From Guillardia theta CCMP2712 (taxonomy: Eukaryota; Protista; Cryptophyta), in NCBI RefSeq assembly GCF_000315625.1, contig NW_005434672.1, positions 647,004 to 711,003 of the forward strand: a stretch of DNA of 64,000 nucleotides, read 5' to 3'. The notes below the pieces were generated by a model. That model did no database searches. It saw nothing but the letters and a program-made list of their open reading frames with translations, and was not told the origin of the DNA. This document shows positions 1 through 64,000 of this stretch, piece by piece. The translations under genes were made by a program, and so were the position numbers. How positions within the stretch are numbered: position 1 is the stretch's first letter; each line of letters opens with the position of its first letter.

Positions 1-1119
1 GCGGGTCAAGGTAACTGAGTCAGGGACGTGGGAGTTCAGGACTTGACCTGGAACTTCTCCTTGAGATCTCGTTGCAAGTTTGTTGACAGCACTCCTTCCT
101 TGCACACGATGAGCACAGGGTCGAGCAGCTCCGTCACCTTCCCAGCGTCACCTCCCGTCAACCCCCGAGCTCTCACCAGGTGGATCTCATTCCTGTAGAG
201 GAACTTGGCGATGATACGCACAAACTCCTCTCGGTCTTCAAGAACCTCGTGAGGAGGAGGCGTCAGCTCAACCTGCTCGACAAGCTCTCCTTGCACTGTG
301 AGGGCCACCGCCGACCGCACGAGCTTCAGGTTCTTGGTTGCCAGGACCTCGCGAGCTGCATCGAGCTGGCCGTTCAAGTCCCTGTCATGTATCTAGTTGT
401 GCGAGTGAGCGGAGAATTGAGAGGAGAGATGAGGAGCGGAGGGAAGAGGGCAGGTGAGAGGAGGGGAGGGGAGGACGGGAACATCTCCAACCTCGCAGAT
501 CCCAAGTTTCTCTGACCACTTGCAGATGGCGACGGGGGTGTCACACGGGTAGCACAGGTAGTACTTGTTGCCCTGCCGATTCACCTTCTGATCCATGAAG
601 CACTCGACAAACTTGAGCTCCTGCGCTCCTCCTGTCAAGAACCCGCAAGGTCGGGGCAGAGCTCACCCAAGGATCGACGACAAAGATGTTGTTCCCACCC
701 ATGGTGATGCAGCTCTTTGATCAAAGGATGAGAACACTCGCGGGTGGCAGGAGAGGAGGGGGAGAGGTGTGGAGAAGAGGAGAGGAGAGGAGAGGAGAGG
801 AGAGGAGAGGAGAGGAGAGGAGAGGAGAGGAGGGGCGGAAAGAAACTGGTACCTCAATGTCGGTCAGGAGTTGTTGGTATTGCATGCTCCATCGTGTCGT
901 TGTTGCCTTGCCCCTCGTCTTGACCTGCCGACATTCCCTTCGCGTTCCTAGCATGCAGCGGCAGAGCCCTCGGAGAATCATCCCTTGGCCGCACCCAGCC
1001 AGCACGCTCGACTCTTGGAAGGCATGTCCAGCCTGAGCGAGGAGGAGGAGGAGGAGGAGGAGGGAGGGGAGGGAGGGAGGATAGGGTCCTCGCTCGCTCT
1101 TCGCCCGCATGTGGCCCAT
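1..1119 (-). CDS. DUF3727-like protein of cyanobacterial type, probably plastid-targeted; multi-exon, 3' end runs off the window
   Basis: Exon peptides YPCDTPVAICKW, DAAREVLATKNLKLVRSAVALTVQGEL, EEFVRIIAKFLY and LLDPVLIV resemble cyanobacterial DUF3727 proteins from memory. N-terminus LLLLLLLLAQAGHA|F fits a signal peptide followed by Phe. Confidence 0.6.
775..832. repeat. (GAGAG)n microsatellite in an intron
   Basis: Seen directly. Confidence 0.95.
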
Positions 1120-1384
1120 TACGCCATGCTTCCTGAAAAAAGGTGTTCAGGATTTTTCGGCCGGGGCTGAGGCGGACGGGGGAGGAACCAAGAGGTCGAG
1201 GAGGGCAGGGAAGCAGCGGGAGGGGGAGAGGAGACGGAGGGAGCAGGGCAGAGGCTGTGGATAGAGGAGAAGGAGAGCCGATGGCAAGGTAGAGTAGGAA
1301 CAGAGGAGTGCGGGTGAGGAGCAGCAGCGGGAAGGGGAGCGGGAGGGCGAGGGGGCGGTAAAGGGGAGCTGGGGGGGAGGTAAG

Positions 1385-2213
1385 ATGGGATCGGCGAGGA
1401 AGAAGAAGAACCCGAGGAAGCACTACAAGGTGCTGCACGAGGTCGGCCGGGGGACTTTCGGGGTTGTGTGCAAGGCGATCAAGAAGAAGACCGGGGAGGA
1501 GGTGGCGATCAAGAACATCAAGCTCGTCCACAAGATCCATGAGGGGGTCAGCACCTCCGCCATCGATGAGATCCGCATCATGCAGGTGGGAGGCGCGAGG
1601 CTGAGAGAGCGGGAGAGCGGGTGAGCGGATGGTGGCAGGAGCTTCACCATCCCAACGTGCTGTCCATCCATGAAGTCTTCTCCCCGCGGTTCCTGCCCCC
1701 TTTTGTGCTCCTCCTCCTGTTGAAGTTCCCGCGCCATGCAGGGAAGGGACGCTCTCGCTCGTCCTGGACTTCATCCCCATGGACATGGAGATGATCATCA
1801 AGGCCAAGGACATGACGTCGGACAAGTACGTCCCGATGCCTTCCGAAGACATCAAGGCCTACATGCAGGTCAGCCGTTTCCCACTCTCCCTTCCCTCTAT
1901 CCCCCCTCCTTCCTCTCCTCCCTTCACTGGCTCACCTTCGCGCCCTCCAGATGTTTCTCAGAGGAATCAACGCCTGCCATCAGAACTTCGTCCTTCACAG
2001 AGACCTCAAGGTCTGCAACAAGCTCAGTCGTGCTCTCCCCCCCTGACCAGCCTCAGCCTGCCAATCTTCTCCTGAGCGCCAATGGCGTCCTCAAACTTTG
2101 CGACTTCGGCCTAGCGAGGACGTACGGGAGCCCTAATGCCAAGTTCTCGCCACAGGTCCCTCCACCTCCTCCTTCTCATCATGATCGTTATCATCATCAT
2201 CATCATCATCATT

Positions 2214-2263
<50 letters not shown>

Positions 2264-3206
2264 TCTTCTCCGCCACCTGACGGTGCAGTTGACAGGCGGT
2301 GACTTTATGGTATCGGCCGCTGGAGATGCTGCTGGGTGCCGACAGATACGGACCAGCCGTGGACATGTGGGCACGGGCAAGAGGCGGGAGGGAGGGAGTG
2401 ACCTGACCCTGTCGCAGGTGGGGGGTGGGTTGCATCTTTGCCGAGATGCTGCTGCGAAACCCGCTGTTTCCCACGGGGAGAGGAGCGACTGACGTGGATC
2501 AGGTCGAGCAGGGACGTGGGGTGGGTACTTGCTGAGCTTCAGGCAGGTTTGTCAGATCGTGCGTTGCATGGGGGCGCCAACGGAACGGAACTGGCCGGGT
2601 TTCGATCAACTTCCAATCCTCCTCAAGTTCCAGCAGGTCTCCTGCTCCTCCCCAGCCTGTAGCCAGCCCCACTGATATCGCGCAGATTCCCCCGACGCCC
2701 CTCGCGCGCGTGATCCTCACTCTCATCATCGCCTCCTGCTCCGCACTGACAAGGGACCAGGTGATCCCAGCGGCACCCAAGGATGCGCTCGACCTGCTGG
2801 ACAAACTTCTCAGCTACGATCCCAACAAGAGGATCTCAGCGGAGGAGGTGATATTTTTTCCCTCCCTCCTTCATCCCCTTGCTCTTGCCGATTGACTTTC
2901 ACTTGTGTGTGCTTGACCTCGTCTCCTTCCAGGCCCTCAAGCATGAGTACTTCCGCAACGCTCCGGCCCCTGCCTCCACCGCTCAAATTGCCGATCACAT
3001 CTCAGTCTTGATCAAAAAGCCCAGCAGCCAAGTCTCCAGCACCCTCCCCAGCTCAGGTGCTCTTGCTCTGCCTGCTCGTCCGCCCTCCTGACCTCGTGTT
3101 GCCATCCTTGACATGATCAGAGACGATGCCGGGGGAGAGCCCGTACAAGCCGAGCTCGAAGCGATCGGCCGCTGAGGCAGGTTTGGCGTCTCCGAACTAC
3201 GGGTGA
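1385..3206 (+). CDS. CDK7: Cyclin-dependent kinase, CDK7/CDKD (CAK)-like; multi-exon
   Basis: [30 protein letters not shown] (PSTAIRE equivalent), HRDLK|[24 protein letters not shown] and [12 protein letters not shown], joined across GT-AG introns. Confidence 0.8.
2177..2263. repeat. (CAT)n microsatellite in a kinase intron
   Basis: Seen directly. Confidence 0.95.
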
Positions 3207-3405
3207 TCCACGAGCTGTAGGAAAGGCAGGAAATTGGTAGGACGGGAATGAAGAAGCTGAAGGCGAGGAAGAGCACGTCTGACACAGGAAGGCTCCCTAA
3301 GGACTCAGCGTTGCCCTCTTCTGGTTTATTCTGGTTGGCTGTAGGAAAACAAACGGCTGCTTACTAACAAGGCGCGGGCGGCGGATCGCGAGCTCGAGAT
3401 TCGCA

Positions 3406-4370
3406 TCACTGCAGAACACCCTTGGTGCTGGGAACGCCAGCGCCTGAGTCTGCACTGATCGCCTGCCCTTCAACGTCACTGGGAGCGGATGGGGCAGCAG
3501 CGGAGTCACCTGACGGAGGGCGACGCCGAGGGCCTTGAAGGCGGATTCAGCCTTGTGATGGTCGTTCTTGCCCTTGAGGTTGTCGACATGCAGGGTGATC
3601 CTCGCCTCGGTCGCGAACGACTCCATGACGTGGGGGATCATCTCGCACGAGAGCTCTCCGATCTTCTCCCTCACCAGGTTGAGCTCGATGTGCGCCGAGG
3701 GCCTCGAGGAGATGTCGACGACGGCGCGCGAGAGAGCCTCGTCGAGGGGGCAGTAGGCGTGCCCGAACCTCTTGATGTCCTTCCTGTCCCCGAGGGCCTT
3801 GTCGAAGGCTTCTCCCACTGTCAGCGCACAGTCCTCTGCTGTGTGATGGTCGTCGATGTGGAGGTCGCCCTTGCATCTGCGGGATGACATGTCAGGCACA
3901 TCAGCACATCAGCACACTAGCATGCTCTACAGGCGTTCTCATCAGAAGAGACGCTTCTGGTGCTACACCTGCTCTTCACGATACCAGTGAAGGCTTGCTA
4001 CCGCAAACCTACTCCTCAACTCTCGTTTGCTGCCAGTGGTCTGCCTACGTCCTCAGAATTTCCATACACTCGAGAAAGAATGCGGACAAAATCACTTGGG
4101 CAGACGGATCAGAACATGACAGCATCATGCTTGAACGCGTGAGACAAGGATCTACGAGCTTCTCGCATGGCGACGCCACCTCGCAGCACAAGCACGCATT
4201 GCTTACTTGAGCGTGAGGTCGATCCTGCCGTGCTTGGACATGGCGGTGAACATGTGGTCGAGGAAGCCGATGCCTGTGCTGATGTCGCTCTTGCCGGTGC
4301 CATCGAGGTTCAGCTCCACCTCCACGTCCGTCTCCTTCGTCTTCCTGCTCACTCGCGCAGTCCTCGCCAT
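3406..4370 (-). CDS. HIS3: Imidazoleglycerol-phosphate dehydratase; introns 3877-4206 and 3463-3509
   Basis: [48 protein letters not shown] and C-terminal VPSTKGVL; both splices restore the frame. Confidence 0.97.
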
Positions 4371-4675
4371 TTCAGCCCCCACTGAAAACAAAAAGGGGGA
4401 AGATCTCTGTAAAAGGAATGGGATTTTGTTTTTAAAAAAAAAACATCAAAGGAGATCGGATGGGCGAAGCCGAAGGCGGCACGGCAGCTCTATGGCGACC
4501 GGCGGGAGCGAAGAAGAGAGGAGGAGAGCGAAGCAGAGGCAGAGCAGAGAGAAGGGGAAGCAGAGAGGACAGGGAGGGACGGGGAGGGAGGAAAGAGGAG
4601 GATGAAAGTTGCGGTGAGATCACTTGAGGTCTGGTTGCTTCAGAGATCAGTCATCGACAGCGCGGCCTGCTGAAG

Positions 4676-7523
4676 ATGGACCCCAAGCTCAAGCAACTCC
4701 TGGCGCGACGAAAGCAAGACGCTGACAAGTACGATGACTACCATGACCAGGACCCTCCAACGCCGTCGCAACTTCCAGCCAAGAAGAAAGACAAACTCCT
4801 CAAGGCGCTAGATGAAGCTGTTGAGAGCGTCATCGAAGAACAGGAGAAGACGCTAGCTGGTGCTGCGGCGCGTGCTAAGGCTGAGCTGAAACCTGTTCTT
4901 GGAGAAAGGAAGGAATCCAAGCACGCGAGTCAAGATGGGAAAAGAGACCTCGACGACGTGGCCATTGACATCCCGAGCGCAGAAGAGGAAGCCAGAACGA
5001 GACGAGCGAGAGTTGACAGCGACGAGGCCCACGAAGAGCCTCCACAGAGAAAACACGATGCTCTCGCCTCCATGGCACACGCTCGCCTCAGTCAGGCCGA
5101 CAAGCTCCGTGACTCTGACCCTCAAGTCAAGCCTCTCGACAGCGTCGCCATCGACGTCCGCAGCGTCTTCGACCACATGGAGGAGGCCAAGAAGAAGCCC
5201 AAGAAGCCCGACAAGACCCACGACGCCCTCGCGTCCATGGCAGAGGCTCGCTTGTCTCACTCCAGCAGCAGACTCGACGGCGTCGACACGTCGTCTCTCT
5301 TCGATCGCAAGCATGCAGACAAGGCCCAGGATAGAGCAGCAGGGAAGGGGCTGGGCGCCGTGGCCGAAGGAGGAGAGGACGAGGAGGACGAGGAGGGAGG
5401 GGCAGGGTCGCGGGTGCCGTCCATGCTGGAGTCCAAGGGCCCGTCTGCACTGCAGCAGTCTCTACAGAAAGCCTCGTCCTCGTCGGACAGCGCGGCGTCA
5501 AAGAAGGAGGACTTTGCGAGCAAGCTGAGCAACTTGAAGTCGCTGGTGACGAAAGGAGCGAAGCCGGAGGAGGGCGGCAGAGGAGAGGCGAAGGGGGAGA
5601 AGGGGGAGGGAGAGGCCAAGGTGTCAGGAGGAGGAGGAGGAGGAGGAGGAGGAGAGTCAGGAGTCGTGTCGGAGTCCATCTGGAGTTCCATGTGGGCGGG
5701 GCAGGTGCAAGCGAAGAGGGACGATGTGCTGGAGTCGTACAAGAAAGGGAGACTGCAGGAGCAAGACTTAAAGCGGTTGAAGGTCGACGAGGACGCGCCT
5801 GGCGATGCTCAGAGAGAAGCGAAAGAGGCGCCCTCTCCTCTTCAATCAAGACAACGTGTCACTGTTGATGAGCTTCCATCCGAAGACAGAGCGTTGAACT
5901 TCAAGATAGCCAAGCTTGAGAAGAAGATGCAGAAGGCAGAGAAGATGAAGGACGCGAGCAAGGCAAGGATGTACAGCATGGAGATCCAGAGGCTTCGCGA
6001 GCAACTTCAAGGGCTGAGCCAGGATGATTCCGACGAGTACTTCTCCCCGCTCTTCGAGGAGAAGGAGAAACCCTCCACAGGCTTCGGCTCCAAGCTCGCG
6101 CAGTTCAAAGACATGCTTGCCATGCGGCGCAAGCACGAGGTAGCGAGGAAGGCGCCGAGCGAAGCGAGCTCCAAGACAGAAGTGACGGAGAAGGGAGCGA
6201 TCGAAGAGGAAGAGATCTGCGGCGTCGGCCTCCGTCTGAACCTCGTTGGGCAGAAGTTTGTGGTGCTGGCGATTCTTGCAGGAACTTCAGCTGAGAAGTC
6301 CGGGATGAGGATTGGGGATGTCGTCACGCGGGTGGATGGCACGAGCGTGGCGGGATGGACGATCGAGATGATCTCAAACAAGCTGCGAGGTCCCCTCGGG
6401 TCTCAGGTCTCTGTCTCCCTGCTGGACGGCAGAGAGGTGGTGCTCACAAGAACTTCCGTCTCCTCGCTCCTCAAGGACCTCGAGGACGCGCTGCATCCTC
6501 AAACCTGGATCAAAGAATCTGATCGCGTCAAGCGCCAGTACGCTCAAATCCAGCAAGACGACCTGCCGGTTGCCATCGAAGAGGCGGAGGAGGGGGAGGA
6601 GGACGAGGACGTCGGAGGATATTTGAGACTATCGCGATCGGCCGAGAAGTTCGAGGCTGTCAGAGAGTCTGTGGATGAGAACAGACGCTGGAGCTTTGGG
6701 TTCGACTTCGACACTCAAGGACCCGCCGACATCTGGTCAAAGCCGCCCGCAAGGTAAAGGAGAGAGGGGCGAGGAGAGGAGAGGAAGCGGAGAGGAGGTG
6801 AGAGGGGAGGAAAGGAGGAGGAAAGGAGAGGAGGATGGTAGAGCTTGTCTGGAGCTAAAAGTTTTGGCTGGCAGACACGTCCAGGAGTCCATGACTTCAG
6901 CGATCGCGTCTGCCATGAACGCGATGCGCCAGCATGGAGGAGCCGAGTTCGGGTCGGGCATGTACTCAGTCAAGTCAGGCGGCGACATGAGCAAGGCTTC
7001 CATGGGGATCGGGCGGCTGTTGAGCAGGAGCAGGCAGAAGGCAGGGAAACTTCTCGGGCAGCAGCCCAGCAGGGGTGGCATCAATCATGACATCCTCTAT
7101 GCTGGCGTGCAGCTGAGCGAGATCGAGTCGCTCCCTCGCAAGACCGCCAAGACCATCGCGCTCGAGAGGATCCGCAAGGCCTTGAGGTCGATCGAGCGGC
7201 AGAACGAGGCTGCTGCTCGCTCCAGATACGACTGGAGCCTGGAAGAGGAAGAGGAGATCTTGAACCAGACCCTCCCTCCCGCCAACGTCCGGGCGCAGGA
7301 AGACAGCGACCGGGAGGACACCTGGTGCCTCCTCCTGTGCTGCAAACTCGTGCGCCGCGACCTGGCGTCGTGCTGGCAGGACATGTTCGACAACCTCCAG
7401 TGTCGCTCTCGCCCGACCCTCAAGTGCGTCATGATCGCCACCTGCTCCGCCTACTGCGCCCTCATCGCCGCCGGCGTCCTCGCCCTCCTCTACCTGGTGC
7501 CGGTCACCACCCGGCAAGTCTAG
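4676..7523 (+). CDS. PDZ-domain protein with long charged N-terminus and C-terminal transmembrane anchor; intron 6754-6874
   Basis: CGVGLRL...GTSAEKSGMRIGDVVTRVDG...LRGPLGSQVSV (Ctp-like PDZ). Splicing AG|gtaaag...gcag|A joins the 693 aa and 282 aa ORFs in frame. Hydrophobic end CALIAAGVLALLYLVPV. Confidence 0.75.
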
Positions 7524-7663
7524 CCCTGTAGACCCTAAACAAGACCCCTCTACCCCGCTGTTTTTATAATAGCCCTCCTAGGAGAAACCCACTATCCCTT
7601 CACCCTGCCCTATTACGTCACCCTGTCCCTCTCCCCGACAGCCGATGCACGTGTAGAGGAGGG

Positions 7664-9367
7664 ATGGAAGGGAAGGCAGGAGGGAGGGAGATGAAGATGA
7701 GGTCCAACTTCGCTCGCGTCGAGGCTCTTCACGCCGCCGCCATGGCCCTCCAGTGCCTCCTGCCGCGGGAAGCCGGAGGGCCTCGAGAGCTCGCGGGTGA
7801 CCCTGAGGGGCTGCAGCGCTGGCTCTCAGCAGGAAGAGAGGCTAGAAACTCGATCCCCCAGCTCGATTGGAGCGAGAGGAGCAGCGTAGAGGCCTGCGGT
7901 AGCCTCGTCTCCTCCGTCCTTCCCTGCTGCGTTCCTGCCATGCAGAGCGGCTGGGGCGGGCGATGGCAGGAAGACCCAGACCTAGGAAAGAGAGGTCTGC
8001 TGCTGATGTTACAAGTGCTGGGGAATGCAGCCGCAAGCCATCGGAGCATGAGAGATCAGATCTGGGAGGATGCATGGCCGGCGCCTCTCCTCGACCTGGT
8101 GCTTGCGGATACACATTCCAGTTGCAAGTCAGTGGTGGCGATGATTGCATACAACGTGTTGAAGAACAACACCGAGGCCTCGTTGAAGTTTGTGAGCAGC
8201 GAAGAGGGGGGGGTGTTCCTCTTCTCCCTCCTCAAGTGCTTCTATCACAAGCAAGAGACTCCCCTCAGCCCGGACGAGCAGAGCGGCCTGACAGACCTGG
8301 GAGGATGGTTGGAGGTCATCATGGAAGAGCTGGTGCAGCAGGGGCACCTGACGGCGGTGCATCAGAGGCTGGGGACGCTGCCGAGCTCGGGCGGGGACAA
8401 CGCTGAGCTTCTGTTCTGGTACCTGATGGACGACATGACGAGCAACTCCTTACAAGGGATCGCGAGCAGCGAAGAGTTCGAGGAGAAGGGCACGTTGAAG
8501 CTGCAGCCCCGAGACTACGAGTACCTGGCGGTCGAGCTCGGCCTCATCTTCGAGGTCTGCCTGGATTGTGCTCGCAGGGGAAGCAAGTGTGAGGCCGTGA
8601 CGGCGATCAAGCTCAGGCAGGTCATGCATGTTGTGGCCTCCTCACTCGGCTTCGCCTCCAGCAGCATCCGCAAGTGCTACCGCGACAAGGGGCTGCTGCG
8701 CAGCTGCATCAACCTCCTCAAGTCGCTCTCCCACGCGCAGGCGCTCAAGACGGAGATGGGATTAAAGTGTGACGTCATCCGCATCCTAGCCAACATGTGC
8801 TACCGCGATCGAGAGTCTCAGGACATGGTGCGAGAGCTCGGGGGGATCCCGCTGATCCTGCAAGCGTCCAACATGGACGAGAACAACCCTTTCTCGCGGG
8901 AGTGGTCGATCTTGGCCGTTAGGAACCTGTGCGAGGGTAACGAGGCGAACCAAGAGATCATCGCCGGGATCAAACCCAAGGAGGTGGCCTCGATACCGCA
9001 GGAGCTCAAAGACAAGGGGATGCAGGTGGAGCTGGACAAGTCGACGGGGAAGGTGAAGTTGGTGCGCGATGGGGCGGTGAGAGCGACTTGCTGAGCGCGA
9101 GATGTCGAGGAGCCTCTGACTCACTCGCAGGGCCCGACCGGCACTGGGGGTGCGACACCATCGAGACTGCAAGACACGGACAACTCGACGAGGACCATGG
9201 TGGAGGAGCTGAAGAACATGGGGCTACGGGCAAACGTGAGAAGCTTGCTGCTTGAGCTGTTGGCAACAAGTAATACTGATCGGCAGATGGATGAAGACAC
9301 GGGATTGGTAGATATCAGCCACCCTGACGCCAAGCCTTCTACATCAGTTTATCACCCAACTATATGA
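7664..9367 (+). CDS. ATXN10: Ataxin-10 homolog (ARM-type); short 3' exons after 9076
   Basis: IRILANMCY...QDMVRELGGIPLIL...DENNPFSREWSILAVRNLCEGNEANQEII matches the ataxin-10 C-terminal conserved domain. Confidence 0.88.
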
Positions 9368-9439
9368 CCAAAAAATGACAACCAAAACTGTAAATTTCAA
9401 TTCAGAAAGCTCCAGCGGTGATAGCATCTGCTGTTAACT

Positions 9440-10506
9440 TGCTGGGTAGCACATACTTGGACTGATTCAAGCTTAGCTAACCGACATCTGCCGCGAGGGA
9501 TCTGATTTAACTCGTTTGCTCTGTAAAAGAATCAACGGAAACCAGCTCATTGGCCAACACCATCAAGAACCTTCTGCATAGTTCTCGAAGACGTAGGTCT
9601 CAGCAAGTGTGTCTGAAGCGACAGTGACCAGGGAAGAAGCACTTTGACAGCTCACCTTTAGAGTCTCTGAAGGAAACTTTCTTTTGTAGCTTGTTGCTCT
9701 GACGCAAGTATGAGGCTTCTTACTGTCCTAGTGCGCTAAACGTTTTACCTTTCCGGAGGCGGGCTTTCCACTTCCTGATGACCCAGCAACAGTCACGCAT
9801 GGCAAGACAACTCAGAGGACCCTCACCTTGCTCCTTGTTCTCTTGTTGCTTGGAGTTGTACCTGCAACATTCATCTCAACTGGCGGATCATTCCGGGGAA
9901 GCAAACCTCTCCCATCCCCCTGCAGAGAGCAACAGGATGTCGTACTGCCAGGTGCGAGCAGGTAAGAGGGCTGTCGGGTAGAACTCGAGTCTACCTCCCC
10001 ATTGACGCTCTTGTCGTTTCTTAGGATATCCAGAAAGTGATCCCATTCCTCCTCGTTGCGCACAGGGAAATCGACCCCAGTGCCGTCATCGTAGGCGAAC
10101 ATCGCCTGAGCCCCTAACACTGAGAATACCGAAAATCACTGCACCAGAAGGCAAGGGAAGAGATCGGAGGAAGACACAGGCTACGATGCTGATAGGGAGG
10201 AATGAGGAGGAGAAAGTGAGTGAGCAGGGAGTGGAGATGCGGAAGACAAGTGACGAATATGGGAAACAGGTCTTTCAACCTTCACTGATGCATAATTGCA
10301 TCTCAGTCCACTTGGTCGTTGGCTGGATCTTGATGTCTCGTAGTTCTGCCGGCAAGTGACTGGACGGGAAAACAAGATCAAAGTCTACCTGTGTCGCTCT
10401 CGTCGAAACACGTTATCAGAAATGGGCCCTGAACATGTCTGCTCAACTCGTATGAAACATATGTTCGAGGCACCTGAATTTCGTCGGTAGTTTTGACGTC
10501 TGGCAT
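9440..10506 (-). CDS. Small multi-exon hypothetical protein with a PB1-like segment; ends approximate
   Basis: LRDIKIQPTTKWTEMQLCI...MFAYDDGTGVDFPVRNEEEWDHFLDIL resembles the PB1 acidic OPCA pattern. Confidence 0.4.
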
Positions 10507-10699
10507 CCTGCGTACACGTCGGGTCAGGTCGACGTGATAGTACAAGATACGCTTTTCGAGTAAGGGAGAGAAGAGACAAGGAGCTAGCGAGAGAGGGAGC
10601 TTGTGTGCGACGGAGCTAGCCACGAAGTGATGGAGCAATGGAGCGAGCGGGAGGCGAGCGACGCAGAGAGTGAGGGAAGTGGGGGAGAGATGAGAAGGG

Positions 10700-10830
10700 G
10701 AGAGAGGTAGGAGAGGTAGAAGAGATAGAAGAGGTAGGAGAGGTAGGAGAGGTAGAAGAGATAGAAGAGGTAGGAGAGGTAGGAGAGGTAGAAGAGATAG
10801 AAGAGGTAGGAGAGATAGGAGAGGTAGGAG
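10700..10830. repeat. Purine-rich 9-bp-based minisatellite (GAGGTAGGA/GAGATAGAA variants)
   Basis: Seen directly. Confidence 0.9.
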
Positions 10831-12039
10831 ACAGAGGAAAGGGTCGACCTGTTGTCGCAGCAAGCCATCGTCATAATCCACCTCTGAGCCGCCTGCATGG
10901 CGGGAATGACAGAATATGGAGGGTGGGTAGGAAGTACTAATGATCCCGTTGTTTATGGGGTGGGGGTCATTAATTTGTGGGGTAGGGGGTGGTAGGAGGG
11001 GGTGGAAGTTCCCAGACTTTTCAGGGCCTGAGGGGTCACCAAGCACTTTTTTGTTGCTTTGTTGTTTTTTAACTTTTACGTGAATTTTTTTCCGGTTGAA
11101 AAGTTTTTTTTCCCGATTTAGAGTTTGACCAGAAATCGCACATCAACGAAATACGAAACAAGAAACTTCGATTTCCAAAACATGCTTCACATCATAGTAA
11201 ATATTGATACAGAAATTTCAAACCATATTCTACAATTGAGAATGAGGACATAATGACGGAAAACTTTGACACACGTCCCCACTGAAATGTTCTCGGTAAG
11301 CGGCTGAATGACTTCCGCGAGGGCTAAGAGATTCTTGTGTCTGTAAGCGATGAAAGAGATGAGAAGACTTGAGATGAGAAGACTTGTAGATAATGTTGTC
11401 ACGAAGGAGAAGAAACAACATTAATACATGTTGTTGCTCTCAACTTTCAACAAAGTTTGAGTGGCACCTCGACTGTCACAAGTTGTTCGGTCCGCCGACG
11501 CCTCGAACGATATGTGAACACTTGCACAATGATGCGGAAAGAAGAGTGCACACATACCCGAGACTGTCGCTTGCAGGCCGCACCTGAGCGTGAACAGATG
11601 CGATGTTGTTTAGAGTCGTGTGGTATTTGACCAGTGCATATATCTGGCATCCAGGTTCATCTGATTTACTTGTAGACTGCGAGTAGGAGTGACTTGATTG
11701 TGCTTGTTTGTCTCCGCTTGTGCCAACTAGACTAATTTGTTTGTTCGATAGCTTCTTGCAGACGCAGTCAAGTACAACGACATTCCTCCCACCGTCAGCA
11801 CCAACTGGGTCGGACCTGTTGAGTACCCTTCCTACATCGAGGCTGAGAAGGAGGCCTATCTCCGCGATTCTGAGTGGACACAGGACACTGCGGGCAAGTA
11901 AAGTTTGTCTTGATGTGAACATGGAATAGACAAGTCTCCTCGGAATCGTGTGATGCACTTCCTAGTATCACTTTCAAATTTACCCCTTATTCAAAATCGT
12001 TACAAACATCAGTATTATATCAAGCGGGAACTGCCATGA

Positions 12040-14243
12040 CGAAATCGACCGTTTGAGTCAGGGCACAGTATCCATTCATGGGCTGTTTTCCGCAAAGTGT
12101 TTGAGTCCGTCCTCCCATATATCGACAGTGATTCCATACCTTTGAAAAGGAGTCAGCTGTCTCGCTAAGTGAAAAAGGTTCTTTGCACTCACGGTACGCG
12201 GACGCTAGTGATTCCCATGCTCGTCAAGTCCCGACACACTCTTGATTCCTTGCCGAAAAAGAGCATCTGATTGTATTCAACCTGCCGGACGTCAGGAGAC
12301 AGCCCAGCAGTTGCAAGCAGACCTTGGTGCGACGTTTCAAATTCTGTATAGATGAAACTGCCATCACCGCCCGCAGAGTCTCGGACAACTAGAACAAGAA
12401 TCAAACTAACCATAACGAGCTTAAGCTGACCTGTCTTGTCTTCTCCAGTCCTGACTGCACGACAACGAAATCTACGATGTCTCTCATTGAAGTTCCTCTG
12501 GTGATCTTGGGACAAAGTCAGCCGTTTTGAGTAGTGCACGATTTTGAAAGGCATGCCTGAATGCTTTCCAAGAACTCTTCAGTCCAGCCGGGTTTTGTAA
12601 TCCGAGAGAGGATTGCCACCTGAGATTGAAATCACAGACATCAAGAGATATGAAGAAACACACGCACATGTAAATTTGATCTATCCAGAGCGGATAAAGT
12701 CTTAAAAACCTACGTGCAGTCAAATGAATGACATGGAAAGCAAAACAAAAACGCACTTCTAGTGCGCCCTTCTGAATGACGATTTCCTTGTCGTTTGTAT
12801 CCCTGATGCGAGCAGGACTACAAGGCCTGAAAGGCGGTCCAGATGTATCTTCAAACGACTCGCAAATAGCTCCATCAAGCTCAAATAGCACAATCCGCGG
12901 CTCGTGGTTAAGAGGACCACCTGACAAGACGTTCACGGTGCTCACGACAAACTGTATGTTAGAACTTACCAGGAACTGTCCGATCGAGGAAACGACTGCT
13001 CAAATCGGTTTTGCTCCTCGGACGGATTCCAATCCTGAAGGTATTCGAGACTGCACAAGGTTGACTTACACGATACTTAAAGTTGTAGGTCTCACCGTCA
13101 CTGCTCGAGACGTTAGTGGTCAAATGAGGCATGTCTGGTGGTTTCTCAAGGTCGATTGCATCTTGCGGCACTTCGTGCGAAAAGTCTTCCTTTTGCGCCA
13201 GATAGTATGATTGGAGCGACGATACCTCCTCTTCAGACAGAAGACCACTTTCTGCGCATTGATTCTGCTTTGACTTCAAACTTTGAAGATATTCGTGTGC
13301 CTTCTGGGCTGCAAAGGCAGCCTCTTCAGCTTCTATAGAGCATCGCAAGTCAGACTTTCCATCAACCATCGCTGATCTGTTCGTTCACCTTTCGCCTTCA
13401 GCCGTGCTAAACGGTTTGCATCGGCAAACAGCTTCTCAGCGCGGGCAATTTTGGCCTCCAAGAGGCGTCGCTGCCCACAAGAAAACTTCAACAAGTGAAG
13501 AAGAGGCCAAGGGAGACAATGTTTCAGGCGAGCTCGCACCTCAGTATCCCCGTCGGCAGGGTCTGTCCTTGCCCGAACTGCAGCCTGTGCAGAGCAGAAT
13601 CAAAACCACAGGTTTGCCTCGAGTTTAGCACCTGATGCGCCCAATGCTCACGCTCGACGATCACACGATAGAGACCTGCTTGCACGCTAAAACCACCATG
13701 CCTTGTTTATCACGTTTACCATGCTCCGTGGTACTGTCATCCATTTGCTCTCCATAGTCTTTAATGTCCTCGTTGTTTGCATATTCCTGTGTGGGTTGCA
13801 CTTAGATTCGATCTTGCTTGTACGGTGATCACCTCTTCGAATTTCCTTGATGAAATGCCATCGTGCTGCTCAGATGAACGTAGTTCAGTCTTCTTGTGAT
13901 CTAGCCTACTTTGTAAACATCTCGATTCAACAATCAGTGGATTCGACCTTGTAATAGCTTCTTGAAGTGAGGAGAAATACGGCTGAAAGAGTCTGATGAA
14001 GGTAGTCAGAAGACGGCTTGTCGACAGCAAGTCTTCACCGGTCCTCTTTCGATCCCAGCGCGCGTCTGATCCATGGGAATGCATTCGTGGGTTACAGGTG
14101 TTGCTACCGTGAGCACGTACAGCGTTCCACCGACTTGGGTTACGGGAGGGATGAATCCACCCAAGACATTCAGCATGCGCTTCCATCTCCCTGCTCACCA
14201 AGAAGATTCCAAAGTACAAGCACGCCAGTCGAGTCATACGCAT
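12040..14243 (-). CDS. Multi-exon protein with a degenerate magnesium-dependent phosphatase-1 (MDP-1, HAD)-like domain and possible N-terminal signal; may extend to about 11200
   Basis: PRIVLFELDG...GPPF...IRD, VAILSRIT, EDKTGQL, YNQMLFFGKE...LTSMGITSVRVP and YGITVDIWEDGLKHFA follow the MDP-1 motif order. Confidence 0.65.
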
Positions 14244-14824
14244 CTCAACCAATGGTTTGCTAGACGAATCCTGGAGCGAAGTTGGATGTAATCTATCTAT
14301 GCTGGTCGCCTCCTGTCATTCGCCACTAGCGGTCTCAGCTCAGCGTCTAGTGCAGTGGAGGAGAGGACGCAGCAAACTCGCCGCATCTCCCGCCTCTGTT
14401 CTCTCCCTCCCCCTCCATGAAATTACAAGCGCGGGAAAAACATTGAACACTCTACCTCGCCCCCATCCCCGCCCAACCCCGCTGACCGCCCGGGATGCTC
14501 AGCCGCCGGCCCAGCTGCCGGGCTGGCTGCCCTGGCATGCCGCTGGCTGCCGGGATGGCACCACTGAGGGATGGCCGGGCACGGGGGCAGCGGGGGGCGG
14601 GATAGCCACTGCTGGGCCACTGCCGCAGGCCGACCCTGAGTCTCGTCGGAGGCACTCACCAGGACCACGACTCGCCGGTGTGACTCCCAGCAGGCCTGAC
14701 ACTGAACTGATCGGAATGGGTGCGGGCAGCGACTTGTGGTGATATGTTACAGCAGATGCCATTTCCCGCATACTCCTGCCATGACCTCCAATTGATGGAG
14801 CTCGCCGATCGCATCTCCGAACGC

Positions 14825-17800
14825 TATGACGCCGCCTGCACGGCATCGTCGTTGTCACAGTCGGAGTTCAGCTGGTACACTTTGACTCACCCTTGATGCT
14901 CGCCAAATCCATGCACGTCACCGCAGAGTGATGGGCCCACCTCCCCACCTGCTCGGGCCCGCCTCAACCTCCAGCTACCGCCAACAAGATCACTCAACCT
15001 CGCTGAAGTCGAAGCTGTCAAGGACGCAGACGGAGCCGTCGAGCCCGCACGTGAGGATGTGGGTCCCGCGAGGGGAGTAGGAGCATGCGGTGACGTCCGA
15101 CGCGTGCTGGCGGCTGATCCTGATGGACCTGATGCCCCGACCGGTCAGCTGGACTCATCCTAGTGACACTTCCGCCTTCACCTCCCTCCCGCCTCCCACA
15201 CCCGGAACGTGCCATCAGTCGAGCCAGCGAGGACCTCGTTCCCTGTAGAGACCATGAGACACTGGAGCATGCTGCTGCTGCTGCTGCTGCTTACCTGTCG
15301 GTGAGAACTTACAACTTCGGAACTCATGGTTGGACCCTGTGAATCGCCGCGCAGGTGCTGATTGCCTCACGTCCCACATCCACACCAAGTTGTCGCCCCC
15401 GGACGATATGAGATACCTCCCGTTGGGACTGAAGTCCAGCGCGAGGGTGGAGGACGAGGCGACGCCCGATGATGAGAAGGCGGTTCGATTGAGACGCCCC
15501 GCCTCACTCCCCACGTTCGCGTCCCACACGCGGACCTGCAACCATGTCAGCACGAGAAGCAGAGCAAGCGAAGGATGGGAGGGATGGGAGGGATGGGAGG
15601 GATGGGAGGGATGGGAGGGATGGGAGGGATGGGAGGGATGGGAGGGATGGGAGGGATGGGAGGGATGGGAGGGATGGGAGGGATGGGAGGGATGGGAGGG
15701 ATGAGAGGGATGGGAGGGATGGGAGGGATGAGAGGGATGGGAGGGATGAGAGGCGGGTTCTCGTACCGTCCCATCGAGCGATGACGAGACGAGCTGAGGC
15801 TGCAGAGGCGAAACAGCGCACGACAGGACCATGGCCTTGTGACCGGTCAGCTTCATCACGAGCTCTGGCGCGCTTGCTCCTGTCCGGAAGAGGGAGCTGA
15901 AATCCCACAAAGAAAGTGCCCCGTCCCCAGCTCCGCTCACCAGGTGGAGCCCCTGCTGCAGGAATCGAGCCACCCCGATCCCTTCACCGCTCGCGGTCCC
16001 GAAGAAGGGGACGGCGAGGGAGGAGCTTCCTCGCAAGCCTGTTAGAATCAACTTGCCGTCGGACCCCCCGGAGATCATGTACCCTCCCCCGTGCGAGATG
16101 TGAAGGGAGGTCACTTGCCCGCGGTGCCGCAGGTTCTTGTCCTCCTTGTCGCCATTCCACGCCATGCAGCTTGCGATTAACCGAGAGATCTCCAGCAGCG
16201 CTCCTCCCCTCCCGCCTCCCTCAAGGGGCCCTTGTCCTCCCGCGACTTGAATCGCATCTGGCAGAATTCCTCGGAGGTCCCAGATGATGAAGAGTCCATC
16301 CGAGCCTCCGGAAAGAAGCGTCTCCTCGCTCTCACTCAGCGCCAGACAGTACACGGCTCCCGGGTGCTGCAGGAGGGTGTAGTGCACTTGAAACTGATCT
16401 GCTGACCAGACAACAACCGAGGCGTCGAAGCTCGACGACACGATGTACAGCCCTGAGGAGGAGAAGAGGCAGGACAGGACTGGGGCTGTGTGTTTCTGCA
16501 GAGAGCCGAGCACCCTCCTCTCCTGCACCTTCCAGACGAGAAGAGAACAATCGTCCGAAGCTGACACAATGCGGTCGCTCAAAGGAGACCAGGCGAGGCA
16601 GTTGACGGAACCTCGATGACCTTGGAGGGCGAAGCTTCGAGGAATCTGCAGAAGAGAGTCCAGTGAGGCAACGGGTGAAGAGGCGGATGGAAGGGAGGAG
16701 AGAGGAGGGGAGATAAAGGAGGGACAGAGGAAGAACCTTGCTGCTGGAAACAGAACTTCTCTGTTGGTCGAGGTCGTCAGGCATGCTCCATACGATGACT
16801 CGTCTGTCGGCTCCGCAGCTCGCAACGAACTTGTTGGCTCGATCCCACCGGCAGCAACGCGACGAGTTGCCGTTACCATGCCCCTCGACGAGGGTGAAGC
16901 GCTCCAGGTTGGTCGCGAGCTCGAAGACATGCCCGTCCCCGTCAGCACAACCTGCTCCTGTTCGTCACTCCCAGCTCGTAAGTGCTCTGCCATACCTGCC
17001 AACACCAACTTCCCGTCCTTGGAGAAGTCGAGCGACGTCACTGCAAACCCCCAGGCATGAGACGAGTCCTCCTCTAGCGCCGGGTTGTTTCGCTTCTGCC
17101 AGGCCCTCAGCGTCTGCTGCCTCTTGTGAAACTCCTCGGCCACTTGATCGTGCGGGGCTTTGACTGTGCAGGAGGAGATCTCGTCTCCGCTGCTCGCCTC
17201 GTACACATGCAGCCCGCCCTGCCTTGACGCCAACGCGAGACGCGACGAGTCGGAGGAGAGAGCAGCAGCGAGGCAGCCGAAGGTGTGACCTCCCCCGTCC
17301 TCGCTCGTCAAGGTCCTCTCGAGGGTACCAAGAATGTTCCATACCTAGAAACGTCAAGCTCAAGCTCAAGCTCGCGCTCCCTCCCTCCTCACCTTGAACT
17401 TGCCGTCGTCTGCTCCGGAGATGATGATGGTGCCGCAGGATGAGATCACAAGATTCCTCACGTTCCCCTTGTGCGAGTAGACGCGACGGCAGGGGATCTC
17501 CCCCCCCCGCCCCCTCCCCTCCCCTCGTTCTCTCATCCAGTTCTGCCCCTCCCAGCCTTGCGATACTCTGCAACACCTTCAGTTCCCCGAAGCTGTCTTA
17601 ACTAACAACCTTTGAAGCGCATGCTGCCCCAGCTGACCTCCAGCGTTGCAGGCAGACTGGAAGAGAAGCGACGGGTGAGAGGTCAGAGTCTCGCTCTGCC
17701 TGCTCAAGAGCAGAAACGTCTGGACGAGAAGCTCCCTTTCCCTGCTGGCGAGAGACCGCGAGGCCTGACGGGACGCGACGGCGAGGAGGAGGAGTCGCTT

Positions 17801-20800
17801 CATGTCGCGAAGAAGGTCTTGAGCTTGGTTCAGGTACAGCCGCTGCTGCAGGTAGCCGAGGTCCACGAGCAAGGAGCTGCAGACCTCGTTGAAACCAGCG
17901 GCCAAGAGATGGTGGGGGAGGTACAGGAAGGCTCTTTCCTGCCTCCAACCCCTCCACGTGCACATCCCCTCCGGGTCCGCCAGGTCTCGGTAGAGTTGCC
18001 CGATGCGATGGTGGAAGGAGAGGGCAATGCCGGAAGGGAAGAAGCGTGAGAGGCAGACGTCGATCACCTGCCGCGAGGAGATTCTCAACAGAGGAACGTG
18101 AAGCTTGCGCGACCCTCCCGGCAGCAGCAGGGGCTCTAGATAGTCGCGCAGTGCCATCCACTTGCCCCAGATCATAAGGGAGGAGGAGGGAGAAGACTGA
18201 GAGGAGGAGGAGGAGGAGGGGGAAGGCGACGAGGCAGCAGCTGCCAGCTGCCAGCTGCTTTCATTGGCAAACGGCGTGTCGCTCAAGAGCTGCCGCAGCT
18301 CCATCACCTGCTGGGGTTCAGCTCATAGGTAGCAGACGCATGTCAACTCACCGTCAAGTTGCCATTGCGAGCGGAGAGGACAAACCCAACAGCCTCCTTG
18401 ACGACCTGCACACCACAGCGCGAGCAAGCTCGGTTGAGCATGAGATGAGCGAGCTGGTCGATGCTGGGAGGGAGCGCGGCGATGACAGCGCCGGCACGAA
18501 ACTTCTCTTCCTTGGCCAGCATGTCAAGCAAGTAGGAGGAGCAGAGACGAAGGTAGTCGGGCGAGACGGAGGCGTGCTTAGAAGCGAGGGACGAGGCCTC
18601 GTCCATGTCCAGCGAGAGGCGGCGGGAGAAGAGCCCCCTCAAGATCGTCTTCCTCTCGATCATCGTCAGGGGAGGCACCAGGAGGGCATCTGAGTCGGAC
18701 ACGAAGCCCTGGCTGAGGAGGAGGTTGTAAGCCTCGCTGCCTGAGCAGCAGGCGACTACGACTTTCATCTTAGGAGGGAGAACACGAGGGAGCCAATCGA
18801 GATCGGCTTCCCCGAGGATCAGATCCATCCCATCGACAACAAGAATCAAGTCCCTCCTCTCTTGCCATTGAATGTACCTCCTCCACTTCTCCAGCTGCTT
18901 GTTGCGACTGCTGTTCCATTGCTCCAGCTCGCTCCGCTCTGAGCTCGCGATTCTGCGCGAGAAGACAGTGGAGGGAGGAGAGACCTGCTTGCCCGTCTCT
19001 GCCGTCAGTCGGTTCACCAGCCAGAAAGGAAACTTAGCGACGGACTCGGAGAGCATAGCGGAGGGATAGATCGCGACAACATCCACCCCCAGCATGTCCG
19101 CGCCCTCCTGCTTCAGCTCGCGAGTTCGTTCTTTCAGACGTGATTCGAGGGCGCAGAGGATGGAAGACTTGCCGCATCCCTTGTCGCCATGCAGCAGAAA
19201 CGAAGTTCGCGCCTTCTCTGCAAGGCAGTAGCTCTCTAGCCTGCTCAGCACCTCCGTCCGACCCACGAGGGAGGCCTTGAGCGAGTCACTGAAGCCCAGC
19301 AGCATGTCAGCAGCGACGGCTACGGGATGAGCAGCATCGCTGTCGGCCTCCCCCTCGCTGTCCAGCAGCTTCAGCATCTCGATGTTTGTCAGCAGGTCGA
19401 GCGTGACTCTGCTCGAGAACTTCTCCAGCCCTGAGAGGAGGATGCGCTTGCTCGAGTCAACGCCCTGGAAGGTGGCAGGGTAGTGCATGAAGACGGAAGA
19501 GGCGCTCCTCGCTATCTCTTCCTTGAGGCTCCGAAGTTTCGCTGCCTCCTCCCGATCCTCTGTGTTATGTCGCTGCCACAGCGAGAGCTTGGGCTTGAGA
19601 GCAGGAGACGGCTTCACGCGCTCCTCTCCTCTCCTGCTCCTGGAGATGGGAGCGGAGGAGGACAAGAGCTTCATGCGGACCAGCAGGTTGGCCGGCGGGT
19701 TGTCAGGAAAGTCCAGGTTGACGTTCTTCCACCTCCCGGGGATCAGCGAGTCCACCCGCACCTCCGCCCTCCCCAGCTGGATGGCGACGAGCTGGGGGTC
19801 GACGGGGTCATCCTCCACCAGCCGATCCTCGAGGAAGGAGCTGAGAACGAGCGGGGCGGGCGGCTCGAGCAGAGCCTTCCTCTCGCGGAGGAAGAGTGCG
19901 ACGGAGACGCTGCTGCTACTCGAGGGCGAGCCCTCCAGCTGAAACTCCTCCTCGAACTTCCAGAGGCCTCCCACGAAACCTCTCTCCAGCTCCCCCTGGT
20001 TGGCAACCACAGTAGACGAGTGCGAGCTGGAGTCCAGTTCGAACCTGACAAAAATGTCGAGGTTCGAAGTCCACTCTCCTGCCTCAACTCTGCCTCCAGC
20101 TATCTCTCTCCCTTCCTCCTCCTCCTCCTCCTCCTTGTTCCCTTCCGCCTCCTCCTCCTCGGGCTGCTCCAGCTTCGGCCACTGCCTTCCATTTCTCTCG
20201 AGAAACTCTTTGGTTGTGCTCACTTGCTGCGAGTCGATAAGTAGCATGTCCAACAGGTCGAGCACAACTGCTGCCGCTTCCTCCTCGACCCTGTGCGACC
20301 TCATCGACCGAACCAGGTTGGCGAACTCTTCACTTGACATGGCAGAGCCGGCGCTGAAGGGAAGGAGACTGAGAGGAGGAGGAGAAGGAGGAGGAGGAGG
20401 AGGAGGCTGAGCTGACGGCTGCGCCTTCTCCTCCAGCAGAGCATGAGCAAGAGGGTCATGCAGAGGCTCACGAGTGATCTCAACTCCCGTCTCTTCCTCC
20501 GTGTTGGAGACCTCTTCAGCTCCGAATTTCGATCCTGAGATGTGTTCTCCCTCATCCTCATCCTCATCCTCATCCTCATCGTCATCGTCATCGTCATCGT
20601 CATCATCCTCATCGTCGTCGTCGTCGTCTTCTTCTTCCTTGTCCTCTGCCTTTGTTTTCTGGCTATCCACAGATTTTCGTTTGCCTTTCATCTTCCTCCT
20701 CAGCGACGCCTGCGCATTCTCTTGTTTCTTTCTGGGCGAGTCTCGCGGGCCTTCGAACAACTTCATCCCGAGTTTTTTCAGGAAGCGAGAGGTGGGAAAC

Positions 20801-23800
20801 AACCCCTTCTTCTTCTTCTTCTTCTTCTTCTCACCTTCACCATCCATTCGCTTTGACTTGCTTACGGGAGCAGGTGCAGACGATTTCTCCCCTTCTTTCT
20901 CCTCCTCCTCCTCTTCCTCCTCCTCTTGCTCCTCCTCGGTAGACTCCGACACCTCAGACGCCTCCTCCTCCCCTAGGATGATGTTGACCAGGTCGCTTCC
21001 CTCTACCAGCTGCACCATCACTGCCTCGCCCTTTGACGTTGGAACCTCCCCGCTAGTCAAACTTCCCACTTTAGCCGCAGCCTCCAGCTCAAGGAGTCGC
21101 TTCTCAAAATCCCTGCGCTCCTCCTCCTTCACCTCCTTGTCGTCCTCCCGGCACAGGCGGACGAACTCAGAGGAGGAGCGCAACACCGCGGGGTCCCGCA
21201 CGTAGAAGCTCGCGTGCCGCCAGCCTCTCCCTCCCTCCCAGTGGAATGCGAAGAGGATCTCCAGGTGCGCGATCGACAAGTTTGCGGGGACCTCCCGCAG
21301 CCATTCCAGCTGGGGGGTCAGCAGGGATTCGTGCAGGCGGTAAGGAGAGGAGGGAACCCAGCCGTAGCGCTCGCCGAGGAGGCCGATGAAGAGAGGCATG
21401 CAGCGAGCGATCTCGGCAAAGAGCTCGCGGAGGAGGGTGAAAGGAAATGGGCCAGGCGTCATGCCGACGCGACAGTCAACGGGGACAAGCGAGACTCTGC
21501 GAGGAAGGAGCAGCTGCTGGAGGAAAGGGAAGGTCTGCTGGGCAAGCAGGTCGAGCTCAGGGAGCATGTCATGCGCGTCGGCAGAGATGTAGACATGGAG
21601 AGACCTGAACGTCTCCTCAAGCTGAACCCCCTGACGACACTCAAGCGGAAACAAGTCAGCTTGAAGATGATTCCGAAAGATGCCGACGGAAAGACCTCTC
21701 CCCATCCTCGTTCTCCTCCTTCCCTTCCTCGCCGCCTGTTTCGTCTTGCTCGCCTTGCCTTTTTCCCTCTCCCCCTGCTCCTCCTCCATCACCTGCTCCT
21801 CTTCCTCCTCCTCCTGCAAGAACGTCTTCTGAAAGAAATCGGCGATTTCGATGTGCTTCAGTCGTTCGCTCTGCGACTGGTTCTTGAGCTTCCAGGCGAA
21901 CTCATGGTCCCATCGCTTCCTCATCAGCATCTCGTTCTGGTGCTCGTGGCTCGACAGTTTGCTCTCCGACATCAACTTCATCTCCTCCGGCTTGTGCAGC
22001 ATGAAGCAACTCGCCTCTGCCTTCTTCACTGTCTGGAACGAGGGCTCGTGAAACAAGAGGCCACATACCGCACACCGCACAGGCGGCTCGACCACGAGGA
22101 ATCTTCTGCCGCATTCCGCGCAGCACCCGCGGTAGTTGAGCTCCTTCTTCCTCCTCGACTCCCTCGCGATGACAAACTCTCGCTGCTTCCTCCTCTCGTC
22201 GTACTTCTCTCTCCGCGCCATCTCCTCCTCCTTCAGCCTGTCGAGGGTCGACTTGGACCCCGTAGCCTCTCGTTGCAACTCCTGGGAGGAGTCAGTGATG
22301 AAGCACTTCAGCTCCACGCCGGACGAGTCGAGCGACAACTTTCGAACTTCCCGCCACCCGCGTCTTCCCTCCTCCTCGGTGTCTCCTCCCGTCAAGACCT
22401 CGTGTGCTCGCACCACGAGAGTTTTTGCCTCCTCCGGGGTCAGCAGAGGGTCGACCAATCGCTTCCCCTCCATGTAAGTGGCGCTGCGTCTCTTGTCAGC
22501 CTCTGCTGCGGCCGCTGCCTTCTTGTCATGGAAGCAGACCTCTACCAGCAGCTCTCCTCGCTTGCTTGGCACCTCCTGCTCGCGATCGAAGCTGTCGAGA
22601 AGAGGAAGAAGGAACTTTGACCGCTGCTGAAGGTTCACGTCGCCGAGGTAGAGCGAGCAGCACCCGACAAAGACATCCGAGTAGCCTGACGAGCAGGAGA
22701 AGAGCTCCAAGTCGACAGGGCCAGGAGGAGGGAAGTTGCATCGGAAGAGGAGCAGGCAGTCGAAGGTCGCGTCTGAGGAGGCTGTGACCACGTTGGTCTT
22801 GTGAGTGGTGGGCCCTAAGGTGGCAGTCACGAACAAGCTGAGAGAGCGGGAAGGAAGCAGCTCTTGTCTCGTCATCTTGGCCTGCACAATCTTGAGCTCC
22901 AGAGTGCCGCTCGGGCTCTCGTTCATGGACTTAGAGAAGATGCCGTAGGAGAGGAGAACCTCTCCCTTCCACTCGGGATGTTGCGGATGAACAAGCTGGT
23001 GCCAGCTCCTCGAGTAAGCCTCCACCCTCACCTGCGCCAGGTCAACCACAAACCCTCCCATGCCGTCGTCCCTCCAGCTCATGTCGTGATCATAGCACTC
23101 GACCACAACCTGCGAGTCAACGTCGTTGGCGGCAGCAGCGAAGACGAGCGTCTGGTTCCACCGCGGCTGCAGGCACTGGTACACCACGCAAGTCTTCTTA
23201 GCCACGTCCCCGTACTTGACAAGCAGGTAAGGGTCGCTGGTGCCGTTCCTGTCCAGGGCCGGCAGCCCTCGAGCTTCGATGGCGCGAATCTGCAGGACAA
23301 GGTCACCGTCAGACAGACGTAAAGCCGAGCGTAACCTCAAGGTAGCTGTCTCCCACTCCCGTTTCCTTCTTCCTCTTCAAGAGCAGCGACACTCGAACGT
23401 GTATACTTGTCTTGTTCCTCTCAGTCTTGTTTTCAAGCTCCACTTCGACAGCTTGCTGCGAGCCGACCTCCAAGTTTTGCATTGAGTAGGAAGCGCTTGC
23501 AATCAGCGTTTCCTGCGCTAGTCTCAAAGGACGATCTCACATCAACGTGAGCACCTGACAGCTGTCGTCCACGTGTCGGAGGGAGAACATAAGAGTCGTG
23601 TCTTTGCTCCACGACATCACGTCGAACTCCAACGTCTGATTCCACACGGGCTGATCGGTCTGGATCTTGAGACGAGTCTTCTTCTCCTTGTCTCCCAACG
23701 CGACCGCCAAGAGAAGGTCTGGCTTTCTTCCCTCGTACGTCCTGAAGGTGACCCCAGCTGCATCCGAGCAGGTCACCAGGAGTTTCTGATCAGCAGAAGA

Positions 23801-24861
23801 AGACTGAGACTTTGGGATCAACGTCATGCGCAACGTCAACCCTGGATGCCCCTCCTCCCTGGGCTCGTCTTCCTCCTCCTGTTTGGCGTTGGGAGGGAAG
23901 ATCCTGTAGGTGTGTCTCGGAAGCTCCGAGGCATAACTAAGGTTCTTCAGGTGAATGTCCCTTGACCCCAAGATCGTTCGGTTCTCGTCGTCATTCAAAC
24001 AGAGCACATGCAGACAGTTGTCAAGCAGGTCATTGCTGTCGATCTCGAGCTCCAAGCTCTGTTGCCATATCGGGAATTGAGTTTTCTGACATGTAGAGTA
24101 TGTCAAACTCTTTCCCATGAACTCAACCTGTCAAATGCTCTCAAACCCTCCCAGCACCTCAGCAGAGTCACCTGCACCAACGGGTCGCACAGGCCGTTGA
24201 CAGTGACTGAGGGCAAGAATTCTCCTGATTCCAGCAAGATCCTCAAGATAGAATCGCAAGCATCGTCTTTGTTCGTTCGCCAAAGCAGGCCTATCCGGAT
24301 CACTCCGCCACCATCAAGCTTGAGCTCACGCATGCACTCATCCAAGTCTAGGTTGAGCTTGTCGCTCTCGCCTCGCTTGCTCTCTTCGTAAGCATCAGGA
24401 TCCCAGCACTCCCCGTGCAGATCGACGGCAGCCTTGCCTAAGAAGACATGCTCTCTATCTTCATTCCAATCAAAGCACTCCAAGATTAAAGTGGTTCCTG
24501 CCACGAAGGAATAGATTCCTTGGCGCTTTCCTCTCCTCGTCATTTGTCCACTTGCTAGTTCTGCTCGCACAGGTAGAAACAGCGACTCGTCCCATCGGGG
24601 AGTCAATGTTTTCTTGCGAACTGACGACTTCCTGATCTCCGCTTGCCCGTCAAGACGCACTAGGACGTATGGATCTGACAGCCCGTTGTCGTCTGCAGAC
24701 GGAAGGGAGCTTCCTTCATAAACTTTGACCTCTAGCCAGCTACCCACATGATCAAGCTTGATCGCACTGCTCTTCAGTCCCAGAGCTCGCAGTATCCCTC
24801 TCCTCGGGAGGTAGTTCGGTACTCTTTCTTTCCGGCCAGAGACAGAGATGGCGCCGCCCAT
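14825..24861 (-). CDS. Giant multi-C2, C1-like, DUF4062, NACHT-type P-loop, WD40 protein (TEP1/NWD-like STAND core); 3' end approximate
   Basis: C2 signatures (ADDNGLSDPYV...WDE...ECFDWN; LDRNGTSDPYL...WNQ...ECYDHD); CAECG...CAVCGLLFH; DUF4062-like LHVYISADAHDM...VDCRVG...FIGLLGERYGWVP; Walker A HGDKGCGKS; Walker B LILVVDGMD; many GH...WD repeats. The ORFs are linked by short introns, e.g. 24128-24171. Confidence 0.8.
15573..15750. repeat. 9-bp tandem repeat (GGATGGGAG)n inside a stop-free 3n intron of the WD40 region (about 15536-15766)
   Basis: Removing the GT...CAG segment restores SSSLDGT|VRVWD. Confidence 0.85.
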
Positions 24862-25120
24862 ATCGATATTATGCTTCTCCTCTCCCTTCTCTCCTTCCTC
24901 TCCCTTCTCTGCCTCCTCTGCCTCCTCTCCCTCCTCTCCCTCTCTTCACTAGCTCACCCGCATTGTTCTGGGCCTGATCGCCTTCATGGGACTGATGTTG
25001 TTTCCATTCTTTATTTGACTGAAAAAGAAGGACAAACCGAAGCAAACAAAGGAGGGGGAGGATAGAGCCAACAAATTTTCCAGTGATTGTCGTTTGACCT
25101 TTTTTTTTGGGGTTCAGAGC

Positions 25121-28100
25121 ATGGCGGAGAGCGCAAGCGAAGGTTACACCCCTGACTTGACGCCCCCCAGCTCGAGTCGCAGCAGAGGTAGAGCAGGAGG
25201 CAGAGGGTGTCAAGGTGCCTCTGAGGTGATGTCTGTGCTCCAGCGGCAGCAGAGAGCGTGAGGAACGAAGGCTTCCTCGAGATCCGCGTCAGCAATGGAG
25301 AATGGCTGCCGTGCTACGTGGTGCTGGACGATCAGCTGAGGTTGCTGCGACCTGGGACGAGCGACCAACTGACGAGCAGCAGGGCGTACAACGACGACAG
25401 AGACTTCAGGGAGGGCAGGCAGGAGCTGCTGGTTGTCGACCCTGAGAGAGCCCGAGTGGAAGCGCGTTCGGAGGACGACGATGAGCACATCTTGCATGTG
25501 GAGTCGAAGGGTGTGCAGAAAGACGCTCTCTTGCCTTCCTTTGACTTGCTTCTTCTGCTCAGACGAGTCGCTGGACATCTTGTTTCACGACAGGATGACC
25601 ATGGTACGCGGGCGGCGCAGCGGCAGGAGGTGATGGATGGGATGGCAGATGCTGTGGAAGGCAGCCATGTCAGGCTCGGAGTCGGAGACGCAGACGTTCC
25701 AGAGCAACGGGAAGATCCAAGGCCATCTGATGATCAAGTCCCAGAAGTTCTTCAAGACAAGATGGGACAAGTGACACACTCTTGTCCCTTCTGCTCGCCT
25801 CGCTGACTGTCACTCGAGGGTATTCTGCACAGTTGACCAGGTGAACTTCATGTGCTATCATAGCCTCAAGGATTTTCAAGCATCTGCAAGTCCACTAGAG
25901 ACTATCAGTACGTCATGCGTCTTAGCGAAGAATCTGTGGTTTCAACCCTCTGCCAGGAGTTGGGAATAGCAACGTTCAGTACAACGAGGAACACAACTCG
26001 TTTCTCGTATGTTTGCCATGTTGAGGCCTCGATCTGAGTTTCTCTGAAGCTTTACAACCCAACGAACAAGAAGACTCTAGAGTTCATGTGCGACACGATG
26101 GATGATGTCAGCCTCTCCAAGCAAGTGCACGTGCGCTGACCCTAATCAGTTTGTGATATGGCGGAAAGGCTTGCAGTCTGCTGATCCCAAGCAGGTTCTT
26201 GCTGTTGCCTCCCTGCAGTCAGAGGATTGACGCGTTTGACAGCAGAAGAATGTCGCTTGACAAGCTGTCGACTTAAGAGGTTCAGAAAGACTGAAATTTG
26301 GCCAGGTCGAGTCTGACCCGAGGCTACCGGCTGACGAGGAGAAGAACACGGTTATCGGTTGATGCAGCGACGACAAGAATTTGACTCATCTAGTCAGATT
26401 GTTCTCGAGGGATTTCTCGACTTGTGGTCCAAATATGCGGCGAGATGGTCGCGCGGTGAGTTTCAAGCTACTTCTGACGTGTGAGGCAGGGAGGAGAAGT
26501 ACATCGTTCTGACCAAGCGAGAGCTGCTGGTCTTCAGCGCCGATGAAGAGACTTTCTCCGACGACAAGGCTGAGGCGCGGATTCTGCTACGGGTGAGCCA
26601 ATGAGATAGAGCTCGGGGGATGGAATAGGAAAATGGTACAGGGAGGGGGAAGGGGGAAAGGGGGAAGACGAGGAGTCTGATTGACCACAGCGAGCAACGG
26701 CATCAGATGCATCAGATGCATCAGATGCGCAAGAAGAAGATCGGTATGTCCTTCGAGTGTTCGATGGCAAGAGGAGGAAGGAGTACCTGCTTGCCGCCTC
26801 CTCCGAGCAGAACATGATCGACTGGCTGGACGCGATCTTGGAATCCATAGAGCCGCCAACCCCCGTGGTGTACAAGCCAGTGGTGAGAGCGAGTGAGAGA
26901 GGGCGAGAGAGGCTGAGGCTGGTTGAAAGCCTCACGACGAAGATACCATGCATCGAAGAAGTAAGTTCGCTCTCGAGACCATCAGCTCGGAGAATGCGAA
27001 CGAGGCTGACGAGTATAGTCACGACAAGAGGTAGCAGAGAGGAGAGGAGAGGAGAGGAGAGGAGAGGAGAGGAGAGGAGAGGAGAGGAGAGGAGAGGAGA
27101 GGAGAGGAGAGGAGAGGAGCAGATGAGGAGAGGAGAGGAGAGGAGAGGAGAGGAGAGGAGAGGAGAGGAGAGGAGCAGATGAGGAGAGAGCGACCGATTG
27201 TTCTCGCAGTCACGATGAGACAAGAGAGAGTTCAAGAGATAGAACTCCCTTGACGTCCCAGAGGTACACTGAACTTTTCTTCTCCTCCCTCCCCTCCCCT
27301 CCCTTCTTACCTTCGTGCTCAACCGCAGAGCAACTCCAGTAAGAAGTTCAGCAACGTCACCTTCCCTGCCAAGGTCCCTTTTCTCTCCTTTGTCTCCTCG
27401 ACTGACCTTGAGGCTTTACAGCTCTCGCACCAACTCTCCGTCCTCCAGGCACAAGATCGAGGCGAGTTTCAGGGGATGAAGTCTTGAGGCAGGAAGCTGA
27501 ATGCGCTCGAGTCTGAGAGCGAGAGGCTCTCCCAACCATCGAGAGGGTCAACCGCCAACAAGACAAGCGTGACAGTGAGGGATCGTTTCATGTACATCAA
27601 GGAGGTTCTTCTCCTCCCCCCCTCTCCTCCTCTCACCCTCCATCTTCTAGGTCGCAGCCTTGAGGAGAAGCGCAGAGGAAGAGCTCTCCTGCAGACTTCA
27701 AGTGACTCCTCACGCCTCTTCCATTCTCCTGATGCTTCGCAGCTTGCAAAGGAAGTTCGACGACTGGAAAACGAGCTCAAAGAGCTTCAGCGGCAGCTCG
27801 ACGTGCTTGTCTTGCTGTCTGCAGTCAAATGATGAGAAGATGATGACAGGAGTCGAGTGCGAGAAGGGGAGGGCAGCGAGAGATGCTGATGGAGCTCGCA
27901 AGAGCAGTGAGCTTCCTAACTCGTCGTGAGGCTCCTCTGAGTCGATGCATGAAGGAGCAAGGAAACAAGGACGTCATGATCGAAGCGAAAGGGCTGCTGG
28001 AACAAGACTCGCAGACGGAGGGCATGACATGACGCTCGAGTGCTCGAGCAGGCGCATCTGATTGCTCGGCAGCTACGCGAGGCGACGAGACGCCAGAAAA

Positions 28101-30730
28101 GCGCAGCCACGTCGTCTCAGCCTTCGCACGAGAAGCTGCGAGGCTGATGGAGGTGAGAGCTGAGGCGACCGAAGCTCGTCTGAACCACCACAGGAGAACA
28201 GCAAGAACAAACTTCTTGCCGCTTCTCAGATGATGAGACGCGTCCAACTGGAAGTGACGCGCGAGAAGATGGCAGAAGATGTGAAGGACCTTTGCTTCCT
28301 TGCTCCTCCCTCACTTCCTCTCCCTAAGATTTTCTCCTCTTCTCCTGCCTGGCTTGGACGTGCCATCCATACCCTCACTTGGAAGCTCGACGACACGGCC
28401 AATAGCGAGCGAAATTCAAGTCGTCTGGTGAAGGAGATCGAGGATGAGAGCAAAGAAGAAGAAGCAAGCCTGCGGTCTCTGATTTCACAAACCTCTCTTC
28501 CTCTCTTCCTCTCCTCCTCTCTTCCTCTCTTCCTCTCTTCCTCTCTTCTTTCTTTCGCTTCTTCTCTACTTCTCTCCTGCTCTTCTTCTCTCTTGCTCTA
28601 CTTCTCTCTTGCTCTTCTTCTCTTTTCCTCTTTGCTTCTCTGCTTCTGTCCTTGTGTTCTCTTACCTTTCTCATATTGCCTCTGAAAGTCGAAAACTGGA
28701 CAAAGTGATCCAATCCAACGCCAAATTCCGCCAGATGATTCAAGTTTGACGCGCGAGGCGGGGAGAGTCTCTGACGGGCTCCAGGACGCGGCCAAGGGCA
28801 AGGCAGAGAAGCTGAGGAGACTTGAAAGAGACGCGGAGAAGCTCGCGGAGCCGCAGCTCCCCCTCATCCTCACGCGCGATGCAAGATTCCGCAGGGCCTG
28901 TCTGGAGAGCGTCGACCATTGCGACAAGGTGAAATTGAAGGTGTCAAGTCGTCGGTGAGAGATGAGGCGGTCAGATGCGACTGGAGGCTGTGGAGAGCGG
29001 GTACTGTGAAGCTCGAAGAGAGATGGTGGAGAAAGAGCTTGAGAGGGTGAGCAACAAACTTGCTCGAAGACACCTGAAGCTCTCGCAAGCAACTGCAAGA
29101 TCACCTGAATCTCTTCCAAGAGGCTCAACGCTTACGTCGAATGCTCTTTCACGCTCTTTCTTCAAGCACATCGAGTAATTCCGTTGGACTAGGTTGATAT
29201 GTCACCGCCTTCCCCTTTCCTCTTCCCTCCTCCCATTCCCTCTACTCCTATCTTCTCGCCTCCCCTTCCATCCCCTCTCCTTCTCCCTCCCCTCTACTCC
29301 CCTCCCCTCTCCTCTCCTCCTTTCCCCTCTCCTCAACTTCCCTTCCTCTCCACTCCTGTCTCGTGATTGCGGTGAAGGTCTGGAGCTCAAGGACGGGGCC
29401 GGGAGGGTCAACGGCGAGCAGGCGTTTCCTGTCATCGCTTCCATTCTCCCTGGATCCTCTGCGGCAGCAGCCGCCAGGAGCAGCCGCGTGCTGTCAGCTG
29501 GGTGTGAGGTTGGGGACAAGAAGGCCATGGCTGTCGCTCACGCGCTCATCTCAGCTCCTCAAGATCGACGGGCAAGACTTGAAAGGGGTGAGGGCGGAGG
29601 AGGCGACGATACTCTCCTACGGTCACCCGCTCCCTCCCCGCCAGCTTCTCTGAACCCCCCCAGGCGCCCCAGGCACTCACTCCGTCATTCTTGTCCGCAA
29701 GGAGATGGACGGCAAGCAGGTGGTGACGAGTCTTCGACGCTTCTCCTCTCACTCTCTTCTTGAGACCTCCGATGAACTCGCTCTCGTCCGAACTGCGACA
29801 GCTCAGTCTGACCCGGCATGGAAGTATGCGGCGAGCATGGAGCGGAAGGTGAGAGATGGCTCTTCCTCCTCCTACTCCTCCTCCTCCTCCTCCTCCTCTT
29901 CGCAGTGAGACTTGAGCAGGCCTCGTCCGCATCTTCTCAACTGGATGACGTGCAGATCTCAATCGCGAAGTTGGCAGGGCGAAGCTCAGCCCGTGAGGAG
30001 CGTGGGAGGTGTAGTGAAAGGTGATGAAGCGGCAGGAGAACAAGAGGTCAAGGCGTTGGAGAAAGAAAGAATCCAAACGATCTCAAAGGTCAGGCAGGCC
30101 ACACCTTCGACTTATGTAACGATGATGGTGACTGTTGTGTGAAGATGATGATGGTGACTGTTGTATGACGATGATGATGGTGACTGTTGTGTGAAGATGA
30201 TGATGGTGACTGTTGTATGACGATGATGATGGTGACTGTTGTGTGAAGATGATGATGGTGACTGTTGTGTGAAGATGATGATGGTGACTTCAGTTCAGAT
30301 TCGAAGGATGCAGTCCGTCTGCAGGACTTTGCTGTTGCACGTCAATGATGCGCAGACAAGACAGTGAGGGCTGCGGCTCATAACCTGTTAGCTCACGTGT
30401 AGAGCAGAGGAAGGAGACTCGGCCCTCAAGACACGCTCGGGGAGAGCAGGACGAGTGGGGGTGTCAATGGCAGGGGCGCGATGGAGGAGGAAGGAGAAGG
30501 TGACTGCGATCGAGACGACTCGCTGCTTCCCGATGGTTTCTGTCCTTCAGAATCAGCTGAAGACGGTCATGCATACATCTTGCTGGACCCAGGTGAGGAG
30601 AGTCTTGCTAGGAGCTCGAAGTGAGAAGCTGCTGGCATGCAGATACGCTGAGACCTGTCAGAGAGGGAAGAGACGAGAGGACGGGCCTCAAGAGCATGCT
30701 CTCCGACCTCTTGGGGACTGCAGCTTTTGA
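25121..30730 (+). CDS. Multi-exon PH, coiled-coil and PDZ protein; boundaries approximate, could be two genes
   Basis: PH-like EGFLEIR...WLPCYVVL and LEGFLDLW...EYLLAASSEQNMIDWLDAILESI; PDZ-like PVIASILPGSSA...LLKIDGQDLKGV; heptad-rich exons in between. Confidence 0.6.
27038..27188. repeat. (GAGAG)n microsatellite, intronic
   Basis: Seen directly. Confidence 0.95.
30121..30288. repeat. 26-bp intronic tandem repeat, about 6.5 copies, two alternating variants
   Basis: GATGATGATGGTGACTGTTGTGTGAA / ...GTATGAC. Confidence 0.92.
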
Positions 30731-30807
30731 CTTTTGACATCTCTTGTAAACAGAATGTAATCATGAGAAGAAGAAAAAAAAGAACAGACGACAGGGCTCT
30801 TCAACCT

Positions 30808-33764
30808 TTACAAGAATGAACCTCGTCGCGTGGTGATGTCGTATGAAGCTTCAAGCTTCTGCTTGTTCTCCTCGATTCCTTTCGTCATCGGCACAGCCAA
30901 CCAGGCGTCGCTCTCCCCAGCGATCACGCTTTCCACCTGCATCACCAGCAGACTGACGGATTCAACAGAAGCCTTGTGAGAGTCAGAGATGCTGTTCCAC
31001 CAGGTGACAATGTTGTTGAGCGACACAAGCGACTTGTTGTACCGCGAGAGCTTCTGCCGTGTGCCGTCAAACTCCATCCACGAGACTACAGCTGTAGCCA
31101 AGGCCATGCAGATCGCGCCATACTCCGCGCTTTCAATGTTGGCGACCGCAGCAGCAGCTGCGATCAGCACAATGATGAGCCAGTTGAAGAGCGCGACGCG
31201 AAACTTGTATAGAGGAAGTCTTCGACGGAAGAACTTGATCATGGTGTTGACACGGAGCTCCATGTACTGGTGCGAAGGCAGCGGGGAGTGATGGTTATCT
31301 TGCATCTCGTCAGCCTTGTAGGATTGTTTCCGAGGCGGGCAGTCTTGGTTCTGATGGTGAGTGAAGACGCGGGGCGGGTATTTGGCCATGAAAGAAGTCT
31401 GCTCCATGCCTGCTGACTCGATCAGCTCTGCTCGCAGCTGCATCACCCGGTCTCGCAGCTGCACGTCAGGAGCTGAGGGGTCGGCGATGACAACCTGGAA
31501 CGGTCCAGCTCTCGCCCGATACATCCAGATCTGACTCGTCAGTCGCGTCGCCACGTTCCTCAGCACCCGCCAGCGCTGCGTCGGGTTGTAGTAAGACGCG
31601 AGAGCCCAGACGACAGCAGCAACCATGGCAACGTAGAAGACAATGTCCCTGGCTCTGTTGCCGTGCTTGCAGACCATGCAGACACTGCAGTCGTCGAGCT
31701 TGACCTTAAGCAACGTCACAGCTGTTGTGGCGAGACCCACAAGCAGCAAGAAGAGGTAAAGACATCTGGACATGAGCTTGTAGCTGTTTGCAACATGCGC
31801 ACAAACATCGACAGTGTTCCATGCCTCCTGCAAGACTTTGAGGCCTTGCAATGAGTTCTCCTCCGGCGTCTTGCCGACGCTCAGGAACTTGTCGATGAGA
31901 GTGCGCAACCCCTCGAGGTCTCTGACATTCCGCCCAAAGAACTTGGGGGAGGAGAGCATCTTTGCTACCTGCTCCCCGTACTCAATGCGAGATTGATCTG
32001 AAATCTCCGATCTGAGCTCCTCAACAGTCTCCCACTTCTTTTTGAATCCTTTCTTCTCGCACACTTGAACGACTTGCCAGAAGCTTTGAATGTGCTCCTC
32101 TTTCAATGTGTTCACCACAAACTCTAGATCCTCTTTCCAGCTGTCTCTTTCGAGCGAATCGCCATCACGAAATTTATTTTTCCGGTCAATTGCTGCTGAG
32201 AGCGATTCATACTGACTGGAATCGAATGAAATATTCACCACTTTGTTCTCCTGCAGATCGTAATGCCCTTTGAGAACAGCATGGAGAAAAGAGATATTGC
32301 AGATGTCATACACTTCATTTTGAAAGTTTTCAAGCAACTTGTCACGGTATTGCACAACCTGTTTTGCTGCCGTCATGAGCTTTTCTCTTCTAGTTTCTCC
32401 TGTCACAAGTTGTCTGTCTCGAAGGTCCAAGAAAAGGACGGGCACCGAAGAGTTCAAGACATCCACGCAGACCTGAGGCAGATCAGCTGGAGGGAGAGAG
32501 AGATGGGCGAGGACACCTGGTTTTGCATGAGAGGATGGGTTCTGGTGCATCGCATTGCAAACGATGGGATCGACTTATTGAAATACCTGAAGATCAAGTT
32601 CTCTAGCGACATTGCCGGCAGCGTATCCCAATGCCTGAATCTCCCGTAACTGTTGAAAGCCGCTCCTTCCCAAAGGATATAATTATCAATACCAGCAAGA
32701 AGATCTGGATTGACCCACTTGCTTCTATCAGGACCCGAGTACTTCTCGTTGAATTCTTCCATCATATCGTAGTTCTTGCGGAAACTATTCGACCTGTTGT
32801 AGAGATGAAAGGCAACGCTGCCTTCTTCAGTCGACTTCCTTTGGAACACCCATCGCCATCCGAACCCCAACATCGAGAACGGCAGTTTCTCTCCCCACTT
32901 GGATCGCAGCAGGTTGGCTGCCTGGCAAAAGGCATGCGCCCCCACGTCCCAGTCTGACGCTGGCAGCAGAACAATCGCGTTGGTCTCGGCACAGAGGGGG
33001 ATCACGACGTCAGAGAAAAACTTGACGAGCTTAACCTTTGCCTCATCGAGTTCGATCGCATCAATTGATGGTCCTTGCTTCCCCGGAAGGAAATTATCAT
33101 TCCACAGGTGCCATGTTTCCGGGCTGAGGCTACAAATGCTGGACTGTGGATCGAACTCATGAGCTTCAAAGCTCGATGCAAAGGTGTTGGTGAACCATTG
33201 ATAATGTGCTGCACCTGATTCTGAGTTGAGAAGTTTGATAACAAGCCTTGGGTTCTCGTGAAGCTCAAAAGCATCTATCAGCTTTCCTATGGAGTCCATG
33301 TTGAAGGAAGCCGCCTGCCTGTTATTCAAAACCAGCAGCTTCTTGGCCATTCCAGAAGCGCCAAACTCAGTAGCAACTTCTTCAACTGCAAGGAAAAGCT
33401 GAGGTTAGCAATCGATTGCATCATCTTCGAATCAAGCAGGATAGATTTTACTCACCTAGCCCATACATAGTCTGCCAAACAGATCAAACCAAATCAATGA
33501 AATCAAAGGCAATGTCAAAGTCACCTTGGCACGGATGTCGAATTGCATGTTGGTTGGGTAGTCAGGGTATGGTATGGTTGCGCTTTCAGGCGAGAAGAGA
33601 AGGCTGGGATGGCGCATGCGCTGTGATTCAGTCACCTGGACGTGCAGGTGTCTTTGAGGACTTTCATGGTTGGCATGATGACCCGACAAAGTTGCCGTGT
33701 TCTGGTCTTCCTCACCATTGGTGGCTGTGCCAGGAAGAATGCTTTCATGCTTCAAGTCACTCAT
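30808..33764 (-). CDS. SLOG (LSDAT/TRPM N-terminal-like) domain plus two SLATT (DUF4231-like) two-TM modules
   Basis: PRLVIKLL, VVIPLCAETNAIVL, IDNYILWEG and SVPVLFLD follow the SLOG strand order; TM pair then YNPTQRWRVLR...SQIWMYRARAGPF; HHSPL...YMELRV...FF then a second TM pair and KLSRYN. Confidence 0.7.
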
Positions 33765-34420
33765 TGAAGCGATGATGCTTGATTAATAAAGTGACTAAAT
33801 GCTTGGCTTTGTTAAGAAAATCCTTGCAAGATAGATATTGAGTCTGCAGGGGTCAGGTATAGGACAACACGATTTAGCAAGAGCAAGTTTGAGATGATTG
33901 CAAAACAGTGAATCATTCACCGACAAACACAATCTTCACAAATTGTGGAGGAAATACTTGTTACCCCAGACTAAGGTGGTGGATCACAGATGGACAACAT
34001 CGGTACAGCAGAGCGAACTTGTAATGCAAAGGAACGGGAGTGCACAGATGACGGGTGAAGCGAATCGAAAGACAGACAAACTTTCAGTCTGTGATGAAGA
34101 GGGAAGTGAAGGGAAGGAAGCAGCACGAGATCAACGGAAGGAGAGACAAAGAGGAAGGGTGAAGAAGTAAAGGGAAGGACAAGATATAAAGAGCACTGAA
34201 GAGGGAAGGACGGGAAGGAAGGAGACAGGAGGGAGGAAGGGAGGGAGGAAAGGAGGGAGGGAGGGAAGGAGAAGCGAACCGACTGGAGATAGGCAGGTGG
34301 ACAATTCAACGGTAGTAGACCCTGCTATAATAGGTGGGGTGGAACAAGCTATATCAAGGGGTGGGGGTCCACTCCAGCCGGTCGTCAGGTATCATATCCC
34401 TGCCACTGTGAGTAATAAAA

Positions 34421-34506
34421 GTCCGGGGTCAGCTAAGCGAGTCCGGGGTCAGCTAAGCGAGTCCGGGGTCAGCTAAGCCACGGTCCGGGGTCAGCTAAGC
34501 GAGTCC
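34421..34506. repeat. 20-bp minisatellite GTCCGGGGTCAGCTAAGCGA, about 4 copies
   Basis: Seen directly; continues after 35312. Confidence 0.95.
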
Positions 34507-34519
34507 AAATTTTAGAATA

Positions 34520-35311
34520 TGTTGAAGTTCCCAGTAACCTTCTCTCCACAGATCGGACGGTGACACAATGACAGTGACACCCGAAGTAGACAGTTATAGC
34601 ACCGACTGCAAGTTTCTGTAGCAGTGGTAATAGATATCACGAATGGCCGCGCAGGAAAGATATCAGGATCACTGTGACAGAGAACAAACGGAGGTGATAA
34701 GAGATTGGTATAGATGGTCAAGCTTGTTTACTTCAAGCAATCCAGTCTCACAGAGACCATACACCTCGTTCTCCTTTCCCTGTCCTGCAAATGCGTGCGG
34801 CCCTTCTTCCTCTTCCTCGGTCCCTAAAATAGGGGCTGCCCGGTCCCAGGAACTACCACTCGGTGACTACCGGTACTCTACGCTTCTCAGTATCTGCGAT
34901 ATGATTCTTCGACCGGTCCGAGGCCTGGTTCCGTAGCTTGAGGGTTCCCTGAGAAACTTCGGAGTCATAGGCTTGACATGACGAGGTCTTCGATTCTCAT
35001 CCAACGCTCTCTGTGAAGTTGATGTAGCTGCTCCCTTGACCTTGACAGGTCCTGTGTCTCCGTAGGAGCATGCTTGGAGGTCACCAGTGGTCTCGTGTAT
35101 CCCTTGTAAGTCCTCCGCTAAGATGATCATGATAGTACTGTCTTCTTTGATCAGACCCCTTGTTCTCCCATGTCCATGACCTTATTGTAGCCGCTGTGTT
35201 GCTGTCCTCTCCAGGGATGCATTCCGAGGCTCTAAGCATCTGTGCACTTGAGCCACGTCGATTACTTGGCATTGTCTGAGGTGAAGCTTCCTCCTATCAG
35301 GTGCTTCAACA
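34520..35311. mobile_element. Solo-LTR-like 792 bp insert
   Basis: Begins TGTTGAAG and ends CTTCAACA (perfect 8-bp terminal inverted repeat, TG...CA). It interrupts the minisatellite and has no intact ORF. No clean TSD. Confidence 0.6.
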
Positions 35312-36180
35312 GTCCGAGTTCAGCTAAGCGAGTCCGGGGTCAGCTAAGCGAGGCGAGTCAGGGGTCAGCTAGGCGAGTCCGGGGTCAGCTAAGCGAGTCC
35401 GGGGCCCCGGGTCAGCTAAGCGAGTCCCGGCGGGGTCAGCTAAGCCTGAGACTCGCAAGCGTGAGTAACCGTGAACTTAAGTCCGGGGTCAGCGGAAAGT
35501 TTAAAGCCTCGGGCCCTGAGACAAGCGTGAGCAACTTAAGTCCGGGGTCAGCCGCAGTAAGCCTGAGACAAGCGTGAGTAACTTCAAGTCCGGGGTCAGC
35601 GGACTAAACCGGAAACTTCGTTTAAAGCCTGAGACAAGCCGCTGAGCGTGAGGGCCGCTTGAACTTAAGTCCGGGGTCAGCTAAGCCTGAGACAAGCGTG
35701 ACTCTGTGAGTACGGTAACTTAAGTCCGGGGTCACTGAGCGGAAAGTTTAAAGCCTGAGACAAGACGGTGAGCAACTTAAACTTGAAATCCGGGGTCAGC
35801 TAAGCCTGAGACAAGCGTCTGAGTAACTCACTGTAGTAAGTCCGGAGTCAGCTGGGCCTGAGCCCCCGAGACAAGCCTCGTGAGTACCGCGCGGCGCCGC
35901 CTCAGTTGAAGCGGCACTGCGGCAGGCTGACTCTGGCAGCCTAGCTTAGTAAGCCGCCTGAGACCGTGGCAAGCGTGAGTAACTAACTTAGTAACGGTAC
36001 GGTAGCCTGTCCGGGCCCCGGCGGTCAGCTAAGCCGCGGCCTGAGCGGACAAATAACTTTCAGTCCGGGGTCAGCTGAGCCCGGCCTGAGACAACTTACG
36101 GCGCGTGTCACCCCCTGGCCGCCGGGGAGTACTATAAGTCCGCCGGGCCGGGGGTCAGCTAAGCCCGGTGAGACAAGCCG
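35312..36180. repeat. Satellite array: 20-bp units, then alternating 42-bp and 51-bp units sharing AAGTCCGGGGTCAGC...AAGCCTGAGACAAGCGTGAG, increasingly degenerate to the right
   Basis: Seen directly. Confidence 0.9.
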
Positions 36181-36221
36181 CCGCTAGCCGCCCGCAAGTT
36201 CCGGGCCGCCCAGTGCCCGTA

Positions 36222-36684
36222 GGCTAAAAAGAGTCCGATCGTTGCAAGTCTGGGCCTGTGCCCGTAGGCTAAAAAAGAGTCGGTTTCTCTAGGCTTCTGA
36301 CCGCCCAGATCTGCCGTAGCTTCTCAAGCTACACCGACCGGGAATCGAACCCGGGTCTCGCCCGTGGCAGGGGCGTATTCTACCACTAGACCATCGGTGT
36401 GCGGGGCGCTGAAGCCCCTCAGTTCGATACCGACCACCCGTCCCTTAGCCTACATATCTCCTACTACCCCCTGATTACCCTACCCCCTCTTCTGCCTTTT
36501 CACAGGTCCGGTCTAACCCCTGCTTCCTCCTCCGTCCCGGCCCCAACCTTGCTTGTGCATGCTCGTGCCTGTGACCCGTTATCTCGCTACTAGTCTTTAT
36601 CTCAGACCTCTGAGGAGCATTCATCAAGCGCTGAGAGAATCACTTCCAAGTCGATGTCAGTCGGTAGCCGTTCAGCCATCAATG
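36222..36684. repeat. Left arm of an approximately 460 bp near-perfect inverted repeat (partner 37691-38147)
   Basis: Reverse-complement match. The ORF track shows mirror ORFs 36399..36593(+) and 37782..37976(-) differing by one residue. Confidence 0.95.
36330..36400 (-). tRNA. trnG-GCC: tRNA-Gly(GCC)
   Basis: 71-nt cloverleaf ACACCGA-TGGTCTAGTGGTAGAATA-CGCCC-CTGCCAC-GGGCG-AGAC-CCGGG-TTCGATT-CCCGG-TCGGTGT-A. Confidence 0.95.
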
Positions 36685-37000
36685 CACCAGTACAGACACA
36701 TCTACACATCTTTCGAAACTGCAAAAATATTCGATTCCAGAATAATAAATCATGATGTAGAGGTATCTGCGTTGATGTTGCTCTTTTATTGGTTTCTACT
36801 GAAACTCGTAAAAAAAAACATTCACATGGAACATTTCAGACATAGCCTTGTTGCTTTGAGCTATTGATCATGATATTCAAATATCAGACAATTTGAGGCA
36901 CAGCACTGCTGTTCTCAAGAATTCATCATGATATTGAAAAAATATTGAGGCGGAGGAATTTGATCTATCGACAATCTGATACAAACTTATCTTGTTATGC

Positions 37001-37693
37001 CTATGATTGTCCGATGCTCTCAGGCAAAAAGCCGGACAACTTGGTCAGAAGGAAGGGGCTCAAATGTTCTCGAGGAAGCAACCTTCTGCTCGAATTGTCC
37101 ATTCTGGAAAAACCAGAAATATAACCACGGCAATTCCGTGACCCGCAACTGCAGGTGAAAGGGTCGCTCATTAGCTGTCAGATATCGAAATCAAAACTCA
37201 GCCATCGAACCGAAAGAGATTACCCATTCCGTAGTCTCGTAGTCGAAAGACAAGCATTCAGATGGCTCTATGTCCTTGATGGCAATCAGGATGATCTCCG
37301 AATTATGGCTATCTATCAGAATCCTGCAATTTGGGTCGCACGAGTGACTGGTAAATCGGATGTTCCCGGAGCAATCAAGATGCTTCGACTCACTCAGCTG
37401 AACTGTATGCATGTTGGGTGAATCTGTAACCTATAGGAATAATCACAATTTACTAACATGGCCCTCAAAACATTGACAAGAGGAACATTACAGACCTTTC
37501 CCACTTCTCGAAGAATCCATGTGCCTGAAGGGATTTGAATGCTTGACTCTAGATAGCAGCCCAAAGGCGACAGCTGCTTCTTAACAAGTACTCTTTCTAA
37601 TGTAGTTCCACCGCTCAATGCGAATTCCGGCCTTGGATGTTTGGTTGGCCTCGAGTCCGGCTGTTCCAACGTGAAACTTCTCCTTGCCGACAT
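37001..37693 (-). CDS. Small SET plus post-SET domain protein (putative lysine methyltransferase); two introns
   Basis: HTVQL...HL...IRFTSHSCDPNC...IAIKDIEPSECLSFDYETTEW|LMSDPFTCSCGSRNCRGYISGF; intron 37431-37495 and a second short intron near 37175-37223. Confidence 0.88.
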
Positions 37694-37974
37694 TGATGGC
37701 TGAACGGCTACCGACTGACATCGACTTGGAAGTGATTCTCTCAGCGCTTGATGAATGCTCCTCAGAGGTCTGAGATAAAGACTAGTAGCGAGATAACGGG
37801 TCACAGGCACGAGCATGCACAAGCAAGGTTGGGGCCGGGACGGAGGAGAAAGCAGGGGTTAGACCGGACCTGTGAAAAGGCAGAAGAGGGGGTAGGGTAA
37901 TCAGGGGGTAGTAGGAGATATGTAGGCTAAGGGACGGGTGGTCGGTATCGAACTGAGGGGCTTCAGCGCCCCGC

Positions 37975-38045
37975 ACACCGATGGTCTAGTGGTAGAATAC
38001 GCCCCTGCCACGGGCGAGACCCGGGTTCGATTCCCGGTCGGTGTA
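37975..38045 (+). tRNA. trnG-GCC: tRNA-Gly(GCC), identical to the copy at 36330-36400
   Basis: Same cloverleaf with intact A and B boxes. Confidence 0.95.
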
Positions 38046-38098
38046 GCTTGAGAAGCTACGGCAGATCTGGGCGGTCAGAAGCCTAGAGAAACCGACTC

Positions 38099-38104
38099 TT
38101 TTTT
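38099..38104 (+). terminator. Pol III T6 terminator downstream of tRNA-Gly; second T5 near 38140; mirrored in the left arm
   Basis: TTTTTT about 54 nt after the discriminator base. Confidence 0.7.
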
Positions 38105-38222
38105 AGCCTACGGGCACTGGCCCAGACTTGCAACGACTCTTTTTAGCCCGGCTACCGTAGTTATGATGTTGTTTTTACGAACAACTGAGCGGCTTGAAGG
38201 CTAACGATCATGATGCACTTAC

Positions 38223-41200
38223 TTAGAGGGTGACAGGAGAATCATTTGAATGCTTCAAACGATCACAAAGGACTTTGCAGAAGAGCCTCGAAATCTCCTT
38301 TAGCGCAGAGAGTGTCATACGCTCTTCGAAATTCATCCTCGATCCTTTGACGTCCTGCCGAGGGAGCTTCGTCACCTCATCGCCTCCCCCTCGCAACTCA
38401 CCAGCTTGATCAACACATCTCGCCACGTTGTTGGACTCGTCCAGGAAGTCTTCGATGAAGACATGAAAGCGCTCGGACGAGGGGAAAGCCGTCTCTTGTA
38501 CCTGGCGGAGGGTGAGGAGGGAGAGAAAGGGCTTCAGAAGAGATGAGGCAGGATGGAACCTTGCGAGTCCTTCCTTCACGGATAGAGAGGCACTCCTGCG
38601 ACCAGTTGAACTCCAAGGCGAAGAAGGCGAAGAAGCGGAGAAGAATCTCTCCAGCCTGTTTCCTTCTCTCAGCCTTCCAGCTCACACTCCACGCGTTTCC
38701 ACAACACCAGAACAAGGCAAGGAGCAGAAGGAGCAAAAGCAGAAGCAGGAGCAGGAGCATGAGCAGAAGCAGAAGCAGAAGCAGAAGCAGAAGCAGGAGC
38801 AGAAGTAAGCAGGGGCAGGGGCAGGGGCAGGGGCAGGGGCAGGGGCAGGAGCAAGAGCAGTAGGACAAGGAAAAGTAGAAGCAGAAGGGAAGGAGAAGCT
38901 CTGTGACTGAGAAGAAATGAACCGAACGAAATCTTTGCCGCGGGAAAAGAGGCAGAAGAAATGTTCAAGAGCAGGACTGCAGTGTCCGGTGGGGTGCATG
39001 ACGCAGCAGGGAATGTAAGAGGAGGTGAGGGTAGGCAATATGAAGGCAATGACAATGAAACGAGTGAGATGGCAGATAAGGAAGGCCGCAGACAAGACAG
39101 AGACACTGGCCAAAGAGAAGAATACGAATGCATGAGGAGACAAGGCAGGAGCGAGGAGAACAAACAGGAGCAGCGAGGAGAGAAGGACCGTCTGTTTGTT
39201 GTCTGAGCCCCAGCCTTGAAGGAGATCGGCGTCTTGATGATACATAACCTGCGAGAAGCAAATAAAGGAGAGCGACAAGACGCAGGAGAAGCAGGGGAGC
39301 GATGGCAGAGCTTGTGCGTGTGAGCTCAAACGAGGCACCGAGGCGCGCTCGTCTCACCATCTTCGGTTGGCCGTCGACCCCTCTGATGGTTGCAATCGGC
39401 TTCAGGACGTCATAGACTACTTCTTCTCTCCTCCTCGCCTTCCTCGCACGCTCTGCATCTTCACTCATCGGTGAATCTGCATGACCTGATTACCTGCTGC
39501 CGCTCCGCGCAAGGGGAGCACTGGAAGGAAAAGGTTGGGAAGGATAGGAGGATCGAGTCTCTGCTCGCACATTCAGCATCAGAGCAGAGATATCAGCCGT
39601 ACCTGCAGCACGAAGAGAACCATGATGATGAGAGAGAAGGAGTTGAGAGTTCCTGCCCGTTACATCAGCTTTCGGCTTCCTCCCCTTCCCACGGACCTCG
39701 GAAGGCTTCATTGATCTCTCTCCTCTTGCTCCATGTTTTCACGGCGAGAACTACCTGCCCTTCCCTTCAGCCCACCTGCTTGCCACCTGATACCTTCAAA
39801 CCTCCTTCACTCTCTCGTCGACCCTCCTCATCACCTGCATGGCTGTCACTCCCTTGTCTCCCCCTCCCTGCCAGACCTCAAGGAAGTTCACGGCAAACCT
39901 CCCGAAGTTCTCTTCCTCGTGCACGCTGACAGAGAGTCATCCTCTCCTCTGCTCTCTTTCAAGTCCCCTCCCCTCCTCCCCTCCTCCCCTCCACACCTGA
40001 TGTCAAATGAAAGTGTCGCGTCTTCGGACTGAACCGTCACGAGGGGCACGCGGGCCTGCAAATCATAAGCTGCTACATTCGATTTCTCTCCCTTCCTGCT
40101 CCCTAATTTCCCTCTCTAACCAAGTACCTATCTCCCCTTGCACCCTCCCTTCCCCTCCTCTCCTCTCCTCTTCTCACTGCCTGCCTCTGGCCTCCTTGCC
40201 TTCTTCTACTGTGGATTGCTGCTTGATTACCCGTAAGATCGCGACAGCCTTCAATCCAAAGCGAGAACGGAGCTGGTGGAGATGACGTCAAGACAAGATC
40301 AGATGGTTAATTGGAGGAGTGAAGAAGGAGGCGAGTAGGATGGACCGCACCGCATGTGAAAGGACCTTGAGCATACGAATGTTTTCTCTCCGCCGCATCA
40401 TGACAGTTTTCTTACCTGCTCGCGGGGCTGAGATGAATAAGGAGGCAAGTGAAAACGCACGCACCTTGCATGCGAACTAACACGCGAGGAAGATACGTGC
40501 CTCGCACAGCCATCGGGGTCCTCAGCTGCTTCCTCTTGCTGCTCAACGACAGCTACGCTGCTTCAGGCGCTCTTTTCCGCCCTTCGTCTCAACCTCTACC
40601 TGCAGGTCCAAGTCCGAGTCGACAGATCCAAAGCCAGCAGCAGCAGATCCATACGCCCTTAGCTCTGATCCCAATCACAATTTCTCCTCTCCCTGCCGCT
40701 ACCTCATTCTCACCGGCATCTGCACCTAAGATGCACTTGACAGCTCCTGTAGCAAGATGAGATGAGGAGCGAATGCATGCTTCATTGATACTTGTCAAGT
40801 TAGCAACAAACATCTGCTGCCTCCTCGCTGAGTGCTCGTCAGCTTGGTCAATCTACTTCTCATTTCGCACCTTTTGCAGGAGGCATGGCTACCCGCCTCA
40901 CCACCTCCTGCACTTGCATGTCGATCCAAGCGAGGAGCTTGCTGGCCTCGTCCTGACCCGTCAGTCTCCTCACATTGCAAACCAGCACACTTGAAGTGAG
41001 CATACTGCCAGCAACTTAGAGGAGCCTCGGACAAGCAACACCAACCTAATGGATACAGCCGTCGCCTCTGATTCCTCCTCACTGGATGTCTGTGTTGGAC
41101 CTCGAGATTGAATCAGAGGGTTCGAGAAAGAGTCATAGGCAGCAGGCAGTAGCTCGCTGCTCGCCTCAGACCACTTGCTTTGCTCGCTCCACGAGCTCGG

Positions 41201-41356
41201 GCTGGTACTGTCGTTGATGCTATGACCTGCCTGACCTGTAGATGGGACCTTGACATGGGGAGATTGTACGATGAGCGCTGAGGATGGAGAGGCTGCGGGC
41301 ACGCAGGCATGGAAGAGCAGAGTCAAGCGAGCCAAGGTCACAAGAAGCTTCATCCT
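38223..41356 (-). CDS. One or two multi-exon hypothetical proteins; the 41356 start has a signal-peptide-like N-terminus
   Basis: Coding-like blocks (MKLLVTLARLTLLFHAC..., EEVVYDVLKPIATIRG..., FHVFIEDFLDES...) separated by pyrimidine-rich introns; no family recognised. Confidence 0.4.
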
Positions 41357-41730
41357 TTGAGCTGAATCCTCAGCATTGTTGGGATGACCCGGCACGACAT
41401 GCTCTCGCCCTGCCCATTAGGAGCAAGCGCACCTTTTGGTCGTTCACCATACAGTCATGAGCGGAGTGGTGGTGGGAAGCCGAAGAAGGAGAAGCTTGAG
41501 CGAGAGAAACACGAGGCAAGTCGAGGACGGGAAGGAGGAGCAAGGAAACAAGGCAGGGAGCAGGGGAGGGGGGCAGGGAGAGGCTGCCTCAGCCCTTCCT
41601 TTAGATTCATCAAAAGACAGTAATTTTACACATATGTTTCTTGTTCAAACGTTTCTTCTGCCCCAATTGCCCGCCCCTCCTCGGGAGGTTGTTACTGTGC
41701 TTCGCCATGCTTGCCCACCCCAACTGCTGC

Positions 41731-41805
41731 ACGGACATCTGACGGACATCTGACGGACATCTGACGGACATCTGACGGACATCTGACGGACATCTGACGA
41801 CATCT
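41731..41805. repeat. 11-bp tandem repeat ACGGACATCTG, 6 copies plus a partial one
   Basis: Seen directly. Confidence 0.95.
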
Positions 41806-41858
41806 CGGCTCCTCTTCCTTGCTCTCGTGTCATCCCTTACCCGCGAGAAGCGTCCGCC

Positions 41859-42371
41859 ATGACTTTCCTTCAAGCAGTCTTCTCTTTGAACTCCATCATG
41901 TGCTTCTTCTACGGGTGTGTCACTTTCTTTGACCCCGACATCACAGTCAAGCTCAAGCTTGCTTGTATGCCTCGACCGTGCTCGCTTGTGCACTCATTGC
42001 TTGCAGATGCTGAATGGATCAGAGAAGACAACGCTACGCTGCTGCAGATGCATGGAGCCTGTGTCATAGGGATCGGGTTGTTTTCTCTCGGGGCTGCTCA
42101 GTTTGAATATGCGGATCCGAGGTAGTTGGTTGTGATTCATGCGTGCGATGACGCGTGAGGTGACAGGAACATGATGGCCAAGTGCATGCTCGCCCTCCAC
42201 ATCTTGTTTTGTTACGCGCTGATGCGAGACAAGCGCTGGGACGAGACCCTACAGGCACCTGTGACGCTCGGAGCGACTTTCATGACCTTCTGCTATACTA
42301 TCTGCACCTTATTTCCAGACAAGGATGCACGGGAGGCGATAGGCGTAGGTGAAGGAAAGAAAGAAGCTTGA
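41859..42371 (+). CDS. Small multi-pass membrane protein, intron-containing
   Basis: gccATG start; about four hydrophobic segments over ORFs 41859..42125 and 42171..42371 joined by a GT-AG intron. Confidence 0.55.
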
Positions 42372-42399
42372 TCATTCCCCCGCTTCTCTCTTTGCCTCC

Positions 42400-43798
42400 C
42401 TCATGCGTAGTACAACACTTTCTCCCACTTGGTCTTGCTGTAGAGGTCTAGATGGCTTCCAGCTCGATAGCCGCCTGTCTCCTCCATTACCTCTTCACCC
42501 CTCTCCTCACCGCACGCACCCCATCCGAGGTCGATGAACCAGCTCAGGCGCTTCGGACTGCAGCAGATCAAATCAAGCAGTTTGAGCATCCGATGAAAGA
42601 ACCCGGGAGGCAAGGGGAAGTGAGGGAGAAGAACGAGTGACGGGAGGATTGAGGAGCAGACGAGACGAGCAAGGAGCACCTCTCAGGTTCAGCGACATCG
42701 CAATCCATCAGCTCGACGAAATCTGAATCGGAAAACCCAAACTAGACAGCAAAAAGCTCACTTATCTGGACGGCAGCGAGGCAAACTGACCGAGAACTCA
42801 GTGAGGTACCAGTAGACGCCGTTCTCAAAGACCTGCGCACGTCATTCCACGCCTCTGCAGACGCTAAGCTTACAACTGATCCATCGTTGTCGGTGTCGAG
42901 GACGATCGAGCGCCTCCCCATAGCTGCTAGTGCCAGTTCTGCATGTGTCATTCGCGCAGGCTCAACCGAGGAGCTCACTGGAGCTGTTCTGAAATCTCGC
43001 TCCCACAAGGATGAAGGTCCCTAGCTCCTGTTCCGCATCGTCAAACAAGAAAACAGAGAGCCGGTTTCACATCTCCGAGCAGATCTGTGAACATGGTGCC
43101 GTGCGAGTATGGCTGCGAGTAATAGTTGGTCCATCCCTGCTCGGGGTCAGCCAGTTGATAAGGTTCGAGTGTAGAAGACGTTCAGAAACTCTTCCGGTAC
43201 GTCGATGAGAACCCCGCTCGCAAAGTAAAGCCCTGGATACACAATGATGATGTCAGGCCTGCGAGCACAAGAGAAAGAATTCCTACGATCCATGTAAGTC
43301 AATTTGTGGATCTTGTTCTTCAATCTTAAAATTTCCGCCTGAACGTCTTCAGAGAGCAGAACTCTGAGAGAGTTACACCTGAGCCAAAGCAAGCCGAGCC
43401 TTGAGAACTTCATTCTCGTCAGCAGAGTTGAAGTTTTGAATATCAGTCAATTCGGATTCTGCGAAGTTGATCAATCGATGACGTTGAGTCAGGACTCAGT
43501 ATAGACCTTGAAGCTCGTACTGCTTTCTGGCATCTTTGCCATTGCGTAAATTGACTCGCAGACCTTGGGTAACTGTGTTGTTTGATTCATTGGCATCTGG
43601 TTTGAGAGATTTCAGCGAGTGAAATGCGTTCTTCACACCAGAACCGAGGTTGGCGGATCCTCCTCGTAGTACATAGTCACGATTGAGGTTTCCGAGCGGA
43701 GAAGTTGAAGATGCTGCCAAACCTAGGAGGAGGAGGAGGAGCAGGAGGAGGCGCGACCCCAGCTGCTCCTTCATCTCATTTGCATTCACAGACTGCCA
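42400..43798 (-). CDS. Multi-exon hypothetical protein with a signal peptide and downstream LRGG motif; ends approximate
   Basis: RLLLLLLLLLGLAASS...YVLRGG plus several coding-like exons. Confidence 0.45.
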
Positions 43799-44476
43799 TG
43801 CGGTACAACAATGGCGGGCGATGATGGCAGAGCAGAGCTCAGCCTGGTATCACCAGGGTATCACGCTCTGTATCACGCGGCGGCGCAGGTTCAGTATAGT
43901 ATCACGCGGCCCGGGTTCCCCGGTGTCCGGCGGGCCCGGGCCCGGAGTGTGTTCGGAGCCCAGGAGCCGGCGTGAGTGTAACTGAAGTTACACTCAGCAC
44001 GAGGACTCCGGGAGGCAAAAACTCGGACAGTGTCGGGATCCGATCCGAGGCCGGGCCCGGGGTCACCGGGTCGTGACGGTCCGACGGCGCCGATCACTGC
44101 CACCGAGTCACCAGCGGTCAGGGGCCGGCAGGCCAGGCCCGGCTGAGCCAGTGGCAGCGGCATGCTAGACGCCGACGGGTGCCGTTGGGCAGTTCGGTTT
44201 TCCGTGCGGCGGCACGGCGGGCGGATTGCAACTTTCAGACTCGAATCTTGTCACGGTCAGGCTCGCCGAAGTCAGTTGCCACAAACTCAAATCGATCGAC
44301 CGTCCGCGACGACAGGCTGGCCCAGTGGCGCTACGGTGACGACGCCGTGCAGCTGTGCACAGTGACCACTGGCATGCAACAACAGCACTTATCACAAGAA
44401 TCACGGTTTTGTTTGGTTTTTTTCAGTGACTCGGTGATAGATCGCTAGAGCAGTTGCTAGGTACAAAACATAAACT

Positions 44477-44547
44477 TGCAACTCGCAATGTCAATTTCAG
44501 CCATGGCTAGTGCCTTTGAGGATGAAATATCATTCTGCGTGGTTGCA
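44477..44547 (-). promoter_or_regulatory. Eukaryotic SECIS element, type II
   Basis: Minus strand TGCAACCACGCAGA-ATGAT-ATTTCATCCTC-AAA-GGCACTAGCC-ATGGCTGAAAT-TGAC-ATTGCGAGTTGCA: AUGA/GA core, 11-nt helix II arm, AAA, mini-stem GGC/GCC, helix I. Confidence 0.88.
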
Positions 44548-44625
44548 GGTCACGTGTACCCGAGATCGCTCAAGCTGTCTCCATCAACAACTTGAAGATT
44601 GCTATGCATTCGCACGTAAACTCCT

Positions 44626-44675
44626 GTCATGATTATATCAGCACAGTCATGTCATGATTATATCAGCACAGTCAT
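44626..44675. repeat. 25-bp tandem duplication in the 3' UTR between the stop codon and the SECIS
   Basis: GTCATGATTATATCAGCACAGTCAT x2. Confidence 0.9.
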
Positions 44676-44713
44676 GCCATCAAATATGTTTCACCTTGCC
44701 TCAACTTGAAGCT

Positions 44714-45250
44714 TTAAAGCTCAGCTTTTGCCGGCTCTACGTGGCAAGCCAACGCTCCGTCGTTGTTTCCAAAGGATTCACAGGCTTTTAAAGATATGGT
44801 TGTCTCGATGGCCTGGCCGTTGGAATTTGAGCAGAAGCATCTGAGCTCTTCTTCGCTCTTGGAGCACTTCTTGCAGGATTTCAGGTACGGGCCAACAGGT
44901 AAATTCTCACAGGTCAAGGAACCCGAATCATTCCCAAACGTCATGGAAGGGCAATCAAGCAGCTTGATTGCAGCAAAAACTTTTGCACCACACGGCTTGG
45001 TGCATTTCGTACACTGCAGAGTGCCATTCTGTCATGTTACAACATCAGTCGGCGCCGACATTAGAGGGATAATCAAACCCACCGATTCTTCGATGGAGCA
45101 CCCTGAGCACGAGTCGAGGAAGGACCCAAAGGCCCTCTGCTCCAGACCCGCCTGGTTGGGGTCTGGAGGGTTTCCTCCTCCTCATGCTGACAGCACAGGT
45201 CTTATCTGCATGGCAGCGATCACGAGCACTGCGACAGCTGCTGCTCGCAT
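44714..45250 (-). CDS. Putative selenoprotein (160 aa): signal peptide, Sec23, two cyanovirin-N-like repeats, KAEL; intron 45029-45082
   Basis: gccgccATG at 45250; in-frame TGA at 45184-45182; the frame continues GGNPPDPNQ...GSFLDSCSGCSIEES|NGTLQC...FGNDSGSLTC / GPYLKSCKKC...LRCFC...FGNNDGALAC; SECIS downstream. Confidence 0.85.
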
Positions 45251-45411
45251 GGCGGCGCTTTCGTTACGGCCGACCAGCAGAGGAGTAACCGAAGGGTCAG
45301 GTGGGAGGGGTCCGATGTCTGAAGGGGGGGTGGGAGGGTGCGGGGGGAGGGGGGGGGGTACCAGGTGGCGGGTTGTGACCCGATGCGATCGTTGAGATTT
45401 GAGTGATCTAC

Positions 45412-45518
45412 GAAGAGAGAAGAGAGAAGAGAGAAGAGAGAAGAGAGAAGAGAGAAGAGAGAAGAGAGAAGAGAGAAGAGAGAAGAGAGAAGAGAAGAGA
45501 AGAGAAGAGAAGAGAAGA
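45412..45518. repeat. (AGAGAAG)n microsatellite
   Basis: Seen directly. Confidence 0.95.
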
Positions 45519-45550
45519 ATGACGACGAGGATGAGGAAACTCGGCAAGAA

Positions 45551-48500
45551 TTGAAGTGTAGCATGTTGGAGGGAGGGATACATCTCTTGAACGAATACAT
45601 CAATACAGATCAAGTCGCGAGACGACTGACATCTTCTTTGCCGTCGTTCGTTTACAAGGCCGAAAAACTATGGCACAGCGAACCGAAGAGGCCATTTCAG
45701 TTCCTCATTCAAATGAAGGATGACTGGTGCAGTCTTGTGGTGCTCTCGACGATAGTCCGATCTTCGCGCATCTTGTTTTATGTGCCACACTGTGCCTTCA
45801 TCGTTTACTTGACATCTTTCAACGAGACCATGGCTGTGAAGCATGACTACCGCGTGAAGTTCGTCGGGACTTATGAGGCGAAACATAAGGTCTCGAGTGA
45901 CATGAGAGGTTGCGATGCCTTGAGGGTGATGACGACCTTGTCGCCACAGTCGGGCCACAAGCACGCTAAAATCCGCCTTGGAAAGTTCATCGCTCAGCTG
46001 CAACACCGATTTCACTTATGGTCGATAAGAAAGACTTCCGACAAGGTCTTCACCGTCAAGACCAACAAGAAAGAATGCCAAGGCATTGCTTGGTCGCTTG
46101 CTGCGTTGCAGGAGGTGCATTGGATTGAATGTGCTCGTCCATTGTGGAAGAGAAATTATTTCTCCAAGACCAGCGAAACCCCCGGCAACCTGCTCTATAA
46201 CTTAGACCGGATCTTGGCAAGGGGCGTTAACGGGAGTGGAGAGGTCGTGCATGTTGCAGACTCCGGGCTCGATGTCGATCACTGCTTCTTCAGGGACTCA
46301 AAGCGGAGCCTCACGTACAACAAGGTCGATCGCAAGCACAGGAAGCTTCTCGTCTACTGGATCAGCCGGCATGGCGATGGCTTTGATTCCATCGGAGGGC
46401 ATGGGACACATGTGGCTGGAAGCATTGCAGGATCTCTTGAGGATGTGACGTGGCATCCTCTTGCTAACTTCAGCGGAGTCGCGCCTGCCTGTAAGCTTGC
46501 TTTCACAGACGCAGAGAGGCAGACCAGCAGCGACGGGGAAGGTCCTTTCGTGCTGGATGACATCCCCAGCAGCATCTACCTGAAACCCTACGAAGAGGTC
46601 GGAGCCCGCCTTCACTCGCACTCGTGGGGCACACAAGACTTCAGCTACACCATCGACGCACATGAGCTGGACGATTTCATCTATCGGCATCCGGACGCCT
46701 TTTTCTCCTGGGCTGCTGGCAACGATGGAGAGCAGGAGCGTTTCGGGCTCATTGCTAGCCCTGCGAGCGCTAAGAATTGTCTGAGTGTTGGAGCCACATT
46801 CGCACCCGTGGAGTCCAGCCTGCTGGCGAAAGAGGATGGAGGAGAGGTATGTATCTTTGCCGCTCCTCCTTTCCCTTTGACCTGGCATGGCAGACTCTGT
46901 CTAGGATGAGCAGGAGGCAGATGGCGGGCGACCCCTCACTCTTCAGCAACGCACATGTGCTCTCCTTCAGCGCTCGCGGTCCCTGCAAGGATGGAAGACT
47001 CAAACCAGATGTGGTTCTCCCGGGGCTTCTCCATAGCGCTCGTTCCAACGGCAGGGCCGTCAACGCCAACTGCTGTCTGCATGCTCTCTGCAACTCGACA
47101 ACCAGGTGAGCCAACGCCTCAAGTAGCGCGAGTGAGAGCCTCGCAGCTGTCCAAGCGACTGCAGCGGCAAGGGCACATGTCAAGAGGTTGGGGGAAGTTG
47201 GCGATGCCTCTGTGAAGTCGGGTTTTGTGGCACAGACTGCTCCTTCCCGAATGATCGACTCTCCTCGAATTCTTGCTGCCCATCTTCTCCGCCAACCTCC
47301 TCCTCCTCCTCCTCCCTGTGCGGATCGTTGCTAAAAGGAACCTGCGTCAATCTGCAATCCTCGGCCAATTACATCTTCGATTTCTGCCAGTGCCGAGAAG
47401 GTCAAGTGGGAAACGACTGCAGCCAGACGGTGCAGGAGAAGCTCGCGACGTTGACCAAGATGGGAACTTCTATGGCTGCGCCTGTGGCTGCAGGGCTCGC
47501 TGCCTTGGCTCGCAGCTACCTGGGTGAGTCCTTGAGAGGAGCGGGGCAAACGGCACGAAAGCAGCGCCTTATCTTGAGTGTAGGGTTGGGATTCTGGCCG
47601 GGAGGATTGCGAAACCTAGCGGACTCGGTCTCGCCGTCGGCTTCGCTTTTGAAAGCAATGCTGATCACAGCAGGGAGGCGAACGGAGGAAGGGAAGGTGG
47701 TGCAGATCTTTGAGGACAAGCAGCTTGCCGTCGAGGATCCTCTCAACGCAGTCAAGCTTCAAATCCTGTCTGACTGCAGCAAAGTGTTTGCAGACCCTCT
47801 CCTTCTCTGCCGTGACCTCAACGCATCTCTTGCTCTCCTCCCCAACGTGGTGCAGGGCTTCGGCCACCCCACGCTTGACAGCTTGCTGTACTTCTCCGAG
47901 ACTAGCTCCAGCTTTCCTCCCTCTTCATCCTACCTCTTCCTTGAAGATCTTCGTCCCATAGCCGCAGGCGAGGAACATTCCTACTGCTTCTACATGGCCC
48001 CTCGCATTCAAGCTCCTCCTCGTTTTCTCGCTACGCTGGCTTGGTCAGACCCCCCCGGAACTCCAGCAGCAAGTAAGCAGCTGGTGAACGATCTGGATCT
48101 GCTGGTGGAGGAGACATGCGGAGAGATTCTGCTGGGGAATTCAGTTCTATTCGAAGGTCAGCGAGATCAGCTGAACAATGTTGAACGAGTGGAGCTGCAG
48201 GACGGAGGAGGAAGATGTGCAGGTCCATTGAGGAGGCTAACAATTACAGTGAGAGGAACCCTGATCCCCTTTGGGAGTCAGAACTACTCCCTCGTTGTCA
48301 GCAGCGGCTTCCTTCCCTGCGACGAGAGCATCGCGGTGCTTGATCATATTGCTCAGGTACTTGACAGTCGCGACTGAAGTGGAGGGCAGAGGCAAGAGAA
48401 GCAGAAACATGGAAAGAGAAGTAGCAGCAACTAATGAAGCAGGCTGTAAACAGTCAAAACAGGCACGAGAGGTTGTGATGGAGTCGTTGGAGTAGGTTCA

Positions 48501-48962
48501 GGGAGGAGGAGGAAGAGGAAGAGGAAGAGGAAGAGGAGGAATTGAATCTGTGGAGCAGAGCTCAACCATACAGGTCAATATCTCTTTCCAAGCGGCGGTT
48601 AAGCTCGAAGACGCTGCTCACCTTCGCGGTCTCTTCGCAGGAGCGCTGGGGGTGAAGGCAGGCACCGTCCTCCTCTCCTCCTTTGATGCAGAGAAAAAGA
48701 ACTTGCAAATCTACATCCTCCGCTCAAACGCTGAGGAGACGGTGCAAGCACTTCGCGAAGCTTGCTTCAAGCACGCGAAGCTTCAGTTCCTCAAGGTGAT
48801 GTAGCAGGGAGAACAAGGATCCTCTCTGACTCTTGGGTGTTGCAGGTGGTCGCCGTCGAGCAGATCAGAAACCATCTCATCAGCAGCACGACAATGCGGA
48901 GGGCATCGCGAGCATTACTTGTGCTGCTTCCTTTTGCTATCTTCCTCCTCTTGCGCTGTTGA
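45551..48962 (+). CDS. Subtilisin-like S8 peptidase (KP-43/TagC-like) with EGF-like Cys-rich insert and probable C-terminal TM; true start uncertain
   Basis: Catalytic motifs VADSGLD, GHGTHVAGSIAG, AAGND, GRLKPDVVLPG, MGTSMAAPVAAG; C-terminal domain TLAWSDPP...LVNDLDL...NNVERV. Confidence 0.92.
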
Positions 48963-49199
48963 GCTGCTGCAGCCTCCGTGGCTGCCAGCTATTGTTTGAT
49001 TGCCCAGAAAGCCTCGGAGCGACTTCTGACGTGAGGCATTCTTGTAGACCATGAAAGTGAATTGAACAGCACTGCTGGTTGCCAGCAGTGCTGGATAAAT
49101 TTTTTTTTGGGGGGGCTCGTGTCACGGTGTGTTGAGTGTTTGCGCAGCCTTTGTCGTTGCGTGTTGTGTGCGTGTAGGTCTTGGTTCTCCTCGCAGCTT

Positions 49200-49407
49200 G
49201 AGTTTTACTCGCAGAAGGTAAAAAGTGCCTCAAGTGGTTTTGCTTACCTTACCTAACGGAGGCACTTTTGGGGCCGTACGCCTGATGGTTTTGCCAGTCA
49301 GCTCCGAGCGAACGAAGCTTGCCCTCGTTCAGCATAGTCGGGGAGGGGACGAGTTCATGCCGCTTTTTGCTGCTTGAGGCACTTTTTACCTTCTGCGAGT
49401 AAAACTC
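49200..49407. repeat. 208-bp segment bounded by perfect 35-bp inverted repeats (MITE-like)
   Basis: 49200-49234 GAGTTTTACTCGCAGAAGGTAAAAAGTGCCTCAAG and its reverse complement at 49373-49407. Confidence 0.8.
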
Positions 49408-49444
49408 CATCCATCGCTCGATTCCTCGCACAAGGTAAATAGCA

Positions 49445-50335
49445 GTGCCTCAAGCAAGGACCGCGATACCGGCACAGCAGGGGACGTTAACGACTGTTTG
49501 CATTACTTGGAACGGTACCGTCAGCAAGCGCCCAGCCTCCATGTGTCCGCCTGCTCGAGGTCTCTCCGTGCCCAGAAGCATCCTCTGGCGACCTTCTTCG
49601 TTGAGGTGCACGACTTTGTTCATAATGCTGGAGCGATTCTCTACCGTCGTAAACTCAGAGGACCGTCGCGTGAGGACTCATGCACCGGCTGCAGATGGCG
49701 CGGGGATCCCACCTGACCCGGCTGCTGTGCCTGATGACGCAGGACGCCCCCCCGGCATATGTAGTACACATACCTGGCTTGCGCGCTCTCGTCGACTCGT
49801 CTCATGAGCACTTCATTCCCCCGCCTGCGCAGCGCAATGTGACTCCTCTTGTCATGCGAGTGTTTCCTCGCCATGTGCATGCTCGCGTTGCCCTCACCGA
49901 TCAGCAGCGTGATATCCTCACCTTGCACAGCCGAAAGACGTACTCGCTCAAGTCGCAGGATAGGGGCTTGCAGTCTACCATCTTCGCTCATTTTCCTGAG
50001 CGGGACCTGAGCCACTCTCCGATGCGAGTCTCGAGCTACTATCCCCTCAAGGCCTTCCCGCATCGCTATGCTCAGATATCATGCGGCAGTGCTCGACTGC
50101 TATCTCCATGGCATGCCGATCTGCCAGTGCGATCCTTCCGTTGCTGCGCATCATCTCCAGACCTGCAAGCGTCGATCCTCCAAGCTTCCCACGGCGCATG
50201 ACAACCTTGCTCGCACTATTCGCTCAATGCTCAACGAAGCTTTCACATCCCTGGGAACCGAGATCAAGGGTCCGACTGAGCGAGCCCTCGCCGTACTGAC
50301 CTTACAGCCGCTCTGAGAAGATTCGCAAACATCGC
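49445..50335 (+). mobile_element. Decayed fragment of an RLE-clade (CRE-like) non-LTR retrotransposon
   Basis: Intronless frameshifted ORFs ending ICQCDPSVAAHHLQTCKRR...AHDNLARTI, the CCHC knuckle plus RHD-like motif that precedes the restriction-like endonuclease. Confidence 0.55.
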
Positions 50336-50577
50336 GCTGGATATGCCATGACTGAGGTCTTGGCTCGCAAACGCGCCGCCACCTAGCCGTGACCGTCACT
50401 GGCAGCAGGCTCACCGTCTGAGACGGTCCGACGGTCAGTCGGCCGCCGATCGGACTTCCGGGCCGGAGGCCCGTGATTGTCCTCGTACTGATTTTTCACC
50501 TAACTTTGAGTGAAGATAGTGAAAAATCACAGCCTCTAAACGAAGTCTTGAAGGAAGGAGCAAGGAGGACCGCCGCC

Positions 50578-53500
50578 ATGTTCAAGCGGACGGTGGAGTT
50601 CAAGGGAAGCAGCAGCGTGGGAGGCAAAGTAAGCATCCTGCTCCTTGTGTTTACATCACCCTCCTCCTGCACCCCCTCTCCTTCTCTCTCCTTCCCATAC
50701 TCTCAATTCCATTCAGATTCGCACCCTTGCTTGTTTCAATCCTCCCCGTGTCTGTCCTTTCACTCCCTCTTTCCTCTCTCTGGTTCTCCTTTCATCCTCC
50801 TCTGCTGTCTTGACTGGTATTCTCGCAATTTTTTCCTTGATCCATCTTTGAGCGAGCGAAGAAATCACTTTTACACCGCTTCTTTAGCTTCATTCACAAA
50901 CTTTGGATCCTTGACTTGGTTTCCTTCAGACTCTTAAAAAGCTGAAACAGGATGTCGCTAAGACATTCCTGAGTTGTGAAGAAGATGCTGAATTAATTTT
51001 CCCTCACAAAGTCGACATCAGTTTGAAGAAAATAGCATGGGGGGGATCAAAGATGCAGGTGTACTTTGCAGGGGATGTACCGATACTGGTGGACGAGGGT
51101 CGAGGAGCGATGTTCCCTACTGTGATGGCTCTATGGAATGCGCCTGACGCGATCCCTTTCTTCGAAGTTCCTTCCCCAGTCAGTAAATTTCTTTGCAACG
51201 GAGCTGACCTGATGCTCCCGGGGGTCCGAGGGATCTCGCAAGAGAGTCTGCCCAAGGGGACGATAGCTGCTGTGAAGGTGTCAGATGTGGAGGCAGCCTG
51301 TTAGTGACAGACATCGCAGGTCCAAGGCAACGATAAGCCCATGGCTGTTGGGGTCGTCTTGTTCGACCCCGCCACCTGCGACTCAAGGGAAGGAAAAGTG
51401 CTTCAGGTGGTATGGATGCTTCCCGCCCTTCGAGTTCATGCAGCTAGAATAGGTTCTTCAAGTATATGGCGACACGTTGTGGCAAGAAAGCGGAACAAAA
51501 CGACCTAATGAGGGGTTCAAGGAGGATCAAGTGCTTCCCACTGTGTCTCTCTCTTCCATGAGCGCTGCTCTCCCTGCCAACCGTTCAGATCAAGCTGAAC
51601 CCAACCCAGCCACTCGAGCTCCAGACGAGGACGAGAGCTCAGCAGACGGACAGGGAGCAGCCCGTGAACAGCATAGTGAGGAAGACGAGGAGGATGATGT
51701 GGATTCTGAAGAAGGAAGTGGAATTCAAGTCAGTCCGGAAGAAATGAATGTAAGTCAATGAATGCTTTTCGTGGTCTGAACGCAAGTCAGGACTTGTTGG
51801 AATTTTGTCTGTTCCAAGCGCTGAAGACCAAAGTAAAAGACAAGATGCTTCCGATTGAGTCAGGTTTCCTCTCCTCTCCTTCCTACCGAGGCTTCAATCT
51901 TTATCGTTTTCATCAGGTGCATTTTATTTGCAGTACATGCGACCAGTAAGGCCATGTAACGCATTCCTGGATATCAAAAGGTTCTTTCCCCGTCTATTGA
52001 TGTCTTCCTTGTCCTTAAGCTTACAGCTCACTATCTTCGTCTCTTTCTCGCTCCCCTCCTACTGTCCAGCATTTTTCTTACCCTCACCCCGCCTCACTTA
52101 TAGGTCTTCTCCTTCCCTTGAATTTTGTGCTTGCGCCGAGATCCCTCCTCTCGTTGGAACTCAGTGAAGGCTCCGTTTGCAGGTCTTCCTTCAAGAAGTT
52201 GTCAGCATTTCTCGCTCACTACTCTCAGCTGGGAGTCATCAGAGTGAATGACAAGAAAGGGACATTGAAGCTCGCTGAGGTCAAGCGCAACCATCCCAAG
52301 TACCTCGACTTCGCTCCGTTGCCGCATGCAGAGACATACGAAGGAGCGATGGAGCAGAGGCAGAAGGAGGAGGAAGCTAGCAACGGCAAACAGCCTCCTC
52401 GGCCTATCACGTTGGAGGAGCTTCATAGGCCGCACAGGTCCATGTACGGATCTCTCTTCAATGAGGACAAGCAAGCATACTACTCTATCCTCGAGTGCCG
52501 CAAGGCGTTGGATGACTACGTAGAGAAGGAGGGCCTCCTTGATCCTCTGACGCCTTCCATGGTCATTCTTGATCCGATCCTCTGCGATGCTCTTTACGCT
52601 GTGAGTCTCCTCCTTCAAGTTCTCTTGCCTCTCCCCTACTACCTGTCGTTGTACCGCGTCCTCTCACTAGACGCACCAGGGAGACTCCAGTGTTGAAGGT
52701 CCTATTCCTACACATCTATCGCGTGGAGATCTCAAGACTCGTTTCTTCTCTCGTCTGCAGCATTTCTTTCGTATTCAGGTCCTCTCCTCCTCCTCCGCTC
52801 CTACCGTTGCCTGATGCTGGCTGTTCACTCGGCCTTCTTTCTTAAAGGGAGGTCGACTCAAAAACCCTCAAATTCATCCGGCCAAGTACGAGAAACAGCC
52901 GAGTAAGGAAAGAAGATCAACTCCGGACGCTGAACCTTGTGGCTCAGATGGGAAGATGCTGGCGAAAGCACCGGGGATCTACATCAAGACAGACAAGTGA
53001 TGACTATCCCCTCGTCGGCTCAACCTCAATCCCCCTCATTCCTCCTTCTCCCCCTGCCCTTCCCTCCCCCTCCAAGCACTGCTGCTACCATAACGACCTT
53101 GCTCTGTCTCCTTTTCGTGGGCTGCGTATCTGAAACTTCAGCTTCTTTGTGTCAGTCGACGTGGTCACAACGTAACACTCCTACGGGGACTGGAACTTCT
53201 CGGGCTCAATCCTGAGGTCTGCCACCCTCTTGGCGTGGGTTTTGAATCTGTTTCCTCTCACCCGACTTCTCTCGCAGGAGTTCGCAAGTGAAATGCGTGA
53301 GATGTTCGCCGCTAGCTCATCCATTACGCTGCTCTCAGAGAGCGACGGGAGGAAGCAGCATGAGGTACATCTGAGGAAGACAAGAGGGGGCTGACTCGGA
53401 AAGCTGCTAGATTATGTTTCAGGGCTACTGGGAGAAAACGTTAGCCTCCTTTCTGCAGGAGAAGTACCAGCTGCCGTCGGTTGATCCCTGACGTGCTGAA

Positions 53501-53609
53501 GCGGTTGAGCTGACCCTAAGCCTGACAGGCTTTGATCGAGGTGAAGACCAAGGGAAAGAACGCGGGTGAGAAGGCGCAAAAGACAGCCAAGAACATCATT
53601 AAAAGTTGA
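50578..53609 (+). CDS. EIF2D: Translation initiation factor eIF2D/ligatin (PUA, SWIB, SUI1); multi-exon
   Basis: MFK start, FPTVMALW...PVSKFLCNGADLMLPGV, GDTLW, LDIK|SSFKKLSAFL, YVEKEGLLDP...VILDPILCDAL, SUI1-like VTLLRGLE...FAASSSI...FQG. Confidence 0.9.
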
Positions 53610-54201
53610 ACGGCTGAGCCTACTGATGTAACCGTCAACACGATGATCGCGGGGCCCAAGTTAGTAGGCTGGTAACCGCCGCAAGTTGAACCGTCTATGC
53701 GGCGGCCCTCGGAGCGGCGCAGCGCCTCGGCCCCGCCGCCTTGCTCGACTCTGAGACTACTCGGCCCGGCCCGTGATAGCGGCATGCCCGGGTCCGCGGC
53801 TAGGCCGATCCGATTGAGTCGCCGGAGTCGAGTGAGCGCAGCTGAGTGAGGGCCTGGTGACTTCTTTACTCAAAGTTAAGTTAAAAGGGCCTGTGAGTGG
53901 CCAGTGAGCCAGGACTCCGGTGAGCGGCAGAGTGCTGCGGTATGAGCGGGGATGAGGTCACAAAGCAATCAACGGTTTGCCGTTTGTGGCCCTCCAAGGA
54001 AGCGAGCGAAACCGCAGGAGAGGAGAGAAGAGGAGAAGAGAAGAGACGGGACGAGATTGCAAGAAGCTGAATGATGAGAATGACCCAGGCGGAGTAACAC
54101 TCTTGATCATGATAAGCAGAGAGTCCATTTGAAATTGCATTGCGAATTTCATCTTCCAATTACGTGAAAGTGGATAGCCTGGGTCCTGAATAAGCTTCTG
54201 G

Positions 54202-55330
54202 ATGGCTGACGAGGAACCTCAAGAGAGTGAAAAGCATGAAGAGGAGGATCAAGCAACTGGACTTCTTTACTTGCTCCACCGCAATGAGAGCAGCTTCCGC
54301 TTCGCTCAAGACATGCCAGGCATCGTGCTTGTAGGCTTACTAGACTCCTTGGAGAAAAGAGAACAGAGTGCGAAAGTAGAGCGAGTTGCTGCTCTTACAA
54401 TACAAAGCAGTGCAAGAAGAATGATGTGTGGAATCGTGCATGGAACCGATCGGAAGGCGGCTATCACTCTAGAGCGACTTTATCGAGGACACCTCGGTCG
54501 GTTGGCGTTCGAAGTGAAACAAGAAGAAAGGGACGCACAGACTCGACGAGCCTTCTGGGATTGTAATGCCACGCTAGTGCAGAAGCTGTGGAGAGGATTT
54601 CACAGCAGAAAGCATGCACACAACTTCTATCTGCGGAAAGCTTACCTGACGTCGGTGATGACTCGAGGACTAGAAGTTCGCTCGGAACTTGAAGCGCATT
54701 ATCGGAGTATGAGTGAGTTAGAGGAAAGCAAGATGGAGCATGAGAAGATTGAGAGATTTGAGAATGTGATTGGGTCGCTGCATCACATGTTGAGCACGGC
54801 ATCTTGTAGTGGTGTTTACAACTCCCCCTACAACTTGGTGAACCTGCCGGGCGGTCTGAGAGTTTCTGACTGCCTTGCAGTCAAACCCGCAAACGGCGTT
54901 CGGGTTGCCGATCGAGTCTCACCTGAGAAACGTGGCGAAGGTGCTCTACCTCCTCCTTGCCGCGCCGTGACCTCGTGCAGGGAACTCTGCGAGAAACAAT
55001 CCTGCGGTTGGGTAGCGGCAAGGTTGTGCTTGGGGAGGGGAAGAAGACTCGACTGACGATGCTCAACAGACAGAAAAATGGAGCGAGGGGAAAGTGAATC
55101 GGACAGATGGAACTGCCCAAGTTCTGCACGTCTCCACAGGTGAAGCGAACAGTAGGAGAGGAGTTGGGTGGGGAGCAACAGGATAGGAAAGAGGTTGGAG
55201 GAGAGGAGAGGTATGGGGTAGGGGGATGATGGGGGAGGAGGAGGATGCAGACTGACTGCGATGATGTCAGCCGGAGGACAGCTTTACGCTTACTCTACCA
55301 AACCCATGAAAATATCTCGATCAGATTGAA
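54202..55330 (+). CDS. SPATA17: IQ-motif protein, SPATA17-like; 3' exons uncertain
   Basis: IQ-like IQSSAR, LERLYRGHLGR, VQKLWRGFHSRK, followed by NFYLRKAYL and HHMLST...GVYNSPY. Confidence 0.7.
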
Positions 55331-55335
55331 GAAAA

Positions 55336-56385
55336 TTATGTTATCACGTTAGAAAACACAAGGTCAAGGAGGTTGAAACGATCGCAGCGATCAATCAAAC
55401 GAAGGATAAGTAAGATTCGCACATACGATTGCAGGGGAGGCCGGATAAAAAGATTCATTGTCTGTTCTCGTTCCTTCAGTATGGCCAACCTTTTGGTGGT
55501 ACCCACGTGGTCTCTCCCGTCTGACGAGTGAAAATTCGACATGAGGACATGACAATCGAGGATAGACGAGGGGTCACCGTAGAATTGTGGTAATATCGCT
55601 TGTCGTTGTGTGTTGTGTACTCGGTCCATCCATTATGCGACTTGGGCGCTGCACAGCGTCAGCGTCATGACAGACAAGGAGGGGGAAGACCTTGCTTCTC
55701 GATCTCTTCGAACTCTTGAGGAACGTTCCATTGAGTCACATCTGAGGAGTTTGAGGCGAGGAGAGGGCAGGTGTAAAGAGGTACTCGTCTTATCGTTGAA
55801 GTAGTAGAGCCGTCCGTCAGGCGCTCTCAGCTCTGTCCAATCGCCGACACTTCGCGTGGGTTGAGGTCCAGCTACACGCTTGTCATCGCCCTCATGCCTG
55901 TTTCACATTCCGCACCTCGCGCCTTCTCCACAGGCTGGCAGGGAACACAAAGCATAGAGGCGATAACGGTCAAGCTCCTCAGCAGCCACACATCCAGCTC
56001 ACCGGCTTGAGGCCGTCAAGATAGTAACCGAGGCCCTTCCAGTCCATCTTAAAAACATAGCCTGGCCTGCTAAGATTCACCAAGTGCTGGCATCTAGAGG
56101 CATGCGGGGCAAGTGCAGGGATGGGAGCAGCAACCTGCTCTTGGTGAATTTATCGGCTGGGATGAAATCCGCGATCTCATCGTCGAAAGCTTTCTTGGCC
56201 TTCTCGATCTTTTCTTCTTCTACTGTCTCTGCCCCTTGAGTGGATCTGTTCTTCGCTTTCTGCACAACAAGCATGTTAAGACCTTGTGAGCGACTAGCCA
56301 AGTTTTCCTCAGCTTGTTGAAGCGCGAGGTCAACGTCGTCCTTGTCATCTTTCTTCTTGGGGACTTTGACCTGATTCCTTGCCAT
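55336..56385 (-). CDS. WW-domain-containing protein; multi-exon
   Basis: GDWTELRAPDGRLYYFNDKT (about 55790-55850); FIPADKF...|PGYVFKMDWKGLGYYLD motif. Confidence 0.65.
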
Positions 56386-57086
56386 GAGAGGAAGATTTGA
56401 GCTCAACTGCAGATACTGTGGGAAGAGTTGGAATGAATTCTTTCTTTGTTGTTGGTTTGCCGAACCCTCGCTCGACGTAGGGGTTGTCGTGGTGAGTGTA
56501 CATGGAAGTATCAAGAATCTGCTTCCCACAGATATAGCAGATGCCGCGATCTGAGATCAGGTCAACTCATCCTCGACTCCTCGTCACGTCCCTCACTGTG
56601 CGCGCACTCCTGGCACCATTTACCCCCTGATGGAAGCTGGCGGAAGCAGACCTGAGCTCAGCCATGAGGGTTGGCCGGTCAGCTGGTGCAGCACCTGACA
56701 CTTCTGGTTCACTCCGAGGGCTGCGCGTCCTCCATAGGGAGAGTATCGCTGACGAGTGGTGAGCAGCTTGTTCTCTCCCTTCTTGCGGCCGTCTGACGTT
56801 GCTTCATCTCGTGCTCCACTTCTCCACGGGTCAGGACAGATCACCTGTGGAAACAAGAGGAATACCAGGAAATCAATTCCAACATCAGATTGCTATTTGC
56901 AGATATATATTCAACTAAAGTTGAGCACAAGTTTCTTTGGGTGAATATGGTTAAAGATGTTTAAAGATGTCAGCACTGCACCCAACCTTGTCATCTCTTC
57001 TCATCTTGTTCACTCACCGCTGATCGTAGCTTGGAGTTCTTCTCACAATCTGCGCACGGCATGTCGGTCTACCCGTTATGATCGTT

Positions 57087-60000
57087 ACATGCCGGTTCAA
57101 AGCGTTAGACCGTTACTGTTCTGCTCTGAGGCAAGGTGGTTGGTCCATGAACATGGCCCAATAGAGCACCCAACGAACGAGGCGGATGGCGCGAACAGGG
57201 CGGAGGAAGGAAGAAGAAAGGAAGAAGCAGAACAAGTAGGAGGAGGAGAGGAAGAAGAAGGACACAAGAGGGAAGGCATGAGGCGACAAGAGCTGCAGCT
57301 GACGCATGTGCCGGTCAAGATCACAGAATCTGGCGCAGGGAATCCTGCACTGTCGGAGCAGTCAGAGGAGGTCAAGTGCCTGATGGAAGAGCTTGAGGGA
57401 TTGAAGACGAAGATTGTAGTGCTGCAAGGAAACATCCCAGCAGAGGAGCTGACCAACCAGTACCTCTTGCTGGCTGAGATCCTCCAACAAGAGCGACAGT
57501 ACTCCAAAAGTTTGCAGGCCGAGACTGAGACCCTCCGCAATGAAATCCTAGACCGAATCAAGTCACTCGAATCCGAGGCAGAAGACCTCTGCTGGAAAAG
57601 AAATGAGGCCATCGCCTCGGAAAATAATGATAGCCGAGTGAGAGCACTCGAGATGAGCCTCAACTCCATGCGAGCTGAGAGGTTCAAGCTCGAACACGCT
57701 CTTGTTAAAGCTGAGCTCGCTTTGCTCAAAGTCTCATCTTTCCATGTTTCTTTCGGTGATCGAGAGGCATCAGATGTCGTCCAAGAGCTCTGCGAACAGC
57801 TGTTGTCTGAAAGGCTGGATCATCTCAGATCGCTGGATCTCATCAGGACATTCTACGAGCAATCGAACAATGTCATGAATGCTGACTGCAAGCAAACTCT
57901 CGAGGTCTCATCCTCTGATCTGCTGTACCTTCATACCTATGCCATCGCTTCTGACTCTTCTAGCAGTATGCTCAAAGGCTGCTGCAAGAATCTTGCAACA
58001 GGCTAAACTCACCTACCCCACACTTTCGCAACGAGCAAGATGGAAAGGTGAACTAGAGGGAGCTGAAGAGGAGGGTCAATGAGGCGAGTGGTGCAGGAAG
58101 AGGTGTTGTCTTGGTTCGATGATGCTCAAGTTCTCGCGCTGAGAGAAGTAAACACGGTCAAAGCTAGCTCCCTCGGCTGAAAGAACCTCAGCAGGTCTCC
58201 ATGCTGCAGCTACACTACAGGAACGCAATGGAGGAGGACATGAAGAAGCTTGCTGTGAAGAAGCAGAAGCAGCGAGCTGTCGTTCATGAGGTGATGCGAG
58301 CAAACATGCACAGGCACTTGTTTGTTTGTTGGGTTGGTGGACAGCATGAAGCCACGACAACGTTGATATCAAGGATGATAATTATTGACGTCAGTTGGTA
58401 GGATGACAAGCAAGAGATGGTCGAGGAGGCGAAAACTCGAGCGAGTTTGCAGCCGAACATCTCTTGGGGATCTCTTGAGGTTCAGTGCATCCCGTAGGAA
58501 GGAAAGTAACATGGCATGCAGCAAGCGGAAACAAGTATATCTTACATCGAGCATCTACTTGTGCGATGTCGAGAGAGGTCAATGTCAAATCCTGTGTCTA
58601 TTCTCATGATGCCTCAGGTTTTCTGACTTGCTGTATCGTCAAGCCCAACTTGAAGTCAATCGCCTGCACCATGTCAATCCTTTCTTCTCTCTGCATCGCT
58701 CGCTGACGGGGGCGCTCAAGGTCGACGGTCTGCAGCATCCGCGTGATGGTAGCCAAGACGCAGAGGGAAGAGACTTGACGGTAGAGGCGATCATGTCAGC
58801 CCTCAGCGCCTCCTTGGAGTCCTACCAGCAAGACGTCCACGAGCTGCAGGTCCATGACGACGAGGATGGCGAGTGTGGGTAACCAGGTTTGCAGGAGTCG
58901 CTTATGAAGGAGCGCCAGCGAGGCGAGGAGCTGCAGTTGACGGTGAGGGTTTAGGGTTTAGGGTTCAGGATGCGCAAACCTGCGTGACCAGCACGTGCAG
59001 ATCCAACACTTGAGGAACCCAAACGAGGAACTCCGAAACCCCGTGACGTCTGCTCATGCAACACCCGACGAGGATCGCAAGATGGTTGAGGCAAAGAAGT
59101 TGCGAGCAGAGCTAGCGCAGGAGAAGCTCAAGGTCGCCGTGATGAGGCTCAAGTCGCAGCAGCAGAATGTGCTCTTGTCTGGCATCATCTCCTCGCTCCA
59201 AGATTGTCTAACCCAAGCTAAGGTTGTGCTCTACCGCATCTCTCCCAGTGACCGGCTGCTCAGGATGAGGTGGGTCGAAATCTGCTAGACATCAAAAATT
59301 CGCTCGAGATGGCAGTCGCTGCTTACACAGAAGAAGCTGGTGAGATGAGCGAGGAGGAGAGAAAACGCTTGACGAGTAAACAGACGAGGAAGAAAATCAG
59401 CGAGTCGTGAGAATGTTCGGAAGCTTGTCTGAATCAAGTTGTGGGATGCTGCTGAAGAATTACATCGAATGCCTGGAGGCTGAGAATGAGAAGCTCTTCC
59501 TCCTAGCCCGCGAGCTCAAGGTGCCTCGCCCGGCGGTGAGTGAAAGTGACAAGACTGCAGGAGGAGAAAGGAGGTGGAGTTGAAGTTTCGTGTGCGCCCG
59601 ACGAGAGTCAGGCAAGGATCGACGCCAACAACACGTCAGAAGCAGCAGCGGAAGCAGAGGCTGCGAGCCGTGAAGAGAAGACGTTGAAGCAGCTGACGGA
59701 CGATGAGCAAGAAAGCTTCAGCAAGAGGAGCAGAAGAGAATGTGAACGAGACAGTCAGCCAAGAGATGTCAAGGAAAGAGAGAGAAGCACGGAGATTACA
59801 AGAACAGAAAGAGAAGCGAGAGCTGGAGGATTAGATACTACAAGAGCAGGAGAAGAAGAGAGAAGGAGGTTGGAAGAGGAGGTGATGGAGCTGAGAGACG
59901 CATTCAAGATTGAGAGAGAGTGGGTGAGGAGGAGGGAAGAGGATCGTGAGCTGCTTGTTAAGCGCTTGGAGGAGCGACTAGCACGTCTGCAGCAGCTCAG

Positions 60001-62979
60001 GGAGGAAGCAGGAGGGCATGGCGAGCAAGCACCCAGCAGCAGTCTAGAGGCAGAGGTCGACAACCTGATGGAGCAACTGGCGAAGGAACTTTGACATGCT
60101 GTGAAGAAGGAAGATATGACGTCATCAGCAGGAGCGCGCCGTTAGCTCCTTCCTGTCGCTCCAACTCGACGAGGCAAATCGATTGGTTGAGGTCGCGAAC
60201 TCAGATGCCGACAATCTAGAAGAGGCGCTAGAGGTGAGGAAGGGAGTAGAAAAAGGGGAGAAGGAGATACGATGACGCTGAAGAAGGGGCGGTGGTGGTT
60301 GTGGACGGCAGTCAACGATTCTGTCAGATCGCCATCCACGACGGAGCTCTTCGGGACTACATCGCTGGGTTAGAGGAGGACTCAGAAGACGCAAAGAAGA
60401 AGCTGAGAAGCTTGGAGCAGCAACTCACTCACGTTGTTTCTTTTCCATATGCGCATGCTCTGCTTCTGACTTGCGCTGCTGCAGCTCTCATGGCAGTTGA
60501 GACAGTCGGAGGTGGCGAACAAGAGTCTGTTTGAGCAGGTGCAAGAGCTCGAGCGAGAACGAGAGACATTCAAGATTGCAGCAAAGGAGAAGACGAGGAA
60601 GTCCCAAGGTGGCAGAGACTCGCCTGCTTCTGCCTGACTCACTTGCTCCTGCAGCCCGTCCGACCGTCACGTCGAACAGGTCAGTGGGTCGCGATGACTC
60701 TATGAAGCTGCTGACAATCATTTTGTCTCCTCTCCCTTGAGAAGGCGGGCAAGGGAAATGGGAGTAGACGTCAGCTATGAAGGAGATGAGATGCATGACG
60801 ATCACTGCAAAGCTGCTATGATGAGCGAGGATCTTGAAAACTTCCGGAAAGAGGGAGTAGAGCATGCAAATAAGATGTCTCAATCAGTCTTGAGGGTGAT
60901 GTTCTTCTCTCCACCTGTATTCCTCCTGCCTCATGATCCATTATCGCCTCCTTGTCCTCCTCCTTCCCCTCCCTCCTCCCTCCTCCTTCCCCTCCTCGGT
61001 CTATTGTTTTGCCTTTCCCAACTTGCTGCCTTAATCTGAGAGCTTTGCAGTCTCAGATTGAAGAGCTTCAGGCAGATCTTCACCTCAGCAACTCAAACAT
61101 GGAGCTCATGTTTGAAGAGATGGAAGGAATGAGGTTGTCCCTTTATGTATCCTCTACCTCCTTACCTTCCTCCTTCTCCCCCTCCTCTCTTTTGTCTTAT
61201 CTTCTTCCATCTTCTCCACCCTCTCCCTCCCCTTCGTTTCCTTTCTCCATCCTTTCTTGGGTTATTCCTTATTCCTCCTGATCAAATCCCTCTCTGCGTT
61301 TCCTGCGCTTGCCATTCTTCCCTAACATGTCAATACCAAATGCCCTCGGCTTCTCCTCCTCATCACGAGTGTTTTCAGACATCAAATGCGAACTCAGACC
61401 AACGACATGCAGGTTTGTTTCTCCCTTTCTGCAGCCATCCATCCGTCCCTCTTCCTCCCTCTCCTGCTGATGGCTACTACAGCAAACATCTTTTGCTATT
61501 GGTGCTATCGAGTCTCTCGTCCTGCAGGTGCCTGATCAGTGGAGGAGCACGAGACTGTTGGTAGACTGCTTGACTCTCGGCAGATCGCTTCCTCCCTACA
61601 CCTTGTACTTCTCTGTCCGTCACTTCAGTAAGTCCTTTTCGCCATCCTTGGCCTCTCCCCTCCTCCTCTCCTCCTCTTTGTGCTCCTCACTTGTGATCAG
61701 AAACCGAGAACATGACGAGACATTACAATCCTCGAGAATTGCACGTCAGGTGGAGAGGTACGAAAATCACTAGATCGAATCGTCGTCATCCTCATCTTGA
61801 TCGTCATCGCTATCATTGTATTTATCGTGAACATATGACCATTATCATTACCATTACCATTTCAATTACTATGAGCATTATCATTACCATGAACTTTATC
61901 ACCATGAACTTTATCACCATCAACATCACCATCATATCATTATCATGATCGTCATCACTATCATTGCCATTACCATTAACATGATCATGATCATGATTAT
62001 TAAACTATTAATAATCATCGTCATCGTCATCGTTGTCATCGTCATAATCATTGTCATCATGATAATAATGATAATAATGATAATCACTATCATTATCGTC
62101 ATCACTATCACCATCATAAAGTCAATTATCCTTATCATCGCCACGACCACAACCCACAAGCGACAACCAAAACCACCGATTCAAACTTCTCATCAGGCAA
62201 TTCAATCACATGCACCGTCCCCCTCAGCTGCCAACCTGCAAATTTGATCCTTACACGTACGAGAACCCCACCCTCTCCTTCATCGTCTTCTCAACGTTCA
62301 CTATTCCATCCCTCCACAACCTCGTTCTCTTCCTCACTTTGTCTTCAGTTGCATTCGCATGCTCGACGACGCATCAACTTATCTTCGCGCGGCTGCTCGC
62401 AGGATGCAGACGAGGCTGCGGGAGCATATGGCGATCATCACTGCAGTGCTACACGAGACGAGGGACATCCATGCGAGCACGCGGGAGGAATTGAAGAGAA
62501 TAGCTTCCATCTGTGCTCCTGCTCTTGCGCAAGGGTCTCAAGGCGCAACATCAATTGTAGAGACCAAGGAAGGGACGAGGATGCAGCAAGCGTATGGACA
62601 GGCCCGAACAGAACGAGGTCATGACAACATCGAAGCTGCAAGGATGAGGGGAAGCGAGAAGGTACAGGGGAGAAATGAAGATCAAGAGGACGGAGAGCTG
62701 CAAGAGGAGCGTGAACTGCTTGTGCAGAAGGTGAGGGACTACAAGGAGCTGTCGGAACTACTGGAACGGGGGATGGAACACATGAGAAGAAAGCATGAAG
62801 CTGCTGTACGGCAGGTGAAGGCAAATGCTCTTCGACACGCGCAGCAGTTGAGGAGGATGATGAACTCGATGCTTCTCCTTGTCCGCAGTGGTCAGCTACA
62901 GCACCTCCAATCTCTCGACTTGCAAACTTTGTCAAATATGATCGGAGGAAATGATCACGTAGGAGATGAAGAGGGTTGA
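57087..62979 (+). CDS. Long multi-exon coiled-coil protein(s); exon structure not fully resolved
   Basis: Successive E/K/R/L heptad-rich exons (ORFs at 56957, 58995, 59540, 60292, 62359) separated by GT-AG introns. Confidence 0.5.
61790..62140. repeat. Degenerate (ATC/ATT)n tract
   Basis: Seen directly. Confidence 0.9.
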
Positions 62980-63766
62980 AGAGTTCAAGTCTTGTCTTGT
63001 ACATTATGATATTGATTGTAGAAAGATGAACATCTCTCTTCAGTCTCTGATGGTCCCCACGAGCGAGTACTTGTCGGAAAAAAACTTTTCCCAGTGGTTT
63101 AAGCTTGAAAAGAGCGTAAGTGGGAGATGGAGATCCATCCTTCACCTGTGAAGCTCCTTCTCTCCGAAGTCGGCGGTGGAGGGATCAAGGGCGTCTAACC
63201 TTGTGTTCATTCTCCAGCCCTCATCCTCACTCTCACCCACCTGGTTCCGTTTGCATCTTTCCCAGCATTCTTGATGCGTCTCTTCCGGCAAAGCAGTTGT
63301 ATGGACCTCCGGGCCCTGCCGCCTCTCGTCACCGGCAATGCCGCGCTATCGGTTGTCACCATAGAAGTTGGCGCCGGCAGTCACGTCATAGACTTTACCC
63401 TAACAAGATGAAACTCATGAATCCTCACATCAACATCCCAACTTCTTACCCTCAAGCCAACAAGAATAGGTTTGTCTGGCACCTGGCCACCATTCAACAA
63501 GGAACAAAACAAGAACCCTTTTCACCTTGCCGTCATGATGCTTCAAATCCTCCCGCGTAAATTCCTTGCTCATCTCGCCTGAAGACTGCAAAATCTATCA
63601 GCCTCAGCCTCATCACTTTTCTGCTCCATCCCTCCATCCAGCTCCTCTCTTCCTCCCTGCTTCTCCGTCACCGCATTGCACCCTACTGTTACGACTGCTC
63701 TTGGTTGACTGAATCCTCTACTCAAAGTTAAGTTAAAATCAGTACGAGGTCTAAAAAGAACCGTCT

Positions 63767-63957
<191 letters not shown>

Positions 63958-64000
63958 AGAGAGAAAAGTCACAAGTCACAATCTGTGTACGAACTTCCTT

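Follow-up and report, generated by a model that had tools for sequence, protein, structure and literature searches.

Here we report that a minus-strand gene of three exons in a 64-kb stretch of the Guillardia theta genome (hereafter the window, meaning the whole stretch that was analysed) very probably encodes a genuine selenocysteine (Sec)-containing secretory protein of CVNH-like character. It appears to belong to an undescribed family of selenoproteins, with the same design present in at least six other organisms. In eukaryotes, Sec is inserted when SBP2 and eEFSec act on a SECIS element, with the result that UGA is read as selenocysteine. A first-pass annotation of the window had proposed such a selenoprotein from the letters alone, and this reading is strongly supported by an in-frame TGA that is present in the mRNA and kept in seven relatives, by type II SECIS-like elements in the 3′ UTRs and by the presence of tRNA-Sec and SepSecS in the genome.

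The gene (Table 1) is transcribed and spliced, as seen in transcript contigs from three runs that define an mRNA extending from 45263 to 44401. Both introns are skipped in these contigs, which agree with the genomic sequence at the TGA, around intron 1 and through the UTR with 0 base differences. Because the contigs span the full interval, minus the two introns, without base differences, the TGA and the SECIS must both be present in the mature mRNA. The TGA is thus neither an error nor spliced out, and the transcript, rather than ending before 44547, runs through the whole of the SECIS. The start codon at 45250 is the first AUG of the mRNA and lies in the context GCCGCC-ATG-C. Exon 1 contributes 168 nt of coding sequence and exon 2 contributes 315 nt, giving 160 codons that comprise the 22-residue leader, the UGA and 137 residues of the CVNH double repeat. 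The sequence from Sec-23 onwards reads U-GGGNPPDPNQAGLEQR, the predicted N-terminal tryptic peptide beginning at or just before Sec. A 25-nt tandem duplication inside intron 2 is missing in L003, a metagenome contig representing a 96%-identical strain variant in which the TGA is kept. The start codon, hydrophobic leader, in-frame TGA, 54-nt intron, Cys-rich repeats and KAEL terminus of the first-pass annotation were all found where it had placed them. Its estimate that the SECIS lies about 170 nt past the stop codon holds for the genome (about 167 nt) but not for the mRNA, in which the distance is about 96 nt, as the 71-nt UTR intron had been overlooked.

Table 1. Coordinates of the CVNH-like selenoprotein gene and its candidate SECIS within the window.
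Feature	Position	Strand	Basis
5′ UTR, short	45251..45263	-	Starts at 45263 in contigs of two runs; free of upstream ATG
Start codon at 45250-45248, then a signal-peptide-like leader of 22 residues with VLSA at its end	45185..45250	-	Similar leader in all orthologs
In-frame TGA, proposed selenocysteine codon 23	45182..45184	-	Unchanged in RNA contigs and L003; position matched in L021, L026, L027, L030, L031 and L032
Remaining coding part of exon 1: linker (Gly-rich/DPNQ) and first CVNH strand (FGSFLDSCSGC...)	45083..45181	-	Homologous stretch of P0009 fits the CVNH profile from position 1
Intron 1, 54 nt, GT..AG	45029..45082	-	Absent from contigs of three runs
Second coding exon: remaining part of the CVNH double repeat, two Cys-rich repeats, C-terminal KAEL, TAA at 44716-44714	44714..45028	-	Pfam CVNH match
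Intron 2, 71 nt, in the 3′ UTR, 20 nt past the stop	44623..44693	-	Removed in transcript contigs
Last exon, entirely 3′ UTR	44401..44622	-	Contigs finish at 44401/44402
Type II SECIS (candidate)	44477..44547	-	MFE fold and descriptor match

The candidate SECIS has the expected parts, consisting of helix I, AUGA at 44533-44530, a 9-bp helix II with one mismatch, AAA at 44517-44515, a 3-bp mini-stem and the UGA(C) that forms the 3′ side of the quartet (GA at 44492-44491), and the MFE fold places helix I, the AUGA..UGA loop, helix II, AAA and the mini-stem in that order. A strict SECIS descriptor matched only this site across both strands of the window. Its chance rate was 0.22 matches per dinucleotide-shuffled window, or ∼5e-4 expected in a 300-nt UTR, figures that refer to a descriptor relaxed post hoc to require only the first 9 pairs, an initial version that called for pairing over the full 10-13 nt having failed to detect the candidate. 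The same geometry, (A/G)UGA followed by 12 nt, AAA and a mini-stem, is common to the candidate and to the two TrxR SECIS and the SelO SECIS of the G. theta genome. In L003 a 135-nt block around the element is 100% identical, whereas the remaining UTR carries indels. SECIS-like hairpins of type II were found in five of the seven relatives, one contig stopping at its stop codon; the helix sequences of these folds differ, and RNAalifold reports compensatory changes at seven of the nine helix II pairs.

The Rfam SECIS models gave no match to the candidate at E≤10 and none to any ortholog at E≤5, and a genome-wide search with Rfam SECIS_1 returned nothing above the cut-off. Since the Rfam models also miss the SelO SECIS of the same genome, we judge these results to reflect low sensitivity rather than absence of the element, and treat them as weak negative evidence against the SECIS reading. 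A covariance model (R1) built from an alignment of five family SECIS (A4) matched its own training sequence only and did not recover held-out orthologs; the model is uninformative because known SECIS score at noise level. MAFFT placed the SECIS sets A2, A3 and A6 out of register, with the consequence that a seven-sequence RNAalifold run yielded no structure. Relaxed descriptor scans found no convincing SECIS at the GPx and Rdx loci of the genome within the DNA taken around them.

The seven distinct relatives have a common layout, in which a signal-peptide-like leader precedes the in-frame TGA and a Gly, followed by the double CVNH repeat and an -xxEL end, and carry the TGA at the same position at protein identities of 40-96%, with coding conserved on either side. 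Apart from L003, they comprise L021/L022, L026, L027-29, L030, L031 and L032, in each of which the leader is followed by (S/A)-TGA-G and then by the same CVNH repeats. One is probably from the cryptophyte Teleaulax, if the EukProt prefix ‘Tamp’ is read as Teleaulax amphioxeia. On the question of whether codon 23 aligns with TGA or Cys in homologs, which had been raised with the original proposal, the answer is TGA in these seven; of the 150 best relatives, most of which are truncated N-terminally, none places a Cys exactly opposite Sec, and P0089 carries one at another point of its N-terminal extension. A scan of metagenome contigs with exon 2 detected no relative. Among other sequences encountered, L023 (P0020) has a SECIS-like element and a called ORF lacking an in-frame TGA, its 5′ end appearing unspliced, and L024/L025 (P0064) begin within an apparent intron. 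The G. theta genome also contains a paralogous repeat that is fused to TPR and J-domain sequences and ends in RPEL.

Public entries for the family either are truncated at this TGA or show Trp in its place. The prediction that standard annotation would miss this gene, whose ORF is split at the TGA, proved correct, with P0001 comprising 76 aa and the EukProt ORFs starting past the TGA. Taken at face value, these truncated predictions and the lack of an Rfam SECIS match would suit a TGA that is an ordinary stop, leaving a 22-residue peptide (uORF) ahead of a CVNH frame that would be untranslated, a decaying pseudogene, or translated from an internal Met (44944) as the 76-residue fragment that public gene callers predict. 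We consider this very improbable, given that the codons from the TGA to Met-85 specify the opening 40% of the CVNH domain, a protein sequence conserved across orthologs, that leader and TGA have been kept together in all seven relatives, mostly with a SECIS-like hairpin, and that the transcript is both abundant and spliced without irregularity. Moreover, the 76-residue product would possess neither a signal peptide nor half of the fold.

The entries that read through the codon raise a different possibility. Gene calls P0137 and P0011 render the TGA as W, as might be expected if the UGA were decoded by read-through or a variant code giving Trp or Cys, the 3′ hairpin being unrelated. However, L030 has a TGA stop after HDEL and L032 has TGA TGA after HEL, and TGA is therefore also a real stop in the same mRNAs. 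In the G. theta genome, TGA is the Sec codon of other in-frame-TGA selenoprotein genes, namely GPx, two TrxR (ending GC-TGA-G) and SelO (S-TGA-SS), and both tRNA-Sec (72.9 bits) and SepSecS (423 bits) are encoded. The covariation in helix II of the hairpins that accompany the TGA in each ortholog with a visible UTR likewise argues against an unrelated structure, and we regard decoding as anything other than Sec as very improbable.

The resemblance to cyanovirin-N noted in the first-pass annotation was also substantiated. The fold was assessed using exon 2 alone (Pfam) and the ortholog P0009 (Pfam, AlphaFold and Foldseek). Exon 2 alone matched Pfam CVNH (PF08881) with 27.2 bits against a cut-off of 24.5, over profile positions 21-101, and P0009 matched with 29.6 bits over positions 1-101. 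The AlphaFold model of P0009 has a mean pLDDT of 86.9, falling to 63 over the first 10 residues, and all of its top 25 Foldseek matches were to cyanovirin-N/CVNH structures (probability 0.66-1.00); a search of the ESM Atlas returned generic CVNH clusters only. The CVNH fold has two pseudo-symmetric halves, each a three-stranded sheet with a hairpin, and each half of the model aligns to CV-N pseudo-domains with Z of 6.4-7.2 and rmsd of 1.6-2.4 Å. Compared with CV-N as a whole, the model has low global TM-scores (0.25-0.36), and its two halves may be packed differently from those of cyanovirin-N.

Every ortholog opens with a hydrophobic leader whose last residues are small, and by the -3/-1 rule cleavage could fall either before or after Sec. 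At the other end of the protein, the KAEL tail lies outside the strict PROSITE KDEL-type pattern for ER proteins, [KRHQSA]-[DENQ]-E-L. Ortholog tails are HDEL, RQEL, KKEL, NSEL and SHEL, and an -EL tail occurs in 24 of the 150 best relatives, including KDEL, HDEL and RDEL. Between these ends, all complete members with two repeats have 13 Cys residues after Sec, and the member with four repeats has 25; the homolog P0071, which has neither an N-terminal Sec/Cys nor the extra Cys, contains 12. The conserved complement of 13 Cys and one Sec suggests a Sec-Cys bond.

In the mechanism that we propose, SBP2 and eEFSec would work through the SECIS to recode UGA-23 as Sec, giving a 160-residue precursor. 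The leader would then be cleaved at or beside Sec, placing Sec at or near the mature N-terminus on a flexible linker of ∼20 residues before the lectin-like domain. The chances that Sec is exactly mature residue +1 are about even. It is moderately probable that the protein is kept in the ER or secretory pathway by its KDEL-like tail. More tentatively, Sec could form a selenylsulfide with the extra Cys of repeat 1 (C-x-x-C-x-x-x-C-G), a putative redox centre that would couple glycan recognition, itself putative, to thiol-disulfide chemistry on glycoproteins.

The selenoprotein assignment would be unaffected if the Sec-Cys selenylsulfide were instead a static staple that fastens the N-terminal linker onto repeat 1, or if Sec bound a metal, leaving a lectin or structural protein of the ER, or a secreted one, with no catalytic redox role. 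The conserved odd number of Cys residues suits a permanent bond as well as it does a redox pair, and neither a thioredoxin fold nor a CxxU motif is present. Against this, Sec is costly and is catalytic in nearly all characterised selenoproteins, Cys could itself make a static cross-link, and the linker is predicted to be flexible, as judged by the low pLDDT at the start of the P0009 model. We consider a purely structural or metal-binding Sec possible, if rather unlikely.

The searchable literature contains no report of a CVNH protein with Sec, nor any paper linking selenoproteins with CVNH. In a survey of algal selenoproteomes, none of the 42 families listed is CVNH or a lectin (PMC7539508), and the original statement that no such family had been described therefore holds within the searchable literature and this catalogue. 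The survey admitted only candidates that resembled known selenoproteins or had NR hits spanning the TGA (PMC7539508), neither of which the CVNH family would have supplied. The algal families SymSEP, MSP and ‘Hypo’ are comparable, in that they too have an in-frame TGA and a SECIS, are restricted to certain taxa and are missed by ordinary annotation (PMC7539508). More generally, such genes are overlooked by selenoproteome surveys that depend on homology and by ORF callers.

New families of eukaryotic selenoproteins are now rare finds, and a lectin-fold protein bearing Sec beside a predicted cleavage site would add to the range of structural settings in which this residue occurs. To our knowledge, in almost all known eukaryotic selenoprotein families Sec belongs to a redox motif that is either thioredoxin-like or C-terminal, and it is unusual for Sec to lack a thioredoxin-like CxxU context and to adjoin a predicted signal-peptidase site. 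A natural selenol at or near an N-terminus is of chemical interest, and glycan recognition and redox chemistry may be directly tied in the ER of secondary-plastid algae. Stated in full, the proposal would be that of a first lectin-fold (CVNH) selenoprotein family, found in cryptophytes and other protists and systematically mis-annotated in public sets, in which Sec is the first mature residue in the ER, held on a flexible Gly-rich leash, and its cycling between the free selenol and a selenylsulfide with a family-specific Cys unites high-mannose recognition and disulfide chemistry in one 15-kDa polypeptide. As a whole, we think it doubtful that every part of this fuller proposal is correct.

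Several known systems offer points of comparison. Like the cyanovirin-N/CVNH lectins, the protein has two tandem repeats of about 50 residues, by Pfam and structural match. CV-N has one disulfide per repeat, whereas the new protein has six Cys per repeat and a seventh in repeat 1; it further adds a predicted signal peptide, an N-terminal Sec-Gly linker and a KDEL-like tail, and its sugar binding is only putative. By analogy, it most plausibly works like the ER selenoproteins SELENOF (Sep15) and SELENOM, without being a member of their family. In common with them it has a single Sec whose recoding depends on a SECIS, and it is predicted to have a signal peptide and to reside, as they do, in the ER lumen; Sep15 is tied to the control of glycoprotein folding through UGGT. 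SELENOF and SELENOM, in contrast, have a thioredoxin-like fold with Sec in CxxU or CxU, whereas here the fold is CVNH and Sec lies beside the predicted cleavage site with no Cys nearby in the sequence; Pfam and fold searches with exon 2 and P0009 detected CVNH only and no thioredoxin fold, and the CxxU/CxU motif is absent. A looser analogy, and no more than that, can be drawn with calnexin/calreticulin and ERp57, which likewise bring together a glycan-binding module and a redox centre in the ER. In that system the two functions reside in separate proteins of unrelated folds, whereas here both putative functions would be combined in one small polypeptide.

The gene studied here, on the minus strand of the window, very probably encodes a secretory protein that contains selenocysteine (Sec) and resembles the cyanovirin-N homology (CVNH) family. 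The ATG, leader, in-frame TGA, 54-nt intron and KAEL end described in the first-pass annotation are all present in the sequence, with the intron and the TGA confirmed by transcripts, and exons of 168 and 315 nt keep the reading frame to give 160 codons. As that annotation had also stated, the mechanical ORF list divides the gene at the TGA.

Features of the gene, of its orthologs and of a related repeat protein in the same genome
Feature	Location	Strand	Remarks
ATG	45250	-	GCCGCC directly before, read in sequence
Hydrophobic leader, 22 codons, MRAAAVAVLVIAAMQIRPVLSA	between ATG 45250 and TGA 45184	-	sequence
In-frame TGA	45184-45182	-	sequence and transcript contigs
Intron, 54 nt	GT at 45082, AG at 45029	-	absent from transcript contigs
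Second coding exon, ends KAEL	45028-44717	-	followed by TAA 44716-44714
3′UTR intron, 71 nt, GT..AG	44693-44623	-	starts 20 nt past the stop codon; absent from transcript contigs
Candidate SECIS	44547-44477	-	
Ortholog P0009	L021/L022		leader end GALSA-TGA-GGGKVREDPNQEG
Ortholog P0027	L026		leader end PVLSA-TGA-GGAKKQDPNQAG
Ortholog P0012	L027-29		leader end APASAA-TGA-GGAKKTDPNQDG
Ortholog P0137	L030		leader end FVWSA-TGA-GKAKPEDLPPN; ends HDEL-TGA
Ortholog P0011	L031		leader end VAALS-TGA-GPSRDPPPPNEPG; four repeats, ends KKEL
Ortholog P0097	L032		leader end VVHAA-TGA-GGVG; ends HEL-TGA-TGA
TPR + J-domain protein with a single 6-Cys CVNH-like repeat	L002 (G000:C5:226758-229952), ORF 247-1782		

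The window stretch is present in 16 public sequencing runs; in those guessed to be RNA ~60% of its words occur, as expected for a spliced transcript. Four runs were compared with 44250-45400. Assembled contigs from three of the runs, each from a different study, cover 45263 to 44401/44402, lack exactly 45082-45029 and 44693-44623, and differ from the window at no base, while raw RNA reads (run X20) cover the 3′ part of the gene, including the SECIS region. Lacking the introns, these contigs are RNA-derived, and since they also show no base differences the TGA is neither an assembly error nor spliced out. Their extent makes 45250 the first AUG of the mRNA and places the whole hairpin, as the selenoprotein proposal had implied, within the 3′UTR. 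The distance of ~170 nt from stop codon to SECIS noted earlier holds in the genome (~167 nt) but not in the mRNA, where removal of the 71-nt intron reduces it to ~96 nt. Within this intron lies a 25-nt tandem duplication (CATGACTGTGCTGATATAATCATGA-like), of which the metagenome contig L003 has only one copy. Just upstream of the short 5′UTR lie a (TCTCTTC)n-type microsatellite and then a C-rich pyrimidine tract (45400-45500 and 45300-45390), and the transcript contigs end short of both. The divergent neighbouring ORF (45551-46909, plus strand) is probably an S8 peptidase exon, its product carrying GHGTHVAGS, a motif like that of subtilases.

We regard the comparative sequence evidence as decisive for the selenoprotein reading. 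A word-indexed protein search matched only P0001, a 76-residue fragment from the 1.4-kb contig L003, which proved to be a 96%-identical genomic copy of the gene. The TGA is kept in L003, with a few substitutions in the leader, and a 135-nt block around the SECIS is unchanged, outside which the UTR carries 8-nt and 25-nt deletions and scattered substitutions. An exhaustive HMMER search with exon 2 as query found 462 relatives, many of the small eukaryote-like ones starting abruptly near the first repeat. When ortholog contigs were read upstream of the called protein starts, the leader-TGA-repeat architecture was found to be common to seven sequences besides the window, with mature regions down to ~40% identity; the codon corresponding to codon 23, for which the first-pass annotation had left open TGA or Cys in relatives, is TGA in these seven. 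P0151, a spliced form of P0027, bears the EukProt label “Tamp”, which we take to be the cryptophyte Teleaulax amphioxeia. A genetic code in which TGA is a sense codon is ruled out, because TGA is also a real stop in two orthologs (L030 and L032).

Public gene calls treat this codon inconsistently: it is translated as Trp in P0137 and P0011, the contig having apparently been given code 4, so that the P0137 call runs through its real HDEL-TGA stop. Entries for other family members are truncated at this codon, among them EukProt “complete” ORFs that start after it.

The 3′UTRs of L021, L026, L027, L030, L032 and L023 contain SECIS-like hairpins of type II; the L031 contig stops at the stop codon. 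From a five-sequence alignment RNAalifold returned helix II with 7/9 pairs preserved although both partners had changed; GAAUGA and GA did not vary. An anchor-based tally gave the same variety of helix II pair types. L023 (P0020) and L024/L025 (P0064), further relatives with SECIS-like 3′UTR hairpins, have 5′ ends that look unspliced or intronic.

The window's own candidate is of type II form: in its RNAfold structure helix I leads to an internal loop of AAUGAU (5′ side) and UGACA (3′ side), then to a helix II of nine positions with one mismatch, unpaired UCAAA and a 3-bp mini-stem. Rfam SECIS models have no match at this site and nothing over cut-off anywhere in the 87-Mb genome; these curated models give no support to the family SECIS, ortholog loci included, and a covariance model built from the family was uninformative. 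Our own descriptor combined (A/G)UGA, a spacer of 10-13 nt, AA, a helix II of nine pairs in which one mismatch was tolerated, GA, and a helix I of 5 bp or longer. Version 1 required pairing over the full spacer and missed the candidate; the version used, tuned once after the candidate had been seen so that only the first nine pairs counted, matches exactly one site on both strands of the window, namely the candidate. Sixty dinucleotide shuffles gave 0.22 matches per window, or ~5e-4 expected by chance for a single strand of a 300-nt UTR. The same descriptor detects elements downstream of the SelO gene and of one thioredoxin reductase (TrxR) gene of this genome, and the highest-scoring Rfam near-hit (27 bits) is the element of a second TrxR gene. 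All four elements, the candidate included, share (A/G)UGA, exactly 12 nt, AAA and then a mini-stem.

The genome also encodes tRNA-Sec (72.9 bits) and SepSecS (423 bits). In-frame TGA occurs in two TrxR genes, SelO, GPx and an Rdx-family gene (L009, L010, L017, L013, L015): the reductases end GC-TGA-G, SelO ends S-TGA-SS and has a GUGA-type SECIS, and GPx has the classic LASK-TGA-GLT. The locus DNA examined for the GPx and Rdx-family genes held no convincing SECIS.

Domain and fold were analysed on exon 2 alone and on P0009 in place of the full spliced protein, and the CVNH resemblance proposed earlier was borne out. Pfam CVNH matches exon 2 above the gathering score (27.2 bits, profile positions 21-101) and P0009 over positions 1-101. 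The P0009 match begins within the homologue of the window gene's exon 1 (FGSFL.SCSGC), and hence the segment from TGA to intron codes for part of the domain. An AlphaFold model of P0009 from a 20-sequence family alignment has a mean pLDDT of 86.9, and its best 25 Foldseek matches in PDB are all cyanovirin-N (CV-N) or CVNH proteins. In VIA-align each half can be superposed on one pseudo-domain of CV-N (Z 6.4-7.2, rmsd 1.6-2.4 Å), well clear of the Z 2.5 of unrelated rows. Global TM-scores are low (0.25-0.36), and the two halves may thus be packed unlike those of CV-N, or their packing mispredicted. Most of the 462 relatives are long, multi-repeat, bacterial-looking proteins with a signal peptide; the distribution of the 6-Cys CVNH-like repeat therefore extends far outside the Sec subfamily.

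Six members have A immediately before Sec and one has S; because the -3 residue varies (L, L, L, S, W, A or H), the predicted cleavage can be placed only at or next to Sec. The first ten residues of the P0009 model have a pLDDT of 63. Sec subfamily members end in KAEL, RQEL, NSEL, KAEL, HDEL, KKEL and SHEL, and among the 150 best relatives 24 have an -EL terminus, with KDEL, HDEL and RDEL represented. ER retrieval of the window protein is plausible, though its KAEL departs from the strict PROSITE pattern. The only other repeat copy in the genome, at the C-terminus of the TPR + J-domain (DnaJ) protein, which ends RPEL, would fit an ER protein-folding context. This arrangement recurs in P0113, a protein of another organism that ends HADL.

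Six cysteines occur in each repeat; repeat 1 adds a seventh, which lies in a conserved C-x-x-C-x-x-x-C-G motif. Thirteen Cys follow Sec in all complete two-repeat members and 25 in the four-repeat member, as against 12 in P0071, which lacks both the extra cysteine and any N-terminal Sec/Cys; this parity suggests a selenylsulfide between Sec and the extra Cys of repeat 1.

A SECIS recruits SBP2 and eEFSec. Through these factors UGA-23 would be read as Sec, given what is shown here: an mRNA with a conserved UGA and a SECIS, Sec machinery in the genome, and a CVNH fold. Signal peptidase would then remove the leader at or next to Sec, leaving it on a flexible Gly/Pro-rich leash ahead of the predicted CVNH domain of an ER-retained protein. 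Sec and the seventh Cys might work as a redox couple on client glycoproteins that the lectin-like domain would bind, a mechanism that we put forward only tentatively.

The searched literature holds no paper in which selenoprotein or selenocysteine occurs together with CVNH; selenoprotein and cyanovirin are co-mentioned only in an unrelated Ebola review. A survey of 137 algae, which admitted only candidates resembling known selenoproteins or with NR hits across the TGA, recognised 42 families, and 14 selenoproteins in 12 families in its one cryptophyte genome (PMC7539508). None of the 42 is a lectin or CVNH protein, the unnamed “Hypo” entries of the SPDB website lying outside this comparison, and the earlier statement that no described family has such an architecture stands within the literature and catalogue searched. 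The novelty appears to lie in the family, its fold and where Sec is placed; the recoding mechanism itself is ordinary.

Follow-up and report, generated by a model that had tools for sequence, protein, structure and literature searches.

Does the 71-nt hairpin at 44547-44477 on the minus strand serve as a SECIS element, and is the in-frame UGA of the gene that precedes it read as selenocysteine (Sec) and not as stop? This is the question raised by the present locus of Guillardia theta, which was studied within a window of 64 kb (the whole stretch of DNA that was analysed). Our data indicate that the hairpin is very probably a functional eukaryotic type II SECIS element. It has the anatomy of such an element, it lies in the 3'UTR of an expressed and spliced mRNA, and both the UGA and the hairpin are conserved in relatives, the latter with compensatory changes. 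The SECIS itself is ordinary, being a typical type II RNA element. Its value lies in the gene which it certifies.

The gene and its transcript

The reading frame of the gene starts with an ATG at 45250 on the minus strand, contains a TGA at 45184-45182 and a second TGA at 45034-45032, and ends with a TAA at 44716-44714 (Table 1). Transcript evidence over 44000-45800 came from the contigs of two apparent RNA runs, the raw reads of one RNA run and one apparently genomic run. It was found that the RNA contigs (738 and 705 nt) reach from 45263 to 44401 and contain two splice joints, and the run of apparently genomic origin is unspliced and colinear with the genome. Raw RNA reads of one run cover 44366-44853, the hairpin included. 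None of the runs, RNA or DNA, shows another letter at the UGA 45184-45182. The second TGA lies inside intron 1, thus the mature mRNA contains exactly one in-frame UGA. It should be noted here that two UGA codons would be counted without the RNA data, intron 1 being 54 nt long and in frame. The mature mRNA has 160 codons, and the initial annotation had placed the hairpin on the same strand as the UGA gene and directly downstream of it. This placement holds on the mature mRNA, where the hairpin begins 95 nt past the TAA and about 526 nt past the UGA and ends 76 nt before the end of the transcript.

The product of exon 2 alone matches the Pfam family CVNH (PF08881) above its gathering score of 24.5, with 27.0 bits and E = 7.8e-6. 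From the UGA to mid-domain the frame contains no AUG, and the xEL tail at the C-terminus would be meaningless without a signal peptide. As two exon junctions follow the UGA, the mRNA would be a candidate for NMD whenever translation stops at the UGA. The 64-kb window contains none of the genes for tRNA-Sec, SBP2, eEFSec, PSTK, SepSecS and SPS.

Intron 2 contains a 25-nt tandem duplication that is missing in the close relative L001 described below. At the junction of this intron (around 44625), five raw RNA reads of run X20 diverge from the end of exon 2 of the window. Their consensus reads TGCCTCAACCAGGAGCTC... with an agreement of 0.78, and it could represent, in that strain, an allele or a paralogue whose C-terminal or stop region differs. 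Upstream of the gene, a long TCTCTTC-type microsatellite (45412-45537) separates it from a subtilase (Peptidase_S8) gene at 45551-48377 on the plus strand, which is divergently oriented and contains introns. The window also carries two identical 71-nt tRNA genes in inverted orientation and 1.6 kb apart, at 36330-36400 (minus strand) and 37975-38045 (plus strand). Their anticodon loop is CUGCCAC, i.e. the anticodon GCC for Gly, and each scores 59.6 bits in Rfam.

Table 1. Features of the CVNH gene and parts of its 3'UTR hairpin (positions in the window)
Feature	Coordinates	Strand	Evidence or remark
Start codon and signal-peptide codons (22)	45185..45250	-	diverges fast; hydrophobic and in frame in all homologues
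In-frame UGA, codon 23, following signal-peptide-like MRAAAVAVLVIAAMQIRPVLSA	45182..45184	-	RNA and DNA contigs, homologues
Exon 1 remainder: Gly/Pro-rich linker (GGGNPPDPNQAG...) and start of CVNH domain	45083..45181	-	
Intron 1, 54 nt, GT..AG, holding TGA 45034-45032	45029..45082	-	splice joint in RNA contigs of two runs
Coding part of exon 2 with CVNH domain, KAEL at the C-terminus and TAA 44716-44714	44714..45028	-	Pfam; xEL in homologues
Intron 2, 71 nt, GT..AG, in 3'UTR between stop and hairpin	44624..44694	-	RNA contigs and one raw read
Very probable type II SECIS element, made up of helix I, internal loop with AUGA/GA core, helix II, AAA bulge, 3-bp mini-stem	44477..44547	-	sequence, MFE fold, pattern statistics, models, covariation
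Helix I, outer: UGCAAC/GUUGCA	44547-44542 : 44482-44477	-	sequence
Helix I, inner: CGCA/UGCG	44539-44536 : 44487-44484	-	sequence
5' core AUGA, with GA before it	44530..44533	-	GAAUGA invariant in four aligned orthologues
3' core UGAC	44490..44493	-	sequence and MFE fold
Helix II base, six pairs: AUUUCA/UGAAAU	44528-44523 : 44499-44494	-	sequence
Helix II top: U/C mismatch, then CC/GG pairs		-	sequence
Unpaired AAA	44515..44517	-	12 nt after AUGA (11 nt after AUGAU); sequence and fold
Mini-stem (helix III): GGC 44514-44512, loop ACUA, GCC 44507-44505	44505..44514	-	sequence and fold
Remaining 3'UTR	44401..44476	-	RNA contigs of two runs stop at 44401

Anatomy of the hairpin

The hairpin had been described from its letters as a type II SECIS with a helix I in two parts, a core of AUGA and UGAC, a helix II with six perfect pairs at its base and mismatches above, an AAA 11 nt past the core and a GGC-ACUA-GCC mini-stem. 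All these parts were recovered (Table 1): both blocks of helix I pair as described, the two core strands face each other in the MFE fold, the six pairs of helix II are perfect, the mismatch above them is a U/C and the mini-stem is present. The distance of 11 nt to the AAA applies when it is counted from AUGAU. We infer that the GA of the 3' core UGAC, facing the GA of AUGA, forms tandem G.A pairs. Unconstrained folding with RNAfold gave the SECIS architecture, with AUGA and UGAC as the unpaired, facing strands of an internal loop. The fold energy of -24 kcal/mol (z = -2.85) was equalled by 3 of 200 shuffles. The core consensus of published SECIS elements is UGAN/KGAW (PMC3753652). The window has UGAU/UGAC, and thus the last position of its 3' core (C) departs from KGAW.

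The level expected by chance was estimated by a pattern scan which is our own approximation of the primary pattern of SECISearch. It requires ATGA followed by AA at a distance of 10-13 nt, then GA, together with a stacked helix II and, across loops of 2-10 nt, a helix I. In the 64-kb window the scan returned the candidate and one weak other site. With both strands counted, dinucleotide shuffles gave 0.185 loose matches per 64 kb and 0.01 matches of the quality of the candidate, figures that are somewhat favourable because the criteria were set after the candidate had been seen. The second site (41136-41073, minus strand) was rejected as a chance match, having an MFE fold that is not SECIS-like and a z-score of -0.67.

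A covariance-model match, which the initial annotation had proposed as a check, was not obtained from Rfam: the models of Rfam 15 gave no SECIS match in the window at the gathering score, nor at E <= 10 on a 271-nt slice. At the same limit of E <= 10, six homologous loci were equally without a SECIS match. The failure on the window is thus probably due to the limited reach of the model, because the homologues are missed too.

The UGA and the hairpin in relatives

A word-index protein search returned one relative only, which is about 96% identical and lies on the metagenome contig L001. It keeps the UGA, and its TAA stop is retained despite an adjacent deletion of 8 nt. Its intron 1 has 53 nt, a length not divisible by three. 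Within the coding sequence the two genes differ most in the signal-peptide codons (9.1 differences per 100 nt), which remain hydrophobic and in frame. The hairpin shows 0 differences in 71 nt, and the UTR flanks on its two sides show 5.3 and 7.9 per 100 nt. An unbroken stretch of 135 identical nt at 44589-44455, the longest in the whole gene, encloses the hairpin. The 102 nt from the UGA onward (45083-45184, minus strand) show a single base difference. Just 3' of the UGA, a small hairpin may form from GGAGG...CCUCC; it was not taken as a Sec redefinition element, as it is not evident in the more distant locus L002.

An exhaustive HMMER search extended the comparison to 462 relatives at E <= 1e-3. 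A subset of single-domain relatives shares an invariant CxxCxxxCG motif and 13 cysteines, and 24 of the best 150 of the 462 relatives end in EL (KAEL, KDEL, HDEL etc.). The proteins of the CxxCxxxCG subset have no predicted signal peptide and begin abruptly at or inside the domain. The DNA that was fetched for them explains this, as at 8 loci the coding frame extends further 5', across a TGA, and enters the codons of a hydrophobic signal peptide. The junctions read ...LQGALSA-TGA-GGGK (L002 and L003), ...SPVLSA-TGA-GGAK (L005), ...YAQSG-TGA-GGGG (L006), ...CAQAG-TGA-GGGG (L007), ...SVNG-TGA-GGKK (L009), ...VWSA-TGA-GKAK (L010), ...AVLA-TGA-GPPK (L011) and ...LAWAG-TGA-GGGG (L012). Together with the window and L001, the arrangement of signal peptide, TGA and one or two glycines is thus found in frame at 10 loci (L002 and L003 counting as one). 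The UGA loci come from different organisms, namely other protists, and the fetched homologues are 36-51% identical to the window, a range in which L012 is not scored. A CVNH domain ending in xEL is present at 9 of the 10 UGA loci; at L005 an apparent retained intron cuts the gene before its end. At L004 the UGA falls outside the readable part, the 5' end being cut at the contig edge or holding an intron, and L013 was left out, its 5' part being cut by an intron. A metagenome scan with an alignment of five sequences returned two loci only, and the Protein Atlas returned generic CVNH clusters only. Another group of relatives, in which the signal peptides are ordinary, 'LPxGSY..SC' units are repeated and xEL is absent, stands clearly apart from the eukaryote-like subfamily.

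Annotation pipelines mishandle these genes in several ways. The NCBI gene model of L011 (P0071, GCA_020536535.1) skips the TGA by means of an invented intron. An apparent Trp homologue, P0137 of L010, was rejected because its Trp is a TGA that had been translated with genetic code 4. The remaining predicted proteins of the subfamily start downstream of the UGA. No homologue with Cys in place of Sec was found among the best 150 of the 462 relatives, which are a biased sample as the proteins of the subfamily are truncated at the UGA.

The initial annotation had looked to orthologous UTRs for conservation and covariation of the hairpin, and both were found. An equivalent 3'UTR hairpin is present in three orthologues (L002, L004 and L005) with about 46-51% protein identity. 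A covariance model built from the window alone and run on six loci ranked the L002 hairpin first (E = 0.025) and that of L005 second (E = 0.79). A model from the window/L001, L002 and L005 recovered the hairpin of L004, on which it had not been trained, with E = 3e-4, and on the entire 64-kb window the three-sequence model matched the candidate alone, with no other match at E <= 10. In the alignment of four sequences GAAUGA, AA and the 3' GA are invariant, and helix II is fully rewritten among orthologues, for example from AUUUCA/UGAAAU to GCGGUGGCC/GGCCACCGC. In this alignment, which holds only four sequences and was fitted to the model, 95.9% of the cells are paired and double changes occur in 13 of the 19 pairs, a result reached by none of 500 shuffles. 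When the partners were slid by 1-3 columns, pairing fell to 24-48%. RNAalifold gave the same architecture for the four sequences, with compensatory changes in 15 of 21 pairs. The orthologues retain all three pairs of the mini-stem, of which two carry double changes, and in L004 the stem is longer. This retention supports the type II class that had been assigned at the outset.

Beyond these orthologues, the hairpin with AUGA...AA(A)...GA and a mini-stem was seen by eye in the 3'UTRs of L006, L007, L009 and L010, as it was in those of L002, L004 and L005, and L011 has an apparent GUGA version of the core. Of the five loci called by eye (L006, L007, L009, L010 and L011), only L006 and L009 have the backing of an MFE fold. 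A SECIS architecture was obtained from the local MFE folds of L002, L004, L005, L006 and L009, and that of L007 pairs the AUGA region differently. The contig of L012 ends too soon past the stop to hold a SECIS. The four-sequence model R3, run on L006, L007, L009, L010, L011 and L012, recovered none of the hairpins called by eye, and the five most distant hairpin loci lie beyond the reach of the covariance models. A relaxed pattern scan finds most of the distant hairpins; it was set aside as evidence, being non-specific with 3.7 chance matches per 15 kb.

Probable decoding of the UGA and known selenoprotein systems

The hairpin had been taken as independent support for recoding, and it does back this reading, as it belongs to an expressed and spliced mRNA with one in-frame UGA and as UGA and hairpin are both conserved. 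Decoding could proceed in the following manner. Removal of the 71-nt intron from the 3'UTR would bring the hairpin to its place past the TAA. The AUGA/GA core would then form a kink-turn recognised by SECIS-binding protein 2 (SBP2), which in turn would recruit eEFSec carrying Sec-tRNA to the ribosome, and the UGA at codon 23 would be read as selenocysteine. The product would be a protein of the secretory pathway with a signal peptide, Sec, a Gly/Pro-rich linker, a Cys-rich CVNH domain and the C-terminal KAEL, which could act as an ER-retention signal and keep the protein in the ER. By the -3/-1 rule, cleavage fits immediately ahead of Sec in some homologues and one residue upstream of that point in others, and Sec would be position 1 or 2 of the mature chain. 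The Sec residue is outside the folded domain and has no CxxU-type motif around it. Seven of the 13 cysteines are in the first half of the CVNH domain and six in the second, the extra one belonging to the invariant CxxCxxxCG. A bond between Sec and this odd cysteine is thus conceivable.

Three other explanations have to be weighed against a SECIS, and together they hold only a small share of the probability. The hairpin could be a product of chance, in which case the UGA would be a true stop, the ORF of 22 codons would be an upstream ORF or the gene would be a pseudogene, and any CVNH protein would start elsewhere. The missing Rfam match, the moderate z-score of the fold (-2.85) and the lack of a Cys homologue among the best 150 of the 462 relatives all speak for it. 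However, chance does not agree with a junction of signal peptide, TGA and Gly that stays in frame at 10 loci with identity down to about 36%, nor with compensatory changes that preserve the hairpin. The transcript is abundant and spliced, and no AUG is offered before the middle of the domain. We consider this the most remote of the three.

Read-through or reassignment of the UGA without selenium, for instance through a near-cognate or suppressor tRNA that inserts Trp or Cys, with the hairpin being a different conserved element of the 3'UTR, has somewhat more in its favour and is still quite improbable. One gene caller did translate L010 with TGA as Trp, and the recoded position falls in a flexible linker that might accept many different residues. 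On the other hand the L010 gene itself ends with HDEL directly followed by a TGA, thus TGA is a stop codon in that organism, and in the window TGA terminates 58 of the 75 ORFs of at least 150 aa, which is weak evidence that TGA is a stop there as well. The codon is strictly TGA at the 10 loci, never TGG or TGC, which argues for a decoding system specific to UGA. Moreover, the invariant parts of the hairpin are those specific for Sec, i.e. GAAUGA, AA and a GA opposed in the internal loop. It is also known that kink-turns with tandem G.A pairs exist in other RNAs, and the hairpin could be a conserved kink-turn or an element for stability or localisation unrelated to decoding, for example a binding site of an L7Ae-family protein. 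This is very unlikely, as the hairpin and the conserved in-frame UGA occur together at every locus with a 3'UTR long enough to judge, and an unpaired AA at a fixed distance and a mini-stem are features of SECIS elements and not of kink-turns in general. A SECIS that directs Sec to the UGA is therefore the reading which we prefer.

If the UGA is read in this way, we are slightly inclined to see in these genes an undescribed selenoprotein family that is widespread in marine protists, consisting of ER-retained, CVNH lectin-like proteins with an N-terminal Sec on a flexible Gly-rich arm, possibly in a selenenylsulfide with the 13th Cys of CxxCxxxCG. Through such a protein, glycan binding in the ER would be linked to redox chemistry. 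A CVNH selenoprotein family apparently has not been described: a search of the literature available to us returned no relevant paper linking CVNH or cyanovirin with selenocysteine or selenoproteins. A survey of algal selenoproteomes published in 2020 gives 42 families, three of which it calls new (PMC7539508), and the part of that survey available to us names no lectin or CVNH family among its selenoprotein families. The CVNH family may be one of the unnamed 'hypothetical protein' selenoprotein families in older surveys (PMC2375036). The Rfam SECIS model misses the whole set of these elements, and the genes themselves are lost to annotation through invented introns, genetic code 4 and starts downstream of the UGA.

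Eukaryotic type II SECIS elements are known, for example, from the mRNAs of SELENOT, SELENOK and GPX (PMC3753652). The present hairpin shares with them the place in the 3'UTR, helix I, the internal loop, the AUGA/GA core and the extra mini-helix. It also shares a helix II of about nine stacked positions and the unpaired AA(A) 12 nt from the core, and its distance from the UGA (about 526 nt) agrees with those already known. It differs by its 3' core, UGAC instead of KGAW, by a mini-stem of 3 bp only, by a spliceosomal intron between stop and element, and by a UGA that comes at codon 23 after a signal peptide. By anatomy the hairpin is of the same class as Rfam RF00031 (SECIS_1), a model that matches neither the window nor the six homologous loci.

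To our knowledge, known selenoproteins carry Sec in thioredoxin-like motifs or near the C-terminus, and an N-terminal Sec carried by a Gly-rich arm that is not part of the folded domain would be unlike either placement. SELENOF (Sep15) and SELENOM are ER-resident proteins with a signal peptide and a single Sec. SELENOM has a C-terminal retention signal, and SELENOF is linked to the control of glycoprotein folding. Both have the thioredoxin fold with Sec in a CxU or CxxU motif, whereas here the fold is that of a CVNH lectin and Sec would be at the mature N-terminus on the Gly-rich arm. In thioredoxin reductase, Sec is part of a C-terminal GCUG arm, a flexible Gly-containing extension near redox-active cysteines. 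The likeness is one of analogy only, as the arm in the present protein is N-terminal, has no adjacent Cys and gives no sign of a redox function. With the Cyanovirin-N/CVNH family (PF08881) the protein shares the two-repeat CVNH domain. The bacterial and fungal CVNH relatives in the HMMER list have ordinary signal peptides and are without the features that set this subfamily apart, namely its 13 cysteines, the CxxCxxxCG motif, the xEL tail and a UGA-encoded residue before the domain.
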